DNA of 64,000 nt from an uncultured Gemmatimonadales bacterium. GTDB lineage: Bacteria; Gemmatimonadota; Gemmatimonadetes; Gemmatimonadales; GWC2-71-9. The stretch spans positions 1 to 64,000 of the forward strand of contig CAVYSW010000010.1 of the NCBI GenBank assembly GCA_963771275.1. Direction: 5' to 3'. Under the pieces are notes generated by a model that worked only from the letters and a program-made list of their open reading frames with translations, was not told where the DNA came from and did not search any database. Position 1 is the first letter of the stretch. The number at the start of each line of letters is the position of its first letter. The position numbers were made by a program, and so were the translations under genes. This document shows positions 1-64,000 of the stretch, in pieces.

Positions 1-389
1 TCAGCGATACGGTATGCGTACGCTTCGACGTATTGCTAGACCGTCACGCTGAGCGCCAACCCGAGGCACCCGGTCTTCGACGGGTCGAACATCTGGGTGC
101 CCAACAACGGCTCGAACTCCGCTGTCGGTCGTGCGGGCCTCGAACGGCAGCCGTTCTCGCGACTCTGACGGGCAACGGGCTGAACGTCCCGATCGCCGCG
201 GCCTTCGACGGCCAGCGCGTCCTGGTCACGAACGCCAACGACAGCGTCTCGCTCTGGAAGGCGGCGGACCTGACGCCGCTCGGCTCCTTCTCGATCGGCG
301 CCGGACACGACGCCGCTGCGGCGCCTGCAGCGACGGGTCAACTTCTGGGTCGCCGCTTAACGAGCTCGAACCAGCTCGCGCGGTTCTGA
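1..389 (+). CDS. C-terminal part of a YncE/NHL-like beta-propeller protein (SLH-propeller family paralog), 5'-truncated, with indels
   Basis: AAFDGQRVLVTN...DSVSLWKAADLTPLGSFS...NQLARF* is near-identical to the end of the next gene; repeated FDG-x-x-IW blades. Confidence 0.7.
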   Translation, partial: SDTVCVRFDVLLDRHAERQPEAPGLRRVEHLGAQQRLELRCRSCGPRTAAVLATLTGNGLNVPIAAAFDGQRVLVTNANDSVSLWKAADLTPLGSFSIGAGHDAAAAPAATGQLLGRRLTSSNQLARF

Positions 390-408
390 GGGGAGACCGG
401 AGGATCGG

Positions 409-1602
409 ATGAGCTCTAGCTTCCAGGAAGGCTTCGCGCCTCGCGGCGTCGTCGCCTTGCTCTCGCGGTCGCCGGCTCTTCGGCGGCGCGGGAGCGCGCT
501 CCTCGGCGTCTGCGGCCCCTTCACCGACGTCACGGACGCCGCTCTTCTGCCCGTTCGTGCTCGAGATCTTCACGCTCGGGATCACGACCGGGACGACGCC
601 GACGACCTACGACCCGACGAGCACCGTCACGCGCCTCCAGATGGCGGCGTTTCTCTCGCGCACGGTGGACGGCGTCCTGAAGCGCGGCAGCCGCCGGGCG
701 GCGCTCGACCAGTTCTGGACGCCGCAGAACGCGGCGGTCCTCGGCCTGACGACGGTCGGGCGCCACTCCGCAGCTCGTCGCGTCCGACGGGGCGGACCTC
801 TGGGTCGCCGAACTTCGGCGGCGCACGCGTCTCGCGCGTGCGCGCGAGCGACGGCAAGCTGCTCGAGACCTGGACGGGAGCGACCGACGCGCGTCGGCGT
901 GCTCGTCGGCGATGGGACGGGTCTTCGTGACGGGCAGACACGAGCCCGGGCAGCTCTACCGGATCGACCCGAGCCAGCCGCGCCGGGAGCCGTCACGACG
1001 GTCGCGAGCAACCTCGGGACGACCTCCGACGGGATCGCCTTCGACGGCGCGCGGATCTGGACGGCGAACACGGGCGCCGGCTCCGTCTCGATCGTGACGC
1101 CGGGCGCGACGATTCCCTGGACCGTCACGACCGTCACGGCCGGATTCGCGCATCCGCTCGGCGTCGCTCTACGACGGCGCGAACGTCTGGATCACGGACA
1201 GGCGCCGGGCACTCTTCTGAAGCTCGACTCGGCCGGCGCGATCCTCCAGACGGTGACCGTCGGCTCCGCCCCGCGCTCCCCGTCTTCGACGGCGCGAACA
1301 TCTGGGTGCCCGAACAGCGGCGTCCGATCGCGTCTCGGTCGTCCGCGCCTCCAACGGCGCGGTCCTGGCGACGCTGACGGGCAACGGTCTGAGCGAGCCC
1401 CGATCGGCGCGGCGTTCGACGGGCAGCGCGTCCTCGTCACGAACCTCGGCGGCGACAGCGTCTCGCTCTGGAAGGCGGCGGACCTGACGCCGCTCGGATC
1501 CTTCTCGACCGGGACCGGGCACGCATCCCGTCGGCGCCTGCAGCGACGGCGTCAACTTCTGGATCACCCTGGCCGGGCACGCACCAGCTCGCGCGGTTCT
1601 GA
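409..1602 (+). CDS. Secreted S-layer-homology (SLH) domain plus beta-propeller protein, frameshifted in this sequence
   Basis: SD GGAGG before ATG 409; CGPFTDV...VLEIFTLGITTGTTPTTYDPTSTVTRLQMAAFLSR is SLH-like; repeated FDGARIW/FDGANVW/FDGQRVL blades spread over several frames; ends QLARF TGA 1600-1602. Confidence 0.7.
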
Positions 1603-1729
1603 AACGCCCGCCGGGGCGAGAACAACGGTTCGCGGCGCGGGGCCGTACATTCTTCAGTGAAGCGCAGGTCAGGCCGGTCCGATCGGCCGAATTTGAGGAA
1701 TTGACACGCTCCCTGGAAAGGAGGATCTC

Positions 1730-2152
1730 ATGAAGAGGAAGTCCCTGCTGGCTCTTCTCGTCGCCGCGGCTGTCGCGGCTCCTGCCGCCCAGGCCATGTT
1801 CCTCGGAAAGGCGTTCACCCTCGCGCCCGACTTCACGTGGAAGCTGGAGGTGAGCCCTTCGGCCGGGAACGGGTCCGGCACGGCCGTCACGATATTGGAG
1901 GTCCGGGGGACCACCCTGGCAGTCCTCGACAAGCTCGCGGTCGCGGAGGGGGCGTCGGTCAGCCGCTCGTACAAGGCTGTGACCAAAAGCGTCGGCCGGA
2001 TCATCATCACGTTCGACCAGCCGAATCAGGCCAGCATGACGTTGGTCAGAATCACGCAGGACAATCCGTCCAGCACGTTCGGTTCTTCCAACAAGTTCGA
2101 ATTGCCGGTCATCGGAGATCACGCCGAATGGGTGATCGACGTCGCGCCCTGA
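1730..2152 (+). CDS. Hypothetical secreted beta-rich protein (140 aa)
   Basis: SD AGGAGG; signal peptide MKRKSLLALLVAAAVAAPAAQA; clean ORF. Confidence 0.75.
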   Translation: MKRKSLLALLVAAAVAAPAAQAMFLGKAFTLAPDFTWKLEVSPSAGNGSGTAVTILEVRGTTLAVLDKLAVAEGASVSRSYKAVTKSVGRIIITFDQPNQASMTLVRITQDNPSSTFGSSNKFELPVIGDHAEWVIDVAP

Positions 2153-2164
2153 CGCGAGGACAGC

Positions 2165-2186
2165 GCCGCCGGGACTTCCCGGCGGC
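2165..2186. terminator. GC-rich hairpin between convergent genes, likely bidirectional terminator
   Basis: GCCGCCGGG-ACTT-CCCGGCGGC perfect 9-bp stem; no long U tract. Confidence 0.5.
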
Positions 2187-2196
2187 ACCGAGATCA

Positions 2197-2370
2197 TCAC
2201 GCGTTGATCGTCTGCTTGCCCTTGTAGTAGCCGCAGTGAGGGCAGACGCGGTGCGGCTGCTTGGGCTCCTTGCAGTTGGGGCACTCCGAGAGGGCCGGCG
2301 GCGTCAGGGCGTCGTGCGCGCGCCGCTTGTCTCGGCGGGCCTTGCTGTGGCGCCGTTTGGGGTTGGGCAT
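2197..2370 (-). CDS. rpmF: 50S ribosomal protein L32 (zinc-binding type)
   Basis: Manual translation MPNPKRRHSKARRDKRRAHDALTPPALSECPNCKEPKQPHRVCPHCGYYKGKQTINA; follows DUF177. Confidence 0.97.
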   Translation of the reverse strand: MPNPKRRHSKARRDKRRAHDALTPPALSECPNCKEPKQPHRVCPHCGYYKGKQTINA

Positions 2371-2377
2371 CGTGGAC

Positions 2378-2905
2378 CTACACTTTCTTGAGGTGTCGCA
2401 GAGCTTCCCACCGCGGGTCGGCCGAGTCGACGGCGCAGCCGCAATCGGCGACGTTCAAGTCTTCGCCGCACCGGGAACAGAGGCCGCGGCAATCGTCCCT
2501 GCAGAGCGGCTTCATCGGCACGGCCATCTGGATCCGCTCCTCGGCGATCGGCGCGACGGGGAGAACGGGCTCATCGTAGAAATACACATCGAAATCGTCG
2601 CCTTCCAGGACGATCTCCTGGCCGGTGACCGGGGCCCGCTTCGTCAGGACGAGGGAGAAGTCCTCCCGCGTCTGGAAGGGGTAGGGAGCCAGGCAGCGGC
2701 TGCACTCGAGCTTGCCCGCGTAGGCGATCCGCGCGTCGAAGAGGAAGCCCTTCTCGATGCGCGAGATCTCCCCCTCGAGGCGGACCGGCGAGACCTCGAG
2801 CAGGGGCTCCCGGTCGAGCCCCGCGGTCGAGAAGAACAGCTCGAACGCGAACGGCACGGGCTCGTCGAGGACCGCGTCCAGAGAGAGGGTGTTGGGCTGC
2901 GTCAT
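2378..2905 (-). CDS. DUF177/YceD family protein
   Basis: CSRCL, PMKPLCRDDCRGLCSRCGEDLN and DPRWEAL motifs; upstream of rpmF. Confidence 0.93.
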   Translation of the reverse strand: MTQPNTLSLDAVLDEPVPFAFELFFSTAGLDREPLLEVSPVRLEGEISRIEKGFLFDARIAYAGKLECSRCLAPYPFQTREDFSLVLTKRAPVTGQEIVLEGDDFDVYFYDEPVLPVAPIAEERIQMAVPMKPLCRDDCRGLCSRCGEDLNVADCGCAVDSADPRWEALRHLKKV

Positions 2906-3003
2906 GGAACCGGGTATTTTATCCGCCGCCGACGGGAGTCAAAGCCGCCGGGGGATCTGTATTGACCCGGTTTGGAAGTCCGTGAATCGGGCTCTCTTGA
3001 GAC

Positions 3004-3232
3004 GCCCCGGCGTCGGGCCGCCTCCCTCGGAGGCACGCTCCGGCCCGGCCGCTACGGGGAGAGTCGGGCCGTCGCTCGTCGCTCAGTCGCAGTCTCATAG
3101 CAGGCGAATGCTGCTCCGATGCTTTGCTCCTTCGCTCAGTCCTCCTCCGGGAGGCGTCCCGCCGCCGGGGCTCGCGGCGAGGCTCAAGCGACAGGGCGAG
3201 CGCCGGAGCCGGCGGCGTCCCGGAGGAGGCCG
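3004..3232. repeat. Structured intergenic repeat: unit A (3004-3171) plus partial inverted unit B (3197-3232)
   Basis: Terminal stem GCCCCGGCG...CGCCGGGGC; shares GGCACGC, CGGGCCGTCGCT.GTCGCTCAGTCGCA, TGCTCCTTCGCTCA and CCTCCTCCGG with 13052-13218. Confidence 0.8.
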
Positions 3233-3320
3233 TCCAGGGCGCAGGCCACGAGCGAGATTGAGAGAATCCGCGCCTTGCCCGAGTGCCAGCGGAGGGTTGT
3301 CAAGCTGATAGCTTCTTTCC

Positions 3321-4436
3321 GTGAAAGTCGCGATCGATGCGCGGGCGCTCCTGCCTCCGGCGACCGGAATCGGCACGTACACGCGCGGCATCGCCGGCGC
3401 CCTCGCCTCGCGCGCCGGCGTCGAGGTGCGCCTCTTCACGCCGCGGCCGCTCCCCGAGTCCGAAGCCCTCGGTCCCTGGAGCGTGGGCGCGGACCGACGC
3501 AGCCCGGGGACGCTCTGGGTCCAGACGACCCTCCCCCGCCGCGCCCGGCAATGGGGGGCCGACGTGCTGCTCGCCGCCTTGACGATCGGCCCGGTGCGCG
3601 GCGGCCTGCCCTTCGTGTCCGTTGTTCATGACCTGACGGCGGTGACGCATCCGGAGTGGCATGCGCTTCGGACGCTCGTGGGCTTCGCGCCCCTGTGGGA
3701 CCGGACCGCCGAGAAGGCCGCCCGCTTCGTCTGCGTCTCGGAGGCGACCGCTCGGGAGTTGGAGCGTGCGCATCCGGAGACGCGGGCGCGGGTGCGCGTC
3801 GTCGCGAACGGCGTGGATCCCGATTTCGCCCCGGCACCGGACGGGCCGGCGCTCGCCGCGACGCGTCGAGCTACGCCGGCGGGCACCGGTACATCCTGTA
3901 CCTGGGCACGCTCGAGCCGCGCAAGAACGTCGAGACTCTCGTCGCCGCCTGCGACCTCCTCTGGAGCCGCGGCGCGCAGGCGCCCGATCTCGTGCTCGCC
4001 GGCGGGCGCCGGCTGGAAGACCTCCGCCCTGTTCGACCGGATCGCGCGCTCGCCGTTCCGGGAGAAGATCCACCTCGCGGGCTACGCCAACCGCGAGGCC
4101 GCCCGGGAGCTCTACCAGGCAGCCGACGTCTTCGTCTATCCCTCGCTCGAGGAAGGCTTCGGTCTTCCCGTCCTCGAGGCCATGGCCTGCGGGATCCCGG
4201 TGGTGGCGTCCACCGCAGAGGCTCTGCGCGAGGTCGCCGGCGGCGCCGCTCTCTTCGCGGAGCCTCGGGACTCCGCCGGGTTCGCGCGCGAGATCGAGCG
4301 CGCCCTGGAGGATCCCGCGACCCGCCGGCGCCTCGCGGCCGCGGGACCGGTGCGCGCGGCCGGGTTCTCCTGGGAGGCCGCCGGGCAGGCCACGGCCGCG
4401 GTTCTCGCGGAGGCCGCCGGGGAGACGCCGCCGTGA
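3321..4436 (+). CDS. Glycosyltransferase family 4 (GT-B), internal compensating indels
   Basis: VAIDAR N-terminus, VVHDL, YLGTLEPRKN (alternate frame), FVYPSLEEGFGLPVLEAMACG. Confidence 0.9.
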   Translation: MKVAIDARALLPPATGIGTYTRGIAGALASRAGVEVRLFTPRPLPESEALGPWSVGADRRSPGTLWVQTTLPRRARQWGADVLLAALTIGPVRGGLPFVSVVHDLTAVTHPEWHALRTLVGFAPLWDRTAEKAARFVCVSEATARELERAHPETRARVRVVANGVDPDFAPAPDGPALAATRRATPAGTGTSCTWARSSRARTSRLSSPPATSSGAAARRRPISCSPAGAGWKTSALFDRIARSPFREKIHLAGYANREAARELYQAADVFVYPSLEEGFGLPVLEAMACGIPVVASTAEALREVAGGAALFAEPRDSAGFAREIERALEDPATRRRLAAAGPVRAAGFSWEAAGQATAAVLAEAAGETPP

Positions 4437-5585
4437 CGCGGATCGGCATCGACGCGCGCAAGTTGAAGGACTACGGGATCGGGTCCTACATCCGCAACCT
4501 TCTCGAAGCGATCGGGAAGCTCCCCGAGTCGGCGCGCCTACCGCTTCCGCGTGTACGCGCACCGCGCCGACAGCGGCGCCCTGCCGGACCTGCCCGACCA
4601 CTTCGAAGTCTTGCACGACGACTCCCGCGGGTTACTCCGTCGCCGAGCTGACACGCTTTGCCTGGAGGCTGATGCGGGACCGGCTCGACCTCTTCCATGC
4701 GACGCACTACGTGCTGCCGCCGCTCTGGAAGACGCGCGCCGTCGTGACGATCCACGACATCATCCACCTGCTCTACCCGCAGTTCCTTCCCAGCCGCGCC
4801 GCACACCTCTACGCGCGCTTCATGATCCGGCGGGCGCTGACGCGCGCCGACCGCATCGTCACCGTTTCGGAGAATACGCGGCGGGACCTGGTGAACTATT
4901 TCGAGATTCCGGCCGCGCGGATCGACGTGATCTACAACGGCGTTTCTCCGCGGTTTCACCCGGACATTCCGCGCGAGGCGAAGCTCCGCGTCGCCGCGAA
5001 GCTCGGGATCACCGCGCCCTATCTCCTCTTCCTCGGCGGCGAGAAGCCGCACAAGAACGTCCAGAACGTCGTCCGGGCGTTCGGCAAGGCGCGCCACGAG
5101 CGGTCGCTCCCGCACACGCTCGTGCTCGCCGGCCCCCTGCCGCCGAACCGGGCCCGCCTGGACGCCCTGATCGCCGCGCTCGAGCTGACCGAGCGCCGTC
5201 CGCCGCCCGGGCGTCGTCGAGGACGCGGACCTGCCCGGCGCTCTTCGCCGGCGCGGAGGCCTTTCTCTACCCGACGCTGTACGAGGGCTTCGGCCTTCCG
5301 GTCGTGGAGGCAATGGCCTGCGGGATCGCCGGTCCTGACCTCGTCGACCTCGGCCCTCCAGGAGATCGCCGGCGGCCACGCGCTGCCTCGTGGACCCGAT
5401 GGACGTGGACGCGATCGCCGCGGGCATCGTGCGCCTGGCCACCGACGACACGCCCGCGCGCGAGTACATCGCGCTCGGCCGGAAGCGCGCCCTCGATTTC
5501 TCCTGGGACAGGGCCGCCCGGCGCACGCTCGAGGTCTACGCCGCCGCCCTGGCCGGGACGGGAAACGGGAAACGGGAAACGATGA
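4433..5585 (+). CDS. Glycosyltransferase family 4, frameshifted; 3' end approximate
   Basis: [51 protein letters not shown] and [14 protein letters not shown] across frames. Confidence 0.85.
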
Positions 5586-5660
5586 GCGGGAAATCGGGCT
5601 CATTCCGCGGACATCTCTTCCCTGGCACTTCGTTTTCCGTTTTCCGTTTGCCGTTTTCCG
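5559..5660. repeat. Inverted pair of heptamer tandem repeats
   Basis: (CGGGAAA)3 at 5559-5579 and (CGTTTTC)-like x4 at 5631-5660. Confidence 0.75.
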
Positions 5661-5673
5661 GCTCCGGTGCTCC

Positions 5674-6797
5674 ATGAGGACGGCCGTCGTCCACGACTGG
5701 CTGAACGGGATGCGGGGAGGCGAGAAGGTCCTCGAGGCCATGCTGCCGCGTCCTGCCCGAGCCGACGATCTTCACGCTGTTTCACGTCGCCGGGCTCGGT
5801 CTCGGCGGAGATCGAGAAGTATCCGATTCGCGCGTCTCGTTCCTGAACCGGCTTCCCTTGGCGCGGCGATCACTACCGGCACTACCTGCTCCCCTTCTTT
5901 CCGGCGCGCGGTCGAGTCGTTCGACCTCTCCGGGCTTCGATCTCGTCGTCTCCTCGTCCCACTGCGTCGCGAAGGGCGCCATCGCGCCGCCGGGCGCTCC
6001 GCATCTCTGCTACTGCCATACGCCCGGTCCGCTACGCCTACGAGCAGTTCGACACCTATTTCCCCGCCGGTCGAACCCGATGGCGCGCGGCGAAGACCCT
6101 CGCCGTCGGCCGCCTGCGCCGCTGGGACCAGAAGACGGCGGGAAGGCCGACCCGCTACCTGGCCAACTCCTCGGCCGTGGCCGAGCGGATCCGCCGTCAC
6201 TATGGCCGGGAGGCGACGGTCTGTCACCCTCCGGTGGACGTGGACTTCTTCCGGCCCGGACCGGAGCGCCGCGAGAGTTTCCTGCTCGCCGTCGGAGCGC
6301 TCGTTCCCTACAAGCGCTACGAGGAGGCGATCGCAGCGGCGCGCCGCACCGGCCGGCCCCTCGTGCTGGTCGGAGGCGGTCCGGAAGGCAAGCGCCTCCG
6401 CGCCCTGGCCGATTCGTCCGTACAGATCGTCGTGAATCGCTCCGCCGAAGAGCTGCGCCGGCTGTACCGGACCTGCGCGTTCTTCGTCCAGCCGGGCGAG
6501 GAAGATTTCGGCATGGCGGCGGTCGAGGCGCTCTCCTGCGGCGCCCCCGTCGTCGCGCTCTCGCGCGGGGGGGCGCGCGACGTCGTGCGCGACGGCGTCA
6601 ACGGCGTTCTCTACGGGCCGGAGGAGCCGGAAGGCCTCGCCGGCGCGGTCGAGCGAGCCGCCCGGATTCGATTCGATTACACTGCGTTGCGCGAGTCGGC
6701 GCTTCCGTTTGCCCGGGAGCGCTTCGAGAGAGAATTCCGGCAGGAGGTCGAAACCCTGCTCCCAAAGAAAGCCGAGGGCGGAGAAGCTGACGGCTGA
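5674..6797 (+). CDS. Glycosyltransferase family 4, frameshifted
   Basis: MRTAVVHDWLNGMRGGEKVLE, SSSHCVAKG, CYCHTP, LVPYKR, EEDFGMAAVEA. Confidence 0.88.
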
Positions 6798-6809
6798 CAG
6801 CTTGATCGA

Positions 6810-8221
6810 ATGATCCAGAAATCCACGCGCCGCATCGCGGCCCTCTTCCTGGTCTCGGACCTCGTCGCGACGCTCGCCGCCCTCCTCGCCGCCTACGCGC
6901 TCCGCTTCCGCGCGGAGATCGTTCCGGTCACGAAGGGCGTTCCCGACGCCGCGACCTACTTCAGGCTCTTTCCGCTGATCGCCGTCCTCTGGCCGATCGT
7001 CTACTACTTCTACGGTCTCTACAGCGTGCGGCGGAACCGTTCGCGGCATCGAGGAGGGGTTCGCCGTCCTCGTGGCCACGGGACTCGCCACGCTCCTGCT
7101 GACCGGGCTCGCGACGTTCTACCGCGGGTTCTCCTACTCGCGCCTCGTCCTGCTCCTCTTCTTCGCCGCCGACGTGCTCTTCGTCTTCGCGGGGCGGACG
7201 GCCATCCGCCGCTACCTCGAGGAGGCGTGGCGCCACGGGTTCGGCGTCCGGCACGTGCTCGTCGTCGGGGCCGGGCGCCTCGGGCGGGCCGTCATCGACA
7301 AGCTCGCCGAACATCCCGAGGCCGGCCTTCGCGCTGTCGCGATGCTGGACGACGATCCGGAGAACCTGGGAACGGCCGTACCGCGGGCGTCCCGGTCGTC
7401 GGCGCGACGGGCGAGGCCGCGGCGGTCGTCGAGCGGCTCGGCGTCGACACGGTCTTCCTGGCGCTTGCCGCTCGACGCCCACCGCACGATGCTCGAAGTC
7501 CTGAAGGAGGTCGGCCGTACGGTCGCCGACGTCCGCGTCGTGCCGGATCTCCTCCAGCACATCACCTTCCGCGCCGGCGTCGAGGACCTCGACGGGCTGC
7601 CGGTCGTTCACCTGACGCAGGTGCCGCTCACGGGGTGGATGAGCCTCGTCAAGCGGACGGTGGACCTCGCCGTATCGAGCGCGGCCCTCGCTCGCGCTCT
7701 CGCCCGTCTTCGCGGCGATCGCGCTGGCGATCCGGCGCGAAGACCGCGGCCCGATCTTCTACCGCCAGCGGCGGATGGGCCTGGACGGCCGGCCCTTCGA
7801 CATCCTGAAGTTCCGGTCGATGGTCCCCGGCGCCGAGGACGAGTCCGGGCCGACCTGGGCCAGTCCCGACGATCCCGCGGCGCACGCGCGTCGGGCCGGC
7901 TCCTGCGCCGCTGGAGCCTGGACGAGCTGCCGCAGCTCGTCAACGTCGTGCGCGGCGAGATGTCCCTCGTCGGCCCGCGCCCGGAGCGGCCCGAGTTCGT
8001 GCGCGAGTTCAAGGAGGAGTTCCCGCAGTACATGCTGCGCCACCGCGTGCGCGCCGGCATGACCGGATGGGCGCAGGTCCACGGCTGGCGCGGCAACACG
8101 AGTCTGACCGAAGCGGATCGAGTACGACCTCTACTACATCGAGAACTGGACGCTCTCGCTCGACGTCAAGATCCTGTGGCTGACCCTGCGCCACGGCCTC
8201 TCGCACCGCAACGCGTATTAG
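6810..8221 (+). CDS. Undecaprenyl-phosphate glucose phosphotransferase (WcaJ-like priming glycosyltransferase), frameshifted
   Basis: N-terminal TM helices, VLVVGAG, KRTVD, KFRSM, SLDELPQLVNVVRGEMSLVGPRPERP, GMTGWAQVHG, YDLYYIENW; TAG 8219-8221. Confidence 0.9.
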
Positions 8222-8252
8222 GGAGTAGCGCGTAGCGACGTCTTACGGGAGC

Positions 8253-8279
8253 AGATCCTTCGCTGCGCTCAGGATGACA
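8253..8279. repeat. REP-like palindromic element
   Basis: AGATCCTTCGCTGCGCTCAGGATGACA, an imperfect palindrome of a widespread intergenic type, between convergent genes. Confidence 0.55.
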
Positions 8280-8439
8280 AGGGGGAGAGCATTGCTCCGT
8301 TCAGTATGCTTCCCTATCGTGCTCCGGTCGCGGCGCGCGAAGTCTCCCAGAGGGGAGGAGGCGCGCGCCGCGGGAGCGAAGCGCCGGAGCGGGATCACGC
8401 CGCCAGGCGTAGATCCCGTGGAGCGCGCGTAGCGACGGT

Positions 8440-8841
8440 TTACGACGGGCCGATCGAGATGAATTTGAAGCTTTGATCGTTGCCGCCCGTCATCACCCGG
8501 AAGCCGACATAGGTCTCGCTGTCGACATAGGCGGTGCCGCTGGAGCCGAGCGGCTGGACGAGGACAGTGGGCATGTCCGTCGAGGAGAAGGTGCCGGAGG
8601 TGTACAACACGACGTAGTTGCCTGCCGACGGGTGAGTCACCGTGAACCCGGCGCCGGAGACGATGGTGCCGTCGAATCGGACCTGGCCGCGTACGACGGC
8701 CAGTTCCTCGGCCGGCGCGACGACGTTGTGATGCGACCCCCCCGCGGGCCTCGCGGACAACCGGGAATCGGAGAAGATCACCATGCCGAGAACGATCGCT
8801 CCCACCACGAGGAGAAGCCTGGACAACGGTCCCCTGCTCAT
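8440..8841 (-). CDS. Hypothetical secreted small beta-strand protein (133 aa)
   Basis: SD GAGGGAG before ATG 8841; signal peptide MSRGPLSRLLLVVGAIVLG; VRGQVRFDGTIVSGAGFTVTHPSAGNYVV. Confidence 0.7.
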   Translation of the reverse strand: MSRGPLSRLLLVVGAIVLGMVIFSDSRLSARPAGGSHHNVVAPAEELAVVRGQVRFDGTIVSGAGFTVTHPSAGNYVVLYTSGTFSSTDMPTVLVQPLGSSGTAYVDSETYVGFRVMTGGNDQSFKFISIGPS

Positions 8842-8933
8842 AACTCCCTCCTTCTCGGCCCTCTCGGACCGAATGATGGGAGCGATGGTATCGCCGGCCC
8901 GGGGGGAGGCGCGCAGAAACTCCCGCAAACGGC

Positions 8934-10967
8934 CTATACGATCTTCTTCAGCCGCTTGATCCGTTCCGAGAGCTCGCGCTCGATCTCGCGGCCGGACTCC
9001 TGCCCGCCGAAGGCGCTGGCGCAGTAGATCGACACGACACGCCGGGCGTCGCCGCTCGCGGGCGGAACGGCCTTGCCCACGAGCCGGGCGACCTCGAAGG
9101 GGGGAACGGACGGGGAGATCGCGCCGATCCTCGCCGAGACGAGGCGGCGCAGCGCGAGGTAGGCCCTTGTCGGGGCGGCCGCGGCGGCCCGGCGCGCCGC
9201 GCGGCGCGCGTACAGCAAAACGGCGGCCGCGAGCAGCAGGATTCCGGCCACGGCGCCGGCGCGGCGAAAATCCCGGCCTCCGACGAAGTCCTTCCAGGAA
9301 GCGAAGCCCTCTCCGGCTTGCGCCACCGCCTCCCGGACGGCTTCGATGAGGCGGACCTGGTCGAGCGAATCGAAGCCGAGGATCCGCCGGTCGTAGAAGA
9401 ACTCGATCTCGCGGCCGAGGTTGGAGAAGAACTTCTTCCACGTCATCCGGCTCTCCGGGGCCGGAATGCCCGCGTCCGGCGTCGGGTCGAGGACGGTGAA
9501 TCCCCGGCCGTCGATGTCCGCTTCCACCCAGGCGTGCAGGTTGCTGCCGCGCACGACGAGCGCGTTGGAGAGGAGACCCCTCTCCCCTCCGAACGAGCCG
9601 GTGACCAGCCGCGCCGGGATCCCGCGCGCCGTCAACATCATCGCGGCCGCGGAGGCGAAGAACTCGCAGTGCCCGGCCCGGGAATGGCTGAGGAAATTGA
9701 CGAGGGGATCGCCCCTGCCTCGCGGCGGATCGAGGGTGTAGAGGAAGTTTCGCGTGAAATTGTCCCGGATCCGAGAGTAGATCTCCATCGGCTCCGTCAC
9801 GTCTCCCGTCAGCTTCTGCGCGTAGTCGCGGATCTCCTGCGGCACGGACGCGGGATCGATGACGCTCGAGCCGACCCCGCGCGGCTCGACGCCCCGGACC
9901 GTCGCCGTGTAGCGCACCGAGCGGGCGCCGCCGGAGAGTTGCACCAGGCCGTCCCGCAGCGTCGTCGGGAATTCGCGCTCGACCTCGACCTGCTCCGCGC
10001 CGTACGGGAGGAAGAGGTAGCCGTTGGCCGTCACGTTCAGGTCGATCGACAGCCGCCCGATCAGCAACTGCTGCGCGCGGGTCTCCCGGAGCGGCCGCTC
10101 GGCGCGGTCGGCCGGCGACGCAGCCGGCTTCGACTGCGCCGCCGGCCCGGCGTCCAGACGCCCCGGCGTACACCGTGAAGACCGCCTCGCGCAGCCGCAC
10201 GACGCGGGGAAGCGCCGACGGGCGGATCCATGTCCATCCGCAGGACGATCTGGTTGCTGCGCTTCGCGGAGCCGAAGGACTCCAGGTCCACCCGGTCGGC
10301 CGTCAGCGTCGTCGAGAAGGCGTCGTCGACCCGGAAGGGCGCCGTGGCGAAGGGACGGCGCAGCCTCGGCAGCGTGTAGAAGAGCGGGCCCGTGATCACC
10401 GCGCCGATCAGGATCGCGGCGGCCGCCATGCCGCCCGTCGGCACCGAGCGCAGGACGCGCTCGGGCGGCGCGTCCTCGAAATCGGCCAGCACGGCCAGCC
10501 GCGCGAGCGCGCGGAAGCCCAGAAAAGCCATGACGCCGAAGTAGAGGAGCGAGGAGACGTGCGTCGCAGGAGGACGCGGACGCGAGCGCGATGAGGAAGA
10601 TGACGAGGAGCGCGGTCCGCACCTCGCCCGGCCGCTTGAGGGAGGCGAGCTTCGCGACCGCGGTGAAGAGGAGCAGGTGCGAGACGGAGCGGAGGAGTCC
10701 GTGCCGGAGCGTCACCACTTCGAACGCGAGCCAGAGGAGGTACGCGAGCCCGACGACGTTCAGGGCCCGTTGGAGAGACGGGCCGGCCGTCCCCCCCTCG
10801 CGCGCCGAGCCAGAGAAAGAGGAGGGCGCAACCGTAGAGGAACGACGGCGAAGGCCGAGACGCGCCTCGGTCCAGAGGAGCGGCAAGGGAGCGACCATCG
10901 CGAGCGGCGCGAGCACCTCGAAGAAGGCGCGGCGGAGCCCGACAGGGATCTCGGGACCGCCGCTCAC
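8934..10967 (-). CDS. Transglutaminase-like TgpA family membrane protein (DUF3488 + transglutaminase), frameshifted
   Basis: GHCEFFASA, GIPARLVTG, HAWVE and LDPTP catalytic motifs; N-terminal TM segments. Confidence 0.88.
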   Translation of the reverse strand: MSGGPEIPVGLRRAFFEVLAPLAMVAPLPLLWTEARLGLRRRSSTVAPSSFSGSAREGGTAGPSLQRALNVVGLAYLLWLAFEVVTLRHGLLRSVSHLLLFTAVAKLASLKRPGEVRTALLVIFLIALASASSCDARLLAPLLRRHGFSGLPRARAAGRAGRFRGRAARARPALGADGRHGGRRDPDRRGDHGPALLHAAEAAPSLRHGALPGRRRLLDDADGRPGGPGVLRLREAQQPDRPADGHGSARRRFPASCGCARRSSRCTPGRLDAGPAAQSKPAASPADRAERPLRETRAQQLLIGRLSIDLNVTANGYLFLPYGAEQVEVEREFPTTLRDGLVQLSGGARSVRYTATVRGVEPRGVGSSVIDPASVPQEIRDYAQKLTGDVTEPMEIYSRIRDNFTRNFLYTLDPPRGRGDPLVNFLSHSRAGHCEFFASAAAMMLTARGIPARLVTGSFGGERGLLSNALVVRGSNLHAWVEADIDGRGFTVLDPTPDAGIPAPESRMTWKKFFSNLGREIEFFYDRRILGFDSLDQVRLIEAVREAVAQAGEGFASWKDFVGGRDFRRAGAVAGILLLAAAVLLYARRAARRAAAAAPTRAYLALRRLVSARIGAISPSVPPFEVARLVGKAVPPASGDARRVVSIYCASAFGGQESGREIERELSERIKRLKKIV

Positions 10968-11950
10968 GTCACGAACCACCGCAGCTCGCCGCGGCGGACC
11001 GGCGGGAAGGCGGGCGCGCCGGCGGGATCGATCGCCTCGAGGCGGGCGAGCGCTTCCAGGATGCGCGCCCGCTGCGCCCGGCCGCTCGACGGCGGCACGC
11101 GGACGTTGCGGGCCTGAAATCCGACTTCGCCGTCGCGCGAGAGAAGGAGGACCGCCTGGCCGGCGCAGCGCGAGATCCTGCGCTCGAAGCTCCGCGCGCG
11201 CGGCCGGGTCCGCCGGGTCCGCCAGCGCGTTGTCGAGCGCGAGGATCACGACGCGGTCCCGCTCCGCCTCGCGCTCGCGAACGATCCAATGGCGCATCCG
11301 CGCCGACTGCTTCCAGTGCAGGTCGCGCGGATCGTCCCCGGGCACGAAATCGCGCAGCATCCGGATCTCGGCGCCTCCCCCGCGCCGCCGTGGATGCGGC
11401 CGGCCGCCCCGCGAGTCCTCCGGCGGCACCGGCGCGACCGCGCCCGACTCGGGGCTGGGGTAGACGACGACCTCCCGCGCGAGCCTCGCGTGCCGGTACT
11501 TGCGAAAGAGCCCGAGCGGAAAGCGCGACAGGAGACCGGCGTCGGCCTCCCGGTAGACGCCCCTCCGGGAAAAACGCCTTCCACCATGACCTCGCGGCGC
11601 TCTCCGGGCTTCAGGGGATCGACCCAGAGCGGGCCCGGCAGGCCTTCGTGCAGGAAGAAGAGTCCCTGCGCCGTGGCCGTCGCGAGCCGGTTCTCGAACC
11701 GGATCTTGAGCAACGCCGGCCGCCCGGCCACGACCTCGCCGACCGGCTCGATCTCGCAGAGCACCCCGCGCACGTTGCGGCGCGAGAGGATCCCGGAGAC
11801 GACCATCGCCGAGAGCATCCCCGCCAGCACCAGGTACAAGCCGTTGTTGCCCGTGTTCGTCGCGCCGATCGCGATCACCAGGCACATCAGGACGTAGCCC
11901 AGCCCGAAGTTCGTGATCCGGATCTCCCAGTCCGGTATCAGCCGGGTCAT
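10964..11950 (-). CDS. DUF58 domain protein, frameshifted
   Basis: [44 protein letters not shown]. Confidence 0.88.
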
Positions 11951-11963
11951 GAAGGCAGTCTTT

Positions 11964-12908
11964 TCACACCGGGACAGGCACCTGCGCGAGGATCTTCTTG
12001 ATCACCTCGCGTTCGTGGCCGCCCGAGCCGAAGCCGTCGGAGGAGAGAGAGAGGATGCGGTGCGCGAGCACGGGCTCGGCCACTGCCTGGACGTCGTCGG
12101 GAGTCGCGTAGTCGCGTCCCTGCATGAGCGCGTAGGCCTGCGTCGCGCGGAAGAGCGCCTGAGCGCCGCGCGTGGAGACGGGCAGACGCAGGTCCACGGC
12201 GCGGCGCGTGGCCCGCACGACGGAGTGCAGGTACTCGAGGAGCCGGTCGGAGACCGTCACGGATTCGACGTTTGTCCTGAAGCGCCAGGACTTCTTCCGG
12301 AGCGAGCACCGCCGGGATGGCAGCGAGCGCCTTCTCCGTGCCTCCGCGCCGCAGGAGCAGCTTCTCCTCCTCCTCCGTCGGGTATCCCAGCGAAAGCCGG
12401 AGAAAGAACCGGTCCATCTGGGACTCGGGGAGCGGGTACGTCCCGAGGTACTCGACGGGGTTCTGTGTCGCGACGACCATGAACGGCTGGGGCAGCGGCC
12501 GCCTCTCCGACTCGATCGTCACGGCGCCCTCGTTCATCGCCTCCAGCAGCGCGGACTGCGTCTTGGGAGTGGCGCGGTTGATCTCGTCGGCGAGCACGAT
12601 GTTGGCGAAGATCGGCCCGGCATGGAACTCGAAGCGCTCCGTCGGGAGTGTGGAAGACGGAGATCCCGAGCACGTCGGCCGGCAGCGTGTCGCTCGTGAA
12701 CTGGATCCGCCGGAATTCGAGCGACAGGCTGCGCGCCGAGCGCCCGCGCGAGCGTCGTCTTGCCCACGCCCGGCACGTCCTCGATCAGGATGTGCCCGCG
12801 GGAGAGAAGCGCCGTCAGGACCAGGTCCACGGCTCGGGGGTCGCCCCGGTAGATCAACCGGACGTTGTCCCTCAAGCGAGTCAGGCCGCCCGCGACCTTC
12901 GTGCTCAT
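11964..12908 (-). CDS. MoxR family AAA+ ATPase, frameshifted
   Basis: [64 protein letters not shown]. Confidence 0.92.
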
Positions 12909-13051
12909 AGAGTTGCTTTCATGACGATGAACATTCCATCCCGGGGGTTGACCGACCAGTCCCGTTCGTTGGGGAAACAGACATGGTAGGCGTGAATTCC
13001 CCCGTATTCAACGAGAAGACCTCTCGGTAGTGTCCTGATTTGATCAGTATC

Positions 13052-13412
13052 CCCCGGCGGCGGGCCCGCCTGCCTCGTCGGCACGCGCCGGCCCGGCCGG
13101 AACAGAGAGCTCCGGGCCGTCGCTGGTCGCTCAGTCGCATTCGCAGAGTGGCGACAGTCTTCTCACGTCATGCTCCTTCGCTCATCGCCTCCTCCGGCAG
13201 GCGGTCCCGCCGCCGGGGAATCGCATCTCGGCGCCACGGCACTGCGAGCCCCGGAGCCGGCGGCGTTTCCCGGAGTCGGTGATGGTGACGAGCATGGAAG
13301 AGCGCAACCGGCACCACGGTGCCTCTGCGAGGAACCCTCAGCGCCGGCCGGTTCCCATCGTTGCGGCAGGCCGGCGCGTGCCGACGCAGGGAAACGACGC
13401 CGGCTCCGGGGC
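13052..13412. repeat. Complete composite repeat: unit A (13052-13218), linker hairpin, inverted unit B (13246-13412)
   Basis: A matches 3004-3171; reverse complement of B matches 20350-20513 (GCTGAGGGTTCCTCGCAGA, CCATGCTCGTCACC, CGTCGGCACGCG, CCCCGGAGCC...GGCTCCGGGG). Confidence 0.85.
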
Positions 13413-13447
13413 GAGTTTTCCGCCGCGATCCCCTCGATCGCTTCGGT

Positions 13448-14452
13448 TCACGGATCGGGCTTCTTCGCGTCCTCGCGTTTGGCGAGGCGCTCGACGGCGG
13501 CTCGCAGCTCCCCTCGCGGTCGAACGGCAGGACGAGCACGCCGTTGGAAGTGACCACGATCGCAGTGTCGCGTACGCCGGGCGCGAGGACGGGCGCATCG
13601 GACAGGATGAGGTTGCCGCGGTCATCGGAGGCGCCTCGGATCTCGCGGACCGATCTCCAGCTCCCGACGTCGTTCCAGCCCGCCCGGAGCGGCACCGCCC
13701 GCACGCCGGCGGCTCTCTCCATGACCGCGTAGTCGATGGAGACGGACGGCAGTTGCGCGTAGGCGCGGCGCGCGGCCTCGTCGTCGCGTTCGCGCAGCCG
13801 GCGCCGATAGGCCTCCACCTGCTCCAGGAGAGGGCCCGCGACCCGGCGGGCCTCGGCCAGAAAGCGGGAGGGACGGAAGACGAAGATCCCGGCGTTCCAG
13901 AAGCAACCGGCGCGAACGAGCGCCTCCGTCTCCTCGCGAGCGGGCTTTTCGATGAACCGGACCACCTCCATTCCCTCTCCCGCCGCGACAGACGGAGAGC
14001 TCCAGGTATCCGTAATCGCTCTCCGGCCGGCTGGGCGGGACGGCGAGGACGACGGCGGACGCCGCTTCGGCGATCCGCGCCGCCTGGGCCAGCGACCGGC
14101 GAAAGGCCTCGTCGTCGGCGAACGTCTGGTCCGAAGGGATCGCGGCGGTCACGGGGTCGCCGTCCCGCTCGAACTGAAGGGCCGCGGAGAGGAGCGCCGG
14201 CCCCGAGTTGCGCCGGTGGGGCTCGAGGATCACCCGGTCCGCCGGCAGCGCCTTGAGCTCGGAGAGCACCAGGTCGGCGTGCCTCTCGGTCGTGGCCACG
14301 AAGATGTCCCCCGTCAGCGGAAAGACTCTCTCGTAAGCCTCGGCGAGCAGGCTCTTCTCCGACAGGAGCGGGAGGAACTGCTTGGGTCGCTCTTCGCTCG
14401 AGAGCGGCCACAACCGCGTCCCCCCTCCGCCGGCAAGCAGGAGCGCCCTCAC
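13448..14452 (-). CDS. manC: Mannose-1-phosphate guanylyltransferase, frameshifted
   Basis: LLAGGGGTRLWPLS...PKQFL, EPHRRNSGPA, YGYL, RFIEKP, WNAGIFVF, SIDYAVME, WNDVGSW. Confidence 0.88.
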
Positions 14453-14453
14453 G

Positions 14454-15347
14454 TCATTCCCATTTCAAACCCAGCAACTCGACTTCCGGAGCAAGGGTGA
14501 TGCCGAAGCGCTCCCGCACGGTGTCGCGGGCGAGCCGCATGAGGTCGAGGACGTCCGTCGCCGTGGCCCCCCCCTCGTTCACGATGACGTTGGCGTGCCG
14601 GGAGAGATCGCCGCCCCGCCGCGGCGCGCCCCCTTCAGGCCGCAGGCCTCGATCAGGCGGCCCGCGTAGTCGCCGGGCGGGTTGCTGAAGACGCTTCCGG
14701 CGTTGGGCTCGGACGGGAGGGCGCCGCGGCGCTTTCGGCGACCGCGCGCGTCTTCGCCTCGATTTCTTCGTGGGCGCCCGCTCGAGCCTCAGAGCCGGCC
14801 GAGCGACGATCTCCTTCGTCTCGACCAGCCGGGACCACCGGTAGCCGTGCGGGATCTCCTCCGCGCGGACGGTTCGCGCCTCCCCGGAGCGGGAAACCAG
14901 ACGCGCGGACTCCAGCACGTCGAAGATCTCGCCGCCGTAGGCGCCGGCGTTGATCCGGACGGCGGCCCCGATCGAGGAAGGGATTCCCGAGATCGCTTCG
15001 ATCCCCGAGAGCCCGGCGCGCGCCGCGGCCGCGCACACGGCCCCGAGCGCCGCGCCCCCTCCGGCGGTCAAGCGCTCCCCTTCGACAGAAACCCGGAGGA
15101 ACTCCCCTTCCAGGCGGGCGACGATTCCGGGGAATCCGTCATCCGAGACGAGGACGTTCGAGCCCATGCCGAGTAGCGCTACCGGCTCGCGGGCGGAATC
15201 CGCCCAGGCCAGCATGCTCACGAGGGCGGCTTCGGTCCGCACGCGGCAGAACCACCGCGCCGGACCGCCGATCTTCCAGGTGGTGTGCGGGGCGAGGGGC
15301 TCGCCGGCAGCGACGATCCCCTCCTGTTCGGCGAGCGCGAGCTTCAT
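14454..15347 (-). CDS. murB: UDP-N-acetylenolpyruvoylglucosamine reductase, with indels
   Basis: [65 protein letters not shown]. Confidence 0.92.
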
Positions 15348-15885
15348 GGCCACCATCCCAGAAGCAAAGCCCCCGCCGTCACGCAACCCGCCGCCAGGAG
15401 TCCCGCCGCGACGTCGTCGGCCACGATGCCCCAGCCTTCGGGCAGATCCTGGAGACGCCCGACCGCTCCCGGCTTCCAGACGTCGAAGAGGCGGAAGAGA
15501 AAAAGGAGGCGGCCCAGGTGAGCGCCTCCGCCCGCGCGGACGGATAACGAAAGAGCGGCACGGCCGCGGAGGCGAGCAACTGTCCGGCGATCTCGTCGAT
15601 CACGATGCATCCGGGGTCCTTCGTCCCGAGAGCGCGCGCCGTCCGGCTGGAGGCGGGAACGCCGGCGAGGCCCACGAGCAGCCCGGACATCAAGAGTCCG
15701 ACCACCGCCGTCAGACTCGGAGACGTGGCCGTGAGGGAGCGGACGAGAATCCAGGCGACCGCGAGACCCAGCGCCGAGCCCGCGGTGCCCGGCGCGAACG
15801 GCGAGAGCCCTGTTCCGAGGCCGATCGAAAGGAGGGTCGTCATCGGAGAATCGTGAAAAGCGCGGCGAACGTCCGCCGTTGACAC
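15344..15885 (-). CDS. pgpA: Phosphatidylglycerophosphatase A, frameshifted; start approximate
   Basis: [44 protein letters not shown]. Confidence 0.9.
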
Positions 15886-15951
15886 GCGGTTACGGCCAGG
15901 AGATGATGGCACGGTCCTCATCGTTTCGAAACCCCGCCCGGAGTCTATAAT
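15879..15951 (+). promoter_or_regulatory. Candidate sigma70 promoter elements for recA
   Basis: TTGACA 15879-15884 with 17-nt spacer to GATGAT; perfect TATAAT 15946-15951. Confidence 0.35.
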
Positions 15952-16043
15952 CGCGCTCTTCCGTGTAGCGTGAAGCAGAACGCGGAGACGCGCAATTGCC
16001 TCGGAGCGAACTCTCCTCAAGGCAACGTGAGAAAGGCGAGGAA

Positions 16044-17129
16044 ATGTCCAGCGTGAAATCCACCGAGAAATGGCGCGCCGTCGAAACGGCGCTGACACAG
16101 ATCGAGCGGCAGTTCGGCAAGGGCTCGATCATGCGGCTGGGGGACCAGCCCGAGCAGGTCCTGTCGGTCATTCCGACCGGCTCGCTCGCCGTGGACGCGG
16201 CCCTGGGCGTGGGAGGGATCCCGCGCGGACGCGTCGTCGAGGTCTTCGGGCCGGAGGCGTCCGGGAAGACGACGCTTGCCCTCCAGATCATCGCCCAGGC
16301 CCAGAAGACCGGGGGCCTCGCGGCCTTCATCGACGCCGAGCACGCGCTCGACGCCGACTACGCGCGCAAGCTCGGCGTGGACACCGACAACCTGCTCGTC
16401 TCGCAGCCGGACAACGGCGAACAGGCGCTCGAGATCGCCGAGATGCTCATCCGTTCCGGCGCGATCGACGTGGTCGTCGTGGACTCGGTCGCGGCGCTCG
16501 TCCCCAAGGCGGAGATCGAGGGAGAGATGGGCGAGGCGCAGATGGGCCTCCAGGCGCGCCTGATGTCCCAGGCGCTGCGGAAACTGACCGCGATCGTCTC
16601 GAAGTCCCGCACGACGCTCCTCTTCATCAACCAGATCCGCGAAAAGATCGGCGTGATGTTCGGCAACCCCGAGACGACGACGGGCGGCCGCGCCCTGAAG
16701 TTCTACGCCTCGATCCGGATCGACATCCGGAGGATCGCGTCGCTCAAGGACGGGGAAGCGGTCGTCGGCTCGCGCACGAAGGTCAAGGTCGTCAAGAACA
16801 AGGTCGCTTCCCCCTTCCGGCAGGCCGAGTTCGACATCATGTACGGCGAGGGAATCTCCCACGAGGGGGAGCTCATCGACATGGGGATCGAGGCCAAGCT
16901 CGTGGAGAAGACCGGCGCCTGGCTTTCCTACGGCGACCTGCGGATCGGCCAGGGACGGGAGAACGCCAAGCAGTTCCTGAAGGAGAACAAGGAGCTCGCC
17001 GCCGAGATCGACACGAAGCTGCGCAAGCACTTGAACCTCGCCGCCGCGCCGGTACAGGCCCCCGCGGCCGAGAAGCCCGCGGCAACCCCGCCGGAACCCG
17101 TAAAACAGAAAGAGAAAGTCCAAAGGTAG
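16044..17129 (+). CDS. recA: Recombinase RecA
   Basis: [58 protein letters not shown]. Confidence 0.99.
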
Positions 17130-17134
17130 CGTGA

Positions 17135-17213
17135 GGGTGTTCGGGATTCGGTGTTCGGGTGAAGTACCGCCCTGGCCCGGCCCCGAAAACCGAGAAGCGA
17201 ACACCGAACACCC
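17135..17213. repeat. Inverted heptamer repeats downstream of recA (possible terminator-like hairpin)
   Basis: GGTGTTC GGGATTC GGTGTTC ... CCGAAAA CCGAGAA GCGAACA CCGAACA CC. Confidence 0.7.
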
Positions 17214-17268
17214 GCAGACGACACCTGGAACGGGAACAACTCGTCGGCCACTCCGGTTGCGGACGCCG

Positions 17269-20087
17269 ATGACCCGCCTCCTCGGCGCCCGCTTCCTCGC
17301 GGGCGCTCTTCTTTTGTGCGCAGCGGCTCCGGCCGCGGCCGACCGCATCTGGCTCGCCGGGGAGCGGGCGGACCGCGCCTGCCCCGCTTCCGGCCCCCCT
17401 TTTGGGATCGCTCCCTTGCCGCCCGCCGGTTCCGCGGGCTCCGCGGACAATTGCCTTGTGCGCGTGCCCGTGGCGGAATTCGGCGACGCGGCGCTCGAGG
17501 ACACCTCCGCGAGGATCGCGCGGCTGGGCTACACGCCGGCCGTGGACCTGGAGTTCGACGCCGTTCGCTTCCTCGCGAGCGGACTGACGGATGAGGACCG
17601 GAGGCTCCGTCTCGCCTATGCGGTCAAGAGGCTCTCTTCGGCGGCCCGAGGCGCCTCTCCCGCGAGACAGGTCCTCATCAGCGTCGTCAACGCCGGCCGG
17701 ACTTCAGCGGCGGAAGTGGAGAGGATCGCGCGGCTCCTTCTCGAGGAGGAGCTCGAGCCGTACGTGGACGCCGTTGCCCTGCCGCTTGAGCTCGTCTCTT
17801 CGCCGTCGTTCGATGCGACGCTCCTCTCGCGGCCGTGGGTCCGGACCTCCCTGCCGTCGCCGGGACAGGCCGTCAATGCGGTCCTGGCCGCGCTGGCAAA
17901 GGTCCCGGCCGCCGCCAACGTGGAAGTCGAGGGCGGCCTGTCGCAGGCTGATTGGGACGCACTCCGGAGACTCCAGCGATACTGGACGGAGAGCGTCTCG
18001 CGGGACCCGACGCCCACCGGCGCCCGGCGCGCCGACGGGACCGCCGTGGACGTTCGCCGTTTCTTCGACGCAAAGGCCTTTTCGCCGATCCTGCTCCTCC
18101 CGCAGGATGCGGCCGGCGCCACGGTGATCGAGCTCTCGGGGGGCCCCTACGCGAAGGCCTCGGTCGAGAACCTCGCGAGCGGAGCGAAGCGGGACTTCGA
18201 GCTACGCGGAGCCGGCACGCTGGAGCTCGACCTCTCGAAGGGGCCGCTCGCGGTCGTGCTCGAGCCGGCGGCGCGCTCGGGCGGCGAGACGAAGACGGCC
18301 GTCGAAGTCGGCGCCGCGCGCGGACTGACCGCCGAGGAGATCGTGGCGCGCGAGCGGGCCTGGGACGCCGGACAGCGCGAGCGGACGGGATCCTTCATCG
18401 CCGACATGAAGACTTCGCTGCGGTTCAAAATCGGCGAGGTCAACGAGACTTTCGACCTGACGATCCTCGGGCCCTATTTCTTTCGCCGGGGCGAGGCGCC
18501 CGACTGGGAGTGGGACGAGTTCTATCTGAATGGCGTGAAGTGGAAGGGCCGGACTCTCCCCAGGCTCCCGATCCTCCAGCCCGAGAAGGTCTCGGCCCTG
18601 CCGCTCGACATCCGGCTCTCCGAAGATTACGACTACACGCTCCACGGCGAAGACACGATCGCCGGCCGCCGCGCGTACCACATCCACTTCGTTCCGAAGA
18701 CCGCGACCGGAGAGAAACCGATCTACCGCGGCAGCGTGTGGATCGACAAGGAGACCTTCGCGCTGCTGCGCCGCGACTCCGTGCAATTGAACCTGAAGGG
18801 CGAGACGCTCTCGAGCGTCAAGAGAGAGTTCTACCGCCCGGTCCCCGGCTTTCCCGGCGTGGTTCTGCCCCTGGAGATCACAGGCGAACAGGTGTTCTCG
18901 ACGTCCGGGCGAACGACGGCCATCGAGCAGAGAGTCCTGATGGAGTCGGTCCGCGTCAACCCGCCGGACTTTGACGAGCGGCTCGCGGCCGCGCACGCCT
19001 CGCAGGCCCAGATCATCCGGGACACGGAGAAGGGAATGCGCTACCTCCTCCCCGATCCCGCCAGGCCCGGCAAGCGCATCGTCGAGGAAACGATCTCGAG
19101 GAAGAGCACTTTCGGCCTCCTCGGGGCGTTCTACGACGACTCGCTCGACTATCCGCTTCCCCTCGCGGGGATCCAGTACTTCGACTTCGACCTCTGGGGC
19201 AAGGGAAAACAGGTGTCCGTGTTCTTCGCCGGAGCCCTGCTCACGGCCAACTACACGGACCCGGCGCTCGCGGGAAGCCGATTCGATCTGGGAGCGGATC
19301 TCTTCGCGATCGCCGTCCCGTTCGGCGATGTCTCCTACCGCGACGGCAAGGAAGTCGCCTCGGAGAAGTTGAAGCATCTTCCGGCCGTTTTCCAGGTCAA
19401 CGTCGGCCATCCGCTCGGGCCCTACCTCAAGGCGTCGCTCGGGATCTTCACCAAGTGGGACAACTTTCAGCGTGACCAGGACACCGGGGGAAGCTTCATC
19501 ACGCCCGTGGACACGTTCACCGACGGCGCGGAGCTGAGGCTCGTCGCCAACATCTCCGGGTTCAATGCGATCGCGACCGGCGGCTACTTCCACCGCCGGA
19601 AGTGGGAGTTCTGGGGCGATCCGGCGACGACGGAATTCGATCCGAAGCAGCAGGATTATTGGAAATACTCGCTCTCGCTCTCGAAGGACCGTTACTTCTC
19701 CGGCTTCCGCAAGCTGCACCTCGGCCTGTCGTACCAGAGCGGCAGCGATCTCGACCGCTTCTCCAAGTACGAGTTCGGATCGTTCTCGGGAAACCCGGTA
19801 CGGGGCTACAAGTCCGGAAGCCTCCGCACGGACAGCGCCTTCGTCGCCAACATCTCCTACGGGCTCAACATCGAGAACATCATCCGCTTCGAAGGCTTCT
19901 ACGACCAGGCGGTGCTCAAGGACAGAAGTCGGGCTTCAACAACACGTACTTCTCGGGAGCCGGCCTGCTCGCCTCGCTCAACGGCCCCCTGCAGAACTCG
20001 ATTTTCCGCGCCGAGATCGGCATTCCGGTGGTCAGCCACGGCGTCCACGGCGTCGTCATCAACGTCCTCCTCCTCAAACTCTTCTAA
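17269..20087 (+). CDS. Large exported protein with LolA/MucB-like central domain and C-terminal outer-membrane beta-barrel; one frameshift near 19930
   Basis: Signal peptide; YTLHGEDTIAGRRAYHIHFVP...GSVWIDKETF; alternating barrel strands; ends LLKLF in ORF 19602-20087. Confidence 0.7.
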
Positions 20088-20325
20088 CGCGACCCGCGCC
20101 CTTGCGGACCCGGAAGGAGAAGACCTTCGCGTCGCGGCGCGTCTCAATGAGCTCGTGGCCACCTTCCTGGCAGAAGACCGCGACGTCTTCGACGGCGACG
20201 GGGTCGGTCGCGAGGAGCCGCGCGACGACCCCCTCGGGCCTCCCGGCGAACGCCTTTGCCAGCCGCAGCACGGGCAGCGGGCACAAAAGCCCTCTCGCGT
20301 CCACTTCGATGTCGTCCTCCGTCAT
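20074..20325 (-). CDS. TusA/SirA family sulfur carrier protein
   Basis: VDARGLLCPLPVL...LATDPVAVEDV..FC...GHEL. Confidence 0.88.
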   Translation of the reverse strand: MTEDDIEVDARGLLCPLPVLRLAKAFAGRPEGVVARLLATDPVAVEDVAVFCQEGGHELIETRRDAKVFSFRVRKGAGRVRRV

Positions 20326-20349
20326 GCTCTCCATGTTAGCGAGAAAGTC

Positions 20350-20567
20350 GCCCCGGAGCCGCCGTCGTTCCCTCGTCGGCACGCGGCGGCCGGCCTCCAA
20401 AGTCACTACCGACCGCCGCTGAGGGTTCCTCGCAGAAATACTGAGGCACAAGAGCCCGTGCTCCATGCTCGTCACCCATCAACTCCTCCGGGACGCCGCC
20501 GGCTCCGGGGCTCACGCCGTGACTTCAGTCCGTGTGAGAGCCCCGGCGGCGGGACCGCCTCCCGGAG
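20350..20567. repeat. Third composite repeat: unit B (20350-20513), linker, inverted unit A interrupted after ~30 nt by the IS110 element
   Basis: 20538-20567 GAGCCCCGGCGGCGGGACCGCCTCCCGGAG is the reverse complement of the unit A 3' end. Confidence 0.8.
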
Positions 20568-20654
20568 AGGGATGAGAAGGCCAATCTCCCCGCGCAGTAC
20601 CGTATGGTCTGCAAAAGGGATACGGGCTCGAGGCCCAGAGAGGAGAGATTGGCC

Positions 20655-21734
20655 GTGAGGAAGCTTACCAAGGGTTCGAGGCTGACGGCGGGTTTGGATG
20701 TGGGAGATCGGCAGAGCCGGTTGGTGGTGTTGGACGCGGAGGGTCAGGGGGTGGAAGAGGGACGAATGGCGACGCGGGAGCCGGCTTTGGCAGCGTTTTC
20801 CCGGATGTGAGCGGATGCGCATAGCTCTGGAGACGGGGACGCATTCGCCGTGGGTTTCTCGTCTGCTGATGGAATGCGGACATGAGGTAATCGTGGCCAA
20901 CTCGCGCAAGCTTCGGTTGATCTACGAGAATCGGCGCAAGGACGATCGGGTGGACGCGCTGTCTCTGGCGCGGCTGGCGCGAGTGGACCCACAGCTGCTT
21001 TCGCCTGTGGAGCATCGCGGGCCGGAAGTGCAAAAGGACCTGGCGCTCTTGCGCTCGCGCGACGCCCTGATCCGCGCTCGCACTCAGCTGATCAATCACG
21101 CTCGGGGAGCGGTGAAGTCCCTGGGACACAGGCTGCCCTCTGCCTCGAGCCGGGCGTTCCCAAAGAGGGTCCTCGAGAACGATGCCGGAGTCTGTTCAAC
21201 CGGCGTTGCTGCCGGTTCTGGAGATCGTCACTTCCCTCAACGATCAGATCAAAGTTCTGGACCGCAAGGTGGAGACATTGTGCCGGGAGAGCTATCCGGA
21301 GACGAAGCTTCTTCGGCAGGTGACGGGAGTCGGGCCGATCACTGCCCTGGGCTATGTGCTGATCCTCGAGCAGCCGGCTGGATTCGCGAGCAGCTCGCGC
21401 GGTGGGGCCCTATCTCGGGCTGGTTCCCGGAAGAAAGCAGTCGGGAGACTCGGACCCTCAGATGCGAATCACCAAGGAAGGGGACTCGTTGCTGAGGCGA
21501 TTGATGGTCAACTCGGCTCACTACATCCTCGGGCCGTTCGGGCCGGACTCGGACCTGCGTCGCTTCGGACTGAAAATAGCCCGGCGCGGCGGCAAGAATG
21601 CCAAGAAGAGAGCCGTGATCGCCGTGGCGCGCAAACTGGCGGTGCTGCTCCATCACCTCTGGCGTTGCGCGGAGGTCTACGACCCTCTCTACCAGGAAAA
21701 CCGGAAAGCCAGCCGTCGCGGGAAAGCCGCATAA
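20655..21734 (+). CDS. IS110 family transposase/recombinase (DEDD RuvC-like + Tnp20), with indels
   Basis: AGLDVG, IALETG, RKDDRVDA, QVTGVGPITA, YLGLVPGRKQSGD, ITKEGD, AVIAVARKLAVLL. Confidence 0.95.
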
Positions 21735-21935
21735 AAATCGGAAAGTCACTCACCCTGCTAAGGAAAAGACGGACGAGCCTTGAGCCACACGCAACCCAGG
21801 AAGAGAGACGAGTCCATCGCCCAGTCCCGGCGACTGCGCATCGCCTCCAGTTCCGTCTGGAGCTCCCAAGCTCCACCGAGAACGTCCCGGAGATTGCAGC
21901 GCCCGACTGGATGGACCCCAGCATGCATCGGCCCG
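21735..21935 (+). ncRNA. Putative IS110/IS1111 bridge (seek) RNA, target-binding loop part; truncated
   Basis: CATCGCCTCC (21839-21848) and CGTCCCGGAG (21883-21892) match the two halves of the target on opposite strands, enclosed by a CTGC/GCAG stem with an inner CTCCAG/CTGGAG hairpin. Confidence 0.65.
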
Positions 21936-21968
21936 TGGTCGCGGGACGGCGTGACGACGCGGCGCCGC

Positions 21969-23354
21969 TCACGGCGGGCCGCCGGCGCTGTCGCGCGTGA
22001 AGATCCAGTACGGCATGCCGAGGGTCCGGCCGATCGTTTCCGCCTCGTCCCGGGACGCGTACGGCCCGACGACCACGCGGTACATCTCGTCCGCTGTGGT
22101 CGGCGGCAGGACGCTGGCGCGCACGCCGGCGCTCCGGAGGTCGCGTGCCAGGCCGTCCGCCCACTGCGCGTTGGAGGTGCTGCTCACCTGCAGGTAGATC
22201 TCCCGGCCCACCGCCGCCGCCGCCGCCGGCCCGGGCGCCGGGCGCGCCGCCAGCTGCAGCGCCGGCCGCCGCGGATCCCACGGCACAATCAGCCAGCGGT
22301 CAGCCGCCCCGTCGCGCACCCGCCCGCGCTCCTTGCCGTCGTCCGGGCCGAGCGCCACGACGTCCGCCCCACGGCGGACCAGCAGCGTGCCGTCCGGCCC
22401 GGTCGCCGGCAGATCGTCCTGCCAGGAGCCCGGCACCACCCGGGCGGTGTCGCCGCCCAGCGGGATGAGCAGCGCGGCGTCGTCGGTCCGACCCAGCAGG
22501 AAGTGCCCGAACGGATCGGCGCGCAGCGCCGTCACCGGTGCGGCCGTCTCGATCCTCCCGACTCGGGTCAGCTCGAACCGGTCGAATACTTCGATGTCGG
22601 GCGCGTCCGTGGCGACGTAGAGGCGATGGCCCGACGCCGAGAACGTCACCGCCAGCGGGGCACCGCGGAGCCGGAGGCGCTGCGGCGGCCCGCCGCGCTC
22701 GAGGTCGACCACCGTCACGGCCGAATCGGTCACCACCGCGGCGACGTCGCCCCACGGCGCCACGACGAGCTGCCCCGCAGGCACGGGTCGCCGGCCGGCG
22801 AGCGCGCCCGCCGACGCCGTGTACAGGGCCTGCGCGCCTGACTCGGCCACCGCCACCAGGCCGCGCCCTCCCGTCGTGCCCCACACGCCGGCGAGCGTGG
22901 TGCCCTGGGGCGCCCGCCCCAGCGGCGCGAGCCGGCGCGCGTCGAACCGGTCGGCGCTCTGATCGAGGTGCCCCACCAGCACGCCCCCGGTGGGCCCGAG
23001 CGTGGCGAACGTCACCCCCGTGTCGGCCGTCCGGGCGCGTCCCGACGCGAGGTCGAGCGCGAGCAGCTGGCGGCCGGGCGACACCACGTAGACGGCGTCC
23101 TCGTCCACCGCGTAGCCCACCACGCGCCCCGCCACGAGCCCCGGCGTGTCGAACCGCCACGCCACGGCGTCGAGGTCCGGCAGCCGGTACAGCCGCACGT
23201 CCGCGCCGCGGCGGGCCGCAAACCGGAGGGCGACGGCGCCGGCGTCGTCGGGGGCCCGCGTGGCGACCGCCTCGCGCAGCTGCCTGGTTTCGGGGGAGGT
23301 GCCGCACGCGGAGGTCAGCAGCAGCAGGGCGGCGATCGAGCGGCCGTTCAGCAC
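21969..23354 (-). CDS. Lipoprotein with beta-propeller-like region and C-terminal SPOR domain
   Basis: Lipobox LTSAC; C-terminal IYLQVSS...YRVVVGPYASRDEAE. Confidence 0.8.
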   Translation of the reverse strand: MLNGRSIAALLLLTSACGTSPETRQLREAVATRAPDDAGAVALRFAARRGADVRLYRLPDLDAVAWRFDTPGLVAGRVVGYAVDEDAVYVVSPGRQLLALDLASGRARTADTGVTFATLGPTGGVLVGHLDQSADRFDARRLAPLGRAPQGTTLAGVWGTTGGRGLVAVAESGAQALYTASAGALAGRRPVPAGQLVVAPWGDVAAVVTDSAVTVVDLERGGPPQRLRLRGAPLAVTFSASGHRLYVATDAPDIEVFDRFELTRVGRIETAAPVTALRADPFGHFLLGRTDDAALLIPLGGDTARVVPGSWQDDLPATGPDGTLLVRRGADVVALGPDDGKERGRVRDGAADRWLIVPWDPRRPALQLAARPAPGPAAAAAVGREIYLQVSSTSNAQWADGLARDLRSAGVRASVLPPTTADEMYRVVVGPYASRDEAETIGRTLGMPYWIFTRDSAGGPP

Positions 23355-23397
23355 GGTGGGAAGCTAGAAGGCCCCCAGAGCCGCGGCAAGCGCGGTG

Positions 23398-26300
23398 TCA
23401 GAAGGTGGGGCCGAGGCTGATCGTCCAGTACCAGCCGACGTCCTGCGCGCGCACGAGCGGCTTGGTGTAGTCGAAGCGGAAGACCGCGAAGCCCAGCAGG
23501 TTCAGCCGGGTGGAGAAGCCCCAGGAGGTGAGCGGCTGGCGGACCAGCGCCGGGTTGTCGTACGGGCCGCGGCTCCACACCACGCGCGTGCCCTGCTCCC
23601 ACGCCACGCCGGCGTCGAAGAAGATCGCGCCCTCGATCGGCGGGAACCACACGGGCAGGAACCCGAGCGCCAGCTGGCGGAACAGCGGGAACCGCAGCTC
23701 CGCGTTGAACAGGCCGAACCGCGTGCCGATCAGCTGATCGAGGCTCGCGCACCCGGTGAGGGTCGAGGTGGCGGACTCGACCGTGCACTCGTGGTTGCGC
23801 AGCGACCCCACGGTGTAGCCGCGGATGAAGTCCGTGCTGCCCAGCGCCACCCGGTACTGCGCCTCGTCGCGCCCGAACCGGCCGAAGAACATGGTGCGCG
23901 TCGCCAGCACGAACGGTCCGACGAGACGATCGTAGCGCCGGTAGTCCGCCAGAAACTGGTGGAATCGCACCTGCCCAATCGCGGGCGCGTACTCGAAGCG
24001 GCTCCGCCGGCCGAGCCACGGCCCGACGTACAGGGAGACCGAGTTGTCGAACACCATGGCGAGCGAGGGCTGCACGTACAGGTCATGGCCCAGGCCCTGG
24101 GTGAGGACGTCCTCGCCGAGAAACGCGCCGGTGAGCGGGTCGAACGTCTGGACGATCTGCTGCTGGGCGATCCCCACGTCCGTCAGGCGGAGCGCCAGCT
24201 CGATGCGGCGGAACCGGTCGAACGGGCGGTGGGCCTCGACGAACACGCGCCGCGTCATGTAGCGCGTGAACGAGAAGATCGAGGTCCCGAGTCCCAGCGA
24301 GTCGCCGTAGAAGCTGCCGGTGTAGAAGAACAGCGGGAATTGCTCGTAGCCCACGAGCCAGCCGGTGCGGTGCCCCTCGTTGCTGTAGGCGATCAGCGCC
24401 TGCGCCTCGTCCAGCCGCCCGTTGATCTGGGCGGCGAAGTAGGCGTGGCGGTTGGCGAGCAGGTCCGACAGGGCGATGGCGGCGCCGCCGTAGAACCCGT
24501 TCCCGAAGTTGTCGCGCGTGTAGCCGATCGCCGGCTGGGCGATGTAGTCGGGCGCGAGCCGGGCGGAGTAGCCGCGGTAGCTGAACTTCGCCGTGTCGGG
24601 CAGCGCGAGCGTGACGCTGTCGAGCAGGGCCTTGATCGATACCGGCTGCGCCTCCGCGGGCGCGGCGGCCGGGGCGGCGCCGGACGCGCGGATGCCCCCG
24701 CTCCCCCGGTAGAACGAGCCGGCCACCGGCGCCGCCCGCGCCGAATCCGCCCTGGCGGAGTCGGCCCCCGCCTGGCGCAGCGAGTCCGGGGCAAGCGTCA
24801 CGACGACGGCCGCCACGCTGTCGACCGGCGCGGACGGCGCCGCCGCCACGGCGGCCGGGGCCGCCGCCGGCGCCCACCGCTGGCGCTTGAGCGCGCGCGG
24901 GTCGTCGAGCGCATACACGTCGAACGTGAAGTCCTCGCCCTCGAACACCGAGAACACCAGCCGGTCGGCCTGCTGCGCCCAGGAGATGGCGGGAGACAGC
25001 TCCGTGATCCCCGTGACCGCCGTGAGGATGTTGGTGAGCTGGTACTCGGCGCCGTCGCCGAGATCGTACAGGAACACGTTCGCGATGCCCGTGCGGTCGG
25101 ACACGTAGGCGATCGAGCGGCCGTCGGGTGCCCACTGCGGGTTGATGTTGCGGCCGGTCATGCCGTCCAGCACCCGGATCGTGCCGCTGCCGAGGTCGTA
25201 CAGCGCAATCCGCAGCGGACCCATCTTGAGCTCGCCGAGGTCGGTGTCGGGCCCGCGGTCCGTCACGAAGGCGATCGTGCGGCCGTCGGGTGACCAGGCG
25301 GGCTGGAGGTCGGCGTACTTGTCCTCCGTCAGCCGCTGGAGGCCCGACCCGTCGACGTTCGCGACGAACAGATCGGACAGGCCGCCGTCGGAGCCGGTGA
25401 ACACGAGCTGGCGGCCGTCGGGCGACCAGCTCGGGGTGGACGCGCCGGCCAGCGGCACCGCGATGCGGCGGGACACCTTGTGGCGCTGCATGTCGAAGAT
25501 GACCAGGTCGTCGCGGCCGCCGTGCTTGGCGGCAATCGCGTAGGAGCGGCCGTCCGCGGACCACGACCCGGTGGAGTACACGTAGCGCAGGTTCTCGAGC
25601 TGGGTGCTGAAGGCGCTCTTCGAGAGCCGGCTCAGCACCCGCCCCGTCTCGGTCTCCGCCACCCAGAGATCGATGAAGAACGAGCGGCCCTCGGACAGGT
25701 AGGCGATCTGCGTGCCGTCGGGCGACACCGCCGGCGAGATGTGCATCGTCCCGCCGGTACGGCGGCGCGTCAGCGCGGGCCGCGCGATCATCCGGGCCGT
25801 CGCGAACTCCGCGATCGCCGGCAGGTACTGCTTGCGGACGGCGTAATGCCATTCCTCCGACAGCTCGTCGAGCGACATGTGGAGCGCGCGCCGGAAGCCG
25901 GCCTCCACGCCGGACGCGGCCACCTCGTGGAGGATCTCGCCGATCTTCTCGTCGCCCCACCGCTCGCCGATGAACGCCATCAGGGCGTGCCCGTAGCGGT
26001 ACGGGAACACGCTCGGGTCGTTCGTCATCTGGTCGATCGTCGGGAGGTGCCCCTCGAGCGCCGCGTTGCGGAGCCACGTGGCCGTCAGCGGGGTCACCGG
26101 CCCGAGCGACAGGTACTCGGCCATGCCCTCGAACAGCCACAGCGGCGGCTGCACGGCGATCAGCCGCTGCAGGCCCGCCCCGATCCGGCCGCGCGCGAAC
26201 ACGTCGTACTGGAACTGGTGCACCATCTCGTGCTGCAGCACGTGCTCGAAGTCGGCATACGCGCCGGTGAGCGGCAGCATGATCCGGTGGCGGTAAGCGT

Positions 26301-26634
26301 CGGTCACGCCCCCCGTCGCGTCGCCGATGTCGGTGATGTTGTTCTGCTGAAACTCGGTGTGCGACCCGAACAGAATGATCGGCTGCCGCTCGCGGTACTG
26401 GTGATTCAGCACGCGCGACAGCCGGCCGTACGCGCGCTCGGCCATCCGGGCCGCGTCGAGCGCCGCCGCCCGCTCGCCCTCGTAGAAGTACACGTCGAAG
26501 TGCTGCGTGGCGAGCACGGAGAACTTGAGGCGGCGGTACTGGACCTTGTTCTGGCCGAAGTACTGCGCGGCGGCGGGACCCGCGGCGCCGAGCAGGAGCA
26601 GCGTGGCGAGCCCGCCGATCACCAGTCGCTTCAT
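23398..26634 (-). CDS. Peptidase MA-like (HExxH) + PD40/TolB propeller + Omp85/BamA-type barrel protein
   Basis: QYFGQNKVQY, HEMVH...WLFEGMAEY, repeated P.WSPDG, IRGY, NAELRFP, FFDAG, C-terminal F. Confidence 0.88.
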   Translation of the reverse strand: MKRLVIGGLATLLLLGAAGPAAAQYFGQNKVQYRRLKFSVLATQHFDVYFYEGERAAALDAARMAERAYGRLSRVLNHQYRERQPIILFGSHTEFQQNNITDIGDATGGVTDAYRHRIMLPLTGAYADFEHVLQHEMVHQFQYDVFARGRIGAGLQRLIAVQPPLWLFEGMAEYLSLGPVTPLTATWLRNAALEGHLPTIDQMTNDPSVFPYRYGHALMAFIGERWGDEKIGEILHEVAASGVEAGFRRALHMSLDELSEEWHYAVRKQYLPAIAEFATARMIARPALTRRRTGGTMHISPAVSPDGTQIAYLSEGRSFFIDLWVAETETGRVLSRLSKSAFSTQLENLRYVYSTGSWSADGRSYAIAAKHGGRDDLVIFDMQRHKVSRRIAVPLAGASTPSWSPDGRQLVFTGSDGGLSDLFVANVDGSGLQRLTEDKYADLQPAWSPDGRTIAFVTDRGPDTDLGELKMGPLRIALYDLGSGTIRVLDGMTGRNINPQWAPDGRSIAYVSDRTGIANVFLYDLGDGAEYQLTNILTAVTGITELSPAISWAQQADRLVFSVFEGEDFTFDVYALDDPRALKRQRWAPAAAPAAVAAAPSAPVDSVAAVVVTLAPDSLRQAGADSARADSARAAPVAGSFYRGSGGIRASGAAPAAAPAEAQPVSIKALLDSVTLALPDTAKFSYRGYSARLAPDYIAQPAIGYTRDNFGNGFYGGAAIALSDLLANRHAYFAAQINGRLDEAQALIAYSNEGHRTGWLVGYEQFPLFFYTGSFYGDSLGLGTSIFSFTRYMTRRVFVEAHRPFDRFRRIELALRLTDVGIAQQQIVQTFDPLTGAFLGEDVLTQGLGHDLYVQPSLAMVFDNSVSLYVGPWLGRRSRFEYAPAIGQVRFHQFLADYRRYDRLVGPFVLATRTMFFGRFGRDEAQYRVALGSTDFIRGYTVGSLRNHECTVESATSTLTGCASLDQLIGTRFGLFNAELRFPLFRQLALGFLPVWFPPIEGAIFFDAGVAWEQGTRVVWSRGPYDNPALVRQPLTSWGFSTRLNLLGFAVFRFDYTKPLVRAQDVGWYWTISLGPTF

Positions 26635-27044
26635 CGGCTCCTCCCCGGCTCCAGCGCAAGGCAGGGCGCGTCCGCCCAGAGGCGCTCGAGCTGGTAGAAC
26701 TCCCGCGCGCTGGGGTGGAACACGTGGACCACGAAGTCCACATAGTCGAGCAGCACCCAGCGGCCCGCGGTCAGGCCCTCGGCGTGGTGCGCCGTCCGCC
26801 CCGCGCCGGCGAGCAGCTCCATGGCGTGCTCCGCCACGGCGCGGACGTGCGTGTCGGACGTGCCCGACGCGATCACGAAGAAGTCGGTCGCCTCGCTCAA
26901 CCCGCGCAGGTCCAGCACGACCACGTCCTGCGCCTTGCGCTCGGCGAGTGCCCCAGCGGCGAGACGGACTTCGCCTTCGGCAGCCTTCCCCTTCTTAGCG
27001 GCCCGGGACCGGATTTGTTCCTGGCGGCGGATGGCTCGACTCAG
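26631..27044 (-). CDS. rsfS: Ribosome silencing factor RsfS; probable CTG start
   Basis: KAQDVVVLDL, TDFFVIASGTSDTHV, WVLLDYVDFVVHVF, REFYQLERLWADA. Confidence 0.93.
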   Translation of the reverse strand: MSRAIRRQEQIRSRAAKKGKAAEGEVRLAAGALAERKAQDVVVLDLRGLSEATDFFVIASGTSDTHVRAVAEHAMELLAGAGRTAHHAEGLTAGRWVLLDYVDFVVHVFHPSAREFYQLERLWADAPCLALEPGRSR

Positions 27045-28882
27045 CTGGCGGTTGGGGACGGATCCTCGACCTGCCAGAATATACCCCACGCTCCGAGCCC
27101 GGTGTGGACGCCGAGTGCGGCGGTCACCTCGGCCACGATGCAGTCCTTCGGCGTGAACCGCGCCTGGATGTCGTCCTTGAGACGCCGGGCGATCTCCGGC
27201 ACGTGCGCGTGGACGATGCCGACGCGGAGCTGCCGTGGCCGCGGCGTGAGCCGCCGGTCGAGATGCCGCAGCACCCGCGGAATCAGCGCCTCCCGGCCGC
27301 GCACGCGGTCGAGCGGCACGATCCGCCCCTCGGCGCTCAGCTCGAGGATCGGCTTCACGTCGAGCAGCGTGCCCAGCCAGGCCCGCCCGCGCCCCACCCG
27401 GCCGGAGCGCAGCAGGTTCTCGAACGTGTCGACGGTGAACAGGGCGCCCGACTGGTCGCGCACCCGGGTGATCTCCCGCACCACGGCGTCGGCCGCCCAG
27501 CCCTGCTCGAGCAGCTCGGCCGCGAGCAGCGCCTGGAGCCCGAGCCCGAGGGAGGCCGAGCGCGAGTCGACCAGGCTGATCTTGCCGCGCAGCGCCTTCG
27601 CCGCGGCCTGCCCGGTGCCGAGCGTGCCGGACAGCACCCGCGCGATCAGGATCGCGATGGCCTCGTCGGCGGCGCTCAGCGCATCCTCGAAGCCCTGCAC
27701 GAACGCCGCGGGCGTGGGCTGGGAGGTCGTGAAGATCACGCCGTCGCCCATCCGCCGGTACAGCTCGTCGCGGCTGATCCCCACCCGATCGAGGTAGGTC
27801 GTGGCGCCCTCGATCACCTGCAGCGGCACGACGACGATGCCGTGGCGGTCCAGCGCCTCGTCGGGGAGGTCGCACGACGAATCGACCACGAGGGCGACGG
27901 GGCGCGTCCGCAGGCCTTCCCCGTGCAGGCTGCGCCGCTGCTCGCGCATGTCCTGCGCCTTGGTGGACTCGATCGTGCCCCACGCCGCCGCCAGCGCGAA
28001 CACGCGATCGGGCGTCTCGGTGTGCACGTGGACCTTGAGCAGGTCGCCGGTGCTGAGCACGACGATCGAGCCGCCGAGCGCCCGGAGCGCCGCGCGCACC
28101 TCCGTCGTGGGCGGGAGCTGCGCCGCGCGCACCAGGACCTCGGTGCAGAACCCGAAGTCCCGCTCGCTGGCGACCGCGGCCAGCGCGGCGGCGTCCGGCA
28201 CCGCGTAGTCGGCCGTGTGCTCGACAGGGACGATCGGATCGCCCTCGATGAACCGGACGATGCCCTCGAGCAGCAGCACGAACGCCTTTGCCCCGGCGTC
28301 CACCACGCCGGACTCCTTGAGCGCCTGCAACAGCTCGGGCGTCCGCGCCAGCGACGTCTCCCCGTGGTCCAGCAGGCGCCGCATCAGGTCCTCGAAGTTG
28401 TGCGTCTCCCCGGCGACCCGCTCGGCCTCGTCGGCCACGTCGCGGCTCACCGTGAGGATCGTGCCCTCCACGGGCTCGTCGAGCGATTCCGACAGCCGGA
28501 CCGCCCCGGCCCGGATCGCGCCCGCCACGTCGGTCGCGCTGGCCTGCGCGCGCCCGCCGAGGTACTCGCGGAAGCCCACCAGGAACTGCGACAGCAGAAT
28601 GCCCGAGTTGCCGCGCGCCGCGAGCACGCAGCTCTCCGCCATGGTGCGGGTGACATCGGGCAGCGAGGCGCGCTCGTGCAGCTGGCGCACGCCGTTGGCG
28701 ACGGCCCGCAGCGTCATGGCGAAGTTGGTGCCGGTGTCCCCGTCGGGCACCGGGAACACGTTGATGCGGTTCAGCTCGTCCCGCCCCGCGTCAACCCAGT
28801 CAGCCGCCGCGAGTAGCGACCGGCGCAGGCGCGGACCGTCGAGGTAGGCGATCCCGACGGGGAAGGGAACGGACGTGGTCAA
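27041..28882 (-). CDS. DAK2 (FakA-like) plus DegV (FakB-like) fusion protein
   Basis: LNRINVFPVPDGDTGTN, ARGNSG, EGTILTV, VDAGA, KVHVHT; then DSSCDLP, TTSQP, SGT, GRVG, DVKPIL, GVHTG. Confidence 0.9.
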   Translation of the reverse strand: MTTSVPFPVGIAYLDGPRLRRSLLAAADWVDAGRDELNRINVFPVPDGDTGTNFAMTLRAVANGVRQLHERASLPDVTRTMAESCVLAARGNSGILLSQFLVGFREYLGGRAQASATDVAGAIRAGAVRLSESLDEPVEGTILTVSRDVADEAERVAGETHNFEDLMRRLLDHGETSLARTPELLQALKESGVVDAGAKAFVLLLEGIVRFIEGDPIVPVEHTADYAVPDAAALAAVASERDFGFCTEVLVRAAQLPPTTEVRAALRALGGSIVVLSTGDLLKVHVHTETPDRVFALAAAWGTIESTKAQDMREQRRSLHGEGLRTRPVALVVDSSCDLPDEALDRHGIVVVPLQVIEGATTYLDRVGISRDELYRRMGDGVIFTTSQPTPAAFVQGFEDALSAADEAIAILIARVLSGTLGTGQAAAKALRGKISLVDSRSASLGLGLQALLAAELLEQGWAADAVVREITRVRDQSGALFTVDTFENLLRSGRVGRGRAWLGTLLDVKPILELSAEGRIVPLDRVRGREALIPRVLRHLDRRLTPRPRQLRVGIVHAHVPEIARRLKDDIQARFTPKDCIVAEVTAALGVHTGLGAWGIFWQVEDPSPTAS

Positions 28883-29322
28883 CCCTTGACCACCCAGACC
28901 CGCAGCTCGGGCCGCACGTCGTGGTGCAGCCGGATGGGCACCTTGTGGACGCCGATCAGCTTGATCGGCTCGGGCAGATCGATGATCCGCTTGTCGATCG
29001 GGTGCCCCAGCTCGGCGAGCTTGGCCGCGATGTCGGCCGAGGTGATCGAGCCGAACAGGCGGTCCCCCTCGCCGACCTTCGCCGTGAACGTCAGGTCGGC
29101 CGTGGCGAGCACCGCGGCCAGCTCCTCGGCGGCGGTCTTCTCCGAGGCCGCGACGTGCACGCGCCGCTTGGCCTCCGCGGCGATCCGCGCCTTGTTGCCC
29201 GCGGAGGCGGCGTAGGCCAGCCCGCGCGGGATCAGGTAGTTTCGGCCGTAGCCTTCCTTGACCGTCACGATCTCGCCCGCCCGGCCGAGGTCGGTAACGT
29301 CCTGTCGCAGAATCACATCCAT
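28879..29322 (-). CDS. rplI: 50S ribosomal protein L9
   Basis: MDVILRQDVTDLGRAGEIVTVKEGYGRNYLIPRG, LFGSIT. Confidence 0.98.
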   Translation of the reverse strand: MDVILRQDVTDLGRAGEIVTVKEGYGRNYLIPRGLAYAASAGNKARIAAEAKRRVHVAASEKTAAEELAAVLATADLTFTAKVGEGDRLFGSITSADIAAKLAELGHPIDKRIIDLPEPIKLIGVHKVPIRLHHDVRPELRVWVVKG

Positions 29323-29326
29323 GTGG

Positions 29327-30208
29327 TCAGGCTCCCGTGGACGGCGTCCGGCGCCGTCGGAGGTCCAGCCCCGCGTCCACCACCCCCAGGAGGACGACGC
29401 CGGGCAGGAGGAAGAATACCGCGACGGCCGCCGCCGCGTACAGCACGGGCCCGCCTCGGGTGGCGCGGATCCCGAACGCGACCACCGCGAGCCCACGCAG
29501 CGCGTACAGGGTTCCCATCACGACCAGCACGTTCAGGCCCAGCGTGCGCGCCGCGGCGAGCCCCGGCACGACCAGCAGCACCAGCGCCACCGCGAGCAGC
29601 CAGCCGAGGTGCTCGGAGAAGCGGAAGTCCGCAAACCGGCCGGGCGGAACCCCCACGGCACGCCCGACCAAGCGTCGGACCAGCACGGCCGCCAGCACGA
29701 GGCTCACGAACAGCTGCAGCCCCATCGCGGCGGGAAACAGCCGTCCGCTGGTGTGAATCAGCTCGTCGAGCGTCCCCTCGAAATCGGCCGTCCCCAGCGC
29801 GCCGCCGTCGGTGGCGGTGGCCATCTGCGCCAGCATCAGCCGCAAGGCGGCTCCCGTCCGGAACTCCACCCACCAGAGCAGGCGCGACCACGACCACCCG
29901 AACGCCACGTATATGGCGGCGGTTCCGGCGGCGGCCACGCCGACCGACAGGAGCGCGCGGTGCGTGACGGACAGGGGGGTGCGGGCTGACAGCACGACGA
30001 ACGCGGCCGTGGCGAGGAAGGCCGCGGCGCGCAACGTCTGATCCGGCAGGGCGCCGGTGCCGAGCAGCCACCACAGCCCGAAGGCCCCGAGTGCCACGGC
30101 GGCCACCCGCAGGCCGGGCCGGGGCCCGCCGGCGAGCGCCAGCAGCACCGCCGCCGGCAGGGCGATCAGGGCCGCCGGAGTGGCCACCGCCAGCGCGAGA
30201 GCCGTCAC
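29327..30208 (-). CDS. DUF2232/YybS-like membrane protein
   Basis: Highly hydrophobic; FRFSEHLGW, YALRGLAV, GVVDAGLDLRRR; position between rpsR and rplI. Confidence 0.8.
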   Translation of the reverse strand: MTALALAVATPAALIALPAAVLLALAGGPRPGLRVAAVALGAFGLWWLLGTGALPDQTLRAAAFLATAAFVVLSARTPLSVTHRALLSVGVAAAGTAAIYVAFGWSWSRLLWWVEFRTGAALRLMLAQMATATDGGALGTADFEGTLDELIHTSGRLFPAAMGLQLFVSLVLAAVLVRRLVGRAVGVPPGRFADFRFSEHLGWLLAVALVLLVVPGLAAARTLGLNVLVVMGTLYALRGLAVVAFGIRATRGGPVLYAAAAVAVFFLLPGVVLLGVVDAGLDLRRRRTPSTGA

Positions 30209-30232
30209 CGCCGCCCCCCCGCCGCCGCCGCG

Positions 30233-30454
30233 CTACCGAACGTAGCCCCGGATGTACGGCAGAAGAGCGAGGAAGCGGGCCCGCTTGATCGCGCCGGACA
30301 GCTGGCGCTGATGCCGCGCGCACATGCCGGAAAGCCGCGCGGGCAGGATCTTGCCGCGCTCGGTCGTGAACCGGGACAACAGGCGCTCGTCCTTGTAATC
30401 CACCACGCGCACCCCCAGCTCGCACACGGGACAGGTCTTCGCACGGCGCCGCAT
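30233..30454 (-). CDS. rpsR: 30S ribosomal protein S18
   Basis: [40 protein letters not shown]. Confidence 0.98.
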
Positions 30455-30822
30455 CAGTCGTTCTCCTCCGCGTCCTCGCCCTCGTCGTCATCGAACGGAG
30501 GAGAGACCCGCACGGGTCGTGGGGCCTCGCCCTCGTTGAGGATCAGCAGGTGGCGGATCACGCTCTCGTTGAGCTTGATCGCCCGCTCGAACTCGGGCAG
30601 CGCTGTGGGATCGGCCTCGAAGTGCGTGACCACGTAGTAGCCGACCTCCTTGCCCTTGATGGGGTAGGCCAGCGTCCGCTTGCCCCAGTGGTTCGAGTCC
30701 GTGACCGGCTCCGGCTTGTCCGGCGACTTGAGCAGCGCGTGCATCCGCTCCAGGTGCTCGTTCACCTGGGCTTCCTCCAGCGCGCTGTCCATGATGTAGA
30801 CGATCTCGTAGCGACGAGACAT
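30454..30822 (-). CDS. rpsF: 30S ribosomal protein S6
   Basis: [28 protein letters not shown]. Confidence 0.97.
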
Positions 30823-30826
30823 CGCA

Positions 30827-30874
30827 CCTCCCTGTGGACGTTGGGCCCCGGCCGGTGCGGCGCGGAGCAGGGGA
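30827..30874 (-). promoter_or_regulatory. Candidate S6:S18 autoregulatory leader hairpin
   Basis: Minus strand TCCCCTG...CAGGGAGG stem covers the SD, with an inner hairpin and an unpaired CCCA segment, directly upstream of rpsF. Confidence 0.5.
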
Positions 30875-30965
30875 CGGGTTTTCGAACCGCGAAAGCTAAC
30901 GCGGGAGTCTGCCAACCGCCAACCGCCGACTCCTCACCGCTCACCGCTCGGCGCCGAGCCCGCGC

Positions 30966-31559
30966 TCAGAGGTCGTCGGCGGGGCGCGGGGGCGTCCGGT
31001 TGAACCGCGCCATCGCGGTCTCGATGCCCTCGGCGACCCAGCACGCGACCGCCTCGATCATCGCGGGCCGGAGCGCCTCCAGCGTGCGCACCTCCGCGTC
31101 GTCGAACCCGTCGAGCACGAAATCGGCGAGATCGTCGAGTCCCTCGGGGGCGGGGCCGACCCCGATGCGGAGCCGGGCGTACTCGCGGGAGCGCAGCGCC
31201 GCCTCGATGCTCTTGAGCCCGTTGTGACCGCCCGGCGAGCCCCGGGCGCGGAGCCGGAACGTGCCGAGCGGGATCGCGGCGTCGTCCACCAGCACGAGCA
31301 GGTCGCGCGCCGGGCTGAAGTCCGGCTCCTCGAGCAGCGGGCCGATCGCGTCGCCGCTGCGGTTCATGTACGTGTGCGGCTTGACCAGCAGCACGGTCTG
31401 GCGCAGCACCTCGCCGTGCGTCACGCGCGCCGGACCCACCCGGCGGAACGGCGGCAGGCCCCAGCGCTCCGCCAGCAGGTCCGTCAAAACGAACCCGGCG
31501 TTGTGCCGCGTCGCCGCGTACCCAACGCCGGGGTTCCCGAGACCAACGATCGCGCGCAG
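30966..31559 (-). CDS. pth: Peptidyl-tRNA hydrolase; CTG start
   Basis: RAIVGLGNPG..Y..TRHNAGF, KPHTYMNRSG, GGHNGLKSI, RLRIGVG. Confidence 0.97.
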   Translation of the reverse strand: MRAIVGLGNPGVGYAATRHNAGFVLTDLLAERWGLPPFRRVGPARVTHGEVLRQTVLLVKPHTYMNRSGDAIGPLLEEPDFSPARDLLVLVDDAAIPLGTFRLRARGSPGGHNGLKSIEAALRSREYARLRIGVGPAPEGLDDLADFVLDGFDDAEVRTLEALRPAMIEAVACWVAEGIETAMARFNRTPPRPADDL

Positions 31560-31562
31560 CGG

Positions 31563-32225
31563 TTACTCCTCGCTTTCCTCGCCCTCTTCCTCTTCCTTCG
31601 GCTTGCGGATCAGCTCGGGCTCGGCGGCCTCTTCCGGCGTGACGACGGGGGCGACCTCCTCGGCCTCGACGCGCGGCGGCACGACCGTGCAGACCGCGGT
31701 GGTCGGCTCGCTGAGGATCTCGGCGTTGGGGATGGTGAGGTCGCTCACGTGCAGCGACTGGCCGACGCGCAGCTCGGTCACGTCGACGTCGATGTGCTCC
31801 GGGATGTCCGTCGGCAGGACGCGGATCCTCAGCTCGCGGATCAGCTGGTCGAGCACGCCCCCGCCGTTGCGCACGCCGTCCGGCGCGCCCACGAGATGGA
31901 TCGGCACCTCGAGCGCCACCTTCTCGCCGGCGTGGATCTCGTAGAAGTCGACGTGGATGATCTGGGGCCGGTACGGGTGGCGCTGAATCTCCCGGATCAG
32001 CGCCCGCACCGGAGTGCCGTCGAGCGCCAGCTCGAACAGCGTCGCCTCGGCGGCGATGCCCGTGAGCGCCCGCTCCAGGTCCTTGGCCCCGATCGAGAGG
32101 GCCTCCGGCGCGCGGCCGTGTCCATAGATCACGGCGGGAACCCGGCCGTGCAGCCGCAGCTGGCGGGCCCCGCCCTTGCCACTGGCCGTGCGTCGCTCGA
32201 CGGCAATCGAAATCGTCTGGGACAT
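31563..32225 (-). CDS. rplY: 50S ribosomal protein L25/Ctc
   Basis: GKGGARQLR..GRVPAVIYG, HVDFY, GVRNGGGVL. Confidence 0.97.
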   Translation of the reverse strand: MSQTISIAVERRTASGKGGARQLRLHGRVPAVIYGHGRAPEALSIGAKDLERALTGIAAEATLFELALDGTPVRALIREIQRHPYRPQIIHVDFYEIHAGEKVALEVPIHLVGAPDGVRNGGGVLDQLIRELRIRVLPTDIPEHIDVDVTELRVGQSLHVSDLTIPNAEILSEPTTAVCTVVPPRVEAEEVAPVVTPEEAAEPELIRKPKEEEEGEESEE

Positions 32226-32242
32226 CGGGTCTGTCTCCTACC

Positions 32243-33196
32243 TCAATCGAACAGCGAGCTGACCGACTGGTCGCTGTGCGTGTACCGGATCGCCTTGGCC
32301 AACAGTCCCGCGATCGAGAGCGTCTTCAGGCGATCGAATTCCTTTTCCTCGGGCAACCGGATCGTGTTGGTCACGGCGACCTCCTTCACCGGCGTCGCGC
32401 TGAGCCGATCCACCGCCGGCCCCGACAGCAGCGCGTGCGTCGCGCAGCAGTAGACCTCCCGCGCGCCCAGCTTGGTCAGGGCGAGGATCGCTTCCGTCAT
32501 GGTGCCCGCCGTGTCGATCATGTCGTCCACGATCAGGCAATCCCGGTCACCCACCTCGCCGACCACGTTCACCACCTCGGCGATGTTGGCCGAGGGCCGG
32601 CGCTTGTCGATGATCGCGAGCGACGCGTCGAGCCGCTTCGCGAACCCACGCGCCATCTTGGCGCTCCCGACGTCCGGCGCGACCACCACCAGGTCCTTGA
32701 GACGCTTCTGGCGGTAGTGCTGCACGAACACCGGCGACGCGTACAGATGATCCACCGGGATGTCGAAGAACCCCTGCATCTGGTGCGCGTGGAAGTCCAT
32801 CCCGAGCACCCGCTCCGCCCCCGCCGTCGTGATCAGGTTCGCCATCAGCTTGGCGCTGATCGGCACGCGCGGCTGATCCTTACGATCCTGCCGCGAGTAG
32901 CCGAAATACGGCGTCACCACGTTGACCCGCGCCACGCTCGCGCGCCGGGCCGCGTCGATCAGGAGCAGCAGCTCGACGAGATTCTCCGCCGGCGGGTTCG
33001 TCGGCTGGATGATGAAGGCATCCCGCCCCCGTGCGTTCTCGTCGATTCGCGCGAAGATCTCCCCATCCGCGAACCGGCGGATCGTTAGCTGACACAGCGG
33101 CTGTCCCAACTGCCCGGCGACCTCTTCGGCGAGCGGCCGGTTGGCCGTGCCGGAAAGGAGCAGCATGTCTGTCCGGGACAGTGAGACTTCCGCCAT
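32243..33196 (-). CDS. prs: Ribose-phosphate pyrophosphokinase
   Basis: FADGE, PYFGYSRQDRK, VVAPDVG, IDKRR, VDDMIDTAGT. Confidence 0.98.
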   Translation of the reverse strand: MAEVSLSRTDMLLLSGTANRPLAEEVAGQLGQPLCQLTIRRFADGEIFARIDENARGRDAFIIQPTNPPAENLVELLLLIDAARRASVARVNVVTPYFGYSRQDRKDQPRVPISAKLMANLITTAGAERVLGMDFHAHQMQGFFDIPVDHLYASPVFVQHYRQKRLKDLVVVAPDVGSAKMARGFAKRLDASLAIIDKRRPSANIAEVVNVVGEVGDRDCLIVDDMIDTAGTMTEAILALTKLGAREVYCCATHALLSGPAVDRLSATPVKEVAVTNTIRLPEEKEFDRLKTLSIAGLLAKAIRYTHSDQSVSSLFD

Positions 33197-33274
33197 GAGA
33201 GCCTCCTAACATAGCCGGGCGGATCGACTTACGGTAGTGCGGATGCCGCCGGCGAGCCGCGACGCCTGCGCACG

Positions 33275-33541
33275 CTATCCGCGCGCGGCGTCCATCACGC
33301 GTCTCACGAACCAGCAGCTCGGCACGACGGTGAACCGCCGCTCCGCCGCGTACGCCAGCGCGTGCTCGACCAGCCGGTAGCCGACCCCGCGCAGGCGCAG
33401 CGCCGGCGGGACGAAGGTCGTGGCGTAGTCGATGGTATGGTCGTCCAGCATGCGGTAAGCGAGATAGGCGACCTCGCCGTCCACGTCGAGCGTGAAGCGG
33501 CCGGGCTCGTGCCGGATGTCGGAGACCGGTGTCGGCGTCAC
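33275..33541 (-). CDS. Small GNAT family N-acetyltransferase (YjdJ-like)
   Basis: TFVPPALRLRGVG..LV..AL, VVPSCWFV. Confidence 0.85.
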   Translation of the reverse strand: MTPTPVSDIRHEPGRFTLDVDGEVAYLAYRMLDDHTIDYATTFVPPALRLRGVGYRLVEHALAYAAERRFTVVPSCWFVRRVMDAARG

Positions 33542-33551
33542 TCCCCCCCCA

Positions 33552-33623
33552 TTGCCCCCCCAGGATTCGAACCTGGATTCCCGGAGCCAAAGTCCGGTGT
33601 CCTAGCCATTGGACGAGAGGGCA
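33552..33623 (-). tRNA. tRNA-Gln(TTG)
   Basis: Full cloverleaf: TGCCCTC/GGGGGCA acceptor, CCGGA-CTTTGGC-TCCGG anticodon arm, CCAGG-TTCGAAT-CCTGG T arm; CCA not encoded. Confidence 0.96.
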
Positions 33624-33738
33624 GCGTATGAGGCATCAATGTAAGGCTGGATCGGGAATCGTGCAGCGTGCAGCGCCGGAGCGAGCCGTGCACGCCGTGG
33701 TGGTGATTGCGGCGACCCGTTGACCTGTCCCTCCCAGG

Positions 33739-34734
33739 TCAGCTCGCCACGTGGGACTCGGGACCGCGCACCCGCGCCCGTTCGGCGACACGGCGGCTCA
33801 ACCGCCACAGGGCGAGCACGACCGCGAGGCCGACCAGGCTCTTTCCCTCGAACTGCTCCAGGTCACTCATCACCCCGAACAGCACGAAGAACGCCAGCAA
33901 GCCGGCCACCAACGCCAGCCGGTGCCGGTCGTCCCACCCGTAGGTGTTCCCGGACCAGCGGAGCAGCAGCCAGAGCGTCAGGCCGTCGCACGCGAGCAGG
34001 AAGGCCGCCAGAGCGATGAGGGGGGGCCGGATGCCCTGCTCGGGCAAGACGAAGACCGTGGCAAAGACGACCATCATGTTCACGGCACCCACGACCAGGA
34101 ACCGGCGCGGGTGAGGCACCCGGCGGTCCACGATCGGGAGCGGGCGGGCGGTGACCAATCGAGCGGCGACGACGAGGCCCACCAGCACGAGGGTGGTAAG
34201 CGCCCACAGCGCCGGCGGGGGCACGTAGAGCGGGTGGTCGGCCCGGGCCAGCCACGCCAGCACAGGTGCCCAAAGGGCCAGCACCCCCCCGCACAGCGCC
34301 GCTTGACCGCTGGTGAGCCAGGGCGCGTGCCGCCGCTCCGGGAACAGCAGCTCGGTCAGCATCACGCTGGAGAGAATGCTGATGGCGGCGTGGAAGTGGA
34401 TCAGCATGATGCCGTACGTCCAGTTGATCCCGGCGACATGGGTATATCGGCCGATCGCCTCGAGCTCGTACCATTGGGGGTCGAACAGCGCACGCGAAAC
34501 CACGCCCTCCTCGTAGAGGCCGTAGGCGACGCTGAGGAGGAGCAGGCTGGGCCATCCCTTGTGCCAGCGTCGGGTGAATTCGCGGCAGAGCAGCGCGCCG
34601 CAGCCATAAGGGAGGGCGGTGGCGGCGAAGCTGATGGGGTTGAAGAACTCGGCGGGGGGCTGATGTCCGGATACCAACTCCCCCAGCACCGGTGCCAGGA
34701 AGAGCAGGAATAGGGCGGGTCGGGCCGCGCTCAC
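33739..34734 (-). CDS. Hypothetical multi-pass membrane protein
   Basis: About 9 hydrophobic segments; LAPVLGELVSG, YGCGALLCRE, YGLYEEG, HAAISI. Confidence 0.8.
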   Translation of the reverse strand: MSAARPALFLLFLAPVLGELVSGHQPPAEFFNPISFAATALPYGCGALLCREFTRRWHKGWPSLLLLSVAYGLYEEGVVSRALFDPQWYELEAIGRYTHVAGINWTYGIMLIHFHAAISILSSVMLTELLFPERRHAPWLTSGQAALCGGVLALWAPVLAWLARADHPLYVPPPALWALTTLVLVGLVVAARLVTARPLPIVDRRVPHPRRFLVVGAVNMMVVFATVFVLPEQGIRPPLIALAAFLLACDGLTLWLLLRWSGNTYGWDDRHRLALVAGLLAFFVLFGVMSDLEQFEGKSLVGLAVVLALWRLSRRVAERARVRGPESHVAS

Positions 34735-34768
34735 GCCACCACCGGGCTGGCCGCGGGGACGGCGCGCG

Positions 34769-35260
34769 TCAGTCGGGCGAGGGGCGCGACGAGCTGTGAC
34801 CGATCAGGATGCGCCAGCCCCCCTCCCGGTGCACCAGCGTCATGTCCAGCACACCGGCGAACTCCCGGCCGGTGGATCGGCCGGATTCCAGGAACTTGGC
34901 GTGAAACGCCGTAGCGACCGTCGCCACGCCCGGGGCGAGCGGCACGATCTCGGTGTCCCAGTAGTCGGTCTCGATGCCCGTTGCAGGCGACGCGCGGCGC
35001 AGCGACTCCCGGACCTGGCCCGCCGAGCGGTACCGGACCGCTCCCTGCTCCAGCCACCGGAAATCGGCGTCGCTGGCGTAGAGGGCCGCCAGGGAATCCC
35101 AGTGCCCGGCCGCGGAGTATCGGCGAAACGCGTCGAGCGTGGCCTGCACACTGTCCCGAATGGCGGCCGCGTGCGCGGCCGTCAGAGGGTGGGCGGCGGG
35201 CCCGCGGCAGGAGGCGGCCAGGACGGCGCTGGCGGCAAGGAACGGCACGAGACGTTTCAC
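34769..35260 (-). CDS. NTF2/SnoaL-like (DUF4440) lipoprotein
   Basis: SD GGAGGA, lipobox LAASC, WDSLAALYA, GGWRILIGHSS. Confidence 0.8.
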   Translation of the reverse strand: MKRLVPFLAASAVLAASCRGPAAHPLTAAHAAAIRDSVQATLDAFRRYSAAGHWDSLAALYASDADFRWLEQGAVRYRSAGQVRESLRRASPATGIETDYWDTEIVPLAPGVATVATAFHAKFLESGRSTGREFAGVLDMTLVHREGGWRILIGHSSSRPSPD

Positions 35261-35286
35261 GACTCCTCCCGACGGTGTCCCCCGCA

Positions 35287-35357
35287 TTGCCCCCCCGGGA
35301 TTCGAACCTGCATTCCCGGATCCAAAGTCCGGTGTCCTGCCGTTGGACGAGAGGGCA
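35287..35357 (-). tRNA. tRNA-Gln(TTG), second copy with two T-stem mismatches (possible pseudo-tRNA)
   Basis: Same acceptor and anticodon stems as 33552-33623; T stem GCAGG/CCCGG. Confidence 0.8.
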
Positions 35358-35700
35358 GTGTCCGAAAGCTCCAATTTAGGGTGGGATCGGGATTCGTGCA
35401 GCGTGCAGCGGGTAGCGTGCCGCGGCCGTCCCGGGACTTCTCTAGCCATCCCCCCGACCGATACCTATACTACCGAGCGCGGGAGGCAAACCACGGGGGG
35501 GCATGTGCCGTCACCCTGGGCAGCCTCGAGGCTAAAACTCACGCACCGCCGTTCCCTCGCTCCACGCGCGGGACCTGCTTGCCGCCGTATCGGCGCCGAG
35601 GCGTTCCCCCGGGCCATCCAACTCGCCCCCCCCTTACACTCTGCCATCCCGGCTCAATACGGCCGGCTCAACCACCGGAGCGCGGGCGCCATCGAGCCGT

Positions 35701-35753
35701 CGGTCATCGGCCAACGGCCAACCGCCAACGGCCAACGGCTAACGGCCAACGGC
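35701..35753. repeat. Heptamer tandem repeat (CGGCCAA)n
   Basis: About 7 imperfect units; reverse complement of the array at 59253-59315. Confidence 0.85.
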
Positions 35754-35776
35754 AGGGTCACGCATAGGAGGCCAGG

Positions 35777-36900
35777 GTGCTGCAGGAAATCCGAGCCATA
35801 GATGACCCCGAGGGGCTGCGCCGGCTGGCCAGAGAACGACAGGAAGTGGAAGCACACTTCGCCAGGACGGTCCTGGGCGTGTTCGACAGCGGGCTGGCGC
35901 TGCAGAAGCTTCAGCGCGTCGCTCAGGCGTTGATGCGCATGATGGGGGAGGGCCCCTTCAAGGCGATTGATAAGGCCATGAAGCAGGAGCCCAGCTTGCG
36001 GTTGTACGACAAGGTGCAGAAGAACGCGGCCGCTCTCACCCTGTCGTCGCAGTCCCCGGTGCTCCTGAGGAAGCTGGACGCCACCGATTGCGCCGACGTG
36101 ATCCGCCTGGCGGGAGCATGGGTGGAAGCAGGCGGACTGTGCGGTGGGGACACTGTCAAGGAAGCGTTCCGTCCAGGCCAGGCGTTTGGAAAGGGCCTGC
36201 GAGTCAGGAAGTCCGGGCATTACGAGCTGCCGCCTCACCTCCTGCCGCACATGCGCGACCCGAGTGCTTTCGCCGGCATGGCCGGAAAACGCGCCGCCGG
36301 AACCAGCAGCGTCCTGCAACTCGACCGACTGTTCGGCCTGGTAGTCGCGTGCGATATCTCGGGCACCACCGCCGACTGCGTCTTTGCGCTCGAGGTGGTG
36401 GCGCCGCTCGTCCCGCCTCAGCTCCAGATGACGGCCGCTTACCACATGCTGCCCCTGGGGACCATCGTGGCGAACCTGCATCATAGCCTGCTGGAAGTAG
36501 CGCTGGTCCTGTCCCTCAACGACGAGGCGGACTACCACATCGGATTCTTCGACACCCTGAAGCCCAAGCGTGCGCACGTCCTTCCGCCGGAGCTCGGGGC
36601 CATCGAAGGTGCGATGGCCATGGCCGACGACCGGATGAAGCGCCTGGGGCTGCACCACGTTCGCTACTATAGAGGAGACGGAAGTGTGGAGGGTGCCTTC
36701 CAGTTTGAGGGCGTCCAGTTGATGGCCTTGAAATTCTCCCCGATCTCGGATGCCGTGGAGATGCTCGATCGGGCACCATGCCTCGGCGGCTATCCCCAGC
36801 GACATATGGTGGTCGAGCTCCTGCGGTCGGCGGCTTCAGGGTGTGAGGTGCCGAGCCTCGCCCTCGCCTCATTCGTGCGGGTATGGCGTGTGGCGTGTAC
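35777..36900 (+). CDS. Orphan hypothetical protein; true 3' end uncertain (frame stays open to 37309, antisense into ispE)
   Basis: SD AGGAGG, protein-like composition for ~355 aa, more AT-rich than its flanks, DISGTTAD and HHSLLEV motifs. Confidence 0.65.
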
Positions 36901-36904
36901 CGGC

Positions 36905-37792
36905 TCACGTCGCGAGCGGCCCGGGGGCGGGCGCGGCGCGCGTCATGGTGGACAGCAGTCGGTGGCCTCGCTCGCCTATCTCCAGCGCCGCGGCGTCCCG
37001 ATCGCCTGCCGAGCGATACAGCGCGATCAGGGCCGAGCCGGATCCGGAGAGCCGCGCCAGCAGCGGCCGCGTGGCGCACAGCTTCTCGTACAGCGCGCGC
37101 AGCACGGGCTCCTTGCCGAACACGGGAACCTCGAAGTCGTTGCCGCCGAGCCGGGCGATCCCGCCCCAAGTGCCGAACGCCGCGGCATCGAGCACGACGG
37201 GGCCGCGCGGGTGGCCCCAGTCGCGTCCCTGATCGAGCAGCTCGTACGCTTTGGGTGTGCTCACGCCGAACGGCGGCAGCACCAGCAGGGCGGGGGCCGG
37301 CGACGGTGACGCAATGCGGAACATCCGCTCGCCGCGGCCCCAGGCCAGGGCCAGCGGCGCACCGCTCGCGAGGAACGGGACGTCGCTCCCCAGCCGCGCC
37401 GCGAGCTGGAGGATCTCGTTTGGCGGGATCGCGTTTCCCGCGAGCGCGTTGGCCGCGTGCAGCGCCGCCGCGGCATCGCTCGAGCCGCCCCCCAGTCCCG
37501 CCGAGACCGGGATGCGCTTCACCAGATGCATCCGCACGCCGAACCGTTGCCCCGTGGCCTCGAGCACCATCCGGGCCGCCCGGTAGGCGAGGTTGTCCTC
37601 GACCGGACCGGTGTCTGCGCCTTCCACCGTCAGCTCGATCCCGCTCCCGGTTCGCTCAACGGTCAGCTCGTCGGCCAGCTCGAGCAGGACGAACAGCGTC
37701 TCCAGACTGTGGTAGCCCGACGTCTCGCGGCTCAGCACCCGGAGGAAGAGGTTCGCCTTGGCGTGCGCGGCGATCGTGACGCGGTCAGGCAT
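36905..37792 (-). CDS. ispE: 4-diphosphocytidyl-2C-methyl-D-erythritol kinase
   Basis: AKANLFL, GYHSLET, KRIPVSAGLGGGSSDAA, LGSDVPF, LSGSGS. Confidence 0.97.
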   Translation of the reverse strand: MPDRVTIAAHAKANLFLRVLSRETSGYHSLETLFVLLELADELTVERTGSGIELTVEGADTGPVEDNLAYRAARMVLEATGQRFGVRMHLVKRIPVSAGLGGGSSDAAAALHAANALAGNAIPPNEILQLAARLGSDVPFLASGAPLALAWGRGERMFRIASPSPAPALLVLPPFGVSTPKAYELLDQGRDWGHPRGPVVLDAAAFGTWGGIARLGGNDFEVPVFGKEPVLRALYEKLCATRPLLARLSGSGSALIALYRSAGDRDAAALEIGERGHRLLSTMTRAAPAPGPLAT

Positions 37793-37809
37793 CGCGTGGG
37801 CCATAATGG

Positions 37810-37914
37810 ACCGCGGAGCACGCAGAGACCGCAGAAGTGGTCTTGGTCGTTGCGACGGTCGCGGTGGTAGGCGTGGTCATCTGTCTCTCTGCGCGCTCTG
37901 CGTTCTCTGCGGTG
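37810..37914. repeat. Inverted pair of 9-mer tandem repeats
   Basis: ACCGCGGAG CACGCAGAG ACCGCAGAA ... CTCTGCGCG CTCTGCGTT CTCTGCGGT. Confidence 0.75.
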
Positions 37915-37926
37915 CCCCGCCGGCCA

Positions 37927-38943
37927 TCACGCCGCCGCGCCCGCGGCCCGCGCCCGCAGGTCGCTGAGCTGGAGGTTCGCCCGCCACAGCGACCAGAGGC
38001 CCAGCAGCGTGATCGGCACGAACCCGCAGACGTGGTAGCCGACGGCGAGCGAGACGGCCACGGTGGCCGGCACCGCGTAGAGCGTCAGCGCGGCGCGGGT
38101 CGCGCCTTCGAACAGGCCGAAGAACCCCGGGGTCGACGGGACCGCGACGCCGAAGGCGATCACACCCTGGAGCACCAGCGCCGGCCCCCACGAAAGCGAC
38201 AGTCCGAACGCCCGGAAAACGAGCCAGAACGATGCCGCGTTGGTGGTCCACAGCACGACCGACCACCACACGACGACCGCGAACCGCCGCGGCGCCCGCA
38301 GCGCCGACAGGCCGTCGAGCAGGCCCTCGATCAGATCCATGGCGCGGTGCGCCCAGCGGTCCGGCAGCGCGGCGCGCGTCACGCTCCGCGCGATCCGCAG
38401 CGTGAGCGCCGGCACGGCGACCACCACCAGCGCGGCCACGAGGAGGCCGCCGAAGACCAGCGCCGACCACGTCGTGAATCGCGCGACCGGCACGCCGGCG
38501 ATCGTCGTCTGCCCCCCGAAGCCGCCGGCGCCGAGCCCGAGGACGAGCAGGGCGAGCAGGACGACGCCGTCGAAGATCCGCTCCACGGCGACCGAGGCCA
38601 CCGCCGTGGTGAACCGGGTGCCGGTGAGCTGCGCCACGGCGTACGCGCGGGCCACTTCGCCGGCGCGGGCCGGCAGCAGGTTGTTGGCCATGAAGCCGAT
38701 CGCGGTGGCGTGCCACAGCGGGATCCACGGGAGGGGCGCCCCCTCGTAGCGGAGCAGCACCCGCCACCGGATAGTGCGGAGCGGGAACGCGAGCGTCGCG
38801 ACGCCCGTCGCGGCGAGCAGCCAGCCCCAGTGCGCGGAGCGGATCTGGCGCCACACTTCCGCGGGTGACACGTCGTGCAGGACCCACCACAGCAGCAGCA
38901 GGGTGATGACGACGCCGATGGCCCCGGACCACCGGAGGCGCAC
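37927..38943 (-). CDS. Lysylphosphatidylglycerol synthase TM (flippase-like) domain protein
   Basis: RTIRWRVLL, GFMANNLLPARAGEVAR, VERIFD, PSTPGFFGLFE. Confidence 0.9.
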   Translation of the reverse strand: MRLRWSGAIGVVITLLLLWWVLHDVSPAEVWRQIRSAHWGWLLAATGVATLAFPLRTIRWRVLLRYEGAPLPWIPLWHATAIGFMANNLLPARAGEVARAYAVAQLTGTRFTTAVASVAVERIFDGVVLLALLVLGLGAGGFGGQTTIAGVPVARFTTWSALVFGGLLVAALVVVAVPALTLRIARSVTRAALPDRWAHRAMDLIEGLLDGLSALRAPRRFAVVVWWSVVLWTTNAASFWLVFRAFGLSLSWGPALVLQGVIAFGVAVPSTPGFFGLFEGATRAALTLYAVPATVAVSLAVGYHVCGFVPITLLGLWSLWRANLQLSDLRARAAGAAA

Positions 38944-38944
38944 G

Positions 38945-40678
38945 TCAGGCGCCGGTGTCGAGACCGAGCTGGACGAGGTCGAACACTTCCTCGACGAGGT
39001 CGCGCACTTCGGCCGCGGGGACGCCCGCCGCGAACAGGGCTTCCACGTTGGCGCGGAGGCTCGCCGCCCGCTGCAGGGCGGCCGCGCCGCGGTAGCAGAG
39101 GTCCGTGATGGGAACGACCGCGGTCGGCGCGGCCGTCACGGGTGCGGCGGCGGGCGCGGTGCGGGCCGGTGCCGGTATTGGCGGCGCGACGCGGGCCCGC
39201 CGCGGATCCGCCGGAGGACCCGCGAGGAGCTCGGTGAGCGACGGCGTGCCGAGACCCAGCGTGTCGAGGTAGCGCCAGTACCGCATCAGGCTGCCGGCAA
39301 GATCGGCCGGCTCGTCCCCGGCTTCCGGCGCGGTGGCCGGAGATGGCGGCCCCGCGGCGACGCGGCTGGGGGTGGGCGCGGGGGCCGGCGCAGCCGCGGC
39401 GGGAGCCGGGGGTGCGGCGGGTCGGGATGGCGTGGGCGAGGGCTCGGCAGCCGGAGCGGCGGGGTGCGCTGCCGGCACGAGCGCCTGCAGCTCGTCGGCC
39501 AGGGTGGCGAGCGCGCTCTCTTCTTCCATGCCGAGCGCGGTGCCGACATGGCGCAGCGCACCCGCAAAGCCGCCCGGATTGCTGATCGGTGTTCCGTGGG
39601 CGATCGCGTCGCGGCCGGCGCGCGCGAACCTGGCCGCCGCGGACCGGAGGTGCGGGCCGACCCCGTGCTCGAGCGTGCGCAGCGTGTCGGCGAGCGCGAG
39701 CGCCCGCAGCGCCCGCAGGGTCGGGGCCGACGCCTGCTCGATGCCGTTCGCCAGTTGCTTGAGGTGCTCGCCCAGCGCCACCAGCTCCACGCGTCCGAGC
39801 TCCGGCTCCGGCGACGAGGGGGGCAGGCGTTCGAGCACATGGGGACCGGGGTCGTCCGGGTAGAGCGTCTCGATCCGCACGGCGGGCTCGTCCAGGCCGA
39901 GCAATCGTCGGAGGCCGTCCGCGAAGCGTCGAATCTCGACGGACTCGACGTCGGCGCGACCGGCGGTCGCGAGCTCGCGCGTCGCCTGGGTGAGCGCCTT
40001 GGCGCTGGAGTCGAGCACCTCGGCGGCGCCATCCGGCAGCTCGGGAGCGCGCGTGATCGCGGTCACCGCGCGATCGATCCCGTCGAGCAGATCCCCGAGC
40101 GGTGGGAATTCCCCGAGGCTCGCGAGGCCCCGGAGCGGCTGCATGACCTGCGCCACCGCCTGCAGCGGCTCGTGGGGGGTGCCGTGGCGTTCCAGCGCGG
40201 CCACCGCGCGGGCGAGCGCGCTGGCGAGACCGGCCGCCTCCCGCGCCACGAACGCGCGGGTCCCCGCGTCGGGGCTGGACGTGTGGGCGCGCGGCGTGCC
40301 ATGCGGGGCCTTGCCGCCGACGGCCTCGAGCGCCGACGCGAGATCGCGAGCCCGCGCCGTGTCGCTGTCCGCCCATTCACGCACGCGGCGGACGTACAGC
40401 TTGAGATCGTCGACCGCCCGGATCGACAGCTGACGGGTGGCCTCGTCCCACGACCGCCGGCCTTCGCGGACCGCGCGCGCCACCTGCTCGAACGCCCCCG
40501 CCACCGCGGCGATCGGCTGCTGGTTCGCCATGAGCGCCGCGCCCCGGAGGGCTCGCGTCAGCCGCTGGAACTCCTCGCCGTTGGGGTTGCCCGGCGTGGA
40601 CACGAGCGTATCGAGCCGCTCGAGATACTCGCCGGCCTCCATCGTGAAGAACTCCGCCATGCCGAGCTGCTTGTCCAT
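38945..40678 (-). CDS. Helical protein with N-terminal Hpt-like bundle lacking the phospho-His
   Basis: EFFTMEAGEYLERLD...RLTRALRGAALMA; Pro/Ala linkers; short C-terminal helical domain. Confidence 0.75.
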   Translation of the reverse strand: MDKQLGMAEFFTMEAGEYLERLDTLVSTPGNPNGEEFQRLTRALRGAALMANQQPIAAVAGAFEQVARAVREGRRSWDEATRQLSIRAVDDLKLYVRRVREWADSDTARARDLASALEAVGGKAPHGTPRAHTSSPDAGTRAFVAREAAGLASALARAVAALERHGTPHEPLQAVAQVMQPLRGLASLGEFPPLGDLLDGIDRAVTAITRAPELPDGAAEVLDSSAKALTQATRELATAGRADVESVEIRRFADGLRRLLGLDEPAVRIETLYPDDPGPHVLERLPPSSPEPELGRVELVALGEHLKQLANGIEQASAPTLRALRALALADTLRTLEHGVGPHLRSAAARFARAGRDAIAHGTPISNPGGFAGALRHVGTALGMEEESALATLADELQALVPAAHPAAPAAEPSPTPSRPAAPPAPAAAAPAPAPTPSRVAAGPPSPATAPEAGDEPADLAGSLMRYWRYLDTLGLGTPSLTELLAGPPADPRRARVAPPIPAPARTAPAAAPVTAAPTAVVPITDLCYRGAAALQRAASLRANVEALFAAGVPAAEVRDLVEEVFDLVQLGLDTGA

Positions 40679-40708
40679 TCGGAACCGGGCCGAGAGGTCG
40701 AGGCTAAA

Positions 40709-41455
40709 CTACGGTCGGGCCTTGGCTTGGTCAACGCGCGCCGCGTCCACGATGGCCCGCATTTCCGCCACGGCCGCGGCCATGCCCACCATGATCGCCC
40801 GGCTCACGATGCTGTGTCCGATGTTGAGCTCTTCGATCTCGGCGATCGCGGCCACCGCAGCCACATTCTGATACGTGAGCCCGTGCCCGGCGTGCGCCGC
40901 GAGTCCGAGGCTCCGGGCGTGGCGGGCGGCGTTGCACAACTGCTCGAGCTGCCGCCCCGACTGCGGGAACGCGTTGGCATAGGCGCCGGTGTGCAATTCG
41001 ACAGCGTCCACGCCGAGTCGCGCGGCCACGTCGAGCGTGGGCAGGTCGGGTGTCACGAACAGGCTCAGCCGGACGCCCGCATTGCGCAGCCGGGCAATCG
41101 CGTCCACCAGCGCGGCGTCCGGGCTGCCGGGTGCGGTGAGCTGCAGGCCGCCCTCGGTGGTGATCTCCTGCCGCCGCTCGGGCACGAAGGTCGCCTGATG
41201 GGGCTTGAGCTGCGCCGCTAGCGCGACGATGTCGGGCGCGGAGGCCAGCTCGAGGTTGAGCACGGTGCTCACCCGGGCCGCGAGCCGGTGCACGTCGTCG
41301 TCGCGGATGTGGCGACGGTCCTCGCGCAGGTGCACGGTGATGCCGTCCGCTCCCGCCGCCTCGCAGAGCGCCGCCGCCTCCGCGGGATCCGGCTCCGCGG
41401 CCCGGCGCGCCTGTCGCACCGTCGCGACGTGATCCACGTTCACGTAGAGCCGCAT
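40709..41455 (-). CDS. pdxJ: Pyridoxine 5'-phosphate synthase
   Basis: VNVDHVATVRQAR, GITVHLREDRRHI, VPERRQEITTEGG, ELHTG, HAGHGL, ELNIGHSI. Confidence 0.98.
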   Translation of the reverse strand: MRLYVNVDHVATVRQARRAAEPDPAEAAALCEAAGADGITVHLREDRRHIRDDDVHRLAARVSTVLNLELASAPDIVALAAQLKPHQATFVPERRQEITTEGGLQLTAPGSPDAALVDAIARLRNAGVRLSLFVTPDLPTLDVAARLGVDAVELHTGAYANAFPQSGRQLEQLCNAARHARSLGLAAHAGHGLTYQNVAAVAAIAEIEELNIGHSIVSRAIMVGMAAAVAEMRAIVDAARVDQAKARP

Positions 41456-41496
41456 GCGCGCTTGCCCCCGTTTCCCCAAGTTCGTACGTTCCTCTG

Positions 41497-41958
41497 GTGA
41501 ACTCTAATACGCTAGTGCGGCTGCGGCTGCTCGCGCCTGCCCTGATCGCCGCGGCCCTGCTCGGCGCGGGCTGTGGCCGGCCATCGGCGACGGCAGGTCC
41601 CACGCCCCAGGATCCCGCCGTTCTGATCGAGCGGTTCATGGCGGCGGTCAAGGCCAACGACCTCTCCACGCTGGGGAACTTGTGGGGGACGAGCAAGGGC
41701 CCGGCGTCCCAGAGGATGGCGCGCGACGAGCTCCACAAACGTCTCGTCATCATCCAGTCGTACCTGGCGCACGAGAGCTACACGATCGTCCCCGGAACGC
41801 AGGCCGCGCCAACCGGCGAGCAGCAAGTGCAGGTCCAGCTCACGCGCCGGGGGTGCACGCCCGTCGTGCCGTTCACGCTGGTGCGCTACAAGGGCGGCTG
41901 GCTGGTGTCCTCAATCGACCTCTCGGCGGCCGGGAACCCGGCGATCCCGTGCAGCTGA
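41497..41958 (+). CDS. Hypothetical lipoprotein (NTF2-like fold possible)
   Basis: Lipobox LGAGC; ERFMAAVKANDL..LWG; VPFTLVR..GWLV. Confidence 0.75.
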   Translation: MNSNTLVRLRLLAPALIAAALLGAGCGRPSATAGPTPQDPAVLIERFMAAVKANDLSTLGNLWGTSKGPASQRMARDELHKRLVIIQSYLAHESYTIVPGTQAAPTGEQQVQVQLTRRGCTPVVPFTLVRYKGGWLVSSIDLSAAGNPAIPCS

Positions 41959-41962
41959 GGCG

Positions 41963-42361
41963 CTACTCGGTCAGCTCGAGCAGGATGCCGGCGGTGGCCT
42001 TGGGGTGCAGGAACGCGATGCGGCGCCCGCCATGCCCCGCGCGGGGCGTCTCGTCCACGAGCCGGTAGCCGCGTGCGCGGCACGCCGCGAGCGCCCGATC
42101 CAGGTCCGGCACGCGCAGGCACAGGTGGTGGATGCCCGGCCCGCGCCGCGCCAGGAACTTCGCGATGGGGCTGTCGGTTGACAGGGGCGACAGCAGCTCC
42201 ACCTGCGCGTCGCCGACGGGCAGCGTGACGATGCGCGCGCCGTCGACGACCTCGGGCGCCCCCGGGGTGAGGCCGAGCACGTCGCGGTAGAACGCGAGCG
42301 CCTCCTCGAGATGGGGGACGGCGATCCCGACGTGCGCGATGGTGGCTTGGGATAGCGGCAC
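41963..42361 (-). CDS. mce: Methylmalonyl-CoA epimerase
   Basis: HVGIAV, VELLSP, SPIAKFLARRGPGIHHLC, IAFLHPK..GILLEL. Confidence 0.92.
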   Translation of the reverse strand: MPLSQATIAHVGIAVPHLEEALAFYRDVLGLTPGAPEVVDGARIVTLPVGDAQVELLSPLSTDSPIAKFLARRGPGIHHLCLRVPDLDRALAACRARGYRLVDETPRAGHGGRRIAFLHPKATAGILLELTE

Positions 42362-42430
42362 GAAACCTCCTCGGGCGGAGCGGCGCGAGCGGCGCGCCCG
42401 CGCGCAGAACATAATGCGAGGGAGCAGACG

Positions 42431-42757
42431 ATGGCAGGGACGCAGCACGTGACGGACGCGGATTTCGCGACCGAGATCGAGCAGCATCAGGGCCTGGCGA
42501 TGGTGGACTTCTGGGCGGCGTGGTGCGGGCCCTGCAAAATCATCGCGCCGTACGTCGAGCAGCTGGCCGGCGAGTACGGCGGACGACTCAAGGTCGCCAA
42601 GCTGGACGTGGACGCGAGCCCGCGCACGCCGGCGCGGTTCAACGTCCGGTCGATCCCGTCGGTGCTGTTCTTCAAGGACGGCGCGCTGGTCGACTCGGTG
42701 GTCGGCGCGGTGCCCAAGTCCCAGCTCACCGCGAAGGTCGAGCAGCACCTCCGGTGA
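42431..42757 (+). CDS. trxA: Thioredoxin
   Basis: VDFWAAWCGPCK, VRSIP. Confidence 0.97.
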   Translation: MAGTQHVTDADFATEIEQHQGLAMVDFWAAWCGPCKIIAPYVEQLAGEYGGRLKVAKLDVDASPRTPARFNVRSIPSVLFFKDGALVDSVVGAVPKSQLTAKVEQHLR

Positions 42758-42806
42758 TGCTCCACCGCGAAAGACGGGCGCCCGGGAACGGGCCGCCCGG
42801 ATCCGT

Positions 42807-43814
42807 GTGCGGCCCAGCGTTGCGATTCTAGGCGGGACGCCGGTCCGGCTGGCCGATCTGCAGTTCCCCGCGCGCCGGGTCCAGATCGCCCGGACGCGGA
42901 TTGCGTTCATCCATCTCGACAACCTGGTCCACTTCGCCAAGAACGACCGCGACGGGCGGGTCGACGGCTACATCGCGGTCTACCTGTCGGACGAGCTGCT
43001 CCTGCTGTTTCTGCGCGGTGGCGACCTGACGACGGCGGTCTCGTTCACCACCGCCGGCCGGTCGGTCGTGCCACTCGCCGCCGCGCTGCGCCGGATGCGC
43101 GAGCAGCTGGCGCGCGGCGAGCTGCTGTTTTGCGAGGCGCCCCTCGAGCAGCTGGCGTGGATGTACCAGAGTGGCGCGGCGCCCGCCCGGCCGCACGCCG
43201 CCGCCGCCGACCGGGCCCGGGTGCTCGACGCGCTCCGGGACGAGCGGTACTCCGGCGTGGTCGAGCTGATCATCGACGGCCAGGTGTCGTATCTGCGGCT
43301 CGAACAGGGCGAGCCGCGCACCGCGTACGCCGCCGAGGCGCCGGGCGACAGCCCGCCGCCGGCGGATCTGCTGGCCCGCCTGGCGGCGCGCGCGGCGGCC
43401 GGGACCGTGGCGGTGAGCGTGTTTCCCGCGACCGACGAGCTGCCGGCCCAGCCGCCGCCGGCCCTGATCGACGCCTACCGCGAGGTGTTCTGGCGCATCA
43501 TCGAGGTCGCCGAGCGCGAGGTGCCCGGTGAGGCGATGCGCCGGGCGCTGTCGCTGCGCGACACGCTCGCCCCGATCCACGGGTCGCTCGCGGTGCTCGG
43601 GGCGGAGCGGGGCAAGCCGCCCGTCCCGGTGGTGACGACGCCGGAGGCCATGACGTCCGGGCTCGCCGACTGGGCGCTGCAGCTGCTCGAGCAGCTCGAG
43701 ATCATCGCACCCGGCGTGGCCCCGGGGGTGGTGCGCGACGCCACGCGCGAGCAGCGCTACGTGCTGCAGCGGGCCGGCTTCTACACCCGGCTGCCGTGGC
43801 CCGTCGAGTGGTGA
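42807..43814 (+). CDS. Hypothetical protein, possibly two PATAN/DUF4388-like modules
   Basis: DGYIAV...LLFLRGG and YSGVVEL...YLRLEQG segments; stop overlaps the rsmI start. Confidence 0.7.
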   Translation: MRPSVAILGGTPVRLADLQFPARRVQIARTRIAFIHLDNLVHFAKNDRDGRVDGYIAVYLSDELLLLFLRGGDLTTAVSFTTAGRSVVPLAAALRRMREQLARGELLFCEAPLEQLAWMYQSGAAPARPHAAAADRARVLDALRDERYSGVVELIIDGQVSYLRLEQGEPRTAYAAEAPGDSPPPADLLARLAARAAAGTVAVSVFPATDELPAQPPPALIDAYREVFWRIIEVAEREVPGEAMRRALSLRDTLAPIHGSLAVLGAERGKPPVPVVTTPEAMTSGLADWALQLLEQLEIIAPGVAPGVVRDATREQRYVLQRAGFYTRLPWPVEW

Positions 43815-44641
43815 CCCCCGGCACGCTCTTCGTCGTCGCCACCCCGCTCGGCCATCTCGCTGACCTCTCCCCGCGTGGCGCCGACACCTTGCGCGCCGTC
43901 GCCCTCGTCGCCGCGGAAGACACGCGGCGGACCCGCGCGCTGCTGAGCCACCTCGACGCGCATCCCCGACTGGTGAGCTGCCACGCGCATTCCCCGCCGG
44001 GCCGCCTGACCGCCATCGTGCAGATGCTCGCGGCCGGCACGTCCGTGGCGCTGGTGACGGACGCCGGGACACCGACGATCAGCGACCCCGGGGCCGAGCT
44101 GGTGGCCCGGGCGCGCGCGGCCGGCTGCCCGGTCGCCGTCGTGCCGGGGCCGTCGGCCGTGGCGGCGGCGCTCAGCGTGTCGGGGCTGAGCGCGGATCGC
44201 TACACGTTTCTCGGCTTCGTCCCACGGCGGGGGCCGGAGCGGGTGGCCCTGCTCGCGCACGCCGCGCAGGCCCGCTGGTCCGTCGTGCTGTTCGAAGCGG
44301 CCCCCCGCCTGGGGCGCTTGCTCGCGGACCTGGGCGCCGTTTGCGGGGCGGAGCGCGCCGCCGCGGTGGCGCGCGAGCTCACCAAGCTGCACGAGGAGGT
44401 GCGGGCCGGAACCCTCGGGGAGCTGGCGGTTTACTACGAGGCACACGAGCCGCGCGGCGAGCTCACCGTGGTGGTGGCGGGACGATCCGATCCGGGACCC
44501 GCGCCGACCCCGCCGCAGGCGCGTGGACGCGCCGCCGAGCTGCTGGCGGCCGGTACCAGCCGGCGCGATGTCGTGCGACGCCTGGTGGAGGAGTTCGCCC
44601 TCCCCCGCAACGAGGCCTACCGCCTGGTCACCGAGCTGTGA
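43811..44641 (+). CDS. rsmI: 16S rRNA (cytidine1402-2'-O)-methyltransferase
   Basis: LFVVATPLG, AAEDTR, VTDAGTPTISDPG, PGPSA, ARELTKLHEE. Confidence 0.97.
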   Translation: MTPGTLFVVATPLGHLADLSPRGADTLRAVALVAAEDTRRTRALLSHLDAHPRLVSCHAHSPPGRLTAIVQMLAAGTSVALVTDAGTPTISDPGAELVARARAAGCPVAVVPGPSAVAAALSVSGLSADRYTFLGFVPRRGPERVALLAHAAQARWSVVLFEAAPRLGRLLADLGAVCGAERAAAVARELTKLHEEVRAGTLGELAVYYEAHEPRGELTVVVAGRSDPGPAPTPPQARGRAAELLAAGTSRRDVVRRLVEEFALPRNEAYRLVTEL

Positions 44642-45324
44642 GGATTGGCCGACCGCGTCTCGTCTTCCCGCTTCTCACCGCGCTCGGGCTGAGCGGATTC
44701 GCCCGCGCCGCCCTTCCGGCGGCGCGCACCATGACCATCGGGCGGCTGCAGTACGACGGCGGCGGCGATTGGTACGGAAACCCGTCGAGCCTGCCCAACC
44801 TGCTGGCGGCGATTCGCACGGAGACCGGGTTGCCCGTGGCCGATCGCGAGGTGACCGTCACGCTCACCGGGCCCGAGCTCTGGGACGTCCCCTACCTCTA
44901 CATGAACGGGCACGGCAACGTGCGGTTCACCGACGGCGAGGTCGCGGTGCTGCGCCAGTACCTCGAGCAGGGCGGCTTTCTCCACGCGGACGACAACTAC
45001 GGGATGGACGCGTCGTTCCGGCGGGAGATCGCCCGCGTGTTCCCCGATCACGCGTTGGTCGACGTCCCGCTCGACCATCCGATCTACCACATCGTGAACC
45101 GCTTTCCGCGCGGAATCCCCAAGGTGCACGAGCACGACGGCAAGCCGGCGCAGGGCCTCGGCATCTTCCTGGGCGACCGGCTGGTCGTGTACTACTCGTA
45201 TCAGTCGGACCTCGGTGACGGTTGGGAGGACCCCGACGTGCACCATGACCCCGCGCCAATCCGCGAGGCCGCGCTGCGCATGGGCGTCAACCTGTTCACC
45301 TACGCGGTGACGGCGGCCCGATGA
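44638..45324 (+). CDS. DUF4159 domain protein
   Basis: YDGGGDWYGNP, YLYMNGHG, GGFLHADDNYG, DLGDGWED, MGVN. Confidence 0.9.
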   Translation: MRIGRPRLVFPLLTALGLSGFARAALPAARTMTIGRLQYDGGGDWYGNPSSLPNLLAAIRTETGLPVADREVTVTLTGPELWDVPYLYMNGHGNVRFTDGEVAVLRQYLEQGGFLHADDNYGMDASFRREIARVFPDHALVDVPLDHPIYHIVNRFPRGIPKVHEHDGKPAQGLGIFLGDRLVVYYSYQSDLGDGWEDPDVHHDPAPIREAALRMGVNLFTYAVTAAR

Positions 45325-48300
45325 GCGTGCGCGACTGGCTGGAGCGCGAGCGCCGGCGCGTGCGGCGCGGCGCCACCGTCGCGACCGCCCTCGTGGCGTG
45401 CGGCACGGGCGCGGCGGTGCTGATGCTCGGCATCGTGCTGGAGCGGGCGGGGCTGTATCGGCACGCGCCCGAGGTGGTGCTCGGGATCTGGCTGGCGGTG
45501 GGTGGCGTGCTGGTCGGCGCGACCGGGCTGGGGCTGCGGCGGCTGCGCGCCGCTTCGCGCGCCGCGCTGGCGGGCGATGTCGAGCGCCGGGCGGGACTCC
45601 GGCGCGGCGTGCTGGCGGGGCTCGCGGAGCCGGTGGCCCAGGGCAGCGCCGAGCTGGCCGGGCTGGCGGACCGCCAGATGGGCGCGTGGCTCGAGGCGCA
45701 CCATGCCGAGGCGGCCGCCGCGATCGCGGCGCCGCGGCGCCGCGACCTGCGCCAAGGCGTGGTGGTGGCCGCCGCCGGGCTGCTACTGTTCGTCGCCAGC
45801 GGGCCGCAGCGCGGTGTCTCCGCGCTGTGGCACCCGCTGGCGACAATGCGGCGCGCGCACGGGCCCGTGACGCTCGCCGTGGATGCTGAGACCGTGCGAC
45901 GGGGCGACGTGGTGAGGGTCTCGGTACGCGCGGCGGGCCGCCGCACGGCGCTGCTCTACCAGCGCGCGCCGGGCGAGCCGTGGCGCGCCACCACGCTCGC
46001 GCTCGACAGCGCCGGGCGCGCGACGCGCCCGATCGGGCCGCTGGACGCCGATCGCTACCTCTACGCCGAGAGCGGCGGCCGCGCGTCGGATACGGCGCGG
46101 GTGCACGTGACGTTCCCGGCGTTCGTCACCGATCTCGACTTGCTGGCCGTGTTCCCCGCGTACCTCGAGCGACCAGACGAGCCGCTCGCCGTCGGCCCGG
46201 ACACGCTGCTCCTCCCCGTCGGCACGCGGATCACGGCGACCGGGCGGGCGAGCGTCCCGCTCGAGCGGGCGGCGTGGGTCAGTGGCGACCGGCGTGTTCC
46301 CCTCGCGACGGTGGGCGACGCGTTCCGCGGCACGCTCCCCGTCGAGGGGTCGGGCGTGTGGAGCCTGGCGCTGGCGGGCGCGGAGGGGCCGGTGGACGGC
46401 CCCGGAGGCGGGCTCGTGGTCCGGGCGATTCCGGACAGCGCGCCGGCGGTCGCGGTTCCCGTCCCGGGGGTCGACACGACCGCGCCGACCTCGCTGCAGC
46501 AGCTGCTCGTGCTGGACCTCCGTGACGATCACCGCGTCACGCGCGCCGCGGTCGTGAGCCGCCGCGTGAGCCGGCTCGGCATCGCCGGGAGGCCGCGGGT
46601 GGACACGGTGCCGCTGCCCGCGGGGGGGCTCGAGCGCGCGATCCTGCAGTGGGTGCTGGACCTGAACGGGCGGGGGTTCCTCCCCGGCGACACCGCGTTC
46701 TTCCGCGCGCGCGTGTGGGACAACGCCCCGCGTCCGCAGACGGCGGAGACGCGCGAGTACGCGCTGCGGCTGCCGTCGCTGGCGGACCTGCGCGAGGCGG
46801 CGCGGCGCGAGGTCCGCTCGCTTGCCGCGGCGACCGACTCGGTCGTGCGGGCGCAGCAGGAGCTCGGGCGCGCCACGCAGGATCTGGCGCGGGAGCGCGA
46901 GCGCACGTCGGGCGCGGGCCGGCCGGGCGACGCGCGGGAGCAGCTGGGCTATCAGGCTGCGGAGCGCGCGGGGGAGATCGGCGCCGACCAGCGTGCGGTG
47001 ATCCAGCGGGCCGAGGAGCTGCGCCGCCGCGTCGCGGAGCTGTCGCGCACCGCCGAGGAGGCAGGGCTCAACGACTCCGCGTGGCTGGAGCAGGTGGCCG
47101 AGCTGCGCCGGCTGCTCGAGCAGGCGATCACGCCGGAGCTCGCGGCGACGCTGCGCCGCCTCGAGGAGGCGATGCAGCGGCTCGATCCGGAAGGCGTGCG
47201 CGACGCGCTCGAGCGGTTGGCCGCGCAGCAGGACCAGCTGCGGCGCGAGCTGGAACGCTCGCGCACGCTGTTCGAGCGCGCGGCGATCGAAGGCGAGATG
47301 ACGACGCTCGCGGACGATGCGGCGGAGCTGGTGCAGCGCCAGCGTGACTGGACGCAGGCGATGACCCGTGCTCCCGACACCGCGCTCGCGCGACCGGAGC
47401 GGCAGCTTGCCGGCGAAACCGATTCCCTGGCGCAGCGGCTGGCCGCGGTGGAGCGCGCCGCCCGCGCGGCGGGCGCCGACTCGGCCGGCGCGAGCAGCGC
47501 CGCGCGGGCGGCCGATGCCCGGACGAGCATGGACGCGGCGGCCGCGGCCGCCGCGGGCGGGGCGCAGCGCGAAGCGGTGCGCGAAGGGGAGGCGGCGGCG
47601 CGACAGCTCGATCCGGTCGCGCAAGCGCTCAAGCTGCAGCGCGACGCGCTGCGCGAGGCGTGGCGCCGCGATGTGCTGGCCGCGATGGACCGGGCGCTCG
47701 TCGAGACGGCGCAGCTCGCGCGCCAGCAGGAGGAGATCGTGCAGCGGCTCGACCGTGGCGAGGGCGACGCGGGGGTGCGCGGTGCCCAGGCCGCGGCGCG
47801 GGACGGGCTGGATCGGGTGCTGGCGCGGCTGCAGGACGCGGCCGGCAAGCACGCGCTCGTGTCGCCGCGGCTCGGCGCGGCCCTGGGGTACGCCAAGGGG
47901 CGGATGACCGGGGCGCTGGAGCAGCTGGAGCAGGGCACCCCCAACACGCGCGGCGCGGCGCTCGCGGCGGGGGACGCGCTGGACGGCCTCAACGCCCTCG
48001 CCATGCAGCTCGTGCGCGGCCGGTCGGCGATCGCCAACGCGCAGTCCGGCTCGGGACTGCAGGAGGCGATCGAGCAGCTGGCGCAGCTGGCCCAGCGGCA
48101 GGGAACGATGGCCGGCCAGGGCGGGGGCCTGCTGCCGCTGATGCCGGGGGGGGGCGCGGCGCTGATGGCGCAGCTGCGGCAGCTCGCCGCAGAGCAGCGG
48201 GCGCTGGCGGCCCAGCTCGAGCGCATGCGGGCGCAGGGACAGGCGAGCGGGGCGGGGGCGTACGCGGAGGAAGCGAACGAGATCGCGCGGTCCCTCGAGC

Positions 48301-48587
48301 AGGGCGTGCTGAACCGCGAGATCGTCGCGCGGCAGGAGCGCCTCTACCGGCGCCTGCTGGACGCCGGGCGGACGCTGCGCTCCTCCGACGAGGACGAGCA
48401 GAAGGAGCGGGTGAGCGAGACGGCGCGGCCGGGCGACGCGCTGGTGCCGGCGACGCCGGGCGTGCCCGCGGACCGCGGCCCGCGCTACCGCTATCCCACG
48501 TGGGAGGAGCTGCGGGATCTCTCTCCCGCCGATCGTCGGCTCGTGATGGACTACTTCAGGCGGCTCAATGCGGAGCACCGGCCGTAA
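45321..48587 (+). CDS. DUF4175-like membrane-anchored long coiled-coil protein
   Basis: N-terminal TMs, Ig-like region (PAY, D.AP.V, DD), Gln/Glu-rich coiled coils, RQERLYRRLLDAGR, DYFRRL. Confidence 0.85.
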   Translation: MSVRDWLERERRRVRRGATVATALVACGTGAAVLMLGIVLERAGLYRHAPEVVLGIWLAVGGVLVGATGLGLRRLRAASRAALAGDVERRAGLRRGVLAGLAEPVAQGSAELAGLADRQMGAWLEAHHAEAAAAIAAPRRRDLRQGVVVAAAGLLLFVASGPQRGVSALWHPLATMRRAHGPVTLAVDAETVRRGDVVRVSVRAAGRRTALLYQRAPGEPWRATTLALDSAGRATRPIGPLDADRYLYAESGGRASDTARVHVTFPAFVTDLDLLAVFPAYLERPDEPLAVGPDTLLLPVGTRITATGRASVPLERAAWVSGDRRVPLATVGDAFRGTLPVEGSGVWSLALAGAEGPVDGPGGGLVVRAIPDSAPAVAVPVPGVDTTAPTSLQQLLVLDLRDDHRVTRAAVVSRRVSRLGIAGRPRVDTVPLPAGGLERAILQWVLDLNGRGFLPGDTAFFRARVWDNAPRPQTAETREYALRLPSLADLREAARREVRSLAAATDSVVRAQQELGRATQDLARERERTSGAGRPGDAREQLGYQAAERAGEIGADQRAVIQRAEELRRRVAELSRTAEEAGLNDSAWLEQVAELRRLLEQAITPELAATLRRLEEAMQRLDPEGVRDALERLAAQQDQLRRELERSRTLFERAAIEGEMTTLADDAAELVQRQRDWTQAMTRAPDTALARPERQLAGETDSLAQRLAAVERAARAAGADSAGASSAARAADARTSMDAAAAAAAGGAQREAVREGEAAARQLDPVAQALKLQRDALREAWRRDVLAAMDRALVETAQLARQQEEIVQRLDRGEGDAGVRGAQAAARDGLDRVLARLQDAAGKHALVSPRLGAALGYAKGRMTGALEQLEQGTPNTRGAALAAGDALDGLNALAMQLVRGRSAIANAQSGSGLQEAIEQLAQLAQRQGTMAGQGGGLLPLMPGGGAALMAQLRQLAAEQRALAAQLERMRAQGQASGAGAYAEEANEIARSLEQGVLNREIVARQERLYRRLLDAGRTLRSSDEDEQKERVSETARPGDALVPATPGVPADRGPRYRYPTWEELRDLSPADRRLVMDYFRRLNAEHRP

Positions 48588-50310
48588 CCGCTGGGTCGGC
48601 GCGCTCGCGCTGCTGCTCGCCACGGGCACCGCCGCGGCGCAGCGGTCCGCCGCAGACCTCAACGCCGCGCTCGAGCTCCAGCGCCAGGGCCGCAACGAGG
48701 AAGCCGCGGCGGCGTTCGGCCGGGTCCTCGCGACGGACCGCGCCAACCTGACCGCGTTGTTCGGGATCGAGCGCGCCTTCCAAGCGCTTGGCCAGCTGAG
48801 CCGGCTGCTGCCGTACATCGACTCGTCGCTCGCGGCCGTGCCGGATCGGAGTCTCGTGTGGGGCATGCGGGTGCGCGCCCTGGGGGAGCTCGGCCGGTCG
48901 GACGACCTGGCGTCGACGGCCCGGGCGTGGATCGCCGCGCAGCCGGGCTCCGCCGATCCGTACCGCGAGTGGGCGTTCGCGCTCGCGCAGCAGGGCAACA
49001 CGGGCGAGGCGCGCGAGGTGCTCCACGAGGGCCAGCGCCGGCTTGGTGGATCCGCGCTGATGCAGGAGCTGGCGCAGATGGACGCCGTCGTGGGGCAATG
49101 GCCCGAGGCGGCCCAGCACTGGCGCGCCGCCGTGCAGGCCGACGCCGACCTGGCGTTTGCGGCGGGGCTGAGCCTGAGCCCGGTGCCCGCAGCCGACCGC
49201 AGTGCGGTGCTGCGCGTCCTGCTCGAGCCGCGCGACCCGCAGGCGCGACGCATCGCCGCCGACGTCCTAGTGGGGTGGGATCGGCCGGGGGAGGCCTGGA
49301 CCCTGCTCGACGCGAATCTGCCGGACGATCCCGCGGCGGCGGTGGGCGTACTGGGCCGGTTCATCGATCGCGTGCGCCTGGCGAACAGCGCCGAAGGGGC
49401 CCGGATACGCGGTTACGCCTGGGAGCGTCTCGCCGGGTTGCAGCAGGGCCCCGTCGCGCAGGCCTCGCGGGTCGAGGCGGCGCGGGCCTATGCCGATGCG
49501 GGCGACCGGGCCGGGGCCGAGCGGATGCTCGACCGGATGACGCAGGACCCGACCGCCGTGCCCGCCACGGCCCGGGGCGTGATGGTCACGCTGATTGGCG
49601 TGCTGGCGGACGCGGGCCGGGCGGCCGAGGCCGAGCGCCGACTGGCCGAGTGGGGCGACCGGCTGGCCGGCGACGACCGCGCCGCGCTCGGCGAGCGGAT
49701 CGCGTGGGCGTGGGTGCATGAGGGTCATCTCGACCGCGCCGAGCGCGCGCTCGGGTCGGACTCGGGGGTCACGACGGCGGCGCTGCGGGGTTGGCTCGCG
49801 CTGTTCCGCGGCGATCTCGAGGGGGCGGCCGCGCGGTTCCGCGACGCCGGGCCGTTCGCCGGCGCCCGCGGGGAGGCGACGCGGCGCACCACCGCGGTGG
49901 CGCTCGTCGAGCGCGTCGGGGTGCACCAGTCGACCGCGCTCGGCGCCGCGTTCCTCGCGCTCGAGCGGGAGGACACGGTGGCGGCGGTGGGCGCGTTCGA
50001 GCGGGCGGCGCGGGGCCTCCCGGCGTTGGGGGGGCGGGGCGACGTGCTGGCGTTCGCGGGCCAGTTGGCGGCCGACGCGCGCGACCGGCGTGCCGAAGCG
50101 CTGCTCGAGGCGGCGCTCGCGGCGGACAGCGCGGGCCCCGCGGCGCCCGCGGCCGAGTATGCGCTCGCCGAGCTGCTGGCCGGCTCGGGCAGGATCACCG
50201 CGGCCCTGGCGCGGCTGGAGCACGTCATCCTCGCGCAGCCGGGCAGCGCGGTGATTCCGCTGGCCCGACGGCTGCGCGACCGGCTCCGGGGGGCCGTGCC
50301 CAGCTCATGA
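48568..50310 (+). CDS. Exported TPR-like helical repeat protein
   Basis: Signal peptide; Ala-rich helical repeats; overlaps both neighbours. Confidence 0.8.
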   Translation: MRSTGRNRWVGALALLLATGTAAAQRSAADLNAALELQRQGRNEEAAAAFGRVLATDRANLTALFGIERAFQALGQLSRLLPYIDSSLAAVPDRSLVWGMRVRALGELGRSDDLASTARAWIAAQPGSADPYREWAFALAQQGNTGEAREVLHEGQRRLGGSALMQELAQMDAVVGQWPEAAQHWRAAVQADADLAFAAGLSLSPVPAADRSAVLRVLLEPRDPQARRIAADVLVGWDRPGEAWTLLDANLPDDPAAAVGVLGRFIDRVRLANSAEGARIRGYAWERLAGLQQGPVAQASRVEAARAYADAGDRAGAERMLDRMTQDPTAVPATARGVMVTLIGVLADAGRAAEAERRLAEWGDRLAGDDRAALGERIAWAWVHEGHLDRAERALGSDSGVTTAALRGWLALFRGDLEGAAARFRDAGPFAGARGEATRRTTAVALVERVGVHQSTALGAAFLALEREDTVAAVGAFERAARGLPALGGRGDVLAFAGQLAADARDRRAEALLEAALAADSAGPAAPAAEYALAELLAGSGRITAALARLEHVILAQPGSAVIPLARRLRDRLRGAVPSS

Positions 50311-51632
50311 GACGGCGCGATTTTCTCGGGGTGGTCGCCGGGGCGGTGGCCGGCGGAACGGCGGTACGGCAGTATGGCGGTACGAGCGGCCGCGAACCGG
50401 CGATCGGTCCGCCGGTCCGCCGGTCCGCCGGTCCGTCCTGCTTGATCCCGATGGACGACGCCCAGACCGACCATCTCAAAGCGTACGGCGTCGCGTTCCG
50501 CACGATCAAGCGCGGCGGCAACGCCGAGTGGCTGCTCAACTACCGGGGCGGGAGCTTCCTGCTCCCGGCGGACCCGGCCACGGAGCGCGACGCGGCGCTC
50601 GGCGGGGTGCGCGTAGAAACGGTGCAGGGTGCGGACGTCGTGGATATTCGCGGCGTCATCGCCGGCGCCAATATGGACGCCGTGCCGCTCGAGAAAGCCC
50701 CTCAGGTGGCGGTCTACGTGCCGCCCAACGCCGCGCCGTGGGATGACGCGGTGACCATGGTGCTCGAGTATGCCGGGATCGAGTACGCCAAGGTGTGGGA
50801 TCCCGACGTCCTCCAGGGCGGGCTGGCGCGCTACGACTGGCTGCACCTGCACCACGAGGACTTCACCGGGCAGTACTCGAAGTTCTACCTCACGTTCACC
50901 GGGGCGTCGTGGCTCGCGGACATGGTGCGGCGCAATCAGGACATGGCGCGCGCCCTCGGCTTCACGAGCGTGCCGGCGCTCAAGCGGGCGGTGGCGGGGG
51001 GCATCCGCGCCTACGTCGAGCAGGGCGGCTTCCTGTTCGCGATGTGTTCGGCGACGGAGACCCTCGAGCTGGCGCTCGCCGCGGAGGGTGTGGACATCGC
51101 GGCGCCGTTCGCCGACGGCACGCCGATCGACCCGGCGGCGAGCGACAAGCTCCAGTGGGACCGCACGCTCGCGTTCCAGGGCGCGCGGCTCGAGATGTCA
51201 CCGGCGATCGCGTCGTTCTCCGACATCGACGGCCACCAGGTCAACAACCCGGGCCGGCGCCAGCCGCTCGGCGCCTACAAGCTGTTCGCCTTTTCCGCCA
51301 AGATCGATCCGGTGCCCACCATGCTGGTCCAGTGCCACCGCGACGTGCTGGCGGATTTCTACGGGCTCACCACGTCGTTCATGCGCGAGCGGCTGAAGCC
51401 GGCGGTCACGGTCCTGGCCGACGAGGCGGGGGCGCCGTGGGTCAAGTACGTCCACGGCGATGCGGGCAAGGGGACCTGGACCTATTTCGGGGGGCACGAC
51501 CCCGAGGATCCCCAGCACCAGATCGGCGACCCGCCCACCGACCTGTCGCTCCACCCCAACTCGCCGGGCTACCGCCTGATCCTCAACAACGTGCTGTTCC
51601 CGGCGGCGCGGAAACGCGAGCTCAAGACATGA
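50307..51632 (+). CDS. Conserved exported protein of unknown function (family often labelled asparagine synthetase B); twin-arginine signal
   Basis: MRRRDFLG; LIPMD..Q.DHLKAYG, WLLNYRGGSF, PWDDAV, DWLHLHHEDFTGQY, GGHDPED, PNSPGYRLILNN. Confidence 0.85.
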   Translation: MRRRDFLGVVAGAVAGGTAVRQYGGTSGREPAIGPPVRRSAGPSCLIPMDDAQTDHLKAYGVAFRTIKRGGNAEWLLNYRGGSFLLPADPATERDAALGGVRVETVQGADVVDIRGVIAGANMDAVPLEKAPQVAVYVPPNAAPWDDAVTMVLEYAGIEYAKVWDPDVLQGGLARYDWLHLHHEDFTGQYSKFYLTFTGASWLADMVRRNQDMARALGFTSVPALKRAVAGGIRAYVEQGGFLFAMCSATETLELALAAEGVDIAAPFADGTPIDPAASDKLQWDRTLAFQGARLEMSPAIASFSDIDGHQVNNPGRRQPLGAYKLFAFSAKIDPVPTMLVQCHRDVLADFYGLTTSFMRERLKPAVTVLADEAGAPWVKYVHGDAGKGTWTYFGGHDPEDPQHQIGDPPTDLSLHPNSPGYRLILNNVLFPAARKRELKT

Positions 51633-54142
51633 GCCGGATCACGCCGGGCGCGCGCGCGCGCGTCGCGGCCGAAATCGCGGCGGCCGGCGGCCGCGAGGTC
51701 ACGTTCGTGGCGGATCTCGACGAGCGCGGCCAGATCGCCGCGGTCGAGGCCGTGGCGCGCGGCACGGTGGACATGGTGCTGGCGCTGCCCGGCGTCGCGA
51801 GCCGCGGGCAGATGCTGCTGCACAACCATCCGAGTGGCGTGCTCGAGCCGTCGCAGGCGGATCTCCACGTGGCGGCCCGGCTGCACGACGCCGGGGTGGG
51901 GTTCGGCATCGTGGACAACACGGGTCACGAGCTGTACGTCGTGGTCGAAGTGCCGCGCGCCCGGCCGCGCGTCGCGATCGACCCGATCGCGGTGGCGGCG
52001 CTGCTCAAGCCCGGGGGGCCGGTCGCCGCGCGGCTCGGCCAGTTCGAGGACCGGCCGTGCCAGCGCGACATGGCGGCGTACGTCGCCGATGTCTACAACG
52101 AGGGCGGGGTGGCCCTGCTCGAGTCGGGGACGGGTGTCGGCAAGTCGTTCGCCTACCTCGTGCCCGCGATCCAATGGGCGCTGGAGAACGGCGAGCGCAC
52201 GATCGTCTCGACCAACACGATCAACCTGCAGGAGCAGCTCGTCGGCAAGGACCTGCCGCAGCTGGCGCGCGCGTTCGAGAGCCTGGGTGAGCGGCCGACG
52301 TTCGCGCTGCTCAAGGGATGGCGCAATTACCTCTGCCGCGCGCGCCTCGAGCTGGCGCTGGGCGGGCAGCTCGCGCTGCTCGAGGACGCGGCGCGGAGCG
52401 AGCTCGCGCGGCTCGCGGCGTGGGCGGAACGCACCACCGACGGCTCGCTGTCGGACCTCGCCGACGCCCCGCCCGGCGAGGTGTGGGACGAGGTGAGTGC
52501 CGAGCCGGATCTCTGCCCGCGCCTCAAGTGCCCGCACTTCGAGCGCTGCTTCCTGTTCGAGGCGCGCCGCCGCGCGGCGGACGCCGATATCGTCGTGGTG
52601 AACCACCACCTGCTCGCGTCCGACCTCGCGGTGCGGCGGGCGCAGGAGAACTGGCAGGACGCGGCGGTGCTGCCGCCCTACCGGCGGCTGATCCTCGACG
52701 AGGGCCACCATCTCGAGGACACCGCGGCGCAGCACCTCGGCGCGCAGGTCACGTCGCTCGGCGTGATCCGCCTGCTCGGCCGGCTCGAGCGCAACGGCCG
52801 CGGGCTGCTCCCCACGCTGCTGGCCGAGCTGGCGACGCGCGACGACCTGCTGAGCGCGGCGTCGCTCGATCTCGTGCGCACCGGCCTGCTACCCGACGTC
52901 GCGGAGGCGCGCAAGCGGGTGGGCGCGGTGTTCGGGCTGCTGGCCGACCGGCTGGTCGAGACCCAGCAGGCGGAGCTCCGGCTCACCGACGAGTTCGCGG
53001 CCGACCCGATCTGGCAGGCGGGGCTGGGGGACGCGCTCGACGCTCTCGTGCGCGGCATCGACCGGCTGCGCAACGGCGTCGAGACGGTCGCGGACCGGCT
53101 GGAGCTCACCGAGGACAGCGATCGGCGCTCGCAGCTCGTCCAGGAACTGCGCGGCGTGGTGCGCCGGCTGCAGACGGTGAGCGATGGGCTGCTGCTCACG
53201 CTGCGTCCGCAGCCCGGGATGCCGATCGTCCGGTGGATGGCGCGGCGGGGCTCGCGCCCGGCGGGTGAGCTGCCGTTTCCCCTGGCGCTCCACGCGGTCC
53301 CGCTGGACTTGGCGCCAATACTCAAGGAAACGCTGTTCGACCGGATCGAGACGGTGGTCGCGACCAGCGCCACGCTGGCTGCCGGCGGCGATTTCGCGTT
53401 CTATCGCGACCGCGTCGGCCTCGCGCTGCCGCCCAACCGCGTGCGGTTCGAGCAGATCCTGCCGTCGCCGTTCGACTTCCGGTCGCAGTGCCTGTTCGGC
53501 GTGCCGACCGACCTGGCCGACCCGCGGGGCGACCAGACCGGGCACGACCGCGCGATGGCGACCGCGATCCTCGAGCTGGCGCAGGCGTCGGACGGGGGGA
53601 TGTTCGTGCTGTTCACCAGCCATGCGGCGCTCAAGCGCACCGCCGACGCGGTGCGGGGGGCCATCGGCGGCCGCTGGCCGTTGCTGGTGCAAGGCGAGGG
53701 GCCGCGCGACCAGCTGCTGCGGCGGTTCCGGGAGGCGGGCTCGGCGATTCTGTTCGGCACGGATAGCTTTTGGGAGGGGGTGGACGTCCCTGGGCGGTCG
53801 CTGCGCGTGCTGGTGCTGGCGAAGCTGCCGTTCAAGGTCCCCACGGAGCCGCTCACGGCGGCGCGCCTCGAGCGGCTGGAAGCGCAGGGGCAGGACGGCT
53901 TCATGCACTACCTGGTGCCGCACGCGGCCCTCAAGCTCAAGCAGGGGTTCGGCCGCCTGATCCGCGGGACCACTGACGTGGGCGTCGTGGTGCTGATGGA
54001 TCACCGGGTGGTCACCAAGCGGTACGGCGCCATTCTGCTGGAATCCCTGCCGCCGGCGGAGCGGGTGATCGGCCCGTGGGCAGTGGTGCGACGGACGGCG
54101 GAGGACTTTTTCGCACGACACGGCATCGGAGCGACGGTATGA
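51629..54142 (+). CDS. DinG/YoaA family Fe-S helicase with N-terminal JAB/MPN (RadC-like) domain
   Basis: REV...HNHPSG.LEPS.AD; ESGTGVGKS; four Cys; DEGHH; FWEGVDVPG; KLPF; QGFGRLIR. Confidence 0.92.
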   Translation: MSRITPGARARVAAEIAAAGGREVTFVADLDERGQIAAVEAVARGTVDMVLALPGVASRGQMLLHNHPSGVLEPSQADLHVAARLHDAGVGFGIVDNTGHELYVVVEVPRARPRVAIDPIAVAALLKPGGPVAARLGQFEDRPCQRDMAAYVADVYNEGGVALLESGTGVGKSFAYLVPAIQWALENGERTIVSTNTINLQEQLVGKDLPQLARAFESLGERPTFALLKGWRNYLCRARLELALGGQLALLEDAARSELARLAAWAERTTDGSLSDLADAPPGEVWDEVSAEPDLCPRLKCPHFERCFLFEARRRAADADIVVVNHHLLASDLAVRRAQENWQDAAVLPPYRRLILDEGHHLEDTAAQHLGAQVTSLGVIRLLGRLERNGRGLLPTLLAELATRDDLLSAASLDLVRTGLLPDVAEARKRVGAVFGLLADRLVETQQAELRLTDEFAADPIWQAGLGDALDALVRGIDRLRNGVETVADRLELTEDSDRRSQLVQELRGVVRRLQTVSDGLLLTLRPQPGMPIVRWMARRGSRPAGELPFPLALHAVPLDLAPILKETLFDRIETVVATSATLAAGGDFAFYRDRVGLALPPNRVRFEQILPSPFDFRSQCLFGVPTDLADPRGDQTGHDRAMATAILELAQASDGGMFVLFTSHAALKRTADAVRGAIGGRWPLLVQGEGPRDQLLRRFREAGSAILFGTDSFWEGVDVPGRSLRVLVLAKLPFKVPTEPLTAARLERLEAQGQDGFMHYLVPHAALKLKQGFGRLIRGTTDVGVVVLMDHRVVTKRYGAILLESLPPAERVIGPWAVVRRTAEDFFARHGIGATV

Positions 54143-55320
54143 AGCTGGCGAGCGGGCGTGTGGGGCGACTGCCGGCGTACGCCGTGCAGCGGATCGCGAC
54201 GATCAAGCGGCGGTTGCTGGCGGAGGGCCGCGACGTGATCGACCTCGGGGCGGGCGACGCCGACCTCGCGCCGCCCGAGATCGCCGTCCGGACCATGGCG
54301 GAGGCGCTGCAGGACCCGAAGATGAGCCGCTACGCGTTCCAGACCGGGCTGCCCGAGTTCCGCGAGGCGGTGGCGCGCTACATGGACCGGCGGTTCGACG
54401 TGCAGATCGATCCCGATACGGAGCTGCTCCCGCTGCTCGGCTCGAAGGACGGTCTGTCGCACCTGCCGCTGGCGCTGCTCGACCCGGGCGACCTGTGCCT
54501 CGTGCCGGAGCCCGGCTACGCGCCGTACCTCGGCGGCGCGATCCTGGCGGGGGCCGAAATCGAAACCTACCGGCTCCGGGCGGAGCGCGGGTTCCTGGTG
54601 GACTTGGACGAGCTCCATCCCAACCTGCTGGACCGGCTGCAGCTCGTGTTCCTCAACTATCCCAACAACCCGACGACCGGGGTGGCGACGCGCGACTACC
54701 TCGTGCGGACGGTGCAGCTGTGCGCGCGGCACGGGATCGTGCTCGCCTACGACAACCCGTACTGCGAGCTGGTGTTCGAGGGCTATCATGCCCCGAGCAT
54801 CTTCGAGATCCCGGGCGCCCGCGAGGTGGCGATCGAGTTCCTGTCGATGTCGAAGTCGTTCAGCATGACGGGCTGGCGGATCGGGTGGGCCCTGGGGCGC
54901 CCGGAGCTGATCACGGCGCTGCAGAGCGTCAAGACCTACACCGACACCGGGCCGTTTCTCGCCGTGCAGCGGGCGGCGGCGGCGGTGCTCGACCAGGCGG
55001 ACCGCATCCTGCCGCGGGTGTGCGAGACCTTCCGCCGCCGGCGCGACGCCGCGGTCGAGGCGCTCGGGGCGGTGGGACTCGAGGTCACGCGCCCCCGGGC
55101 GACGATGTACCTGTGGGTGCCGCTCCCCGCGGGGCTCGACTCGTTCGGCTTCGCGGAGCGGCTGCTCGAGGAGCAGGCGGTGGTGGTGCTGCCGGGCGCG
55201 TCGTTCGGCCCCGGGGGGGAGGGGTACTTCCGGGTGGCGCTCACGGTGAGTGAGGCGCGCTTCGCGGAGGCGGCGCTGCGCATCGGGCGCGCCCTCGAGC
55301 CGGCGCGGCAGGCCGGGTGA
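54139..55320 (+). CDS. Class I/II PLP aminotransferase, LL-diaminopimelate aminotransferase-like
   Basis: IDLGAGDAD, LLGSKDGL, LNYPNNPT, DNPY, SMSKSFSMTGWRIG, GEGYFRVAL. Confidence 0.88.
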   Translation: MKLASGRVGRLPAYAVQRIATIKRRLLAEGRDVIDLGAGDADLAPPEIAVRTMAEALQDPKMSRYAFQTGLPEFREAVARYMDRRFDVQIDPDTELLPLLGSKDGLSHLPLALLDPGDLCLVPEPGYAPYLGGAILAGAEIETYRLRAERGFLVDLDELHPNLLDRLQLVFLNYPNNPTTGVATRDYLVRTVQLCARHGIVLAYDNPYCELVFEGYHAPSIFEIPGAREVAIEFLSMSKSFSMTGWRIGWALGRPELITALQSVKTYTDTGPFLAVQRAAAAVLDQADRILPRVCETFRRRRDAAVEALGAVGLEVTRPRATMYLWVPLPAGLDSFGFAERLLEEQAVVVLPGASFGPGGEGYFRVALTVSEARFAEAALRIGRALEPARQAG

Positions 55321-56219
55321 TGCGCGACTGGCTGCCGCCCAAGCAGCCGCGGGCGAGCCCGTGGTGGATCGCCGTCAGCCTCGTGGCGCACGCCGGGCTG
55401 GTCGCGCTGCTGCTGGTGACGACGCACCGCGCGTTTCCCACGGGGCCGACCTACATCGTCCTGGCGCCGCCGAGCGCAGGCGCGGCGATCGAGCTGCCGC
55501 CGGTCGGGCCGATTCGGCCGCTCGGCCCGCCGGGACAAGCGCGCGGCGGGCGCGCGGCCCGACCGCGGCGGCCCCCCGGGCCGCCGGTTCAAGCGCCGAC
55601 CGAGGTCCCGTCAGTCCTCCCGCCCGCCCGCCCGAGCGAGGCCGGGGGCGGTGCAGCGGCGGCGCGGGACACGATGGCCGGAACGGGGCAGCCGGAGGCG
55701 GGGCCGGGGCGGCGGATCCTCGGCGCCCGGTTCGGCGACGGGCGGCTGTGGGTGCGGCCCTGGGACGCGATCGCCGCGGCGATTGCCGCGGCCGGGCGCG
55801 ACACCGTCACGCCGGCGATGCACGCCGCACTGATCGACAGCGCGATCGTCGCCCGGCTGCACGCGTTCCTGGACACGCTGCCGCCGGATTCGTTCGCCGT
55901 GGCCGCGCCGCAGCCCTGGACCACCGAGATCAACGGCCAGAAGTGGGGCATCGACGGCGGGTGGATCTACCTGGGCGGGATTAAGCTGCCCACCGCGATC
56001 CTCGCGCTGCTGCCGCTGCCGCAGGGCAACTACGACCGCGCCAAGCACGAAGCCGAGCTGATGCAGATCCGCGAGGACATCCTGCAGGCCGCGCGCCGTG
56101 CCGAGAGCGCCGCCGAGTTCCGGAAATACGTGGACGAGACGCGCAGGCGCCGCGACGCCGAGCGCGAGGCCAAGCGGAACCAGAAGATCCCGCCGGACTC
56201 GATCAAGACGAAGACGTGA
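55320..56219 (+). CDS. Hypothetical membrane-anchored protein with Pro-rich linker (TonB-like N-terminus)
   Basis: SLVAHAGL anchor, Pro-rich region, KWGID...IYLG.IKLP. Confidence 0.75.
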   Translation: MRDWLPPKQPRASPWWIAVSLVAHAGLVALLLVTTHRAFPTGPTYIVLAPPSAGAAIELPPVGPIRPLGPPGQARGGRAARPRRPPGPPVQAPTEVPSVLPPARPSEAGGGAAAARDTMAGTGQPEAGPGRRILGARFGDGRLWVRPWDAIAAAIAAAGRDTVTPAMHAALIDSAIVARLHAFLDTLPPDSFAVAAPQPWTTEINGQKWGIDGGWIYLGGIKLPTAILALLPLPQGNYDRAKHEAELMQIREDILQAARRAESAAEFRKYVDETRRRRDAEREAKRNQKIPPDSIKTKT

Positions 56220-57630
56220 CCGGCGTCGTCTCCTTGGGCCGCACGAAGCGGTTGTAGAGGATCAGCAGGGCCGTCGTCAACACGCCGGCTCCCGTCAGGA
56301 CGTACCACATCAGCGCTGGCTGGCCCCGCACCTCGCCGAAATAGTGCAGCAGCCACCCGGCCGACCGGCCTCCGATCAGGTAGCCGATGCCGATCGGGAG
56401 GAACGCGTACCCCATGTACAACCCCTGCTGGCCCTGCGGGGCGAGCCGCGAGATGTACTCGTAGTAGCGCGGCGCCTGCACCACCTCGCCGATCGCGAGC
56501 ACGATCAGGGCCGCCACCACGTACGGCGTGGCGCTCCCCAGGGTGAGGAACAGCCAGCTCAGGCTCGAGATCAGGACGCCGGCGATGATCGCGATGAACG
56601 GTGGGATGCGGCGCGTCAGCTGGTTCACGACGACGGTCAGCAGGATCACCGTCGTCGCCTCGACCGACAGCAGCGCGTCGATGTTGGCGTTCGGGTTGAC
56701 GTACGTGCGGACGTAGATCGGGAGCGACAGGTACTGCTGCCAGAACACCACCCAGAAGCCGGAGAAGATGATCAGGAACAGGAAAAACGGGTTCTTGAGC
56801 AACGTGCGCAGGAACAGCATGGCCAGTACGATCGCGTAGGCGGCGAGGGCCCAGGTCGGCAGGGCCGGAACGGGCGCGAAGTGGTACAGCAGCCACAGAC
56901 CTACCGCCACGGCCAGCAGGACAAGGAAGCCCTTGCCCGCGACGCGCGCCAGATTCCGGACCGCCTGCGCGATGGTCGCGACCTGCGCTGCGGCACTGCC
57001 GTCCCGCGCCGGCTCGCGGTAGAACAGCAGGGTGACGATCGCCATGGCGAACGTCGCCGCGGCGCTCACCAGGAACACGTCCTCCACGCCCACCGTGCGG
57101 CGCACCAGCGACGCCACCAGCGGCCCAATGGCGGCGCCGATGTTGACCACGGTGTAGTAGATGGAATAGCCGATCGACCGCACGCTCTCGTCGGCGGCGC
57201 GCGCCGTGGTCCCCACCACCACCGGCTTCACCACCGCCGGCCCCATGGCGGGGATCAGCATCAGGATGTGCATCAGCGCGAACAGCGGCAGGGCGTCGCG
57301 GATCGGCGCCATCCACGACGCCGACAGCGAGCCGAGCAGGAAGTTGCCGATCGCCAGGATGAAGAACGCGCCGGCCAGGGTGCGCCGGAACCCGAACCGG
57401 TCCGCCAGCGCGCCGCCCACGATCGGCATGAACCAGACGACGAAGCCGTAGTAGCCGATCAGCCACGTGGCCTGCTCGGTCGTGAGGCCGAGGTGCTCGT
57501 GGAGGTAGATCGCGAGCACGGCCTGGGGGCCGTAGTAGGCGAGCCGCTCGAACAGCTCAGTGAAGTTGGCGACCCAGAACGACGGCCGGAATCCGTGGCC
57601 GATCTCCTTCAGGCGCTGTGCGACGCTCAC
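56203..57630 (-). CDS. MFS transporter, POT/peptide-transporter-like
   Basis: ELFERLAYYG, GGALADRFGFRR, YSIYYTVVNIG, IGEV. Confidence 0.92.
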   Translation of the reverse strand: MSVAQRLKEIGHGFRPSFWVANFTELFERLAYYGPQAVLAIYLHEHLGLTTEQATWLIGYYGFVVWFMPIVGGALADRFGFRRTLAGAFFILAIGNFLLGSLSASWMAPIRDALPLFALMHILMLIPAMGPAVVKPVVVGTTARAADESVRSIGYSIYYTVVNIGAAIGPLVASLVRRTVGVEDVFLVSAAATFAMAIVTLLFYREPARDGSAAAQVATIAQAVRNLARVAGKGFLVLLAVAVGLWLLYHFAPVPALPTWALAAYAIVLAMLFLRTLLKNPFFLFLIIFSGFWVVFWQQYLSLPIYVRTYVNPNANIDALLSVEATTVILLTVVVNQLTRRIPPFIAIIAGVLISSLSWLFLTLGSATPYVVAALIVLAIGEVVQAPRYYEYISRLAPQGQQGLYMGYAFLPIGIGYLIGGRSAGWLLHYFGEVRGQPALMWYVLTGAGVLTTALLILYNRFVRPKETTPVTSSS

Positions 57631-57706
57631 GCGTCCTCCACGGGGGGATGGGTTGCGCTGGAACGCACTAGGATAGTCCGCGGGCGCGAGGGGCGCTATG
57701 GGCGAG

Positions 57707-57790
57707 CGTCGTTCGCCGTTCGCCGTTCGCCGTTTGCCGTGAGCCGTGACCGGAACGCGGCACGTCGGCCATCGGCTATCGGCTATCGCC
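57707..57790. repeat. Heptamer tandem repeats
   Basis: (CGTTCGC)-like x5-6 followed by (TCGGCTA)-like x3-4. Confidence 0.75.
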
Positions 57791-59104
57791 TTCCGGCTCC
57801 CAGTCCTGCGCCGCGTCGAGCCGGCCGAGGCTCTCCTCGCGGCCGACGGCGACGAGCAGCTCGTTGACCGGCTCGGACACCGCGCATCCGGTGAGCGCGA
57901 TCCGCACCGGCTGCATCACGGCCCCCGCGCCCACGCCGCGCCGCTCGGCGAGGGCGCGCAGCTCCGTCTCCAGCCGCGCGGGCTCCCAGGCGTCCGTCGG
58001 GAGGGCGGCGAGGTGCTCGCGCACGGCGCGGAGCATGGCGCGGAAGCCCGCGAAGTCCTTGGCCATGGTCTGCCGCGCCTTGGCGTCGTCCTTGGCGATG
58101 TGTCGCCGGTCGAGCCGCACCGCGACGCGCTGCGCCAGCTCGATGGTGGTGCGCGACCGGCCGCGGATCGACGCGATGCAGCCGAGCACCCGCTCGGCCG
58201 GATACGCGTCCGGATCGACGCCGAGGGCGCGGAGGTGCGGCGCCAGGATTCCGGCCAGCTCGGGGAGCGGCATGTGATTGAGGTACTGCCCGTTCATCCA
58301 CTCGAGCTTGGTCATGTCGAACACGGCGCTCGTCTTCTGCACCCGCTCGATCGAGAATACGGCCACCAGCTCGCCCAGCTCGAAGTAGAGCTCGCGGTCG
58401 TCGCCCGGATTCCAGCCCAGCAGGGCGAGGAAGTTCCGCATCGCGGCGGGCAGGATGCCCATGTCATGGTAGTCGCCCAGGGCGGTGGCGCCGTGCCGCT
58501 TGGAGAGCTTCTTGCCGTCCGGGCCGTTCAGCATGGGCAGGTGGGCGAACTGCGGGGTCGGCGCGGCGAGTGCCCGGTACACCGCGATCTGCTTGGGCGT
58601 GTTGGAGACGTGGTCCTCGCCGCGCATCACGTGCGTGATCCGCATGTCGATGTCGTCGCACACCACGCTGAAGTTGTAGGTCGGCGTCCGGTCGGACCGG
58701 AGGATCACCCAGTCCTTGACGTCCCGGCCCTGGAAGCTGATCCGCCCGTACACCAGGTCGTCCCAGGCGATCTCCGCGTCCGGCATGCGGAACCGGACGG
58801 CGCCCTCATCGAGGTACGCCGTGCCATCGGCCACCAGCCGGTCGGCCACCTCCCGGTGGCGCGCGAGCCGCGCGCCCTGAAACACGACCTCCTCGTCCCA
58901 GTCGAGCCCCAGCCAGGTGAGCCCGTCGAGGATCACGCGCGTGAGGGCGTCGGTCGAGCGCTCCTTGTCGGTGTCCTCGATGCGGAGCAGGAAGGTGCCG
59001 CCGAGCCTGCGCGCGAACAGCCAGTTGAACAGGGCGGTGCGCGCGCCCCCAACGTGGAGATACCCGGTAGGGGACGGCGCGAACCGGAGGCGGACTTCCG
59101 TCAT
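57776..59104 (-). CDS. gltX: Glutamate--tRNA ligase
   Basis: RFAPSPTGYLHVGG, LRIEDTD, THVMRGEDH, KKLSKRHG. Confidence 0.97.
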   Translation of the reverse strand: MTEVRLRFAPSPTGYLHVGGARTALFNWLFARRLGGTFLLRIEDTDKERSTDALTRVILDGLTWLGLDWDEEVVFQGARLARHREVADRLVADGTAYLDEGAVRFRMPDAEIAWDDLVYGRISFQGRDVKDWVILRSDRTPTYNFSVVCDDIDMRITHVMRGEDHVSNTPKQIAVYRALAAPTPQFAHLPMLNGPDGKKLSKRHGATALGDYHDMGILPAAMRNFLALLGWNPGDDRELYFELGELVAVFSIERVQKTSAVFDMTKLEWMNGQYLNHMPLPELAGILAPHLRALGVDPDAYPAERVLGCIASIRGRSRTTIELAQRVAVRLDRRHIAKDDAKARQTMAKDFAGFRAMLRAVREHLAALPTDAWEPARLETELRALAERRGVGAGAVMQPVRIALTGCAVSEPVNELLVAVGREESLGRLDAAQDWEPEGDSR

Positions 59105-59119
59105 AGGGGGGGAGTGGTA

Positions 59120-59210
59120 CGGAGAGGGGGGGATTCGAACCCCCGATAGGGGTTTAGGACCCTATAACGGTTTAGCAAACCGCCGCCTTCAGCCACTCGG
59201 CCACCTCTCC
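59120..59210 (-). tRNA. tRNA-Ser(GCT)
   Basis: GGAGAGG/CCTCTCC acceptor, GCGGT-TTGCTAA-ACCGT anticodon arm, long variable arm, GGTTCGAATCC. Confidence 0.96.
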
Positions 59211-59252
59211 CGACAAGCGGATCAATCTCGCCAGGCGGGGGGACGAACACAA

Positions 59253-59362
59253 CCGTCAGCCGTTAGCCGTTGGCCGTTAGCCGTTAGCCGTTGCCCGATA
59301 GCCGTTGGCCGATAGTCGACACAAAGGCAGTCCGCTGCACGCTGCACGCTAAACGCTGCACG
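59253..59362. repeat. Heptamer tandem repeats (CCGTTAG)n and (CGCTGCA)n
   Basis: About 9 units at 59253-59315 and 4 units at 59333-59362. Confidence 0.85.
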
Positions 59363-59366
59363 GCAG

Positions 59367-61361
59367 TTATTGCGGCTCCGCGCGGGTTGCCGGCAGTCGA
59401 ATCGTGAAGGTGGTGCCGCGGCCCACCTCGCTCTGGACGCTGATGTGGCCCCGGTGGTGCGTGACGATGCCGTACGCGATCGCGAGCCCGAGGCCGGTGC
59501 CCTGGCCGCCCTGCTTGGTGGTGAAGAACGGATCGAAGATCCGGTCGATCACGTCCGGGGGGATGCCGCACCCGGTGTCCGCGATCCGGATCTCGACCTC
59601 GCGGCCGCCCCCGCCCGGTCGGGTCGTGAGCGTGAGCGTGCCGCGCTCGCCCATCGCCTGCGCGGCGTTCACCAGAATGTTGAGGATGACCTGCTGGATC
59701 TGTGAGCGGTCGGCCGTGACCGGTGGGAGATCCGCGGCCCAGTCGCGCACCACCGCGATGTTGAGGAACGACGCCTGCTGGCCGATCAGCGCCAGGGTCT
59801 GGTCGAGCACCTCGTTGATCTGCAGCTCCTCCATCGTGGCGTCGGACTGGCGCGAGAAGTCGAGCAGCCCCTTCACGATGTCGCGGCACCGCTCGGTCTG
59901 GCGTACCACGACCTCGAGGTTGTGCCGGTCGGGGTGCTCGGGGGGGAGGTCCTCGAGCGTGAGCGCGGTGAGCGCGAGAATGCCGCCCAGCGGGTTGTTG
60001 ACCTCGTGCGCCACGCCCGCGGCGAGCATGCCGAGCGAGGCGAGCCGCTCGGACTGGGCCACCCGGACCTGCATCGCCATCACCTGCTCGGTCCGCTCGC
60101 GCACCTTCTCCTCGAGCGTGCGGCCCCACTCCTCGAGGTCGCCCCGCATCTGGCGGAGGCTCGCCAGCATCGTGTTGAACGAGTCGGCGAGCAGCGCCAG
60201 CTCGCCCTGCGCGTCCGCCCGCACCTCCTGGTCGAGCCGACCGGCCGTGATGTTCCGCGTGGCGGCCACCATCTCGCCGATCGGGCGCGTCATGTTGCTG
60301 ATCATCACGTAGGTGATGCCGATGATCAGCAGGAAGCCGGCGGTGGCGAGCGCGAAGAACGACAGGATCACGCGGTCGCGGATCGCCGCGTAGCCGGCTT
60401 CGAGCACCCCGACGTACAGGATGCCGACCACGTCCCCCTTGAGGTTCCGGATCGGATCGTACGCCGCGATGTACCAGTCGTTCACGACGAACGCACGGTC
60501 GCGCCACGCCGCGCCGCGCAGCAGCACGGCCTCACGCACGGGCTCCGAGACCCGCGTGCCCACGGCGCGCGCTCCGTCGCGCCCGCGCACCGTCGTGGCG
60601 ATGCGCACGTCCCCCTGGAAGATCGTGACCGTGCCGACGTCCTGCCGGCCGTAGCGCTCCCCGCGGTACAGCAGCTGCCAGACCCGGTCCACGAAATCGG
60701 GGTGGTTGTTCAGCAGCCGGCCGGCGTACAGCGCGCCGCGGATCCGTCCCGCCGCATCCCGCACCGGGGCGGCCGCGAGCAGCACGAGTCCGTCGGTGAC
60801 CCGCGCCGGGCCACGGGCCGTCGCCCGCGGCGTGGCGACCACGGTGACCGCCGCCTGGGTGGCCAGGGCGGGGCTCTCCTCGCCGAGCTGCCGGTCCGAC
60901 AGCACCTCCGTCGCCGCCGCGACCTGCCCGGCGAGCGCCGTCCGCACGACGTCGAGACCGGTGACGTCGTCGCCCGTGGCGCCCGGCCGGGCGACGCGCG
61001 CCACCACGCGGCCGGCGGCGTCGGTCAGCGAGAGAAAATCGCAGTCGCTCTCGGCGCGGACCGCGGCCAGGCGCGCCAGGATGGCGGGGCCGACCGCCGC
61101 CGCGCTCGGCGATTCGGCGCCGACCGCCGGCGCCACGAGCGTCACGGCGTGGCGCAGCGTCGCGAGCTCGTTGTCGTACAGCGTGCGGGCGGTCACGAGA
61201 TCGTGCTCCGCCGTGCGCTGGGCCTGCGCCATGATCGTCGTGCTCACGATCCACGAGCCGACGAGCGACGTGATCAGCCCCCCGGCGCCGAGAATCACCA
61301 GGTAGCTGAGGATCAGCTTGGTGCGAAGTGATCGGGTCCGGAGGAACCGATCAAGGCGCAC
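59367..61361 (-). CDS. Membrane sensor histidine kinase (Cache + HAMP + HisKA + HATPase, NtrB-like)
   Basis: Two TMs, RIATTV...RAVGT, WYIAAYDPI, AHEVNNPL, NILVNA, DTGCGI, FDPFFTTK, GTGLGL. Confidence 0.95.
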   Translation of the reverse strand: MRLDRFLRTRSLRTKLILSYLVILGAGGLITSLVGSWIVSTTIMAQAQRTAEHDLVTARTLYDNELATLRHAVTLVAPAVGAESPSAAAVGPAILARLAAVRAESDCDFLSLTDAAGRVVARVARPGATGDDVTGLDVVRTALAGQVAAATEVLSDRQLGEESPALATQAAVTVVATPRATARGPARVTDGLVLLAAAPVRDAAGRIRGALYAGRLLNNHPDFVDRVWQLLYRGERYGRQDVGTVTIFQGDVRIATTVRGRDGARAVGTRVSEPVREAVLLRGAAWRDRAFVVNDWYIAAYDPIRNLKGDVVGILYVGVLEAGYAAIRDRVILSFFALATAGFLLIIGITYVMISNMTRPIGEMVAATRNITAGRLDQEVRADAQGELALLADSFNTMLASLRQMRGDLEEWGRTLEEKVRERTEQVMAMQVRVAQSERLASLGMLAAGVAHEVNNPLGGILALTALTLEDLPPEHPDRHNLEVVVRQTERCRDIVKGLLDFSRQSDATMEELQINEVLDQTLALIGQQASFLNIAVVRDWAADLPPVTADRSQIQQVILNILVNAAQAMGERGTLTLTTRPGGGGREVEIRIADTGCGIPPDVIDRIFDPFFTTKQGGQGTGLGLAIAYGIVTHHRGHISVQSEVGRGTTFTIRLPATRAEPQ

Positions 61362-62655
61362 GGCGACGGTCCAGCACGTGCACGGCGCACGAGATGCATG
61401 GATCGTAGGCGCGCACCACCATCTCCAGCGTCGGCCGCAGGTCGTCGGGCTCGCGGCTCGGGCTCTGCTCCACCGCCGCGCGCAGCCGGTGCTCGACGCT
61501 CGCGGCGTTGAGCGCCGTCGGCGTCACCACGTCGGCCGTTTCCAGCCGCCCCTCGCCGTCGTAGCGGTAGCTGTGGACCAGCAGGCCACGTGGGGCCTCC
61601 ACGGCGCCGGTGCCGGTCCCGGCGCGCGGCGTCACCGGCGCGACGGGCTCCGCCGGCCGGGCATCGGCGAGCAGGAGGTCGACCACCTCGAGGGCCCGCT
61701 CCACGTCCACCGCCAGCTCGACCGCCTGGGCCAGGTTGTTGTCCAGCGGGTCGTCGAACGGCGCGGTGAGCTCCAGCCGCATGGCGGCATGCACCCCGGT
61801 CCGCGGCAGGTGGGCCCCGTTCACGGCCACGCGCCCCAGCGCGCCCACCATGACCGGCGCACCCTTCCAGAGGGTGTGCTTCGCGTGCGAGTGCGCCACC
61901 ACCCGCTCATCGGTGAGCGAGCGGTATTTGGGCACCGGCACGGTGGCGACCTTGCCGTTGGTCTCGATCCGGATCTCGGTCCCGCCGGCGTAGTCGTATC
62001 CATCGGGAGTGTGCAGCGCGGCGTAGGCCGTGGGGCTGTGGCCGACCTCGATCGTGGGCAGCGACGCGACGACGTCGAGCGCGCTCCGGACGTCGGCCGC
62101 GCCCTCCTCGAGCGCCGCGCGGAGCCGCAGCAGGTCGTCGGTCGACGGGGCGTGCGTGAAGCCGCCGACCACCGCGGTGACCGGATGGATCGCGCGCCCG
62201 CCGACCGCCTCCTGGAGCGCGTTCCCCAGCCGCTTGAGCCGCAGCGCCAGGGCCACGACGTCGCGCCGGTCGGCGGCGAGCGCGATGGCGCTGGGCGCGC
62301 CGAGGTAGTCGGGCAGGGCGAGCAGGAAGATGTGGAGCGCGTGGCTCTCGATGTTCTCGCCCCGGAGCAGCAGATCGCGCAGCTGGGTCGTCTGGGCGCT
62401 CGGGAGCATGCCGAATGCGTGCTCCGTCGCGGTGAGGGACGCGATGGTGTGCGCGGCGGAGCAGATCGCGCAGATCCGGGACGCGATCGGCGCCACCTCG
62501 TCGAAGCGACGCCCGCGGACCAGCGTTTCCAGGAGGCGCGCGCCTTCGAAGATGTCGAAGTGGACGGCGCCGATTCCCTCGTCCTCGAGCTCGACGGTCA
62601 CCCCGCCGTGGCCCTCGACCCGGGCCAGGTGCTCGATCACGATGCGTTGCGTCAT
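61351..62655 (-). CDS. [NiFe] hydrogenase large subunit, group 3b (sulfhydrogenase alpha-like)
   Basis: ARVEGHG, RICAIC, EAPRG, DPCISCAVH plus short C-terminal extension. Confidence 0.93.
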   Translation of the reverse strand: MTQRIVIEHLARVEGHGGVTVELEDEGIGAVHFDIFEGARLLETLVRGRRFDEVAPIASRICAICSAAHTIASLTATEHAFGMLPSAQTTQLRDLLLRGENIESHALHIFLLALPDYLGAPSAIALAADRRDVVALALRLKRLGNALQEAVGGRAIHPVTAVVGGFTHAPSTDDLLRLRAALEEGAADVRSALDVVASLPTIEVGHSPTAYAALHTPDGYDYAGGTEIRIETNGKVATVPVPKYRSLTDERVVAHSHAKHTLWKGAPVMVGALGRVAVNGAHLPRTGVHAAMRLELTAPFDDPLDNNLAQAVELAVDVERALEVVDLLLADARPAEPVAPVTPRAGTGTGAVEAPRGLLVHSYRYDGEGRLETADVVTPTALNAASVEHRLRAAVEQSPSREPDDLRPTLEMVVRAYDPCISCAVHVLDRRRAP

Positions 62656-63437
62656 CGCTCCTCCGCTCCCGCCGCGGCCTTGACGGGCAGCGGCCCGAAG
62701 ATCTGCACACGATGTCGGGCGTCTTCCGCGGACAGCCCGTGCTCCTGGAGCACCGTGAGGGCCGAGGCCACGTTGGCGTCCGGGACCGGACCGCGGCAGC
62801 CGATGCACGGCACGCCCAGCGCGGGGCAGCGCGCCTGGCAGCCGCCCGCGGTCACCGCGCCGACGCAGGGCAGCCCCCGCTCCAGCAGCAGGCAGTTGTT
62901 CTCCCGCATCCGGCACTCGGCGCACACCGGGACGTCGTGGACCAGCGGGGGATTCCCGTTCAGCAGGTTGGCCACGGCCGCGAGGAATTCGTCTTTCTCG
63001 ATCGGGCAGCCAGTGATGGCGTAGTCCACCGGCACGACGTCGTGCAGCGCCTTGGCCGGCACGGTGTCGAACTTGGCTCCCGCCTTCCCGTAGACGTCCC
63101 GGACGAGGGCGTCCCGGTCGAACAGCCGGTCGAGCGCGGCGACGCCGCCCCAGACGGCGCAGGTGCCGAGCGCCACGAGGCAGCGCGAGCGGGCCCGCAC
63201 GCGCTTGAGCGTTGCCTCATCCCGCCGGCTCAGCACCGCGCCCTCGACGAACGCGATGTCGAGCGGCGGCTCCTCGTGGCCGTTCGACGCCGCCATGAGG
63301 AAGTCCTTCAGGTCCAGCAGCGCGACCAGATCGAGCAGCTCGTCCTCGCAGTTGACGATCACGAGCTGGCAGCCCGCGCACCCCGTCAGGCCGAAGATCC
63401 CGACGGCGGGCTTGGCAGTAGTTTCGGCGCTCGCCAT
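62652..63437 (-). CDS. [NiFe] hydrogenase small subunit (sulfhydrogenase delta-like)
   Basis: GCAGCQ, VEGAV, GTCA..GG, GCP, VCAEC, CIGCRG. Confidence 0.92.
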   Translation of the reverse strand: MASAETTAKPAVGIFGLTGCAGCQLVIVNCEDELLDLVALLDLKDFLMAASNGHEEPPLDIAFVEGAVLSRRDEATLKRVRARSRCLVALGTCAVWGGVAALDRLFDRDALVRDVYGKAGAKFDTVPAKALHDVVPVDYAITGCPIEKDEFLAAVANLLNGNPPLVHDVPVCAECRMRENNCLLLERGLPCVGAVTAGGCQARCPALGVPCIGCRGPVPDANVASALTVLQEHGLSAEDARHRVQIFGPLPVKAAAGAEER

Positions 63438-63451
63438 GACGTCCTCCGGCC

Positions 63452-64000
63452 TCAGATCAGCTCGGGCAGATTGATCGCGTCCCAGTAGGTGAAGATCGGC
63501 CCCTGCAGGCAGGTGTACTTGTAGCCCACGCTGCAGTGGCCGCATTTCCCGACGCCGCACTTCATGCGCCGCTCGAGGGACATCAGGATCCGGTCCTTCG
63601 AGAAGCCCAGCGCCAGCAGGCGCTGGAGCACGAAGCGGTAGACCACGGGCGGTCCGCAGACGGCGGCATAGGTCGTCGCGGGGTTGAGGGTGACCCGATC
63701 GAACAGCGTGGGCAGCAGGCCGATCTGCTGCTGCCAGGTGCCGGTCGGATCCCGATCCACCGTGAGGAGACTGGTGAGATCCGGCCGATCGGCCAGCGAG
63801 ACCAGCTCGTCGCGGAACAGCATGTCGGCCGGGGTGCGCGCCCCGTACATCAATGTGACCGCGCCGAAGCCTTCGCGGTGGTCGAGGGCGTACCAGAGCA
63901 GCGAGCGGAGCGGGGCCATGCCCAGCCCGCCCGCCACCAGCAGCAGGTCGTTGCCGGCGATCTCCTCGATGGGGAAGCCGTTGCCGTACGGCCCGCGGAT
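63452..64000 (-). CDS. FAD/NAD(P)-binding subunit (sulfhydrogenase gamma-like), 5' part outside the window
   Basis: RGPYGNGFP, AGGLGMAPLRS, VCGPPV, ERRMKCGVGKCGHC, C..GPIF. Confidence 0.92.
   Translation of the reverse strand: MRGPYGNGFPIEEIAGNDLLLVAGGLGMAPLRSLLWYALDHREGFGAVTLMYGARTPADMLFRDELVSLADRPDLTSLLTVDRDPTGTWQQQIGLLPTLFDRVTLNPATTYAAVCGPPVVYRFVLQRLLALGFSKDRILMSLERRMKCGVGKCGHCSVGYKYTCLQGPIFTYWDAINLPELI

Follow-up and report, generated by a model that had tools for sequence, protein, structure and literature searches.

The window analysed here, a stretch of 64,000 nucleotides at the start of a contig (CAVYSW010000010.1, assembly GCA_963771275.1) of an uncultured Gemmatimonadales bacterium, contains at positions 20568-21927 of the plus strand the initial ~1360 bp of an element of the IS110 family, IS1111 type. 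Three parts of this element are found in the window: a left subterminal repeat, a DEDD transposase gene and a non-coding RNA module located 3' of the gene. Three full-length relatives, designated L146, L153 and L156, measure 1541, 1581 and 1535 bp and are respectively 91.2%, 79.5% and 90.7% identical to window 20568-21927; their gene is intact, with open frames of 388-389 aa. The RNA-guided (bridge/seek RNA) mechanism of the IS1111 type is already understood, and for this genome the element is ordinary mobile DNA. Elsewhere in the window, two tRNA genes (33544-33675 and 35279-35410), 1735 bases apart, share ~130 bases of flanking sequence (87-93% alike). Arrays of 7-base units (CCGTTAG / CCGTTGG and complement) are located at 35696-35753, 57702-57746 and 59253-59320, and are partly inverted copies of one another.

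The left end of the element (20568-20580) is composed of a terminal extension, AGGG, and of a 9-bp subterminal inverted repeat, ATGAGAAGG (20572-20580). This extension reads ATGGG in all close relatives, a T being therefore missing from the window. Usually preceded by ATGGG, ATGAGAAGG constitutes the conserved left end of most relatives whatever their target, and the conserved right end is CCTTCTCAT followed by GGAAG. A motif scan did not detect this right repeat in the window; it is present in 69 of the 85 RNA-model matches described below and in L146, L153 and L156. The succession of GACTGCG, a variable loop and GCAGC is common to all nine relatives shown (L005-L013), most of which, when readable to both ends, also carry ATGAGAAGG on the left and CCTTCTCAT on the right, L013 having no such right end. 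The left end is short (87 bp, 20568-20654) and the non-coding region 3' of the transposase gene is long (193 bp in the window, ~370 bp in full-length L146), as in the IS1111 group. This group is marked by inverted repeats of 7-17 bp separated from the flanks by short terminal extensions. The 9-bp repeats (in the window on the left only, in relatives at both ends), the short left end and the long 3' non-coding region are together those of the IS1111 type of the literature. A leader stem, GGCCAATCTC / GAGATTGGCC, can also be read from the sequence at 20579-20654 (plus strand), where it encloses the ribosome-binding region just 5' of the GTG start at 20655. Its pairing is kept in relatives by compensating letters, for instance GGTCCGACCTCC / GGAGGTCGGACC in L006, and such a stem may block translation from outside transcripts.

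The transposase gene (20655-21734, plus strand) is split into four frame pieces as assembled. The N-terminal DEDD/RuvC-like domain (DEDD_Tnp_IS110, PF01548) is recognized in piece P0002 (E 2.9e-12, 47.1 bits for a cut-off of 29) and weakly in P0001 (17.5 bits). The C-terminal Transposase_20 domain (PF02371) is found in P0004 with 37.6 bits (cut-off 21.3), and the G--P----SG motif of the family appears as GLVPGRKQSG. Relative L009 reaches 209.7 bits with the NF033542 model ('IS110 family RNA-guided transposase'), well above its whole-protein cut-off of 140; in the window, where frame breaks divide the gene, the separate pieces reach no more than 71.4 and 65.6 bits. In a six-frame search covering 401 genomes of the phylum, 63 contain matches, including the source genome itself (G000), with a nearer group at 55-72% identity; two unpublished genomes among those listed, G057 and G156, support none of the conclusions drawn here. 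Scanning of a genome collection added 80 further loci, many of them in records titled Acidobacteriota, and ~5500 of its stored stretches are estimated to contain the peptide patterns of the search. The clade comes chiefly from metagenome-assembled genomes of soil and sediment, and Acidobacteriota figures in the titles of many. Among plasmid-borne relatives, the 15 best matches, which include ISAzs32, display 31-35% protein identity over full-length alignments. The source genome also carries a second, distant IS110-family transposase gene (G000:C3:847400-847708), with 27% identity to the C-terminal piece and an open frame of 382 aa.

As assembled, the window copy cannot act, its frame being broken and its distal end missing. 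Likeness to the full-length relatives ends at a break point (21925-21927), the right side of which is the region upstream of the smc start. The copy is thus devoid of a donor loop, a right end and a right flank. The distal part could not be located elsewhere: an nhmmer search of the assembly with 64 distal non-coding regions returned nothing at E up to 10, motif scans of the assembly for the right end and donor loop gave chance-level matches only, far from the element, and no contig from four public runs spans the joint at 21927. Comparison with L146, L156, L153 and the copy from sequencing run X2 reveals five window-specific indels, namely the T missing at 20568, a GC missing near 20783-20788 and extra bases at 21178, 21395 and 21756. 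Three of these, the absent GC and the additional bases at 21178 and 21395, lie within the gene and coincide with its three frame breaks. A 151-base contig of run X1, which may be the source sample, is identical to 21767-21917, indicating that this stretch was read correctly.

The frame breaks and the truncation are probably artefacts of a poor or chimeric contig end. In the contig of the window (C10), codon-phase switches amount to 4.79 per kb over positions 1-21925 versus 1.71 over the next 42 kb (21926-64000), the genome-wide value being about 2.5; they are also raised over the initial 20 kb of C3, of C9 and, to a lesser extent, of C6. Several genes within window 1-16 kb are split across frames: murB (in three pieces), pgpA, moxR, an NTP transferase, a sugar transferase and DUF58. 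The rpoB and smc genes located elsewhere in the assembly are whole. From position 21926 rightwards, the window is matched with 0 differences by two public metagenome contigs (one of 24.5 kb), which lead leftwards into the end of C7. This contig end (26888-26908) stops at the start codon of the only smc gene of the genome; in the window, its place to the left of 21926 is taken by the insertion sequence. On C6 are found additional recA and murB genes, both split by a frame break (C6:12459-13419 and C6:66656-67524), and the bin may hold pieces of two related organisms.

The rival explanation is that of a truly dead relic, in which the gene has real frameshifts and a deletion or rearrangement cost the element its final ~180 bp (donor loop and right repeat) and the target repeat its right half, fusing what remained to the region upstream of smc. 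It draws on the specificity of the five indels to the window, on the sharpness of the end at 21927, on the absence of the distal part from the entire assembly and on the stretch confirmed by run X1. We nevertheless consider it possible but rather doubtful in view of the similar frame breaks in the housekeeping genes of the preceding 16 kb, the raised frequency of codon-phase switches, the junction of the sequence from 21926 with the end of C7 and the duplicated recA and murB. Decay is not distinguishable from assembly error at such a low-quality, possibly chimeric contig end, and poor assembly of this end is the most likely cause of the missing donor part and right end and of the out-of-frame gene. 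The first 22 kb of the contig are in consequence not trustworthy base for base, and the copy numbers given below (one element, three repeats) are lower bounds.

The 3' non-coding region was modelled from ten aligned relatives. The alignment is centred on GGCGACTGCG, a variable loop and (A)TTGCAGCGCC ... GGAC.CCAGCATGCACC, and RNAalifold predicts for the ten regions a loop closed by this stem with a small hairpin in its middle. The resulting covariance model was then run on 90 sources and returned 85 matches in 84 of them, always just 3' of the gene, the sources without a match being L064, L091, L093, L094, L097 and L105. The sole match within the window (21812-21929, plus strand, 85.5 bits) corresponds to the target-binding part of a bridge/seek RNA; it folds at -52.5 kcal/mol (z -5.7), with the same closing stem as in the family. 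The 5' strand of this stem, GGCG-A-CTGCG (21829-21838), pairs with 21896-21903 (GCAGCGCC), and 97.1% and 99.7% of the cells are paired in the corresponding helices 2 and 3. Over 76 distinct rows, 91.1% of cells are paired and both sides have changed in 12 of the 16 pairs, figures somewhat biased towards the structure since the alignment was fitted to the covariance model. The observed values were reached in none of 500 shuffles, and partners slid along the alignment are 27-41% paired. A search of Rfam at E up to 1 gave 0 matches in 20000-22500, the only gathering-score matches in the whole window being three tRNAs, and a search of public sequencing runs for the stretch listed no RNA run containing it and none with half of its words. 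In L006, a second, partial copy of the RNA module (L006:2003-2095, 31.1 bits) lies beyond the right end; it may have arisen by insertion, in tandem or nested, at the guide sequence of the element itself.

An earlier reading of the window from its sequence (hereafter the original prediction) had proposed an IS110/IS1111 element with its RNA downstream of the transposase gene, and the domains, the architecture and the RNA model all bear this out. The CTGC/GCAG stem which it described is part of the closing stem, CTGC at 21835-21838 pairing with GCAG at 21896-21899. The CTCCAG/CTGGAG hairpin that it placed inside the loop can form, but is used neither by the minimum-free-energy fold nor by the family alignment, and would bury half of the 5' guide. 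The conserved inner hairpin (21850-21883, plus strand) is instead closed by GTTC (21850-21853) and GAAC (21880-21883), with an inner stem GGAGC (21859-21863) / GCTCC (21870-21874). In helix 4 of this hairpin, both sides have changed in all 4 pairs.

Two segments of the loop flank this hairpin. We defined the 5' guide as the 12 bases following ACTGCG, i.e. CATCGCCTCCAG at 21839-21850, and the 3' guide as the 12 bases preceding GCAG, i.e. GTCCCGGAGATT at 21884-21895 (both on the plus strand). The reverse complement of the former, CTG-GAGGCGATG, reads the right flank GAGGCGATG; the latter reproduces the top-strand sequence of the left flank TCCCGGAG together with the base that opens the element, and would therefore pair with the bottom strand. 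The strings named at the outset, CATCGCCTCC (21839-21848) and CGTCCCGGAG (21883-21892), are indeed located in the loop. The same rule could be followed throughout the family, in which the left junction reads N6-AG/ATGGG-ATGAGAAGG, N6-AG being read by the 3' guide, and the right junction reads CCTTCTCAT-GGAAG/flank, the reverse complement of the 5' guide reading C-N-(A/G)-G and then the flank. The top-strand match is thus 5' and the bottom-strand match 3', the two overlapping at the insertion point as is typical of the IS1111 group, and the one-guide-per-strand arrangement of the original prediction agrees with that published for IS1111 seekRNAs.

The correspondence between guides and flanks was scored over 8 flank bases, the ends of the elements being located by their inverted repeats with at most 1 mismatch and an extension length of 3-7 bases being allowed. 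From the 85 model matches, 18 left and 16 right junctions were left out for want of a recognisable end repeat or of sufficient flank, as were one right-side duplicate and the second match in L006. At least 6 of 8 bases agree between the 3' guide and the left flank at 55 of 67 own junctions, versus 59 of 3156 cross-pairings with unlike guides, and between the 5' guide and the right flank at 49 of 68 own junctions, versus 158 of 3722 cross-pairings. With a single row per distinct guide, the counts are 35/44 versus 95/1892 on the left and 32/42 versus 91/1722 on the right. The exceptions scoring below 6 (12 of 67 on the left, 19 of 68 on the right) include the left junction of L005 (4/8) as well as L084 and L055, which score 3. 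The left junction of the window matches its 3' guide at 8/8 with the guide positions of the family model. In several genomes, copies with one guide pair are found at different places sharing the predicted site, for example four in one record at (G)CTAG/GTGGCCTG. The loop segments themselves differ among relatives, with 54 and 56 distinct 8-mers in the 85 matches. The segments singled out as target guides thus vary among relatives and track their own flanks; being altered in relatives with other targets, they are no invariant scaffold. A possible role of the last three bases of the 3' guide in reading the left end was rejected: the agreement is observed in several relatives (L011, L088) and is absent from a large Acidobacteriota group (GTA versus ATG).

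The two guides of the window, taken together, specify TCCCGGAG/GAGGCGATG as judged by their pairing potential. The left half, TCCCGGAG, lies directly left of the element at 20560-20567 (plus strand), as originally read, and ends in the AG common to the junctions of the family. The right junction being missing from the window, the 5' guide is not checkable in place and relies on the repeat copy at 13183 and on the relatives. The insertion site belongs to an intergenic repeat, of which three copies are present in the assembly, all lying within 21 kb in the window. Copy 3, interrupted by the element (left part 20339-20567, minus strand), is homologous to 13192-13418 and 3145-3228, with 77% and 82% identity to the other two copies. 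Copy 2 contains the uninterrupted target at 13183-13199 (minus strand), the reverse complement of which is TGCCGGAG/GAGGCGATG with 1 mismatch in 17; CATCGCCTCC occupies 13183-13192 there, as had been noted. The homologous site of copy 1 (3145-3165, minus strand) reads TCCCGGAG/GAGGACTGAG, the left half being exact and the right half a partial fit. Each copy precedes a gene: a glycosyltransferase at 3321, an open frame after 13430 and, for copy 3, a TusA gene identified by a Pfam match (20074-20475, minus strand). Within a copy, inverted GC-rich arms of ~23 bp form two pairs, with ~120 bases between the arms (13052-13074 and 13196-13218, then 13248-13271 and 13389-13412, for instance), and the insertion site is the inner foot of one long GC-rich arm. 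A comparison of the repeat at 12900-13600 with Rfam returned no relevant family, only one meaningless miRNA row (E 0.58).

In the genome of the organism, no site but the repeat copy at 13183 comes within 1 mismatch of the 17-mer TCCCGGAG+GAGGCGATG; a site in repeat unit B at 20477 displays 2 mismatches in 17. Unit B contains CGTCCCGGAG at 3216-3225 and, inverted, at 20486-20495, as first reported, and the 3' guide fits both places at 10/10. The 5' guide, compared by eye, fits partially (6/9 at 3226-3234). The proposed aim at a motif common to both repeat units is consequently not well supported, the 5' guide fitting only in part, and all insertions seen are in unit A. The proposed host repeat family amounts, in this assembly, to the three clustered copies mentioned above. 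Mapping of the element in the source genome, suggested with the original prediction, gave the single copy of the window. An empty orthologous site was sought in 40 relatives, including six same-genus genomes that are 71-89% complete, and none shows the target site; short matches of 30-41 bases were obtained in four of the 40, three in the coding part of TusA and one (G154) in the repeat. A derivation of repeat copies 1 and 2 from the element by deletion was also considered and rejected: 21812-21929 is the only match of the RNA model in the window, and the order of motifs is not colinear.

The right half of the target, GAGGC-GATGAG-CG-AAGG (GAGGCGATGAGCGAAGG; window 13166-13182, reverse strand), resembles the left end of the element, ATGG-GATGAG-AAGG (ATGGGATGAGAAGG). 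This likeness to 20568-20580 occurs at a nearly equal offset from the joint and is absent from the targets of other family members; as a result, a right junction carrying the insertion (CCTTCTCATGGAAG/GAGGCGATGAGCGAAGG) has the appearance of the junction formed in the circle. The repeat could accordingly be the descendant of an old left end, or a partner usable as donor, the transposase and RNA then being able to move or rearrange repeats, an idea which we regard as improbable. If it were true, the repeats would be a non-autonomous companion of the element and not a passive landing site.

The full-length relatives were retrieved by searching the metagenome collection with the 19-mer at window 21832-21850, which covers part of the stem and the 5' guide. 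It is present in 28 stretches, 25 of which are unrelated sequence, the remaining three being L146, L153 (reverse strand) and L156. Their left junction reads ...GGGACCGCCTCCCGGAG/ATGGGATGAGAAGG (GGGTCC in L153), the left side being also readable as ...CCTCCCGGAG/ATGGG ATGAGAAGG in all three, and the right junction reads CCTTCTCATGGAAG/GAGGCGATGAGCGAAGGAGCA... in L146 and L153, with GAGGCGATGAGCG as right flank; the L156 stretch stops after GAGG. These flanks are members of the repeat family represented by three copies in the window, that on the left of L146 resembling the window's own locus; the left flanks of L153 and L156 differ further out, hence at least two or three separate repeat copies have been hit. 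The copy in run X2, mostly 90-95% alike or lower, has the same left junction as the window. L146, L153, L156 and X2 have an A where the 3' guide of the window has a T, and their guides thus match the same flank at 7/8. The target reconstructed beforehand as TCCCGGAG/GAGGCGATG is the actual insertion site of the three full-length relatives, as far as the shorter right flank of L156 extends (GAGG), and copies sharing the 5' guide, which might have been scattered over unrelated sites, all sit at this one.

The relatives also provide the donor side that the window copy lacks. Past AGCATGCACC, their RNA region consists of a hairpin, GAGTGCG-AATGGAAGC, a variable hairpin, a conserved TTGACA and the right repeat. 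The 7 bases following GTGCG are the same as the 7 closing the element in 29 out of 36 distinct combinations containing GTGCG (it was not found in two further loci, L074 and L090), and the matching forms include the four variants ATAGAAG, ATGGGAG, ATGGAGG and ATGGCAG. The segment typified by ATGGAAG, which repeats the final bases of the right end, thus covaries with this end and fits a putative donor-reading guide like that drawn for bridge RNAs of the IS1111 group. A second donor guide was sought in the relatives and not found, one of the two being therefore identified. The conserved TTGACA lies next to the right repeat on its inner side, ~20 bases from the right end. In other IS110-family elements, the -35 half of a promoter is completed at the circle junction, and by analogy this TTGACA could be such a half.

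Two further explanations deserve consideration. The guide matches could be due to chance, or the segments could be an invariant RNA scaffold without any influence on target choice: the guides are short, the genome contains 324 occurrences of TCCCGGAG, in line with composition, and most metagenome matches to the 19-mer are unrelated sequence. The diversity of the loop segments, the agreement with their own flanks far above the cross-pairing controls and the occupation of the same site by three relatives with the same 5' guide make this highly improbable. An early alternative with boundaries at 20581-21918 and insertion at GAAGG/AGCA, founded on the resemblance of 20568-20580 and 21919-21930 to a continuation of the repeat (GAGGCGATGAGCGAAGG AGCATG), with AGGGATGAGAAGG (the 13 bases after 20567) and AGCATGCATCGG (from 21919) similar to repeat copies 1 and 2 in an ungapped comparison by eye, can be dismissed, because ATGAGAAGG, after ATGGG in most cases, is conserved as the left end in the majority of relatives whatever their target, AGCATGCAC lies inside the RNA region and is conserved there among the aligned relatives, and the joints of the full-length relatives lie at 20567/20568 and after CCTTCTCATGGAAG.

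The window therefore very probably holds a copy of an IS1111-type element whose bridge/seek RNA guides, as deduced from base complementarity, specify its own insertion site. The proposed mechanism can be briefly summarized as follows. The 3' non-coding region encodes the target-binding module of a bridge/seek RNA, in which the conserved stem (GGCGACTGC / GCAGCGCC) closes an internal loop formed by the 5' guide, a structural hairpin and the 3' guide. The 3' guide is predicted to pair with the bottom strand left of the crossover, and the 5' guide, complementary to the top strand right of it, would complete the recognition; jointly, they would select the site at the inner foot of the GC-rich stem in the structured intergenic repeat. 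A second guide located further 3' (ATGGAAG) would read the donor. Recombination between the target site and the joined ends of the excised circle would then place the element at the site. By analogy with the published work on ISEc11, ISPa11, ISKpn4 and IS621, the RNA would be produced, bind the transposase and direct this recombination.

The anatomy of the element and the guide rule match those published for IS1111-type seekRNAs and bridge RNAs, as far as can be judged from sequence. In the seekRNA study, the RNA is short, with the match to the top strand placed 5' of that to the bottom strand, and the two overlap in the target (Siddiquee et al., Nat Commun 2024, PMC11187229). The ISEc11, ISPa11 and ISKpn4 elements share with the present one a DEDD transposase with the GL-P----SG motif, subterminal inverted repeats, a long non-coding region 3' of the gene and relatives which keep the stem and change the matches when their targets differ (PMC11187229). 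This likeness is one of architecture, and the long inner hairpin of the window (34 nt) is unlike theirs. In the bridge RNA study, one loop of the IS110-family RNA reads the target and a second one the joined donor ends (Durrant et al., Nature 2024, PMC11208160). The element resembles IS621 in this two-loop logic, given the covariation of its donor-type guide with the right end, but differs in its 3' RNA and 9-bp repeat, the RNA of IS621 being in the left end with repeats of 2-3 bp (PMC11208160). For the IS1111 group, the same paper predicts that the RNA lies in the right end, that the left end is short and that the subterminal repeats are long, which is the layout found here. ISAzs32, one of the 'IS110 family transposase' genes that gave the best matches in the plasmid collection, is among six elements whose bridge RNA is drawn in that paper (PMC11208160).

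Insertion into structured repeats has precedents within the family. Elements of the IS110 family targeting REP sequences were reportedly described by Tobes and Pareja in 2006. The REP-targeting ISPpu9 is likewise reported to insert at a fixed position in a palindromic intergenic repeat (PMC12288879). The repeat described here differs from these targets by its much greater length, with two ~23-bp GC-rich stems and ~120-nt loops, and by its three copies in the assembly instead of hundreds.

The guide code of an IS1111-type element can thus be read from raw sequence and checked against the flanks. The relatives collected here define a large clade, distant from the named elements of plasmid records, and within it a simple rule of position holds for both guides. 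Such natural pairs of guides and targets are raw material for the choice of programmable recombinases.
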